A DNA stretch of 64,000 nucleotides from Schmidtea polychroa. Taxonomy: Eukaryota. Where the stretch lies: assembly GCA_044892525.1 (NCBI GenBank), contig CM097885.1, positions 47,988,001 through 48,052,000 on the forward strand. The letters are read 5' to 3'. Below, in pieces: positions 1 to 64,000 of this stretch. A model generated the notes under the pieces. The model searched no databases and was not told where the DNA came from. It saw only the letters and a list, made by a program, of their open reading frames with translations. Position 1 is the first letter of the stretch, and every line of letters begins with the position of its first letter. A program made the translations under genes and the position numbers.

Positions 1-236
1 GGGTTTGATGTTTGAAGAGATTGAAAAACTATATCACCCCTACGATTTAAGTTTGCAATAGATCCTGAAGTTGGGGAGATTTTAAGTACATCGTTTTTCT
101 TGATTTCATGAGTAAATTCTTTATTATAATCAAGATTTAATTTATTTTTTTCTTGAATTTTTATATTATTCATTTTTATATATTAAAATTTACACACACA
201 AAATAGGATTAATTAAATATATTATGTAAGCCATTA

Positions 237-1247
237 TAGCGGAGTGGGAATAGGCTTCAATTTTATCACCGGGAGTACCGGGTTCAATTTTCGATTTTGG
301 TCAATTTTTTTCGATATTTTTTTTTCAATGGAATCTGATTCAGCGTACTGATTTTAGTATATATTTAAATTTTCAGATGGATCTGAGTGGTAGTTGTCGA
401 GAAAATGAATAATTAATTATTAATTTCATCAATAAATAGTCACACATTAACAACTTATTTTATATTGAGTATAGCTTAGTGGTAATAACACTCGACTGCA
501 TTGCCAATACCAATGGGTTCAAATTCCATTTCGGTCATTTTTTTTCAAATTTTTTTTAACGAAATATTGATCAGCATACTCGATTTAGTACTTGTACAAA
601 TTTTTAAGGTGATTGGTCAACGGCAACTCTTGGAAATTTAAGATCAAAAACGTTTTAACTACCAAAAATTAATATATCCAATAAAAAAATATTTATAAAA
701 ATGGATGAGTTAAAAGAAAGAATGAGAAATGAATTGAATGAAGTTAAACATAAGAGAATGAAAAGAAGAGAAGAAGAACCATTAGAATACATCAAAGAGT
801 TGATGGTAGATAATGAAAAGTATCGACATTTTTATATGAAGGCTGTAGATGTTGCTGATATAAGATTGAAGAAAATGAAACAATTACAGGAAAGAGTTAA
901 AGAACTTGAATCGATTATTTATAGTATAAAAAATGACAAAAAATCCAAACCTAGATAGCGCAGTGGGCTAGACTGACACAGTGGTTCAAAATGCAAGCGG
1001 TTCAAATCACATCTGAGGTTAGTTTTTTTTTCAACATAAAATAATATTAAAAATTTGAAAATAATATTGAAAATAGTGTGGGTATCTTATATTTATAAAG
1101 TACTTGTATATTTTATTTTATTTATTTTATTTTATATTATTTTTTTATAATTTAAAAATTAAAAAAATGACAAAAATTCAAACCTTGATGGCGCAGTGGG
1201 AATAGACTGGCACAGTGGTTCAAATCCTAACTACGGTTAGTTTTTTT
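237..1247 (+). repeat. Four tRNA-like Pol III promoter cassettes (A box, B box, T-run); not intact tRNAs
   Basis: A-box TRGCNNAGTGG at 237 (tagcggagtgg), 472 (tagcttagtgg), 956 (tagcgcagtgg) and 1189 (tggcgcagtgg). Each is followed by a B-box-like ggttcaa(a/t) and an oligo-T run. No convincing cloverleaf was found. Confidence 0.6.
701..958 (+). CDS. Hypothetical 85-aa charged, coiled-coil-like ORF, possibly repeat-derived
   Basis: ATG-initiated ORF rich in E/K/R with no recognisable domain; its TAG stop is the start of the third A box. Confidence 0.2.
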   Translation: MDELKERMRNELNEVKHKRMKRREEEPLEYIKELMVDNEKYRHFYMKAVDVADIRLKKMKQLQERVKELESIIYSIKNDKKSKPR

Positions 1248-1380
1248 TCAACATAAAATAATATTAAAAATTTGAAAATAATATTGAAAATAGTGTGGGT
1301 ATCTTATATTTATAAAGTAGTTGTATATTTTATTTATTTTTATTTTATTTTATTTTATTTTTTTATTAATTAATTATTTT
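928..1380. repeat. Tandem duplication of an about 235-bp unit containing a tRNA-like cassette and an AT-rich tail
   Basis: The block 'ggttagttttttttcaacataaaataatattaaaaatttgaaaataatattgaaaatagtgtgggtatcttatatttataaagta' occurs at about 1017 and about 1234. Confidence 0.85.
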
Positions 1381-2180
1381 TTAAACATAAATATGAAAAA
1401 AAAATATTGAAACGGGTGATGGTGGCGAACCGGTAATTATCGCCACCTGTCTTTCGAACACCACCGGATCGATCCCGGTAATGTGCACATTTATTTCTCA
1501 GTTGTTTTCGGACCTCTTTCGGATTCGCTTTCGAATTCATTTGTACTTTCGAGCAGCACGCTTAAAACGCCGTTGAAATCGACTTCGTGAGCGAGAAGCG
1601 AATAATAAGGCGTGCTGCTATTATCGGATTGATTCTGATGTATGAGTCTGGCCAGCTTGTATATTAGAAGAGATTTGATAAACGAAAGAGGTTGAAATGA
1701 TCCGGATCAAAAAAACTGTTGAGGGGACAGTGAAAAAAAAAAAAAAAATACCACTGTCCCCTCAGAGCAGTTTTACTATTTTTCATTTATTTTTTAATTT
1801 ATATAATTTAAAATCAATAATCTGATAAAGATCAACTCCGGAGTTTCATTGCGATCAGTAGTGTGTATATAGCCCTATCCCAAATAGCCCTCTAACTTTT
1901 TCATAATGCCATTTTCTTTTCTATTCTCTTTTTAGTTTGAAGCTTTTGAGTTTGAGGCTTTAAAGATTAAGGGTGGTTGTTGTTTAAAATATGGGGTTAA
2001 AATACTATAAAAACATAGGTTTTATGTTGTTTTTCTAATGGTTTAAGCGTAATGGAGGTATGTTTTTGTTGGGAGGGCTGTTTGGGTTGGGTATATAACC
2101 ACACTACTGGCAAAACTGCAAGTCTAAGCTCCAAACAAAGAAAATTAATTTCGCATAGGATCACCACATGTACATGCATA

Positions 2181-2204
2181 CGGGCCGTAGTTTGCCCACC
2201 CCTG
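2181..2204 (-). mobile_element. Isolated hAT (Charlie/MER1-type) terminus
   Basis: Reverse complement reads caggggtgggcaaactacggcccg, a typical Charlie-type end; no partner terminus seen. Confidence 0.55.
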
Positions 2205-2214
2205 CACTAGGTTA

Positions 2215-2800
2215 ATATGAAATTCCAATGAAGTTTGAGACATCTGTTGCTGGATGGAGAATATCGTTCATCTAGTACAGTGTTTCCCGAACTTGAACGT
2301 CGATGTCATTGGGCATGTCTTGGATCCGTCTCGAAATGGTGTTGTTAGATAAGGGAATTTTCTGCATCTGTTTTTCGAACTCAATTCCAAATATGACTTT
2401 CACTGCAATTGAAATTGCTGACAGAATCACATTTTCGTTTTCGATGTAAGCTTTCTTCTTTTTACACAAACGTTGAGCAATTTTATAGTTGGTAAGAGTT
2501 GCATTTTCTGGAACTTTGGTAAAAGTTTTCATCTCTTTAGATTGGCTCTTACTTTGGATGCGAAGTTCTTCAAAGTAGGCTTAAGGTTTGGTAACCAGAG
2601 CTGACTTTTTCACATCAAGACGTAGTTTCAGCTTGCTCGGAGCCACTGATGAATTCTGCAACCTTTTGTTGCATACTAAGCATAAAGACGACTCTCCATC
2701 TGGAGTACAAAGTATCTTCGTTTCTTCTTGACAGACGCAGCAGAAGTCGGTTTACTGTCCGCATTATCCGAGTTTATGAATCATTTATCCATTAACCAAA
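2215..2800 (-). pseudogene. Degraded Buster/Charlie-type (SCAND3/ZBED5-like) hAT transposase, N-terminal part
   Basis: ORF 2272-2532 contains '...IPLSNNTISRRIQDM..DI'; surrounding frames carry stops and frameshifts. Confidence 0.8.
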
Positions 2801-3804
2801 TTCGAAATTTTTTTGTTAAAAACTAATTTTTAACTTACAACGAGGAATAAATATTAATTCAGTATTACATTTATTAACCCGTTTCGATGAGTTTATTGAA
2901 TTGGAAGTAGATTAATTGAGAAATGACTACTATCTCTCCATCGACAAAGGCACTTAATTACGGATAAGTCAATTTACTTCCTAATACAGTAATTATATTG
3001 TTCTAACATGAATTTTATTATGACCAATCTTTCGCGATTTTTAGATGAATTTGACTAAAATTAATAACGTACATTACATGATAAAAGCCCGAAAAGACGA
3101 AGAATACGGAGTCGAGTAAGGAAGGAAGCCTGGTGTCGAGGGACACAGCGCCAAAGATTGCCAAGGGAATGGAGTTGGATGAGACTACTGGGGGCCATGT
3201 CTAATTTTTTTCCGATATATTAAATACGTACCGAATAAATATTAATTAAAATTATGTTTTACATGACTTTCGGTAGTTAACAAATTAAATAAAACTAAGG
3301 GACAATTATATAAATCGGAAACAGGTCATCCATCTACAATCCCTGAACCCTTGAGAATGTTCGCTAATTATAGTTTACCAGATTAAACTCACTTTTTACA
3401 AACATTCATCTTTTTAATATATTACTGTATTCTGAGTAATTCCGGAAATAGCACGATAGCCCACCAGTATCAAATATTTCTGTCAAGTTTTGATCAACTG
3501 CTTCTTTTTGATTAATAGAAATTTATCCAATGAGTAATCTTTGATTAATAATGATTTCTTGAATAAAAAATTATGATATTTTTAAAACATTTAAAGACAA
3601 TTAAACATTAAAACAAACAACAATTCATCTATTTTTTAATATTTAATTTTTTTTACAATAAAATTTAAGAACTAGACTTAGTTGTTGACAATTAAGATCT
3701 AAGAACTACCTTTCTAATTTTATATTAAATACTCAATGAGAATTTAAATTAATTTATGTTCTTTGGTGAATAATTTTGTGCCTCCAAATGGGAAACCTCT
3801 GAAA

Positions 3805-4139
3805 CAATGTTCCTTCTAAGCCATAAGCAGCAGTGCGCGCAAGGTCAGCTGCGCTGAGCAGCCTTTAAATACAAATGAGCGTCAAAATGTTATAACGTGG
3901 TTGTAAGAGTTTTAAAACGACACTACTGAAATATACCGTCATTATGCATCTGGTTATTAACATTGAAAATTTTTAAATATTCAAAATGAACCACATAATA
4001 ATATTGAGTATCAAAAATTCGTAATGTTTTATAATAAATATGTTAATTGGAAGGTGAAAATAAAATAAAAAATAAGGTATACTGTGCTGAAAATAATTTT
4101 GCTGCACTGGGGTGTTGGAGGTGCTTAGAGGGAACGTTG
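3805..4139. mobile_element. Non-autonomous hAT MITE
   Basis: Imperfect TIRs caatgttccttctaag / cttagagggaacgttg; perfect 8-bp TSD ctctgaaa at 3797-3804 and 4140-4147. Confidence 0.85.
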
Positions 4140-4251
4140 CTCTGAAACTGGGTTGAAATATATTGGCATGTGTATTACATATAATTTACGATTCAAAATT
4201 AAACATATAAGTATTTCCGAAAAGCTTTTGTGATAATTATCTTTATATTAG

Positions 4252-4366
4252 GTCCTACCAAGTATAAACCAGCAATCTTCCTCTGCTGTCTGCTCAATTA
4301 TTCAAGAATTGAAAGATTTCGCCAACGGTCACGGAATTGAACTTTTATCTCATAATGATGACAATC
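4252..4366 (+). CDS. Candidate orphan exon (VLPSINQQSSSAVCSIIQELKDFANGHGIELLSHNDDN)
   Basis: Open 115-nt frame bounded by ttatattAG and GTtagt, with higher GC than its flanks; partner exons not identified. Confidence 0.3.
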
Positions 4367-5599
4367 GTTAGTTTTAATATTATCTTTCTATTGCACCGTT
4401 CGATGCAGTAAAATTATAACATATTTTTTCACAGAATTATAAATATTTTTTAACTTATGCTAAAGTTGAGTGAATTAATTAAACATTAACTTATTGAATT
4501 TAAAATGGAAAAATCAAAATTTAAAGTTTAATTAAAAACTGTTAAGGCCATTAATCTCCGCGATTTTGAAAACAAAATTCACCGTTTGACAAGAGGAATT
4601 AAAAAAAACATTTAATTTATTGTTTAGGAAATTGTTAGTTTAAATTCTGCTGAGAATTTTCAAAATAAAGTTGTTTAAAAATCCTCAGATCAGCAACTTT
4701 TAAATATCAGAAGTTAGTTAATAAAAAAAGTATTTTATCAGTGGCGTGCCTAAGACAATTATAAAAATTATAATAGAAATATTTATATTTTGAAAAATTA
4801 TCGAAAACTAGAAATTCCAAATAGGCTATTTCAAATAAGTTCAATTTACACTATTCAATTCACATGTGTTTATAGTTCATGAGTTCTTATGTGATCACAT
4901 TTTATGCATCAAGCTTTATGTTTTAACACGTCAAAAAATCATAATTAAGAACCCATGAAGTAGGTCATTTATTCAAGCAACATTGAAAGTTAACATCTTA
5001 ATTTATTTTAAACCATCATCCTCACCTTTGTATTACCTTTTGTTTGATATATATATTATAAGGTTTGAAAAAATTCGGTTTTTGACACTTTGAAGGTCTA
5101 GGACCCACCATACACCTTCGAGGGTATGGCCATTGGATAGACCTATTTAAGACCTTTTGAATGATACCCTTGGTTGAAGGTTTGACCTTTGGAAATTCAA
5201 ATTTGAAATGAGACATCGATGAATCATTGTCTTTCTTCTATGGGGAGGGGGTATGTATGACTCATATGTCTTTGTTTAACGATGTTTCATGGAGCACACT
5301 TCCTCCTACTATAGTATAAATTCGAAGCTGCAAAAAAAATATTAATTTATATTGATGAAATAATAAAACTGCCATCTAAAAAAATGAATAATTGCTTCAG
5401 ACATTCCAATTTAATACAAATATTAATTTAATAATTAAATTACAAATGCATTATTAAATTGAATAACAATCGAAATTTATTTAAATAAAGGAGACATCCT
5501 TTTTACAGTTTTTTCAATAACACACTTAATTCTGAAACTTGCAATCACTAATTTTATTATCATAAAACATTCAATATTCAAAAACTTCGATAATTGCGA

Positions 5600-6400
5600 T
5601 TCTCGTTCAAAATAGATTATGACTCAGTTCTATCAAATGGACCTCAGAATATCAACGGATTCAACCAACATATGTTTTGGAATGTTCATCATCATCTAGC
5701 TAATCTACTTGATTTTTTCGTCGTCGAATCCCATATATTTTAGACTTTACAGAAATTAATAAACTGCTGCAAAACAGATTACATTTCGGTTCTATCAAAT
5801 TGAACTCGCGACATCTACAAATTATCTAACAAATACTTTGGAATGTTTTTTATCATCAGGATAATCGGCTGGATATATCTTGTCAACCATCCCGGTATAC
5901 TTAATGGATCAACAGAAGTTAATCAACTCACTGTTCAACCAAATATCAGTTCTGTCTAGTTCACTGACATCGAAGTAGATCAAATGTTTTAGCGTATATA
6001 TGCAACTGATCACCAAGAAACTATCTGTACAAAAAAAACTTTGGAGATTTCTTTTATTTATTACTCGTCTCTGCATTAAATATTGTGGGGATTTTATCAT
6101 AATTCAATGTTACTACAGTAACAAGTTTCTAATTTATTAAGTATATTTGTGTACAAATTATTGTCAAATTTTCATTTCGTTCAAATCTTTCCACCAACAC
6201 ATTTTGAACTTTCCTTACTTGTTAAAGTCTTATTTCTTCATATACATAATAGCTAAAAAACTGAAGTGCATTACTGAAAAGTGAATCCAATTGTTTTTGG
6301 TGTCCATACGCATAATGCAGTAAACAAATAGAGAAAATTTATTTCAATAGAGCCAGAAGTTAAATGCAGAATAAATAGTATGAATTTTTTAATATAACAT
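5600..6400 (-). pseudogene. Polinton/Maverick protein-primed DNA polymerase B relic, C-terminal part
   Basis: Broken frames read PKTIGFT (cf. KPIYVGF), FCTDSFLV (cf. YTDTDS motif), DYPDDKKHSKVF and EFNLIEPK (cf. EFVGLRPK) in the expected order. Confidence 0.6.
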
Positions 6401-6699
6401 TGCATTTAATAGAAATAGAAACAAAATATTGAATAATTATATAAGTTAATCAATAATGCACAGTGAATTAATCCATTTTGGTTCTAAGAAAACAAAACTG
6501 ATAAAAGAGCAGTGTGACAAAGTGCAATCTTAATAGGACATATACAATATTTAGCTAAAATATCACAACGTCTCGTAAATATAAGAATCTACTGTTAATT
6601 ATTACTGTTAAAATTATTACTTTCATATAAACTTAAAAAAATACTTCAATGTCCAGTTGTTGATTAGAACTTTAATCAAAACTATTTTTGTTTTCGCTT

Positions 6700-7600
6700 C
6701 CCCACTAAATCGAAACAGGCATTATTTCTAAAATTGTCCTATCGACTTCATTTTAACCACTAATTGAAAGTCAAAGAAAAATATTGTAAATAGAGCTAAT
6801 CATTTCAATATTTATTAATTCAATTTGTAACAAATGTTGGCGATACCAGAATAACTGTCAAATTCATAATGAATATTTATTTGCTTGTATAGTAGACTCT
6901 GCCAAACATTTTACTACGATGGAACATTTTTAGATGAATAAAGTTTAAATCTGCAATTATATCTTATTTTTCTTTTCATGAATGAGAGTTTAAAAATTAT
7001 TATCCTGAAAACTAAGACAATTGAATCCGCAATCACTTTTTATATAATCTTCAAACAAAACTTAACAAATTTTCAGGAAGATCTAATAGAACTTTCACAG
7101 ATGAGGGCTTAAAATTACAATTAAAAAATACATTATTAATCAGCACGAGTCATCTTCAAATTTCGTTTTTTCAACACCACTTATAGTTATAGTAAATTGT
7201 TCGATTGTATTATCTTCTTTAAATTTTGGTAAGCTTTTTCAACAATGATCCCTTTCATTTGTTGATTTTAATCCAAAATTATTAACATGTTCAATACCTG
7301 GAACGTAATTATATAATGTACCATTAATATAAAATTCCACATCATTTCTAGTATCAGTAATGTAATTCATTGGAAATACTTCTTCAAATGCCACGAATTC
7401 AATTACCGTCTGAGTCGATCAAATATACACCTTTCATCCGTTTTTTATATGCGATGACCGGTGTTTTCTACGTTTTGGAGCCGGGACATGAGTGGTTGCT
7501 GGTTATATCTTTTTGAAACATACCCCCAATATCGGGTGAAACTTTCCCTAGTTCTGATAAAGCATTTGTTTTTAGGGTTAGTAATATCTTTTTATCATTC
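6700..7600 (-). pseudogene. Polinton/adintovirus basic core-like ORF end plus major capsid (hexon-like) relic
   Basis: 7415 to 7239 reads TQTVIEFVAFEEVFPMNYITDTRNDVEFYING, resembling the PTQT..E..P...ITD...IEF.I.G N-terminus of Maverick major capsid proteins; it is preceded by a basic tail (PAPKRRKHRSS). Confidence 0.5.
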
Positions 7601-7807
7601 ATAATTATGAATAAACAATATAGAAATAAGTATACGCGATGATTCAGGTAAATTAATCAAATTTGCAAAAGATTCAAAAACTCATTTAATATTGGTAGAT
7701 TTGCACTCCCAATTCCTATACGTTTAAGATTAGAGAGTGCAAATCTAGCAATGTCAAATGAGTTTTTGAATCTTTTGCGAATTCGATATATTTACCTCAA
7801 TCATCGC

Positions 7808-10593
7808 CAGGGCCGGCGCCAGCTTATATATCGCCCTAGGTAAAATTTATTAAAACGCCCCCTTTCACATAAATTAATAAAAAAATAAATATATAAGAAA
7901 ACAATAAATTTAAAGTGACATATTAATTTATTATCAATTGCATAAACGTTACAAAATTAAAATTTAATTTTTCTTGCCTTCTTCCTCGCAAAAGTTTCTA
8001 CTAATTCCTTCAATTCCAATGTCGAAGCGTAATTACATTCTATTGAAATCGTTGCTAAGTCCACAAGTGTGCTTTGCGACATAGTTGAAAGCAAGTAACT
8101 TTTAATTAATTTCAATTTTGAAAAACTGCGTTCTATACTAGCCACGGACACTGCAAGTGTTAATAATATTCTCAAGTAAACAACAACATTTGGTACACAA
8201 TTTTCAAATTTGATGATGACATAGGCTTTGGAAGCCTTTGATCTACTACTTGAAGCTCATTACAAAGATCATAGGCATCAATATCTTTATTATCTTTATG
8301 AATCAAAGACGTTTCTAAATGTTTGCAGTCAATAAGTATATCCGCAGATGTCTTTTTGTTGATATTCGATATATCATAAAGGAAGCCAAATAAAATATCA
8401 TGTTGTTCTAATTGTTGGAACTTCTCTTCAATAGACTGTATAGCCATGTCCAAGATAGTGTAGTAAAATTCTACTTTGAATTTATGTTTAGGATCTTGTG
8501 GTGCCTCGTCTTGAGCTCCATATTCAAACTGCCGTTTATGTCTCCTTCTTCTACATTCATCGGGTTCAAATTTCGCTTGTGTTTCTAATTCCTTTGCAAT
8601 CTCGGCAGCATTAATTAAAACTTGTTCAAAACCATTATCACTCCTACATTTTAAGAGGTGATTCTTAGTCACTTAAAGTTGTTTTGTAGCTGAATTTATA
8701 GCAAAATCTTCTTTTTGTAGTATTTAGCTTGTAACATTCACTTAATTAAGAATGTTGTACCGTGTGACAAGGGATACCATAAACTTGAATTTACAAATTG
8801 CATCAGCAAGAGCCTTTGCGTCCGTTCGTGAAGTATTACCAGATGAATTATTTAGTCTTGGGTCATCAAAAATCTTCATTAAAGCATCATATATCGCACC
8901 AAGCTGATACCTTATAGGCTTCACAGCATCAATCCTACTTTCCAATCTTGTTTCGCTAAATGGTTTTACTGTTAAATTCACGATATGGCTAGTAAACACA
9001 TGCCAACGTTAAGTCGATGCAGAGAAGTAATTATAAATCTGTTGAAATAAACTGAAGAAATTAGTCGCTTCTAGGCAACATTTAGAGGCATCATTGACAA
9101 CTAAGTTTAAAGAATGTGCATTGCAGGGAATATAAAAGGCTCGCGGGTGTATGTGTAGAATTCTGCATTGTACACATTTTTCTTTTCCTTTCATATTTCT
9201 TCCATTATCATACCCTTGCCCACGGAGATTTTCAATTTATAATTCCATTTGCTCTAGCTTTTTAATCAAAATTTCTGTTATGAATGCCCCAGTAGTTTCT
9301 TCTAATGGATCAAATCCTAGGAAATGTTCTCTTATTATTACTGCAGGATCGAATATCTCACCATCTAATAGTTTGATAATATTAACAAAACGTATAATCA
9401 TAGTCATTTGTTCAATATGACTAATGTCTGGTGTGCAATCCAAAATAATTGAGTAATATTTTGCCGATTTCACAAGTGACAAAATTTTATTCTTAATAGG
9501 TCCTGTTAGAATCTGCATAAGTTCATTTTGAATATCTTTTCCCAGATAATGTACCATAATGTCTTGATTTTTGACTCTGGGCAAATGTTCGTTCATTATA
9601 GGGTCAAAGAGGGGTAGATATTCTACAAACTCTAAAAAATTACCGTTGTTGTTATTATACAACTTTTCATTTGTTCCACGAAATGCTAAGTTTTGAGTGG
9701 CAAGTACTCTGATCAAAGCGATCAAACGTTCCAAAATTTGCCGCCAATATTGTTCTTCTTCTTTGATATTCTGCTGGTTAATATTACCAATTGTTTTTTC
9801 TTTGGATATACGCACATCAAGTTCTTTCCGCGTCTGAAAGTTGTCTAAATGGAAAGTATTCCTTTCATGTGAAGATAGAATTGCTCCAATATTTTTCCAG
9901 TCTTTTGATCCATATTTTTCTAGGATTGACGAGCTGTTTTGGTTAAATAACTTGCAGAAAAAACAAAAAACCGCATCTTTTAAAGTTGTATATATCAATC
10001 ATGAATGGTATACTTCTTCACCATTGGCTAGTTTTCTCTTATATTGAATTGAAGAAAATTTCGATTTTTCATTACAATAGTCAGGCCGGTTTCCTGGGTC
10101 ATTGTAATCTACAAAATAAATCGTGCCACTGGTACTGGATTTAATTTCATGTGAGCATTTGTTTTGCATCATAATATCAAACTCTGAAAAACCTTCTTCT
10201 CTTTTATTTATTTATCAGTAAACTATAACTGTTGTGTGTTTACTGCGACTGTTTGTATTTCGTTGTGTGCGATAAAAATGGTGATACACAAACAATAACA
10301 TCGAAAATTATGTTTTCCGAGAACGGTTCTCGGCAGAATTTAAAATCAAAATTGCACGTGTTTTAGAACGCCACGTCATGCGCTGGAGCGATCTCTAAAT
10401 CAACATTAAAATAAGATAACCATCTGCAATGTTCGAAATTAAAAGATCTATATTAAATAGAATAATTATCTTATTATATTACCCTGTGTCTATAGTTGAA
10501 TATAATATAATCAAAGTTATTAATTAATAGTTATTTTTTAACAATGGCGATTAAACAACCGCCTAGTTCGCCTTAATGGTAGTGCCGGCTCTG
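7808..10593 (-). mobile_element. Full-length hAT element (ZMYM1-like / Tip100-type transposase), pseudogenised
   Basis: TIRs cagggccggcgcca / tagtgccggctctg; perfect 8-bp TSD atcatcgc at 7800-7807 and 10594-10601. Fragmented ORFs 9237-9998, 9009-9194, 8742-8999, 8172-8672 and 7957-8175 carry FCFFC (TTF zinc finger), LDCTPDISH and SVASIERSFSKLKLIK (hATC dimerisation) motifs. Confidence 0.93.
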
Positions 10594-10601
10594 ATCATCG
10601 C

Positions 10602-10908
10602 ATATATTTATTTCTATATTGTTTATTGAAACAGTTAAATACATGGAATTTTCTAAAGTAATTTGTATAACTTCATCTTGTAGAGATTTTTCAACATATA
10701 TTGATTTCAATAAAAGAACACTAGAATCTCCAACAATGTCGGGTTCAATAATATTACTGTAAATTAACATTTGCTGATGAAGTTTAATTATTTTCGGTTT
10801 CGCTATACCCTCACAAACTTTAGCATTTTGAAAAACTGTTTCTTTTGATAATCCCAATGTTTTTGTTAAATTTCCATCAAATTTGACATTACTAATTTCG
10901 TGTTTCAA
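10602..10908 (-). pseudogene. Polinton/adintovirus minor capsid (penton)-like gene interrupted by the hAT; 3' end continues at 7807 to about 7730
   Basis: IYSNIIEPDIVGDSSVLLLK...INNIEINICDD; after removing the hAT and one TSD the frame continues *GKYIEFAKDSKTHLTL, matching the IYSDIVEPQIVGD...IEIDIRDD.G..I.F pattern of Maverick minor capsid proteins. Confidence 0.55.
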
Positions 10909-11378
10909 TTCGAATTTAAAAAAACTGATCTTTTTAAATTCTATATATTAAAAATATGCGAACAATTTTGAAATAGATAAACCTGTAACTGATTAATGTG
11001 TTGGAACGCCATTAGGTCGATTCATCACTAACATGTACCTAGGGGATGAATGTCTCCTACCATCGCATAAATTCCCAGATGTCGTACTCTAATTGGACTC
11101 CAAATGATCATTCTTAACGACAAGGTACCCATGATTTGCATAGAAGGATTTACGATAGAAGGATTTACCTTACACATGTTGTAAAAATTGCCTAACTCTA
11201 ACAGATTTCTAATAAGTTCCTCGAGCTTTTGTCGGGAAAACATTTCCACTGAACATCAGGTGCACTATCAAAGAAAAATTGAAAAATATCAGAAACAAAA
11301 AAAATTATTTAAATTATAGTATCGACATTTAAGAAACAGTCAGAGTTTGATCTCAACAGAAACGAAATCAAAATCAAT

Positions 11379-11873
11379 TCACATTGATGATATCTTTGTT
11401 GGGTCTATTTCCCAGAAACTACTGGCTTCGGCCTCCACTAAAAAAGTATCCAGATCGAATGAATTGCTGAAATCTTCTTCCCACGGGGTATCCGTGGATG
11501 GCATGATAAGGAACTTGTCTGGCTGGTTAGTACTCATCGCGTCAATTACATCGGTGGCTGTCTTGGAACTATTGGCCGCCATCTGTGCTTCGGCCTCTAC
11601 TTGCCTTGTTTCCCTTTCGTTTTGGCTTCCCCGTAGCAACCGGTGGGTTGCTTGCAGTCGGCTGTTGGACGGGCTTTGGTGGTACTCGACTAGTACCTGG
11701 ATGACAATCTCCGAGGTAGCGGGAGAGAGAGCGGTCTCCACGCACCTTTTACAGGCCGATTCCGACGTCATACTCGGGTAACTCGGACGACGGTAGTGTG
11801 CAGGATAGACATTATCTACTTCCGCAATTGGGATACTGACAATCTTCCGGGTGACTGCTGATTGAACGTACAC
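11379..11873 (-). CDS. Unassigned 164-aa ORF fragment in a GC-richer island, probably mobile-element derived
   Basis: Open frame with higher GC and an acidic C-terminus; the upstream continuation to about 12400 is broken by stops; no domain recognised. Confidence 0.3.
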   Translation of the reverse strand: MYVQSAVTRKIVSIPIAEVDNVYPAHYRRPSYPSMTSESACKRCVETALSPATSEIVIQVLVEYHQSPSNSRLQATHRLLRGSQNERETRQVEAEAQMAANSSKTATDVIDAMSTNQPDKFLIMPSTDTPWEEDFSNSFDLDTFLVEAEASSFWEIDPTKISSM

Positions 11874-14026
11874 TTTGTGGAGCTCTTCCGATTTCTCCTT
11901 AATGAGTTAGCGCTGAGAGTGACTCTCTTCGATTAGATTATCCCAGCAATGTGCGCTTCTCGCCAATTTTTTATGCCTTTCTTTCATCTGGGCGGGGACA
12001 AACCACATCCCATCTAGATGGTCTATCTTTCGTTTTAACAACCCAATTTCCGTCTACATTGCCTGAATTGCCATGTTCCTGTCAGAGCAAGAAAAACATG
12101 GTTGGATTGGTGACTTTGTAGTCAATCACTGTGTTTGTCATATATATTCGATTCCTCGTACAATATTTATTGCTACTCGTCTGAAACTCAGTCTACTTTT
12201 CATTTTTAATCCTTGGTGATCGACTTTCCATAACTGGTTCATTTATACCGTTTATAAAATTGCCTAACAGTGATGGACTCGCTGGAAGCCATCCAAATCG
12301 AAGTCCAATCAACTGAGTGATTGAAACACCAGTTGACCCATTGGATGAGAAGTCATGAGGGTCTCTTCAACCGTTGGCCAAACCAGGTCTCAACAACACT
12401 TTCCTCAAATCATAAAAATTGTTTGAAAATACTGGATAATAATGTTTGAAAATAAAATTGTGAATGGATTTATGCTTTTAAATATTTGAGACAAAAAGGT
12501 GAAGTTTAAAATTTTTTAAATAAATTTTACCAAATTACAAAGTTAACATAAATACACAAAACAATAATAAAAATTACTAAATACGTGCTGATTCGACGAA
12601 ACTGAATGAAATAAAGATTAAGCTGGAATATTTCAGGGCGTACTAAGAAATTTATAATTAAATTTCTCTAAAAGGCTGAGATGCTGGAATTCTAAATTTT
12701 AATAAAAGCGAAGTGTTAAAAATAAAAGTTTCTTACTTAAATTTTAATAAAAGTGAACAGTGAAAATGTCCTTTGAGAGGGACCCTTATAAAGTTTTTCG
12801 CTGTAATTTTCGACCAATCAGGATAGGATGTATGTGTTGATATTATTACATTTTTACTCAATTTTGCGATTTTAGTTATCGTTATTTTCTTTTCTTTTTT
12901 TTAAATTTAAATCATTGATTTTTTAATTATAATTATTTTTTTTGCTCGATCCCGATCGTTCGTTGGTTGCTCTTGTACACCATTCCGATTAGGTGTTTTC
13001 TGCAGTTCTATGTCTTTTTCTTAGCAAGCCATTAATTTTTTGTGCCTCCTACTTTATGTTTCGTGTGCTACTTCTTGTGGTTTTGAATATAACATTATTT
13101 TTGTTTATTTAATTTCCTCTTGTTATGTTGTTTATTTGGTTTAATTGGTGTTATTATCTTATTTAAACTTACTTATTGCTTTTTTATTTGTTATTTGGGT
13201 GTCTCAACTGACTTTTAACTGCTTTTCGCTTTTATTTATTTCTCTTTTTATTAAATCTCTTTACCCTTTACAAGAAAGTCTTATAAAGAAAATATGAAAA
13301 TTATTTAATTTTAGCCTCCAAACCAACAATTGTCTGTTATATATAATTTATCCTTCAAAGTAAATGTATGTCTTTTCTAAAGAAAAGGTCAATTTTAATG
13401 TGATATAGTGTTTCAGATCTCCTTCTTTCATTTATCTAAGTTTTTGTATCTTAAGTTTATCTTGTTCACACTGGATACTTGTTTTTGAAAATCCAAATAT
13501 TTTTGCTATATTCAAATCTTATAACGATACATGGAATGGTAAATAATATACAATATACAGAATATGGTAAATGGAACTCTCAATAATTAACTTTGATCCA
13601 GCGGTGACCTGTTTTTAAATTCTATTTAATTAAACTATATAGTGTGTATTTTACTTATATAATTAACTATAGAAATAGTCTTTGTCCTTGTGAGCCCATA
13701 GTATTAAAGTCGACTAATCAAACTATATAGAATATATATTAATTAAACTATATAGTATGTGTGTCTGATTTATATATATAAAATATGTCTTTGTCCTTGA
13801 GGGCCATGGTTTAAGTTGATTTGAAAAATAAATAAATTGGATTGACCTACATAAAAAATACTAGTTGACCTAAATAAAAAATTTAAGTAAAAAATTGTTT
13901 AGCTTAATATTTTTTCCGCAGCAGGAGGAGAAGAGATACTGTCCTGGAGGGGATAAATCCTACTACTCCCCATATCCACAAAAGTTCAGAAAAATGGCAA
14001 TGATTAAGAAAAATGGATTTTTACTC

Positions 14027-14246
14027 TTAGATTACCCTCCATATGGTCCCTCCATATAGGGCCCAGTGACTTTTATCTATTCAGGTATATGAAGAAATAT
14101 TTGTAAGGGAAAATATACCAAAATACTGCAGTTTTCGCAACAGGGTGTGAAAATTTTCTTGAAAAATAATACCCTTTCCCTTTTTGGAACTCTTGAATCG
14201 CTGGAGGAAGTGTGTGGACCACAATGTGTCTCATATTGAAAAATAA
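14027..14246 (+). pseudogene. Mariner (SETMAR-like) transposase C-terminal relic
   Basis: LDYPPYGP, SDFYLFRYMKKYL and RWRKCVDHNVSHIEK match the mariner YSPDLAPSDF..F and RW.KC motifs, with frameshifts. Confidence 0.75.
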
Positions 14247-17200
14247 AGCATATATATACTTGTCGTTCTTATGTTAAAATATACTATTCCTGTTGATTTT
14301 CTTTAGCACCTAGTTGCTTAAAAAATTATTTTGAATGATATCGAACACAATCATTTTATAGTCAGGGTTTTTTTTGGTGAAAACATTTATTTCCTTGACC
14401 AAGTTAGAATCTTATAATAATGTTATCCAACATAACAAAATTTTCAACACACAAGAAAGTTGTTACAAATTTTATAAAATTTATTGATTTTTTTATTATA
14501 AAAAATGTTATCCTGTGAAACTGACTATAAAAGATCGTTGATTTTTTTCTTATTTTATAGAAACTCATCTCATTATCAATAAACCTTACTATAAAAACAC
14601 ACAAACCTACCTCTATGTTAATGTTTCCTATTTCATTGAACAACATCTATAAATGAAACAAAATAATTTAATGATTTTTGGTTAATAATTTAATAATTTT
14701 GATAAATAATAATCACAGATGCCAAAACATTGTAATAAAACCTTGATATCATTTACAATATTTTGTCTAGTTAAAAAGTTGAAAACTGCTACTATTCGGC
14801 ATATAATTTGCGGTAAGTGACGCTTGACTGATTTTCATTAAACGGACACTATTTTGTTATAAAATAACTAATAAGAATTAATTATCAATTCTATTAATAA
14901 TTCTATTTGAATGACTTTTGTAAAGAATAAAATGATACCGAAAGACGGAGAATCAAATTTACATAATATGAATACAAACAGATAAAATATAAAGTCCATT
15001 CAGATGTGGTCTCTCCAGAGAAGTTGAATGCTATGCTAAATTCTGAATTACCTATCAATTGTTGGACCCCAACATGGGTCGTAAAATGTTCAAAAATCTA
15101 TGAAAGCCGGAGCGTTATCAAATCTCTGGAATATGCGATTTCTGTCAAATCAAATAAATGAAAATCTAGCCAATTGGACTGCACAATATTTTATGATTTT
15201 TTTCTATTCGTTTTATAATAAAAAATTATAAGATTTTTACTTATAAGTAAATTTTGATTGTTTTAATGGTTGCATTTTTAAAAATAAAAAATCTATTCTC
15301 CAATTTTTTTCAAGATCAGAGTTGTCATATTTGAAAACCTTTTGTCCAGAAAAAAACATACTCTTATAAGTTTGGAATTCCAACATAAATATTTTATCCT
15401 TCGAAGCACACAATAAAAGAAGAAACACATTAATAACTATATAAAATACTGTTGGCACCCAGGGATTGCCTTGCCGACTGAAATCAAGGTTAACTAGGGG
15501 CTGTATGTCAGTCCACCCTAGACGTCAAGATGAGTATGAACCTTAAGCCTTACTGCGTCCGTTACATATCCTTCTGTACGTCCCTTGTTACTATGGGCAG
15601 GTGAGCCTCGGTTCCATGATTACTCCCCATTGATGTCTTGTTAACCTTACTTTGCTACCTTTCTCTACTTGGGCATCCTATTTTATTTATTTTTACTCTA
15701 AATCAAATCATCGCACACCAAATTTAGCCAAACACAAAAGAAATTAAAAATTGAATATATTTATTAGCGGATTATTAACTATTTAAAAATTCGTGTAACA
15801 TACATTTATTTCCACCTCTAGAGTTCTTTCCTCCATTTTAATAATATCAACGGCTATAGTTCAGAAAAGTTTGTCATCTGGACAGAATTGGCAAAATGGT
15901 TCTTGTTTCAGCCTCTGTCTTCGACGGAAACACTTTTCTTAGCTTGGTTTTGATTTTCGTTTAGTAGTTGATGTTGGAGCGATATTGGTGATCTCTTTTC
16001 TCGCCGGGTGATTGGGAATTTCGCTAAATGCGATGGTGTTGCAAGTTTTGGCCATGTTTAGGTTAGAAATTCTTTGCTTCAGTTCTGTTTCTGTACACGT
16101 CGTCATCACTGCCTTGCTTTAATTATTTATCCGTAATCGTTGGACTCGATTTTCAGTAATCAGTCCATCTCTGGTCTTCGAACCAAAAATTTCTTTGGTT
16201 AGTTCCTGGACCTATAATGGCGGGAAGTATGTAACTTAGTTTTTGTCTAGCTCTGCTTATCTTTGTTGTACTTGATGTGTAAGTTTATCCGTATTGCGAG
16301 CGTTTAAGGTATAACATTTACATGTACTCAATTTGATTCTCTTGATAATTGATCGTGAAAATGGGGTAAAGACCTCTAGGGGTATAACACATCAGTTTCG
16401 GCTGAAATCTAGTTTACGGGTAAAATTTCAATCTCACTAAATCATGTAAAAGTTCCTATGTCTAAACCATATGTAAAGTAATCTCACAAGGGGTATACTG
16501 CATATGTTTAAGGCTGATGCTTTGCGATCTATGAAAAAAAATCAGACGAAATTTACGATTGTTTGAGTTTTGACAGTCATCAAGCCGGTTGGCACAATAA
16601 ATTCCTCCATTTTCAGTTAAGGTGTATTAATTATTATTTTCTCAGAATTGTGTGGTAAACTCAGGTTTTGTCTCAATGACCTTGAAGTTTATTTCAGAGA
16701 GGTTAGTATTATCTTGAGGAGCTGATAGAGCTTTTGTTTTAATTTCACAAGTTTGGAAAGGAAATATCAATCGTGAAAGAATGAAAACTTTGTAGGCCTT
16801 GAGTTTATGTCAACCATTAAATCCGGAATTCGCAATCTTGTTTACGTCACTGATATCCTTTTCAAGAATTCCATAAGAACTTTGATCATTATCATCGCCT
16901 ACTGGAACACCTAATTATTGGTAGAATTCTTTCGATAATAATTTATTGATCATTTTTCCATAAATAAAAGTTCCTTATTGATAATGGCATTCAATGAATA
17001 TATGAATATAATTTATATATAAAATAATATAAATTAAAATAAAGCGGCTTGTAGTGACACACAATTTTCACAAATTAAAATATGAATGCTAATGAAATAA
17101 CGGAAACATGAATAAATATTGGACAAATCAATTCAGCACATTTATAATTTTTCATTTCCAAAGAAATTGTGATTCCATCTTCCAATTCGAAAATTTATTT

Positions 17201-17642
17201 TAAGACCTTATGACTCGAAATCCATCGCACTTACTATAATAAAATAGATCTGCGTATTCACGTTCTAGATCTTCCAAAAATGAAGCAAATAAAGAGGAAT
17301 ATAGAAAAGTTAAAGCATTTTAAAGAAGGGGGATGTAAGGAGTTAGTATACCCCTATATAAGATTATTATGGTTAAATGGTAGAAGTGAGATCAGTTAGT
17401 AGAAATAATTATTTCTGTTAAATTTTTATATTTAAATTCTATATTAAATTATATCATATTATATTAAATTATATTAAATTAAATCAATTAAATGTATGAC
17501 TAGTAATTACATTAATATTAATAATTATCACGCCTCGGTGTTTAAATACCTAGTAAACGAGACAGTTTTGAAGTTGTTATAAAAAATAAATGCTTGAAGA
17601 AGATTTGAATTTAATTGCGTCTAACAATTAGAATTAAAATTC

Positions 17643-17695
17643 GGCTGGGTGTGGCGGTGCGCGTCTGTAACTCAACATTGTGGGAGCCGGATTTG
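17643..17695 (+). ncRNA. Partial copy (Alu 5' domain only) of the 7SL-derived element
   Basis: ggctgggtgtggcggtgcgcgtctgtaactcaacattgtgggagccggatttg, truncated after the Alu domain. Confidence 0.6.
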
Positions 17696-17815
17696 AATTA
17701 TGTTATGTTATGAATTAATTGACTTGTTAAAATATTATATTGGAATTAGCTACTGACTGTTATCAGTAGAAAGCGTATAAAATTAGTTAATTAAGCATTA
17801 TTAGAATTAGAGATC

Positions 17816-17990
17816 GGCTGGGCGTGGTGGTGCGCGTCTGTAACTCAACATCGTGGGAGCCGGATTTGGGGTTTGGTCTCGCTTTAGCCACCGGCATCCA
17901 TTTAGAACAAAGAGTTCGTGTGGAAGCTTGATACGAACTCTGAAGTTCTGTGGATGCCAGTGGCTAAAGCGAGCTATACTTAAATCTTTT
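17816..17990 (+). ncRNA. 7SL/SRP-derived Alu-like RNA or SINE-like element (175 nt, S domain absent)
   Basis: The 5' end ggctgggcgtggtggtgcgcgtctgtaactcaacatcgtgggagccgg aligns with the SRP RNA 5' end (GCCGGGCGCGGTGGCGCGTGCCTGTAGTCCCAGCTACTCGGGAGGC), including UGUNR. It is followed by a long hairpin (tcgctttagccaccggcatcca pairs with tggatgccagtggctaaagcga) and tttt. Confidence 0.7.
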
Positions 17991-18379
17991 GTAGATTATT
18001 ACAAAGATTGTTGTCAAATTTTATACAAATATTATACAAAATGAAGAATTAAACTTTTCTTTGATAGAAGGTTTTGTCTAAAATGAAAATTAATAATAAA
18101 TAGTTTTTATACATTCGTTTGTAATTAAATTTTGCAAGTTGTTTTAATATATTTTTCATAATTTTCAGTAAAATATTTATCAACATGAAACTTTTGGATT
18201 TTATCAACAAATTTTATAAAGAAATTTTCTATTAATATATCTATTATAATAATTTTAATGAAAAAAATAGAATACACAATGAAAATATTTTGCGGAGTCA
18301 CATCTACAGCTGCGATCCAATACGGTTCATGCTAACCTGATCTACAAATATCATTTCAATTTGATCAAAATAAGCTGTA

Positions 18380-18760
18380 ACTGGTAAATCATTCAATGCG
18401 CCGTGAATTTCTTTTGGAATATCTATTTCAGTTGCCAATGTAGAGCCATATGTAAGTGAACAAGATACAAAGTCTTGCATTCTTCTAGAATTTTATCAAG
18501 ATTTTCATAGACCCATTCAAAATCTCCATGAGGTAGACTTTGACTTAGAACCCAGCAATACAGGTCGTTGATATTAATAAATAATAACTCTGTATTTTCA
18601 TCCATCTTTGCACAATGTTTGTTGATAAATGTTATTATTACCCATATATAAGGCTGGAGTCATACTGCATACTCTGTTTTAATAATGATCTGATGATATA
18701 AAAATATTTTCTTCAGAAAAAGTTTATATCTTGACGAGATCATTATATTTGTAAAAGATT
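18380..18760 (-). pseudogene. Polinton PolB fragment (motif A region)
   Basis: ININDLYCWVLSQSLPHGDFEWV (cf. LDANNLYGWAMSQPLP..F.W) followed by TEIDIPKEIHGALNDLPV (cf. VDLEYPKELHD.HNDLPL). Confidence 0.65.
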
Positions 18761-20629
18761 CAAACGATCAAACAATAAAAAGCTAGAGTGTCGACTTTGT
18801 GTAGTGTTGAGGATACCTAAATAACAATTTATAAATAAATAATTAAAATTACTTGGCGAAAGATCGTCATGACAAACGGGACGATCTATGGGAACTCAGA
18901 AAAGAAAACGGAAGTAAAAAGAAATGAGAAAGAGGAATGAAACAAAAGAAATCAGACATGAAAGGAAAAACAAAGGTCAGCACTAATTAATTAGTACAAA
19001 AAGAGAAAAGGAATTTTGAAATCGGGAAAATAGAAAATTAACAATATTCTTATCTCGACAGCTTGTCAGAAATAAGAGAAACAAAACAAAAACAGGCCGG
19101 AGCCGCAAAAGAAAAAATTAGAAAATATTGCGACAGCTGTCAAAGATAACTCGGTCGCAGGGACAACTGGGAAATCATGTGGGAGAAAAAAATGTGGAAT
19201 TGAAGATAAACTGAATTGCCACAAATTGACGAAGTATAAAAGAAGGTGGCACAGCAGAAGTAAGCAGAAACTATAGAGAAGACATTTTAGAAAATTATGA
19301 GAACGTGGAAGAATTGTATTAGCCAACAGTTTCCGGAAACCATTGAGGGACCAATTTAGAAGAAAATTTGAATAAAACTGAAGCAGAGAATTAAAGAGAA
19401 AACAGAACTAAAAGGAAGCAGCAGAGTTATTTAGTTGATAATATAAAGTTAGGCGAGTAAACCAAGTCAAAAAGAGAAAACAACCAGTTAACATTACCAA
19501 TTATTACACTCAGTTGTGAGATATTCGTCAGATCAAGGTTATACGAGAGTGCTATTCCTCACCATAGTGTTGTAATAAGCACGGTATAATACTTAGCTTG
19601 TTGAGTCATTTGTATCATTGTGAAAATATTTGTGATATTCAATAAAGTTTCCAGTGTTAATTGTTATTTGTATTTGTCAAAGCCACGCTTGGAGTCAGAG
19701 TAAGAATTCTAATTTTATCACCAACTCAATAACCGAACAGTAGCATTAGCAATTTGTACTATTATGCACGTGCAAATCTATATCACCATTTTCTTATTGT
19801 AAATAAAATTATTTGACTATGGTGCTCTAACTATATTCAGAAAAATAATTTAAGGCGTACTATAGTCAGAATTTGCACTTAAAAATATTACTATGGGGAT
19901 GCGCGATAACTCATTTTGAGACAATGGGGTCACATTTATCCACTTGTATACAAATATATACACGTTTCACTGCATCAAGAAAAGCAGTCCTCCTGTTTTC
20001 TTTGTGTTAATATTAAATTTCATTTAAAATCCCGTGTAATTGCGATATGATACGTCTCGATGGCAATATCGTGATTATTTGCAGTTTATCAAAGCATTTA
20101 TTTCGATTATCTCACATGTTTGTTTACACCTATTACATTGAAATACGTACCAAACGAGTGTGGAACCTCCAAAAAAAGTTCCACATCATTAAAAAAAATT
20201 AAAATATGAATGCTAATGAAATAACGGAAACATGAATAAATATTGGACAAATCAATTCAGCACATTTATAATTTTTCATTTCCAAAGAAATTGTGATTCC
20301 ATCTACTAATTCGAAAAATTATATTAAGACCTTATGACTCGAAATCCATCGCACTTACGTATAATAGAATAGATCTGCGTATTCACGTTCTAGATCTTCC
20401 AAAAATGAAGCAAATTGTCGATGAAAACGTCTTCGTACTTGAACTAAGCGACGTAGCTACCTAGCAGCGAGGTAATAATGTTTTGCACTATTTTGGAATT
20501 ATTTGTCACTACTATATTATGTTATGAATTAATTGACTTGTTAAAATATTATATTGGAATTAGCTACTGACTGTTATCAGTAGAAAGCGTATAAAATTAG
20601 TTAATTAAGCATTATTAGAATTAGAGATC

Positions 20630-20810
20630 GGCTGGGCGTGGTGGTGCGCGTCTGTAACTCAACAACTTGGATGCAGGTTTTGGTGTTTGGTTTCACTTTT
20701 GCCACCAGCCTCCATTTAGAGAATCAAAGAGTTCTTATGGAAAGCTTGATACGAACTCTTTGAAGTTCTATGAATTCCAGTAGCCAAAGCGAGCTATACT
20801 TAAATCTTTT
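20630..20810 (+). ncRNA. Diverged copy of the 7SL-derived element
   Basis: Same 5' Alu-like head, upstream flank and 3' end; the hairpin carries many substitutions. Confidence 0.6.
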
Positions 20811-20982
20811 GTAGATTATTACTTTGTTAATATTATATAAAAGGAAGAATTATAATCTTTTGAGCATAAAGTTTTTGTATAAAATGAAAATTAATATTCA
20901 AAATTGTAAGCGCATATAAATTTTACATAGTCATAATTATTAGGGTAATTAAAATTTTCAAGAGTGAATAATTGAGCATTCC

Positions 20983-21229
20983 TAAGGTGACCAGACGTCC
21001 AGCTTTGGGCGGGACAGTCCCCATTTTTCACGATTTATCCCGCGTCAAAATGAATAAAAAATATGTCAAGAAATAAATTATTATACAATTTGTTATTTTT
21101 ATAAATTGTACTTATGTTAAAAATCAAAAAATATTACCATATTATTTTTATTCTATATGAAAATTTTTGTTGATACCCCCTTCCTTCAAAGTTGTACCGC
21201 TTTGCCCATCTAAAAATCTGGTCACGTTA
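20983..21229. mobile_element. hAT MITE
   Basis: TIRs taaggtgaccaga / tctggtcacgtta; 8-bp TSD agcattcc / ggcattcc (7/8 match). Confidence 0.8.
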
Positions 21230-21764
21230 GGCATTCCATTAAACCGAAGATTCCATTTAATTCAATATTATCCAATTAAGAGCAGTTTGTTTGTTAATCG
21301 GTTTGTTCCTGTTTCAAAGATAGGATCAATAAAATAAGATAAAAAAATTATTTGAAGGTTCAAATCTTAGTATGGGTGAGTTTTTTATTTTTTCAAAAAA
21401 TTAATTTTTTACATTTATTTTTAGTAGAATATGAATCAGCATACTTTGTTTGCTCTAAATTTAAAATTTCATAAAATTTGGTCAAGGATTTGTCATTTTA
21501 GGATATCATGATATGAAAATCCTAGTATCGCACCCGTTGTTGTTCTCGAAATACCGCAGTTGAAGATTTTTTCTTTCATTATTATTTATGAATATAATTA
21601 AAGTAAAATAATAAACTTCATGAAACTGGTTAATCAGTAGGCTAATACACTTTTTATGGTATCGTAGATCTATTAAAATTGATAAATTTCTTCTTCTTAA
21701 AATATTTTTCACTAAAAATATTTTTAAAATTTTTACCAAATTTCTAATTAATCTTTAAGAATCT

Positions 21765-23570
21765 TTAAACTTCCCCCAGCTTAAGAAATTTTTTAAGTTT
21801 TTCCACGTTTCTTTCAATCTTTTTACCATTCTCGTTTCTTAAGATATATCGTCTGTCATGCACTTTCTCGATTACTTTATATGGTCCCTCATATCTGTAC
21901 TGGCTTTTGTTGCGTGTTTCTAATTTTACTAACACATCATCTCCTACGTCAAATTTCCTCCTTGTTTGTTCTTCTTGTTCTTCCTTTACTTGTTTTTCTT
22001 TTGACCCGTACCATTTCTCCCTGCTAATCTTTTTTCCAAAAACTATCTCTGCCGGGCTTATGCCTGTCGTTTTTTGTTTGGTTGCATTTAATGTAAATTC
22101 GACTTCTGGCAGTATCTCTGCCCAATCCGTCTTCCTTCTGTCTCGTAAAGTAGCATTTATCAGTTCTCGTATTGTCCTGAATTGCCTTTCTATCTGTCCA
22201 TTTGTTTGGTGATGGTATGGACTCGAAAAACATAACTTAATATCAAGTTTCTTTGTGAATTCTCTCAACATTCCTGATCCATACGCAATTACTCTCTCCT
22301 TTCCATCTTTATCTCTTTGCGAAAGCACTGCTCCAATGGTATCAAAACTGGCATCAATATCTAAAATGAACACCTTTCTCAGATCTGGAAAGCATAGAAT
22401 CGGTGCCATTGTGACTGCTAACTTCATTCCCTCGAATACGTTATTCGTTCCTTCAGTCCATTCCAGTTTTTTGTTACTCGGACCGCTACATAATTGTTCT
22501 AACATCAATGATTTCTTTGCATACTCACTGATGAATCTTCTATAATAATTACAAATGCCTAGAAAGCTTCGAAGTTTCTTTACGCAACTTGGCTTCCCAA
22601 AGTTTTGTATAGCCTGAATCTTAGAAGGATCGGTTTTTACTCCTTCTTTACTGATTATGTGTCCTAAGAATCTGATTTCATTCTTTATTATTTGACACTT
22701 TTCTGGGTTAATCTTTAGTCTTGTTTCATCGATCGCTTTTAATACTTCACTGAGTATTGTATAATGTTTTTCTTTACTATTCGAATAAATCAGAATGTCA
22801 TCCAAATAGACCATTGCTCCATTTATTTTGCCTATTACTTTTGTCATCATTTCCTGGAACGTACCTGGTGCTACAGCGATTCCGAACGGCATTCTATTGA
22901 AACAGTATTGCCCTTTCTTTGTTAAGAATGCTGTTTTCTCTTGCGATTCTTTGTCTAACTCCACTTGTTAATATGCATTACCAAGATCGATTGAGCTAAA
23001 ATAAACGGACCCTCCTAACACATCTAACATCTCGTCTATGTTTGGCATTGGAAATGCCTGCCTCTCTGTTACTGCATTCAGCTGTCTGAAATCCAAGAAT
23101 AGCCTAATATCTTTTTTCTCTTTTTTCCATACGCAGATTAACGGCGTGTTCCATGGAGAGTTGCATTTCCGTATAATCCAGTTTTCGTACAAATTTTGTA
23201 TTGCTTCTTCAATTGTTGTTTCGAAATTCAATGGTTGACGATATGATTTTATGTTTATCGGTTCACCTCTTGTAATTATCTTATGTTTTACTAAATGCGT
23301 ACGACCCACATCCCATTTATCCGCCATAAACACGTTTCCACTGTTCGTTATTATTTCCTTTAATTTACTATCTTCATCAATCTTTAAATGTTCCAACGCT
23401 TGCGTCAATCTTTCTCCATCTTTTATTTGTCTGCCGATTTTTGCTTCAATGTTACAAATATAGTTCTTGTCTTTTTCACTAGATTCGATATCTTTCTTTT
23501 TTGTCAGCCTATATCCAAATGCTTCTTGTAATTCTACTCCAATCACCTCTGGTGTCACTTTCTCCGCCAC
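21765..23570 (-). mobile_element. Ty3/gypsy LTR retrotransposon pol remnant (RT, truncated RNase H, integrase C-terminal part), no LTRs seen
   Basis: ORFs 22968-23570 and 21765-22964 contain LDFRQLN, FNRMPFG, YLDDILIYS, DIDASFDTIGAVLSQ and SSPYHHQTNGQIER; purine tract aagctgggggaag at the 3' end. Confidence 0.92.
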
Positions 23571-23694
23571 AATGAATCTAACTTCCTTAGAAATATCTCC
23601 GATAGTTACTTTAACCTTTGTTCTTCAAATTGTCTCTATCGTACTTTTGTTTGCACATCGTAACTTATCGTCGCTTTTGAAGCAGAAGACACCA

Positions 23695-24161
23695 TATGCG
23701 AATTATTCTCACCCATTCTGAACTTCCAGAACTTAGACGATAGTCAACTTACCGCAAATGCATCAAAGCTTGCAAAAACATATGAGACAGATCTGTCAGA
23801 AGACTTACTTCACGAAATCCTTCACCTTAAAAGTATTCACAAAACAGCTTTCAGAACTGAAAGAAGTCCAATTAAACTTCTGAATGCAATTTATGACAAT
23901 AAACTGCAAGGTATATTTATTAATATCTGCCTCGCCATTAAACTGTTTTGTACCGTACCAGTTACGGTTTCTTCAGCTGAAAGATCATTCAGCAGGCTGG
24001 CAAATTCATTAAAAACATGGCAAAGAAGCACAACTAGTCAAGATCGACTCAATCATCTAGCAATTTTAAGTATCGAAAATGATTTAGCAAAGAAAGTTGA
24101 TTTTAATGATGTCATTGAAAAATTTGCATTGACAAAAGCTAGAAAATATAGTCTACTTTGA
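23695..24161 (+). pseudogene. hAT (ZMYM1-like) transposase C-terminal dimerisation fragment
   Basis: Hand translation gives ...LFCTVPVTVSSAERSFSRLANSLKTWQRSTTSQDRLNHLAILSIENDLAKKVDFNDVIEKFALTKARK..* (no start codon, so absent from the ORF track). Confidence 0.85.
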
Positions 24162-24419
24162 GATAATTTTTGATATTATTGTAAGTTTTTACCATAGTCT
24201 ATCTTTTTATAAAATGTAAAGCTAAAAACTGCAGTTTTATTTTTAATAAATTTTTAATGTTACTTTCTTGCCATCATTAAATCCGCCCTATTTTATCCTA
24301 ATTCCTGTAGAGCATCAAACGGTATATAGTTTTGAGGCCCGCCGAAAATCCTGGCATGGGGGTTCACTTTAATAAATATTTAATAAACATGAACAAAAAA
24401 ATTAACTCATATCAGACGG

Positions 24420-25640
24420 CATCGTTAACTTTATTGTTTCATTAAAAAACTAATTGTTCAGTTTCTTTAACTAAAAAACTGGTCTAATCAACTGAACGTT
24501 TGCGGGCATCTTAACTATAATAGACAATCAACTGAAGTCCAATTATGGGTCACCTTGACGGTTTCTCTTTGCCTTCCTATGTAAGTATCCTCCCAATAAT
24601 CTACCAGTGGCATAATTTCTGCGGGACTAACTTCTACCAAATGCTCGAATGCAGTACAAACATTATTTACAGGAACAAAACTTAAGGCAAGCAGCATCTT
24701 CACTGTCATTCGACATTCCTCATTGTCGTGGTACAGTTGCGATTAGTCTAAATCTTGCACTTTTCGCCAGAGACATTGGCCTAGGTGAAATAGACAACCA
24801 ACAACACATGCATTGGGAAACATGTGCTGAATTGCATTCTGTGTGGCTTTTTCAAAATCAGACATGATGCTAGCAGGATTCACGGTAGGTAAAAGTTCCA
24901 AAATCTTTTGAAAAACTCTGATATAGGTTGCTTCGGTCTTATCCTGGATGAGGCAATAAACCAACGGCACTGCCTTGTTATCTATCAAAGCATGTATTGT
25001 AAATACTCGATAGAAGATTACTGGTGCAACTCTGAAAATTCCATCCACAAACCAATGTTTATTTTGCTGTAGACGATTGATATTATCTATTATTCCGAAC
25101 ATCATCATTCTGTAAACGTCAGTCGGTCCGGAATCCCAGACGACAAAATTTTGCCCTCTTGTTGTCGTTTGAAGAGGTTCAGGAATTGCTATCTCTGCAC
25201 TGTTCTGTGGATTTGAATATGGCAGCTGATTGCGTTTTCTCTGTCTTTCTATTGCACATTGTGAAGCGACGTATACCGGCAAATAAGGTGCTACTTCCAT
25301 CTAAATATCTGCTATGGCTTGTTGTTTAATCTGTCTTTGTTTTTCCACCTCTTCCACTTTCCTTTTTCGTATAGCCGACACCACTTTTGCTGCTTCGTTT
25401 TTAGCTGGATCAGGAGCATAATTGTGTTGATGATGACAGAACAACATCGTTCAGCATTTTCATCCGTCCTCGGCAGCCATCTTTCTTGCAGCTTCTCCAT
25501 GTCGTACTTCCATCAGCATTTACTCTGTCCTTTCGATATCTATAGCCTTCGACCAATATAATAGCCTTCTCTTTCTGTGATTCCATCTTCTCCATGTTAC
25601 TTGGGTTAGAAATATTTTATATTGAAATTAATAATATTTA
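24420..25640 (-). mobile_element. Mutator-like (MULE) transposase remnant with FLYWCH-type zinc finger
   Basis: ORF 25410-25595 has EGYRYRKDR..STTWRSCKK..CRGR; ORF 24743-25300 has WFVDGIF, PLVYCLI, IMSDFE and GCLFHLGQCLWRK. Confidence 0.88.
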
Positions 25641-25804
25641 ATATTAAATATCGATAATTAATATTTCTAAATTAATAATATTCGATATTTTCAACCAATT
25701 CATATTGCTTTAGCGAACAACATGTGTTTCTTTAATTGACTGCGCTCTTATGTTGGGGTGCCGAGAAATATAACTTCTACGGAGATTAAATCTGAGATAA
25801 TTTG

Positions 25805-26070
25805 ACATTTATCAACAAACATTGTGCAAAGATGGATGAAAATACAGAGTTATTATTTATTAATATCAACGACCTGTATTGCTGGGTTCTAAGTCAAAGT
25901 CTACCTCATGGAGATTTTGAATGGGTCTATCAAAATCTTGATAAAATTCTAGAAGAATGCAAGACTTTGTATCTTGTTCACTTACATGAGGCTATACTTT
26001 TGCAACTGAAATAGATATTCCAGAAGAAATTCACGGCGCATTGAATGATTTACCAGTTACAGCTTATTTT
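25805..26070 (+). pseudogene. Second copy of the Polinton PolB motif-A fragment (inverted relative to 18380-18632)
   Basis: ORF 25802-26014 is nearly identical to ORF 18423-18605. Confidence 0.65.
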
Positions 26071-26441
26071 GATCAAATTGAAATGATATTAGTAGATCAG
26101 GTTAGCATGAACCGTATTGGATCGCAGCTGTAGATGTGACTCCGCAAAATATTTTCATTGTGTATTCTATTTTTTTCATTAAAATTATTACAATAAATAT
26201 ATTAATAAAAAATTTCTTTATAAAATTTGTTGATAAAATTCAAAAGTTTCATGTTGATAAATATTTTAGTGAAAATTATGAAAAATATATTAAAACAACT
26301 TGCAAAATTTAATTACAAACGAATGTATAAAAACCATTTATTATTAATTTTCATTTTGGACAAAACCTTCTATCAAAGAAAAGTTTAATTCTTCATTTTG
26401 TATAATATTAAAATTTGACAGCAATCTTTGTAATAATCTAT

Positions 26442-26616
26442 AAAAGATTTAAGTATAGCTCGCTTTAGCCACTGGCATCCACAGAACTTCAGAGTTCGTA
26501 TCAAGCTTCCACACGAACTCTTTGTTCTAAATGGATGCCGGTGGCTAAAGCGAAAACAAACCCCAAATCCGGCTCCCATGTTGTTGAGTTACAGACGCGC
26601 ACAGCCACACCCAGCC
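26442..26616 (-). ncRNA. Copy of the 7SL-derived element
   Basis: Reverse complement of the 175-nt unit with intact hairpin and T-run; a few substitutions in the Alu head. Confidence 0.68.
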
Positions 26617-27090
26617 GATCTCTAATTCTAATTGTTAGACACAATGAAATTCAAATCTTCTTCAAGCATTTATTTTTTATAACAACTTCAAAACTCTCTC
26701 GTTTACTAGCGTATTTAAACACCGAGGCGTGATAATTATTAATATTAATGTAATTACTAGTCATACATTTAATTGATTTAATTTAATATAATTTAATATA
26801 ATATATAATTAATATAATATAATATATAATAATATAATTTAATATAATATATAATAATATAATATTTAATATAATTTAATATAGAATTTAAATATAAAAA
26901 TGTTGATAAATATTTTACTGAAAATTATGAAAAATATATTAAAACAACTTGCAAAATTTAATTACAAACGAATGTATAAAAACTATTTATTATTAATTTT
27001 CATTTTGGATAAAACCTTCTATCAAAGAAAAGTTTAATTCTTCATTTTGTATAATATTAAAATTTGACAACAATCTTTGTAATAATCTAC

Positions 27091-27265
27091 AAAAGATTTA
27101 AGTATAGCTCGCTTTAGCCACTGGCATCCACAGAACTTCAGAGTTCGTATCAAGCTTCCACACGAACTCTTTGTTCTAAATGGATGCCGGTGGCTAAAGC
27201 GAGACCAAACCCCAAATCCGGCTCCCACGATGTTGAGTTACAGACGCGCACCGCCACGCCCAGCC
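27091..27265 (-). ncRNA. Copy of the 7SL-derived element
   Basis: Near-identical to 17816-17990 (ggcggtg versus ggtggtg) and shares its upstream flank. Confidence 0.7.
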
Positions 27266-27849
27266 GATCTCTAATTCTAATAATGCTTAATTAATTAATT
27301 TTATACGCTTTCTACTGATAACAGTCAGTAGCTAATTCCAATATAATATTTTAACAAGTCAATTACCAATATTTAGGTGTTCCAGTAGGCGATGATAATG
27401 ATCAAAGTTCTTATGGAATTCTTGAAAAGGATATCAGTGACGTAAACAAGATTGTGAATTCCGGATTTAATGGTTGACATAAACTCAAGGCCTACAAAGT
27501 TTTCATTCTATCACGATTGATATTTCCTTTCCAAACTTGTGAAATTAAAACAAAAGCTCTATCAGCTCCTCAAGATAATGCTAACCTCTCTGAAATAAAC
27601 TTCAAGGTCATTGAGACAAAACCTGAGTTTACCACACAATTCTGAGAAAATAATAATTAATACACCTTAACTGAATGTGGAGGAATTTATTGTGCCAACC
27701 GGCTTGACTATCAAAACTCAAACAATCGTAAATTTCGTTTGATTTTTTTTCATAGATCGCAAAGCATCAGCCTTAAACATATGCAGTATACCCTTTGTGA
27801 GATTACTTTATATATGGTTTAGACATAGGAATTTTTACATGATTTAGTG

Positions 27850-30000
27850 CAGTGGTTCGCAAATTTATTTTACTGCTGGCACCCAAAAATAATGTATTGA
27901 AACTCACGGCACCCTGCATCTTCTCATCTCCCATGTATAAGTAAAGATATGTATTTATATATTAAAACAACATTTATACACAAGCGAGTTTTATATTTTC
28001 GTAACAAAATTTTATTAATAAATATGTATACCAGAGATATATCATCACATTTAGATAAACATACGACCAATTATTGCAAAGTTACATATAATACGCTTAA
28101 TCAATTCAATAGGAAACATGAGACTGGTGTGATGCGCATATTTTTTTAATGCCAGGGCCAATTTGAGATAGGCATACTCTCATTTCATCTTCGACTGCCT
28201 TGAGTCTTTCTCTTTTTTTTACTTTTGATGTTCACCAAAGCAGAAAAGCGAAGCTCGCACAAATATGAAGTTGAGAATTGTAGGAGTATTTTGAGCGCTC
28301 GTAGTCCTATATTCGGATATTCTTTTTTAATCTCAATCCAAAAAAAGTTGAGGTCTAATTCTTCATATCTTAGTTTCAGTGTTCGATCATTTCGAATATT
28401 CATCATTTCCTCCTCTTCTATAAGTTCCAAATCATTTTTTCCATCACTGATGCCACAAATGGATTTCTTATCCAATCTTAATGATCTACATTGATATCGG
28501 AAAAATAATTATCAACTTTAGTCACTAAAGTTGTTAAATTCTCAATAATGAGTTCTCGAATTTGGTTATTCTCCATTTCCTCGATTTTTGAGAACATTCC
28601 CATATTACCCTGGCTTACTTTCTTTATCCACAACTTCAATTTGTCTTTGAAAGCCATTATTTTGTCTGAAGAAGGTAAGAATTTTTAATTTCTTCCCTGC
28701 ATACTGAAGTTTAATTTATTCACTAGTTCAAAATTATCTGCCAAATAAGTCAACCTTGAATGCCACGCAACGTCCTGTAATAATTCGCAATATTCGTTTT
28801 GCTTTTCTTCTTCAAAAAATATGATTAATTCTGCTTTTTAATCATAAAAAAGACTCAAAACACGCCCTTTAAAAGCCATCTTACTTCTGTGTGAAGAATA
28901 AGATTTTTAAATTGAGATACCATTTCTTCGTAAAGTTTATTAAATAAACGTGACTTCAGAGGTTTACTTTTAACGTAATTGACCATCTTGACTACCATGT
29001 TCAAGACACATTCTAAGTCTATATTTATGGATTTTGCTACTAAAGCTTCACGGTGTATAAAACAATGTGTTGATACGATATTCATGTTCTTTTTTTAGCA
29101 AGAGACACAAAGCCCTTTATGGAACCGATCATAGATGGTGCACCATCCGTACATATGCCAACACATGTTTCCCAAGATATGCCAGCTGATGATAAATACT
29201 GATCTAAAATATTAAAAACATCTGCTTCAGTAGTTGTTCTTTCTAATTCTTTGCAATATAAAAATTCTTCAATTATTTTTTCATCGCTATCAATAAATCG
29301 CGTGTACACTAATAACTGAGCTTTTCCTCCAATGCCAGTACTTTCTTCAACTTGCAAAGCATACATATTAGCTTCTTTCATTTTCAAAACATTTTATTCT
29401 ATGTTATCAGACATTTCATTAATACGTCTTCGTACTGTGTCATCTGATAATGGAATTTTCTTTATGCCAGCTTCACTTGCTTCTCCGAGCACTACCTTTA
29501 CAATTGCTAAACATGACGGTAAAATTAATGTCTCTCCAATTGTGTGTGGTTTCATTTGTTGTGATATTATTTCTGCGACTATGTAGCTGGCCTCTTTAAC
29601 ACGATCAGAAATTTTGAATTGTTTTGTAAAATTACTGCTTTGTTTTTGATGTGAATAAAGCAGTCTTTTAAAATATTCCACATTTTTTGAGAAAGATGAG
29701 CATGTTTCGTCGAAAAATGGCGCAAAAGTTTACTAGGCACCATAGCTGCATTAGCAGTACTTCGCCACATACAACACATTTCGGATTAGGAGATATTTTG
29801 TCAGCACACCAAGTAAACCCGTATTCCAAATAGTTTTTTTGGTATAGACGGGTCTTACTCTTACATGCTTTTTCCTTAGTTAGAGCTTTATTTTCATTTG
29901 TATCACCAGAATTTGCGTCAATTGTACTGGGTTGCAAATATGAATTCTCGTCTATACTCCTCCTTCTTCCAATAAATTTGTCCATTTTCTAGAATCCCAA
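27850..30000 (-). mobile_element. Buster/Charlie-type hAT (SCAND3/ZBED5-like) element, pseudogenised
   Basis: Terminus cagtggttcgcaaa at 27850. ORF fragments contain KPHTIGETLILP, IPLSDDTVRRRI, CTDGAPSM, THCFIHREAL, HTEVRWL and FSTSYLCE..FSAL. Confidence 0.9.
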
Positions 30001-30143
30001 AAAAAAGAAAATATTTCAGTATGTAAAAATGCTTATTTTAATGCTATGCTTACCAAATATTGAGAATATTCTATGAACAAAATTTCATTGATATTAATAT
30101 ATTGATAAACTTGTCACAGGTTCATTATGTCAGTAGATATGAA

Positions 30144-30487
30144 GGTACTTCCGTGTTATCTTACCCCCAAAAAATAAATTATAAAATACAATTAAAATAA
30201 CAATATAAAAAATGAGAGAAAACATTATTGATGACGTTATTGAACATGAATTTATTAAGGCTATCTGTGATTTATATGATTATGTGAGTTTATGTGGCGC
30301 AAACGTGTTCTAAGCAACAGTGCCGATCTGTTCGACACTATTCTCAACGACATTGTGGTTTTCTGGCCATCTGGATGATCATTTACAAACATTTGCTGAG
30401 TTTGTAACTGTGATTTAGAAAATAAATATAATAATTATGTGTTCTTTTTTAATTTAATTTTTGGGGGTAAGATAACACGGAAGTACC
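30144..30487. mobile_element. MITE-like element with perfect 30-bp TIRs
   Basis: ggtacttccgtgttatcttacccccaaaaa pairs with tttttgggggtaagataacacggaagtacc; no TSD evident. Confidence 0.75.
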
Positions 30488-30680
30488 GTGGCTTTATTTT
30501 AAATTTAATCACTATTTAACATTTAAAAAAATAACTTTGATATTATTTTTGATAAAACGCATTTCAAATAAATTGTTTTCAGTAAAAAATAATGAAGCTT
30601 TTACTCTACAGAAATCTATTTATTTTAAAAACAAAATTCAATCTATTGATCTTTGATTTATTTAAATATAATCTGCAACA

Positions 30681-31701
30681 TACTATACGCATCCCAAAAA
30701 AAATAATTAAATAATAAATAAATCAATTAAATTATCATTTATTTTATGGCAGAAATTGCGTACAAAAACATATCTAATAAATTATTTTCTGTTGTATTTT
30801 GCCTTGATAACCACATTTTAAAATCAATAAAAGCCATTTTTTCGGAAAATGACATTCCTCTTTTACTTCTTAAATCAGTCTTAATCCTTCAATAGTGTTG
30901 ATATGAACACCAGTTTCTTGGTTAAGATATTCCAATTTGTGATTAACAGCATGGTGTGTAATTTAATCCAAGTAAATTTCCGAGATTGAAGGTTTCGGTA
31001 TAACATCCACGCCACATATCAGAGTGAATAATAGAGCCAGGTATTATAAATCTAGTGATTAAAGGAACAAGAGTTTCACGATCTCTTCTTTCGACAACTC
31101 TCGCAAACCATTTTTTTGAAACTCTTTCAATACCGTCCATCATCCAAACTTCCCTGTATCTCCGACCTCTGTTATATTTGGTTTTTTTGGAGATAAGAGT
31201 TTCGACGATTTCAACAATTACTCCTTCTCCCCCAATCATGAGATCATCCTTATTTAAATTTAGCAAAGAGGTCGAACAAATTTCTGAAAAGAAAATATTC
31301 CAGTTTTTTTGATAACCTTAACATTGTTAAAATTTTATTGCTAGGCACCCCCAATACCCAAAAATAAGTCAAAAGAAGCAATGTAGAAAGTGGCAGCTTT
31401 GATTCTCAAAAAAGGAATCTTTCCTTACACTGCAGGAAGACCATTTTCTTGGACATCTACAAGAATAAACATCTGTAATATTATTTCTTTTTATTAAAGT
31501 CATTTGCTGACCACAAAAACAATTAAAATTACTTTTTAAAACTTTTTTCTCTGAAAATATTTAATACATTCCAATTTATCAGAGCTAATTTGAAAAATTG
31601 TGTATAAGTCAGGATAATTTTGCATTTTTAAGGTTTAAAATAAAATGATTATTTAATTTTTTTATTTATTAATTAATTAATATTTTGAGATGCGTACAGT
31701 A
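30681..31701 (-). mobile_element. Merlin (ISXO2/IS1595-like) DNA transposon remnant
   Basis: ORF 30943-31266 has IGGEGVIVEI, KYNRGR, VERRDRETLVPLI and GSIIHSDMWRG, followed by frameshifted VNH...TGVHINTIEG; imperfect TIRs tactatacgcatcccaaaa / ttttgagatgcgtacagta. Confidence 0.85.
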
Positions 31702-32127
31702 AACCGTCGCCATATGATATGTATACATATACTATAAATCTATTAATAAAATCAATATTGAAAATATTATTTGTAAAATTTTATCAAATCCTTGTAAAGT
31801 TTTTGATATGTTCAGAAAAGAATATTCGACACGGTTTGTTCTGATATCGTATGCCGTTTTACTTGCAATGTCTGTAATGCAGCATACATTAAAGGTTTTG
31901 TCAGTCATTATTATGATTAATAAATTTTATTGGATTCCAAACATATAATTATGAAATCCTCAATAAACCCATAAGTATAATCGATTTCATTTAAATTGTT
32001 CAGTGTCAGAATATATTGCAAAAATATATTTTAAAAGATTGTGATCTTTTATTTATAAGTGTTTTAAATGATAATTAAGAATTTGTAGAAATTGAATAAT
32101 AAAAAAGGAATTTAATCATTTAAAACA

Positions 32128-33321
32128 TCAAACTATATCGAAACATTGGATATCATTTATATCTTCTGACACTAAATCTTGAATAGAATCAGGTTGAAAT
32201 AAGTCATTATAGTCGCCAATAAGACTTTTGAAACTGTCATTACTCGGTAAATTATCAATATCACCCAAAGATTTTTCATTCATCGCTTCATCAATTATCA
32301 TTGATGTCTTGCTATCCCCAGAAATGAAATGCCTATTATTTGCATCATTCTGTTCAACAAGTTCATGTTCTGCTAGATTAAACGTTACCTGAGATTCTAA
32401 TTTTGTACTGTTGTTTCCATAAACAATATCTTCCTAAAAAGGAATTTTAATGCATATTTTTTTTATCAGTTGAGATAAAGACTTTATAAATTATTAAAAG
32501 TTTGGTACAGTCAATTCTCTTCATGTGGATCTTTAAATACTAAAAATAAAAATGGCAACAAAATAGAAAATTAACATCAGAGTTAAAACTGTTCGGTTAT
32601 TATTTAACAAGTCGGTTAGTTTCTGACTCATCGTGTTAGTTGCAATCGAAACCTAACCCAACACTGAACACTTATTTTTATCATAATTACAACTTGTCAC
32701 TATATTTGCACATATCTCTAGAAATTATTTATAAGGTAGGTAATCACCTGTTCTGATAAGATAATCTATAATTTTCTTATATTTTATCTTTCATTTTTCT
32801 CGGAGCTTCGCAAACGTTCGCAAATTCTTTATTGCTTTATTCGACCAACTGCCAATTCACTTTTCAACAGATCTCTTTTAATATTCCGTCTTCCAAAACA
32901 ATTTAATTGCTATTCAACAAATATTGCTTCACTTCGGGTCTAATTGCTTCAACAACAAGTAAATTGCTCAAACTCTGTCTTTGATGCCTTACCTAAACTT
33001 ATTTTGATTATTTAATAATCTTTAGGGGTTCCCTCTCTTTTCGTCTGTCATAATACTCAAGCTTCATTGCAAATATAACAAAAGATGTTATTCCAGTAAA
33101 TAAATTGTTGATTAAAATTGTTGATCATCAGCAATCGAAAATTCCGTTTTCATTAATTCTTTCAACATATTGAATTCAAAGACAACGAAAGCTGGTTTGT
33201 CAATATTTCAATTTATGGATATAAAACAAATTTCAAATTGCCATATTGTCAATTAAGAGAGTACATAGTGCTTGAATTTCTCTAGGATTTTAATAAGTGT
33301 TCTATCTCTCTCTCTCTCTCT

Positions 33322-33373
<52 letters not shown>

Positions 33374-36300
33374 TGAAGATACTTAAGTTCTATCTAAAAT
33401 TAAAATATGCCCACTTCATTTAAACGAAAAATTCAAATAAGGTATGACAATCATCCATTAAACAAGAAATTAATTTAGAGTATTGTGAAACCGGTAATTA
33501 AAACAAAATTAAAATTAATTATTATTAATTAAAATATGAATAAAATTATTAAATAATCAATGATTAAAACAAAATTAAAATTAATTATTACTCAATTATT
33601 AATTAAAATACGAATAAAATTATTACATAATCAATGATTAACACAAAATTAAAATTAATTATTATTAATTAAAATATGAATAAAATTATTTAATAATCAA
33701 TGATTAAAACAAAATTAAAATTAATTATTGCTCAATTATTAATTAAAATATGAATAAAATTATTACATAGTCAATGATTAAAACAAAATTAAAATTAATC
33801 ATTACTCAATTATTAATTAAAATACGAATAAAATTATTACATAATCAATGATTAAAACAAAATTAATTATTGCTCAATTATTAATTAAAATATGAATAAA
33901 ATTATTACATAATCGCTGATTAAAACAAAATTAATTAATGCTCAATTATTAATTAAAATATGAATAAAATAATTACATAGTCAATGATTAAAACAAAATT
34001 AAAATTAATTATTGCTCAATTATTAATTAAAATACGAATAAAATTATTACATAATCAATGATTAAAACAAAATTAAAATTAATTATTGCTCAATTATTAA
34101 TTAAAATATGAATAAAATTATTACATAGTCAATGATTAAAACAAAATTAAAATTAATCATTACTCAATTATTAATTAAAATACGAATAAAATTATTACAT
34201 AATCAATGATTAAAACAAAATTAAAATTAATTATTGTTCAATTATTAATTAAAATATGAATAAAATTATTACATAATCAATGATTCAAACAAAATTAATT
34301 ATTGCTCAATTATTAATTAAAATATGAATAAAATTATTAAATAATCAATGATTAAAACAAAATTAAAATTAATTATTGCTCAATTATTAATTAAAATATG
34401 AATAAAATTATTAAATAATCAATGATTAAAACAAAATTAAAATTAATTATTGCTCAATTATTAATTAAAATATGAATAAAATTATTAAATAATCAATGAT
34501 TAAAACAAAATTAAAATTAATTATTGCTCAATTATTAATTAAAATACGAATATGAATAAAATTATTAAATAATCAATGATTAAAACAAAATTAATTATTG
34601 CTCAATTATTAATTAAAATATGAATAAAATTATTACATAATCAATGATTAAAACAAAATTAAAACTAATTATTACTCAATTATTAATTAAAATATGAATA
34701 AAATTATTACATAATCAATGATTAAAACAAAATTAAAATAATTTATTATTAATTAAAATATGAATAAAATCATTAAATAATCAATGATAAAAACAAAATT
34801 AAAATTAATTATTGCTCAATTATTAATTAAAATACGAATAAAATTATTAAATAATCAATGATTAAAACAAAATTAATTATTGCTCAATTATTAATTAAAA
34901 TATGAATAAAATTATTACATAATCAATGATTAAAACAAAATTAAAACTAATTATTACTCAATTATTAATTAAAATACGAATAAAATTATTACATAATCAA
35001 TGATTAAAACAAAATTAAAATAATTTATTATTAATTAAAATATGAATAAAATTATTAAATAATCAATGATAAAAACAAAATTAAAATTAATTATTGCTCA
35101 ATTATTAATTAAAATATGAATAAAATTATTACATAATCAATGATTAAAACAAAATTAAAATTAATTATTACTCAATTATTAATTAAAATACGAATAAAAT
35201 TAATTCATAATCAATGATTAAAACAAAATTAAAATAATTTATTATTAATTAAAATATGAATAAAATTATTAAATAATCAATGATAAAAACAAAATTAAAA
35301 TTAATTATTGCTCAATTATTAATTAAAATACGAATAAAATTATTAAATAATCAATGATAAAAACAAAATTAATTATTGCTCAATTATTAATTAAAATACG
35401 AATAAAGTTATTAAATAATCAATGATAAAAACAAAATTAAAATTAATTATTGTTCAATTATTAATTAAAATATAAATAAAATTATTACATAATCAATGAT
35501 TAAAACAAAATTAAAACTAATTATTAATTAAAATATAAATAAAATTATTAAACAATCAATGATTAAAACAAAATTAATTATTGCTCAATTATTAATTAAA
35601 ATATGAATAAAATTATTACATAATCAATGATTAAAACAAAATTAAAACTAATTATTACTCAATTATTAATTAAAATACGAATAAAATTATTAAATAATCA
35701 ATGATAAAAACAAAATTAAAATTAATTATTGCTCAATTATTAATTAAAATACGAATAAAGTTATTAAATAATCAATGATAAAAACAAAATTAAAATTAAT
35801 TATTGTTCAATTATTAATTAAAATATAAATAAAATTATTACATAATCAATGATTAAAACAAAATTAAAACTAATTATTACTCAATTATTAATTAAAATAT
35901 AAATAAAATTATTAAACAATCAATGATTAAAACAAAATTAATTATTGCTCAATTATTAATTAAAATATGAATAAAATTATTAAATAATCAATGATAAAAA
36001 CAAAATTAAAATTAATTATTGCTCAATTATTAATTAAAATATGAATAAAATTATTACATAATCAATGATTAAAACAAAATTAAAATTAATTATTACTCAA
36101 TTATTAATTAAAATACGAATAAAATTATTACATAATCAATGATTAAAACAAAATTAAAATAATTTATTATTAATTAAAATATGAATAAAATTATTAAATA
36201 ATCAATGATAAAAACAAAATTAAAATTAATTATTGCTCAATTATTAATTAAAATACGAATAAAATTATTAAATAATCAATGATAAAAACAAAATTAAAAT

Positions 36301-39300
36301 TAATTATTGCTCAATTATTAATTAAAATACGAATAAAGTTATTAAATAATCAATGATAAAAACAAAATTAAAATTAATTATTGTTCAATTATTAATTAAA
36401 ATATAAATAAAATTATTACATAATCAATGATTAAAACAAAATTAAAACTAATTATTACTCAATTATTAATTAAAATATAAATAAAATTATTAAACAATCA
36501 ATGATTAAAACAAAATTAATTATTGCTCAATTATTAATTAAAATATGAATAAAATTATTAAATAATCAATGATTAAAATAAAAGTCTTAGGAAATTTCGT
36601 AAAAAATGAAGTTTTGATCGTGAATCGATCGCGATGACGTACTTTTTAGAGAGTCGAGAAATACTATTGGGCTTATGTCCACACATTTATCTATTAATAG
36701 GTACAAATTTAAATTAGGAGAAAATTAATTATAATACAACTCTCTATTTTGTTGCGGTTGAAATAATTATTTGGTGGCCCTGTTCTCGCTCATGGTTAAT
36801 AATAAATTTAATTAAAATTTAAAAATTCAAGCAATGAAAATAAAAATATATTTAATTTAAAATTAAGAATATCAAAATTAAATAAAATTACTACTAAAAC
36901 AATTAATTAATTAAAAATAAAAATATTGAATTTTGGAATTCAAAAAATTGTCTAAGTTTTATATTTTAATTTTATGTTATATGTCCAATTAAAAGTCTGG
37001 AATCTTGAAATTATCAAATAATAATAATTCATAATAATTCACACAATATATTTTTGTGTATTAAGAAATTAATAAAATATTAAATAAAATCAATTATCAT
37101 TGAATATAAATTAAATTTAAATAACATACCAAAATAGGCTCAGTTTTGGTCCATGGCTGATGATCATGTACAGGACTAAATTGGAAATTAAAAAGAAGTT
37201 AAAATATTAATCCAATAACTGGTAAGGTTCGAATTTTCCTATTATGAATAATAGTTTTTTGTTGACAGACACTGCATTAAGGGATACGGAGAATTGGCAT
37301 TTATTTTTATCGGAAGATTTCAGGTTTATTAACAAGTTGATAGATTCTTTAGAAATGCCTAAATAAACGTATCTATAAATATATTAATGGAAGAATTTAT
37401 AATATACATTCAAATAATGAGTTTTTGAAATACTGCTGTTCTTCTTCAACAACAAAGTCTGATAGGTTCTGATCAATCATATCTGAAGCTTTTAATCCCA
37501 ATAAATACTGGACGCTAAATGATAAATTAAAAATTAGAATATTTCCTAAGCCAGTAGTAATCAAATGGACTATATGGGTTTTTCGATGTTCGATGCGCCA
37601 CAAGAAAATTTAGAAAAACAAAGGACCATAGAAACTATCAAGGAGTTTATGGAAAGCTATAAAATTAAAAAATTGCATCGTTAATTAATTACATGGCAAT
37701 CATTAAATCAAAAAAGTATGAACTTATTATTTTGTAATAAATTTTAGAATAACATGCCGTATTATTGCAAAGATTATCAAAGACGATGGTATGTTTTTCG
37801 AACAAAGCTTAAATGAATTTTGGTGGCCATCAACAAAAATCATACAAAAATTATTTCTTCTAAAATATCTGAAGCTCATTTTGTCAACAAAATATTTTGA
37901 GCAAAAAAAGAAATTTGAAGTAGAATATTCCATGATTTTCTAAGTATTTAGTGTTGAAAAAATATCAAAAAAGGGTTTTCGAAATGGGCCAATAAAAAAT
38001 TTTGACGATGCGTTATCACAATTCCCAAAATGAGCCCTAATTTCGGGCGTTACCTCCATTAACTTCAGTTCCATCTACTTAGTAGATTCAGAATGACTAA
38101 GAGGTAATTTTCAAAGACTCCATTATGAAAAGAATTAGAATATTTAAAAAAACTCAAATAACATACATGGACGAAATTTAAAATACTTATGAAAGAAACT
38201 ATCGAAAGTAGCAAAGAAGCAGTACTAAGTGCTATGTAAAAGGAATTTTCTAATTTATCATGTAAATTTAATTGTCTGTCATAATGAGCAAATCAGATGT
38301 TGTTACATTTACCTATTTTTAAGTTTACATTTACGTGTTTTAAAATGTTTTCTTTAATTTTTAACGAATGTGCTTACTTTTTTATTTATAATATAAATTT
38401 TATAAATATATCATAATCAATATGTCAATATAATTAAATTAGAAAATTATAAAAAAAATGACAAATCAGAGTTGGAGTCAGTCGGTAAAATTTTGAAACG
38501 GGATGATGATTGGAATATTTATTTAGATTGAGTTGAAGAAATAAAAATATTCTAAAATAGGGCGACATTTTTTAATGACCAGGCAGATGGATGAAAATCA
38601 TGACAATAATAATTAAGGGTACTCAATATGAATGAAATGCTGAATTTATCTATATTACAGTATAAATTCAACGAAATTACAAAATCGTATAAATCTTTAG
38701 ATTTCAAATATATATAAAATTTTATTTTTGTAACACTAGGTAATTAATCGATAACATTTTTTATTTCATTGTTTTCTATAACTTGACCTTTATCGAATGA
38801 TTTTAATATAAATTCAATTATATAAATAAATTAAAATCAGAAAACTGTTATTTCAAGAAAGTTAATTTTAATTTTAGTCGTCAACATGACATTTTTATAT
38901 CAATGTTATCTGAAAATCAATATCTCCCTATCGAATGTTTAATTTCAATTTCATCAAGTATTTTTTTTAAACTGAAATACTATATGAAATATTGAAAGCT
39001 TATTTTAAAATATATTTAATTTATTGAGTTACAATTTTGCCTAATATAGATAAACCTACTTTCCCAAAATTTCTATAACGCGATATGTATCTGGATGAAG
39101 CTTGGTAGTAAATGATATTGTTTCACTAGAACCAGAATTAGCTAAATCAAGAAGTCTACCAAGACCTTTAAAAACAATGGATGAAGTTTCACTCGTTCCT
39201 CTCTCATCTGAAAATTTTAATTGCTCTAACTACCAAAAATTCTATATTACTCACCAGAATTTGCAGACAAATCGCCGCATAATTCAACAAATCTATACCA

Positions 39301-42300
39301 TTTACCGTCGAATCCTCTTGTACAATTTTCTTTGGAAAATTTGTCTGATATTTTTAATCCAACGATAAAATTCCTAGATATTAATTCTACAAAAATATAT
39401 TGAATGATGCACCAAATATTTTAAACCTCCATTTCTTAACTTTTCTTCTTCAATGCTATCAACGGACAAATTGGTTTCGATAATATTTATTGTCTCAAAT
39501 GATGGCTCACAAATCCGATATATGGTATTACCAATCACAGAATGCTTATTAAAATTATAGTTATGATTTCAAGTCAATTATTAATTTCATTAAAATGTTC
39601 CAAATAATTAATTATCAAAAATAAAACAAAACACTATATGAAAGTTGTAAAGTTTGTAAAACATCTTATTTACATTACTTCTCAATTTTGTAAAATTTGC
39701 TTGTTACAATTAAACAAAGAATTGAGTAACTGAAGATTAATTACAGTGATTCTTAACCTGTGCTTAATCGAACCCCAGTGGTTTGTGATTTCTTTCATAA
39801 TGTTTCAATCCCTTTATCTTAACTATGTCGAACAAAAAAATGAAGTGGTCGAAAGAATAGGTACATCCTGGGTCCACATACTGAGAGTCAGTGCCCTCAA
39901 TGCAATGCTAAGTTGATCAATTCTAGTCTACATCCTAAAGCTGCATGGAAATGGATATTACAAGAATGTAATTCTTGTAAACTTCAAGTTAAAGAGACTT
40001 AGATTCGATTAAAAGGATTTGCTTTTTCGGCTTTTAATCTATCGATAACCCGATATTCATTGGATCCTACGAAGTTACTTATCTTTTCACAAAGTAGGGC
40101 AAACCACACATGATTAGTGAAACACTCTTAAATCCAGCGGCGTTCAAAATGGTGAATATCATGTTTGGAAAAGTTGCTGAAAATAATTTATCGCAAATTT
40201 TTCTTTCAATTGACACCATCAGCAGCAGAATAAACTATATGAGCGATTACATTTTGGCTCAAGTAGCTACAGATCTGATTTTAAGCCCAGTGAAATTCAG
40301 CCTAGGTCGACGAGACCACCGACGTTTCTAATCTAAGCCAGTTGGCAGTATTCAAGCACTACGTGAAGTATGACGTGATAAAAAAATATTCTTTATTGTA
40401 TAAGTTCTAACAACTAAGGCTAACTACGTGAAGAAATTGTGGATGACTTCTTCAGAGACAGCGATCTTTTTTGGAATATGGTTTACGTAGTTTGTTAGAA
40501 CGGAGCTCCAGTAATTCTGTGATGAAACTCTGATTTTGGTGTGCAGGTGAAAGCTGATACACCACAAATCATTGTTACCACTGTGTTCTACACAGGCAAG
40601 CGTTGGCAATATAAACCCTGTCTTCAAAATTGGTAGAAGTTTTAATCATTCTGATGGAACGTGTGAATTATGTGCGAAATAATGTTCTGATGCACCTTAT
40701 CTTCAAAGAGCAGTGTAATGAAATGGGCTCTGAGTTCGATTTACATCTGTAACATACTAACGTTCGGTGATTATCCTGAGAAAGATGCTGACTGGTATTT
40801 TTGCTATGCGCGTGGAATTAACTCTGTTTTTGAGAGATCACCAAGATTATCATATAGGTTGCTTTGAAATTTTTGAGTTCATTCTTAATTTGACATACAC
40901 GGCCAATATATTGATGTTTTCAATCATCATAATCAACAGGTGCAGGTCGGTGGAGTCAAGATTATCAAAACGGAAGAAAAACTGAAGGTCTTTCAAAAAA
41001 ACCTACCGATATGAAAACAACGAACAGAGAATGATAACTTTGTAAACTTTCCCTACTGGACGACTGTGTAATTAAAATCGAAATATATATAGTTGATGGT
41101 TATTGAAAAACAAACTAAAAAAACCCCGAAAATCAATTAAAATGTTTTTTGTTTCCAAATGGCGGGTGAGACAATTGATAGATAGTTGTTAGGATAGAGA
41201 TTGTATTATTCTGATATATGATTCGTTTGGAGATTTCCAGTATTAAGAGACAGAAAATAAGAAGTATTTTTTCTTAGATAGAATACAAGAAATGGAGATA
41301 AGGTTTGAGGGAAATAATTAGAGACTTTATCAAAGATTGAGCCGATGAATGATTGTTGTAGAATGCTTGATACTGTTGTTATAGACAGAGTGTATGCTTT
41401 AAGACTTGTTGAACAATCAAGACGATCATGTAATTTATGCTATTCCAATAGGATCACGAGAAGTCACTGACCCAATCATGATGTTTACTGATAAAAATAC
41501 GATATCATAAATTTGGATTTCCATAGATTATAATCGATATAATAAATAAAATATAAATATATTTAATTAGACTTATTTCCACTTTCGTAACGACGATGTT
41601 TGAAACACAACGCCAGTTACCATAAAACATTATAGAGTGTTTATTATTGTGTTTGATCTTATAGAGTCGTTTAAAAGTCACGCCAGGCTCAATAACAACT
41701 GAGATATAATATGAACATTCCTGAGTGACATGTAAACATGCAATTGTTTGCCGTGAATGGATTTAATACAAACACTCAACTTGCAGCCTTCGTTGATTTT
41801 TTATCTCGATGGTAAAACATAATATAAAAGATCAATTTTTAACAGATTCGTGATGTTTGTATCTAAAAAACGATCCCCGAATGGAAACGAATCTCCTGTA
41901 TACTATTGAGGAGGGTGATGGTGGGTAAGGGGGTGGTAATTGTGCTCAAAAACACTTTAAACTCAATTTAGCTATATTCACGAAATATTTACCGTGCGTA
42001 ATGAAGATACATTTCATTGAAATAACAATTGAACAATAAAAACTAAGCAAATCTTAATCATTTCATCCCAGGATACAAATTTGGTTGTTTGTAAATTAAA
42101 ATATAAAAGAAATTACTTCGTCTAATCCAAGAACGCTTATTATATTGTCATTACACCAAAATATTTCTCCATCGATACAATTTATATGCAAAGCAATACC
42201 GCTAAAATTCTTTAGAAATTTCAAAAAAGAATTCAATTTTGAATATCCTTACATTAACAATTATAGCTGAATATTCCGAATCATTTAAAATAAATTCTCG

Positions 42301-42545
42301 TTTTCCGAGTTTTTCTGCATATTTTAATAATTGATCTGCGCCAGCTTTGTAAATAGATAGCTTGTCTTTTCTAACTGCTTTATCAAGTAACTGAGTACTC
42401 AAAAATTCAGTTTCTCTTTTCATCCTTTCTCTTCGTTTTCTTTCAATTTCACTATGAGTTTCTCTGAATTAATGATAAGTAAATGACGACAATTTAAAAT
42501 AAATTACTTCTGTTTTTTAACTTTGGCTTCTTTAGATTTGTTCAT
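32128..42545 (-). CDS. bHLH-PAS-PAS transcription factor, divergent ARNT/BMAL1 (class II)-like, about 436 aa, 10 exons
   Basis: Exons: 42545-42508, 42463-42253, 42209-42117, 39544-39441, 39373-39255, 39207-39060, 37514-37408, 37358-37220, 37175-37130, 32433-32128. All introns are GT-AG with matching phases. bHLH ETHSEIERKRRERM...RKDKLSIY; PAS-A LNDSEYSAIIVNNFSGIALHINCIDGEIFWCNDNIISVLGLDEHSVIGNTIYRICEP; PAS-B SFTTKLHPD...VQYLLGLKASDMIDQNLSDFVVEEEQ; PAC-like segment; acidic C-terminus. The last exon link is inferred from phase only. Confidence 0.88.
33303..33370. repeat. Compound (CT)n/(TA)n microsatellite
   Basis: tctctctctctctctc followed by a long tatata run. Confidence 0.95.
33497..36579. 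repeat. AT-rich satellite array, about 74-bp unit with 68- and 62-bp variants, roughly 43 units
   Basis: Unit attaaaacaaaattaaaattaattattgctcaattattaattaaaatatgaataaaattattacataatcaatg repeated head-to-tail with no unique spacers. Confidence 0.97.
39744..41100 (+). mobile_element. Degraded Buster/Charlie-type hAT in intron 3 of the bHLH-PAS gene
   Basis: Terminus cagtgattcttaacctg; ORF 40110-40331 (ISETLLNPAA..MVNIMFG...LSIDTISSRI..MS) and later fragments. Confidence 0.8.
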
Positions 42546-42799
42546 TTAGAGTATTTTATTTTACAATAAAAAAGATAATTGTGGGAAAGAATTTACAATG
42601 ATTAATTTTAAAACAATAAATGAATTATTAAAACTTCAAAATATAATTTAAAAATAAAATTCTAAAATAAACTTATTCAAGGTTGTTTATAATAACGAGA
42701 ATTTAAACAAACTCATTAAATTCATTAAAACCGATAAGTAGATTTATTAGTAAATAAAATTATAATTAAAAAAATTTTTAAAAATCAGTTAACTTGTTA

Positions 42800-43558
42800 G
42801 GGAACGTTCGTAAATTACGTAACGCTTAAGGAGGAGTGGTCAAAGATTTTGTAATGTAATCTCGCACTTGTCATAAATGTGGAATTTATTTTGCTTCCTT
42901 ATCCGTTTGCGAACGGAATTAATTTTAACAAGTAGTATTTTTTAGCATAAACTTTTTTAGTATACGAGTTCCCGATATTGTGGTATGATTTATTTAAAGT
43001 TTGGCCAACACAGCTGGCCATTATACATTGTTGAACTCCTGGAACAAAATTCGTGGCAAGCAGTGCTGGCCTACCGTTCGCAAACGGTTAACATTACTCC
43101 ATAATCACTGCAAAATACAAGAAAAAATTATGATAAAACAAGAATCCAGCCAAAAAAAACTACTCCAGAAACGAAATGATGAATTTATGGTTCAATTGGA
43201 ATCAATTGGAATTGAAACATTCGAATGAATCAACGAAAATTATTTAGACTTAGCCAATGCGATAATCTTACAATCAGTCGAGGTAGGAAATATTCCAGTA
43301 ATGAGCTTAGATAAACATTTTCAATGACCATCGGAGAATGAATAATTTTGAGGTTAGATAAAATATTGAAAAATGATGAGAACAAATAAAATGAAAATAA
43401 GTTAAACTTGATTTAAAAAAATTATTTTATCAAAATATGAACTTTAAATTTTATTATTACGTTACGCGACAGGGTGATTCAGAATTTGTTATGATTTGTT
43501 ACAATGGGAGGGGGCAAAAACGTCTATTTTTAGCATTATGTAATTTACGGACGTTCCA
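42800..43558. mobile_element. Non-autonomous PIF/Harbinger-type element
   Basis: TIRs gggaacgttcgtaaattacgtaacgct / agcattatgtaatttacggacgttcca with a TTA 3-bp TSD on both sides (42797-42799, 43559-43561). Confidence 0.8.
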
Positions 43559-45799
43559 TTAACTCTTAGATACATGATTTTTTGTATTGCATATAAAAAT
43601 GCTTATTGATGACAATTATTATTGACAAAAAATATAGGCAAAAACTTAGAATTTATTTTTATTTTCACATGAATCCATGGTCAGACTGTTTATCTTATTG
43701 CCAGACTAAAAAGATATATCGCTGTCATTAATCATAAATAATTATATTTAAATATTTGGTACGATGGAAATTTCCATCACAATGCATTTAATGGTTGAGA
43801 CAGTTTGAACCAAAATAAAAATGAAAATTAGTTGTTCAAAATTTTAAAGAAAATTCAAATTATAAACTTTTTACACCAAGTTAAAATCAATGAAATAACC
43901 TAGTAATTGAAAAAAAAACCAAAAATTCGCTACAAATCATACATCTATGAATACCCAAATCTTATATTGCGGAGTTGTGTATGTTGACATATATTCGGTT
44001 CCTTGTATCTCAAATTCATGACAGTTGCTTTGACTCTAGATACAAGAACAGCAACTCCAAATCAAAATTCATTGCTATGAAATCAAACCCATCACATGTG
44101 ACGTCGGTGATGTTTAGCCTGGGTGAAACCCGAAAATAAACGTGAGAACCCCATGGACCTGTTAAGTTCACAGATTTCTCAGGTCCAAAGTATTGAATTA
44201 AAAAATGCTCTAACTTGTATCATTTTATTACTCTGAAAATGCCTTTATAGATATATTAATTTACTTTAACAAAGAAACGAGAAAATAACTACACTCTTCT
44301 ATTGTAAGACAAAAATAGCCATTATAACTAATTGTTTAGAGAAACATGCCATCTATGTGTACACTCATTAATTAAATATAATAATTTGAACTGTGGTTGC
44401 ATATTGTAGAATTTATCCATGCGTAAATCTAATGTTCACACCAGAAATTCCTCCGTGAACTACCAATCTTCCTGAATACATTGTATACATGGTTTGAATC
44501 TTTAACCTTTTTTGAAGGTCTTGCCCGTTGAGCTGGCGTATCCGTAGATGTTATTATTGAAGTATCTAGGGTTGCTTTATTGGTGGAAGAGAAAGAGAAA
44601 CTTAGGTCTGACTACCCGGTTTTACGAAGTGTCAAGACCGAATTCTGCCGATCAACTATTCTTCCAAGGAGTATCATTCCATCCTTCGGCCATTCGGCAA
44701 TTGACTAGTTGCAGTCGTCGTAGTCCCACTTAATGGTGCCCAATATTTCATTATTGGGCCTCAATTCTTTGATTGATTCTCATCATTTGCTCCTTCCAGA
44801 ACAATATCCCTTCAAATACATGCAGTGCTATTTGAGCCTGTCATATTTGACCTGTAAGAATTCCTTGGCTTCGGCCATTTGTACTAAATTATCGAACAGG
44901 CGTTCCTGTAATTTTACCTCAAAATGTTAAAAATATGTCTGGGTTTCTAGCTAATCATGCGAATAAAAAAAGCTTGTGGGTTCAAATATACTTAATTCTA
45001 CAGATCATTCCAATCTGCATTTCTCCGTCAAAGTATATTGAAAATCTCTGAAGCAAGTGAGAAAGATTCAAATTTATTTACCAATTTTATGGATAAATTT
45101 AGGTTTATGGGATATTTAAAATCACTTTTTACGCCAGTCTTTCTTCCATCAATTAGAAAATTTTCATTATTTCGTGAAATGTTTATATGTAACACTTTTA
45201 TTAGTTGGTTGTTAATTGTTTTGTTATCGTATTTTATCGTATTATTTTTCTTTTTATTTCTTTTGTTATATGAATTATTATATTTTATTCTAGTGATGAT
45301 TTAATGAATGCTCTCCATCTAAAAGGTTTTTCTTTTTTATTTCACAGAAATCTTCTCGATATCAAAGATTTATAGCTAATTTGACTCACAATAAACTCCT
45401 CTACTAATTTATTTGATTTTTAATTTATTGGTTAATGACAGTCATGTTTATCTCTTTAAAATAATTTGTTTATCAAAGCTAACATCTCAAGAGCTTTATT
45501 GTTAATAATCGGGTTACCACATACATGTTTCCTTTAGTTTGACATGATCTATATAGCAATAAAATGATAAAATAAAGCCCAGCATTACAATATGTTGTAC
45601 ATGCATGTGTAAATATAAAATGTAATTAATTGTCAAATAATCATTTTTTTAATTGTAAAACGAGTAAAATATTTTTATTTTTTTTAAATTTATAATTAAA
45701 AAGGTTTTTGTAGAAGTATTTTAAAAACTATTCAATCATAAACCAACAATATCTAAAATTCTAAAAGACTCATTCAGAGTTCCTAAAGCTGAATGTCAA

Positions 45800-46620
45800 T
45801 GAAGATATGAGTTTGTGACGAAAAGTGGCTTTGTTACAATTGTCTTACAACAGGTCAGATGGTTAGAGAATGTGAGAAACCGAGCTTTTGTAAGGACAGG
45901 AATTGTACTCGAAAGCATCATAATTTGCTTCATGACTCAGAGAACAAAATTGATGGAAATCAAAAGCCGAGCAAAGAAAACACGTCAATGATGACTTTTC
46001 AAGAGAGACAGAGTCAGAAGATGTATATTCCTTTACGAACTATTATTGCAAAGTTAATTCATAAAGGGAAAGAGATCAGAATCAATACATTGCTAGACGA
46101 CGCAACTAATGTTAGTTATATTAGCGATTGTGTGGCGCAAGAGCTGGGTGTTGGAAGACGGTGGCAAAGCACTGCAGTTGGCGTAATTGGTGGAAAATCA
46201 CAAATCCTGGAAACCAAGCCAGTAACAGTATTATTGGCAAGCAATAATCACAATCTAAAAGTAAATTTGAACGCCTTTTTTTTAAACTCGTTCGCAGGCC
46301 TCTAAAGATGTATATAAAATTCAATGTATCAATTGTGAAATTGAAATCCGAAGCAGTCAAAGAACGACATTTTAGAATGCTTATGAGAAAATTAAGTGAA
46401 AACTGGCCACTAAATGAACTGCAACTGGGAAAAGTGTGTGAGATTGAATTTGTGAAAAATGAAGAAATAATAAGAAAGATATCACACTTAGATGACATTA
46501 AATATGACAGTTGCTTAACCAAATATGACGATAGTGACTGGAAAATCCACATATTTGTTGATGAATCAAAAAGTGTGTACAAATTACAATGTACAAAGGC
46601 TGCTTACATTATAGAAAGAT
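45800..46620 (+). mobile_element. BEL/Pao LTR retrotransposon remnant (gag knuckles, protease, RNase H fragment)
   Basis: CYNCL...CEKPSFCKDRNCTRKHHNLLH (BEL gag knuckle), LLDDATNVSYI (protease-like) and IHIFVDESKSVY (cf. LHIFCDASEKAY). Confidence 0.85.
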
Positions 46621-47273
46621 GAGTATGTGAGGGTTATAAGGAATTGAGTAGGGAAGGAAAATTATTGAGACCAATAAATAAGGTTTGCTCCTTACAGTTT
46701 AATTGGGTTGTTAATCCGCTAGAAGAGATCAAGAAGGGGGAAAGTTTCCTTCGATTTTAGCTTCGCGTCTGTGTACGGGGTTATTCTTTTGTAAATTTTA
46801 TCGAGTCTGTATGCGTGTGGTGGTTAAAATAGTTTTTTGGTGTATGTGTGCGCACACAGAAGCGAACAAAGATTTTGAACAAAATTATTAATAATTTGGA
46901 ATTGATTTATTTGGAATTGTGGAATTTCTGAGAAGTTTCTTGATAAAATTCATTTTGATTTAATACATCTACATAATATTTCCCTGAAAATAAAAATTTT
47001 AATTTTAAATGTAATTAATTTAAATCGAAATCATTTTAATTTTAATTATATTTCAGGAAATCATCGAATCATACGAGAAATCTCATTACTTAAAAATGGT
47101 AATTCAAAAAACCTTACATTGTTTATTTAAATCGATATCATCCTAATTCTAATTTATTTATTTGTAACTTTTTAAACTTGATTATTTTAGAAAACCTAAA
47201 GAAGATTAATTTGATTTGGAAATTATTATTACTGTAAATTATAATCATTTTTTTCAAAAATCCATTTTACAAG

Positions 47274-64000: not shown

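Follow-up and report, generated by a model that had tools for sequence, protein, structure and literature searches.

A probable single-locus small-RNA gene family derived from 7SL without the S domain in the planarian Schmidtea polychroa

SINEs of the SINE1 type, which arose from 7SL RNA, have been reported only from supraprimates, hagfish and one shrew mole (PMC7245038, PMC13023118). The window analysed here, a 64,000-nt stretch of the Schmidtea polychroa genome (GCA_044892525.1, contig CM097885.1, positions 47,988,001 to 48,052,000, forward strand), carries a 175-nt unit for which an initial annotation, made from the sequence alone, proposed an origin from 7SL by loss of the S domain. This raises the question of what such a unit is in a flatworm: a SINE1-like element, an RNA polymerase III (Pol III) small-RNA gene, or a relic.

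The unit is a 7SL derivative without the S domain. The best copy (c1, Table 1) aligns globally with Rfam Metazoa_SRP (RF00017) over model positions 1-299, with an E-value of about 5e-8 when rescaled to the whole 781-Mb genome. More specifically, its first ~50 nt match the Alu 5' domain of SRP RNA, including UGUAA, and ~129 S-domain model positions (helices 6 and 8, with the SRP19/SRP54 sites) are replaced by a 12-nt apex, which bears out the proposed ancestry as well as the absence of helix 6/8 motifs. All copies score below the RF00017 gathering score of 70 bits because the S domain is absent. The suggested likeness of the hairpin base to SRP helix 5 stands only in part: the basal pairs of the stem do form between tcgctttagcca and ggctaaagcgag, and the covariance model assigns both to helix 5, but alignment posteriors are low there. 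Local alignments of the arms with the host 7SL body are no better than shuffles (p ~0.08 to ~0.9 by piece), and the stem as a recognisable remnant of host helix 5 is not borne out.

The host's own full-length 7SL (L001:1500-1799; 240.9 bits against RF00017) lies in a tandem array with a 593-bp repeat at 31.93-32.02 Mb of another chromosome-scale contig (C2). It shares with the unit a homologous head (35/48 positions identical, same pairs), a 3' end that pairs just after the head, a terminal T-run and an AT-rich box near -30. The unit differs by lacking helices 6 and 8 and by a head that is 27% diverged; similarity is undetectable past about nt 60, and the upstream sequence is different. Divergence of the head has preserved its structure: eight of the 13 differing positions are paired, yet 14/14 base pairs are kept, with three compensatory double changes, each in a different helix. 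When 13 random substitutions are placed in the head, all pairs survive in 5e-4 of trials. These compensatory changes may date from an ancestor that was still a full-length 7SL paralogue.

The remainder of the unit folds into the rod-like hairpin described previously, with apex GGAAGCTTG and a closing TTTT; the minimum free energy (MFE) of c1 compares with -51.5 +/- 3.9 kcal/mol for shuffles (z -10.3). Its stem is much more regular than a true helix 5, and the unit has 50% G+C against ~30% in its surroundings. Both c1 and c4 contain all 14 pairs of the Alu domain (helices 2-4), UGUAA and the G14/G15 and C34/C37 loop-loop contacts, and their sole T4 run is at the 3' end.

Table 1. Features of the locus, in window coordinates (scores against RF00017; MFE in kcal/mol).
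Feature	Position	Strand	Score or basis
c1, intact 175-nt Alu-like 7SL-derived RNA gene	17816-17990	+	58.3 bits, E 2.6e-14; MFE -91.8
c1 Alu 5' domain	17816-17862	+	
c1 long stem	17862-17987	+	
c1 apex loop GGAAGCTTG	17922-17930	+	
c1 UGUAA turn	17839-17843	+	
c1 Pol III-type terminator TTTT, also the RNA 3' end observed	17987-17990	+	X21 contigs (RNA label a guess)
c4, intact copy	27091-27265	-	56.6 bits; MFE -91.8
c3, full length, probably impaired	26442-26616	-	52.8 bits; MFE -82.5
c2, decayed pseudogene copy	20630-20810	+	29.5 bits; MFE -52
Head-only copy, in which 53 nt of Alu 5' domain abut the c1 upstream flank	17643-17695	+	26.7 bits
TATA-like TTAATTAA, -29/-22 of c1	17787-17794	+	Read from sequence
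Left arm of local inverted segmental duplication, carrying head-only copy and c1	16435-18651		
Right arm of inverted duplication, with c4 and c3 in 649-bp tandem	25786-27849		
High-copy repeat inserted 16 nt upstream of head, c3/head-only lineage	17287-17626		X2 depth, upstream alignment

The five copies originally listed are all present at their positions and strands, and c2 is diverged as stated. Five heads exist, but the count of five copies was too generous, as only c1 and c4 look intact while c3, c2 and the head-only copy look to be dying. A single mismatch in 175 nt, at a loop nucleotide, separates c4 from c1, and their 100-nt upstream flanks are identical; being about 1% apart, the two are effectively one recent lineage. 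Copy c3 differs from c1 by seven changes, all within nt 1-63 and one of them at a loop G, has gained an internal TTTT at nt 61-64, and has upstream a high-copy repeat that ends at -17 and pushes away the TATA-like box. Because of this premature T4, and because the deficit of changes is marginal (0 observed against 3 expected), the invariant stem of c3 is not taken as a sign of selection. Over nt 36-175, c2 is 14.3% diverged from c1. Its 17 substitutions that break stem or head pairs account for all the pair-breaking c1/c2 differences, the c1 stem being intact; at least 16 pairs are lost and two internal T4 runs are new. The possibility that c2 is an ancestral, less perfect form is ruled out by its lower RF00017 score and these new T4 runs. 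Its first 35 nt are identical to those of c1, as are the 117 nt upstream except for one mismatch, which marks a conversion tract. The head-only copy is a deletion product, with no T4 before 17987.

Searches of the 781-Mb genome by BLAST, a custom covariance model and 21-mers with two mismatches allowed found no unit outside the five local heads; the BLAST search for copy number proposed by the initial annotation thus yields a single locus, with full-length 7SL on another contig. Nothing in the unit with its near flanks (17699 to about 18375) recurs away from the locus, and exact-pattern scans of public metagenomes found no relatives. Scans for tRNAs and for bacterial promoters and terminators gave nothing useful. 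The copies have upstream and downstream flanks in common and lie within larger segmental duplications, the two inverted arms being 96-99% identical. In the DNA run X2, depth on the unit is about 750, equal to that of its flanks (single-copy level), compared with 0.45-1.4 million on the repeat at 17287-17626. Within the arms, repeats are confined to a reverse-transcriptase fragment at 16555-16923, in the outer part, and to the distal 3' flank. No target-site duplication is present at the arm ends 16435 and 27849, which, together with the uniqueness of the unit and its near flanks, rules out that the unit is a terminal inverted repeat or belongs to a multi-copy transposon. There is likewise no flanking direct repeat around the unit itself and no A-rich or LINE-derived tail, the DNA past TTTT reading GTAGATTATTAC. 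The unit has spread by local tandem and inverted DNA duplication and not by retroposition.

Elements compatible with Pol III transcription surround and enter the unit. The TATA-like box TTAATTAA of c1 also occurs upstream of c4 and c2, TATAAAA is found at 17776-17782 upstream of c1, and the AT boxes of the host 7SL and U6 genes lie at about -31 and -28. GAGTTCG at 17913-17919 resembles a box B by sequence; no PSE-like motif common to U6 and 7SL genes was found upstream of the unit. In run X21, the sole RNA-like run, although its RNA label is a guess, k-mer depth is high on the unit and contigs cover only 17804-18004, with zero on both flanks. These contigs carry untemplated A-runs directly after 17989/17990, where the genome continues GTAGATT. 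This single run, guessed to be RNA, is evidence that the unit yields a discrete transcript ending at the T-run and, with the Pol III-type terminator, favours the Pol III RNA option of the initial annotation. The published planarian 7SL northern probe corresponds to the S domain and is blind to the RNA of the unit.

We consider that the unit is a single-locus family of Pol III small-RNA genes, derived from 7SL through S-domain loss and probably forming an Alu-type particle with SRP9/14, and give this reading a probability of roughly 55%. The predicted RNA would comprise a full Alu 5' domain (helices 2-4 with UGUAA and both loop-loop G-C contacts), a ~55-bp near-perfect stem in the place of helix 5, and a UUUU end. 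Transcription by Pol III would start at G17816, directed by the TATA-like box at -29/-22 and 7SL-type internal elements. The family grew by DNA-level duplication, as small-RNA genes of the same genome do, 7SL and U6 both being tandem arrays. The scAlu and BC200 RNAs form free Alu-domain particles with SRP9/14, whose binding determinants are the U-turn and loop-loop G-C pairs of the Alu 5' domain. To judge from its sequence, the planarian RNA shares these determinants and lacks the S domain, and its head may bind the SRP9/14 heterodimer in a free Alu-type particle devoid of SRP19/54/68/72. It differs from scAlu and BC200 in their descent from retroposed Alu monomers and in their A-rich regions. 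Possible roles of such a particle are to titrate SRP9/14 or to act on ribosomes, and the long duplex would stabilise the RNA and may serve as an ADAR or Dicer substrate. A six-frame Pfam search of the genome for SRP9/SRP14 genes gave no hit, such a search being uninformative for small intron-split genes; SRP9 is present in Schmidtea mediterranea, with an RNAi phenotype (PMC12579931).

It is possible, if somewhat unlikely, that the RNA is a transcribed but functionless by-product: an S-domain-less 7SL copy that kept its Pol III signals, spread as a passenger of local segmental duplications in a region full of repeats, and is now in slow decay. Transposon fragments do surround the locus, three of the five copies are visibly impaired, and 7SL deletion derivatives arise readily in this genome, the true array containing at least 15 head-only units. 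Furthermore, c1 and c2 have diverged to the same extent in the unit (14.3%) as in the 3' flank (14.4%). A decaying by-product sits poorly, however, with the structure-preserving divergence of the head (P about 5e-4), with an intact c1/c4 stem beside the pairs lost in the old copy c2, with the absence of internal T4 from c1 and c4, and with the high k-mer depth in X21.

Alternatively, the hairpin might be the working part, the 7SL-type Pol III promoter and head driving a ~46-bp near-perfect duplex that feeds small RNAs or edited dsRNA; we regard this as improbable. It would fit the regularity of the stem and the identity of nt 64-175 among c1, c3 and c4, all seven c1-c3 differences lying outside that interval, but the c3 stem lies behind the premature T4 and its invariance cannot reflect selection on c3. 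At 17886, a paired position in a UAG context resembling a favoured ADAR site, an X21 contig reads G against the genomic A, although this could be a strain difference. X21 contigs of at least 81 nt span the stem, with coverage extending to head and terminator, which fits a full-length RNA, and Rfam miRNA-family matches (mir-4662, MIR6140) reach 27-30 bits against cut-offs of 97-140.

The likeness to SINE1 elements (Alu, B1, tree shrew Tu, hagfish SINE1 and shrew-mole Urop) lies in the deleted central S domain, the retained Alu 5' domain and the joining of the 7SL 5' and 3' ends via a helix-5-like stem (PMC7245038, PMC13023118). The planarian unit differs in having a longer, near-perfect stem and a deletion of about 129 nt by Rfam alignment, against ~183 nt (PMC13023118), and in being neither dispersed nor associated with a LINE. 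A SINE1-type retroposon, or the master copy of one, as an invertebrate equivalent of Alu/B1 is most improbable and, for the present genome, largely refuted: shared ancestry, A-tailed transcripts in X21 and a preprint repeat annotation in which SINE/7SL is expanded in Dugesia, a related genus, speak for it, but there are zero copies beyond the locus, flanks are common on both sides, A-rich tails and target-site duplications are missing from the DNA, depth in a DNA run is at single-copy level, and the same preprint calls SINE/7SL seemingly absent in Schmidtea (bioRxiv 10.64898/2025.12.11.693146). The Dugesia class is an annotated class of 7SL-related repeats.

For the favoured reading, a small-RNA gene family, the closest analogue is by comparison the rodent 4.5SH RNA. 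Like 4.5SH, which comes from 7SL through B1, the planarian RNA would be a small Pol III RNA from 7SL, encoded by genes and not retroposons, and both have multiplied at the DNA level, 4.5SH within longer repeat units (PMC7279448). The 4.5SH genes require a TATA-like box at -31/-24 besides internal boxes (PMC10137851); the planarian TATA-like box lies at -29/-22. The 4.5SH genes differ in encoding ~94 nt and in numbering hundreds, in tandem units of 4-5 kb, compared with two intact 175-nt copies, inverted or in 649-bp tandem, and in deriving from a SINE, whereas the planarian unit, in a flatworm and of independent origin, shows no SINE stage.

In its fullest form, which we offer tentatively and hold to be rather unlikely as a whole, a functional and non-mobile Alu-type RNA would have arisen independently in a flatworm: a Pol III transcript recruiting SRP9/14 without the rest of SRP, with an ADAR-editable duplex arm, and affecting either translation or the balance of 7SL and SRP9/14. 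A gene of this type might also be what the Dugesia SINE/7SL repeats came from. As a 7SL-derived RNA gene, 4.5SH has been reported only from mouse-like rodents. An expressed S-domain-less 7SL derivative in a lophotrochozoan would mean that the same deletion route recurs far outside vertebrates, and that it can give a stable gene without ever turning into a SINE. Planarians are readily treated by RNAi, their SRP9 phenotype is characterised and they are known to be sensitive to excess 7SL (PMC12579931), so that a role for a free Alu-type particle outside mammals would be directly testable in them.

Scanned against Rfam, the whole window holds no family at or above its own gathering score; at a relaxed threshold the copies of the unit match the signal recognition particle RNA model Metazoa_SRP (RF00017). 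More specifically, copy c1 covers model positions 1-299 with 58.3 bits (E 2.6e-14), its nt 1-47 are aligned at full posterior probability, and about 129 S-domain positions of the model are represented by 12 nt. Scores for the other copies are 56.6 (c4), 52.8 (c3), 29.5 (c2) and 26.7 bits (head-only copy). The minimum free energy of c1 is -91.8 kcal/mol compared to -51.5 +/- 3.9 kcal/mol in shuffles, and the fold consists of an Alu 5' domain and a single long stem. The initial annotation had described a 7SL head without S domain, recognizable in its first 50 nt or so and followed by a rod-like hairpin, in four units of 175 nt and a head-only copy. All five positions are confirmed and this reading of the unit is right.

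Coordinates of the unit copies and of the duplicated and transposon-derived segments around them
Feature	Position	Strand	Description
c1	17816-17990	+	full 175-nt unit
c2	20630-20810	+	unit copy
c3	26442-26616	-	unit copy
c4	27091-27265	-	unit copy
Head-only copy	17643-17695		53-nt head alone
Left inverted arm	16435-18651
Right inverted arm	25786-27849		holds 649-bp tandem pair
Third segment	~20177-20901		repeats c1 surroundings
Transposon fragments	21765-23570, 24743-25300, 28185-29985		LTR-retrotransposon pol (RT/RNase H), MULE transposase, hAT-like transposase

The copies are in very different condition. Copies c1 and c4 differ by a single loop nucleotide and have identical folds; in both, the only T4 run is the 3' end, and the unit is 50% G+C in a region of about 30% G+C. 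Seven nucleotides of copy c3 differ from c1, all inside nt 1-63; one change removes the loop G of a tertiary contact and two give rise to a TTTT within the unit, at nt 61-64. Upstream, a high-copy repeat ends 16 nt before the head and the AT box is displaced. Copy c2 has one mismatch to c1 in the upstream 117 nt and none in the first 35 nt, beyond which it is 14.3% diverged, much like its 3' flank (14.4%). Because identity switches sharply, from one mismatch in about 150 nt (20513-20664 against 17699-17850 of c1) to about 14% divergence, c2 looks like an old pseudogene whose promoter and first 35 nt were recently gene-converted. Its fold reaches only -52 kcal/mol and it has two new T4 runs. 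The head-only copy is a deletion product fused to the c1 upstream flank, and from its start no T4 occurs until the c1 terminator (17643-17990). A transcript begun there would be a 348-nt dimer of head, linker and full unit, recalling dimeric Alu. Based on these differences, T4 runs, repeat insertion and deletion, the family appears to comprise two intact genes (c1 and c4) and three casualties (c2, c3 and the head-only copy).

Upstream, TTAATTAA is found in the sequence at -29/-22 of c1, c4 and c2. The AT boxes of host genes lie at about -31 (7SL) and -28 (U6), and rodent 7SL-derived 4.5SH genes require a TATA-like box at -31/-24 besides internal boxes (PMC10137851). Transcript evidence comes from X21, a public run with the same species label whose RNA nature is our guess and whose data are contigs. 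Within 17000-18741, X21 contigs are confined to 17804-18004 with zero depth on both flanks, depth climbs toward the 3' end of the unit, and three contigs carry untemplated A-runs right after 17989/17990, inside the terminal T-run. A discrete transcript with its end at a Pol III terminator would produce this pattern if the library were 3'-anchored or A-tailed; the contigs themselves carry no 5' end, strand or level. No X21 reads were seen in the linker between the head-only copy and c1, and the unit is absent from two other RNA-like runs. At 17886, the assembly and the public DNA run X2 read A and one X21 contig reads G. The A, a paired base of the long stem flanked as UAG, resembles a favoured ADAR site, and the difference may reflect A-to-I editing or, equally possibly, a strain difference. 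Our main reading, to which we give a probability of about 0.55, is that the unit is an expressed Pol III small-RNA gene, likely forming a predicted SRP9/14 Alu-type particle.

Over 48 head positions, c1 shows 13 differences from the canonical 7SL RNA of the same genome; eight fall at paired positions, and all 14 pairs survive. Helices 2, 3 and 4 each contain one compensatory double change (C-G to U-A, A-U to G-C and U-A to C-G, respectively), two further changes are wobble-compatible, and c1 retains both the UGUAA turn and the loop contacts of G14/G15 and C34/C37. In simulation, 13 random substitutions leave all head pairs intact with a frequency of 5e-4. It is possible that the compensatory changes arose before the S domain was lost. 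Between c1 and c2, 21 differing sites fall at c1-paired positions, with 17 unpaired in c2, four still pairing and no case of the reverse. Since the breaks are all in c2, the c1 lineage kept its stem during the time in which c2 lost at least 16 pairs. The c1/c4 pair is just ~1% diverged, which limits the weight of the constraint evidence that it offers, and a transcribed yet functionless 7SL deletion derivative is possible, though we consider it rather unlikely.

The stem arms had been likened to the two strands of SRP helix 5. RF00017 does place them in helix 5, with low posteriors and mainly via pairing over letters; resemblance to the host RNA did not hold up, local alignments of the arms to the host 7SL body being no better than shuffles. 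A few strings, GAGTTCG, CTGTGGATGCCAGTG and AGCGAG, recall conserved 7SL motifs, possibly by chance. A helix-5 stump would be the economical reading, and an unrelated palindrome is possible. A function centred on the hairpin seems improbable to us.

The host's full-length 7SL gene is present as well, scoring 240.9 bits, in a tandem array of 593-bp period and well over a hundred copies on the large contig C2. The U6 snRNA genes likewise stand in tandem, as at least 47 identical copies of a 793-bp unit (G000:C2:142937490-142983946), and small-RNA genes of this genome seem usually to be arranged in this way. A 53-nt Schmidtea mediterranea 7SL northern probe printed in Table S1 of PMC12579931 matches the host 7SL exactly, which marks the genome as that of S. 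mediterranea or a very close relative. The probe matches nothing in the window; because it lies in the S domain, it is blind to RNA of the Alu-like unit. The 7SL array also contains extra 254-bp units, one of them at L036:1500-1605 (G000:C2:31989184 onward) and no fewer than 14 others within C2:31.979-32.000 Mb, in which nt 1-56 of 7SL are joined to spacer at an ATGAA microhomology and the unit continues to a T9 run. Their upstream region is still that of normal 7SL, so a head-only (scAlu-like) RNA of ~100 nt could be made from them, which would be a second type of S-domain-less 7SL derivative here.

The searched assembly comprises 781 Mb, with the window on a 271.6-Mb contig and matches mostly on four very large contigs. 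Over all 781 Mb, BLAST with the unit and a unit-specific 21-mer with two mismatches permitted each return the five local copies only, and a covariance model trained on the four full-length copies adds weak matches to the true 7SL array. The genome-wide copy number asked for by the initial annotation is thus five, and its option of a SINE1-like element fails for this genome. The copies sit within larger duplications, sharing 100 nt or more of upstream flank (c1, c4 and c2) and a downstream flank (all copies); the DNA 3' of TTTT is GTAGATTATTAC, with neither an A-rich tail nor a flanking direct repeat at the unit; and X2 depth on the unit equals that of the flanks (~750), compared to 0.45-2.8 million on adjoining high-copy repeats. 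We therefore regard a SINE as very improbable. The two very high-copy repeats flanking the unit lie at 17287-17626 and 18805-18931; other copies or transcripts of the second finish in A-runs at 18924, and it may be a SINE or LINE 3' end. We reject the possibility that the unit is the terminal repeat, or the cargo, of a multi-copy transposon: although transposon debris lies next to the arms and between them, neither the unit nor its near flanks recur outside this locus, and no target-site duplication marks the ends of the arms. The outer part of the duplicated arms (16555-16923) has 75% identity to a retroelement's reverse-transcriptase ORF; the retroelement occurs on the same contig (L075, G000:C1:203875000-203884999) in 8-9-kb tandem units, each carrying a three-tRNA-gene mini-array of 359-bp period.

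7SL-derived SINEs are reported from supraprimates, hagfish and a shrew mole only (PMC7245038, PMC13023118), and a preprint repeat annotation describes a SINE/7SL expansion in Dugesia that is seemingly absent in Schmidtea (bioRxiv 10.64898/2025.12.11.693146). The rodent 4.5SH gene was multiplied as DNA inside longer repeats (PMC7279448). Like 4.5SH, the planarian family derives from 7SL, has multiplied at the DNA level, as a gene, along with larger repeat units and carries candidate Pol III signals in its sequence; unlike 4.5SH, it belongs to a flatworm, where it arose independently, and has two intact copies only and a long duplex arm. The planarian family follows the 4.5SH gene pattern in the three shared respects and does not qualify as a SINE.
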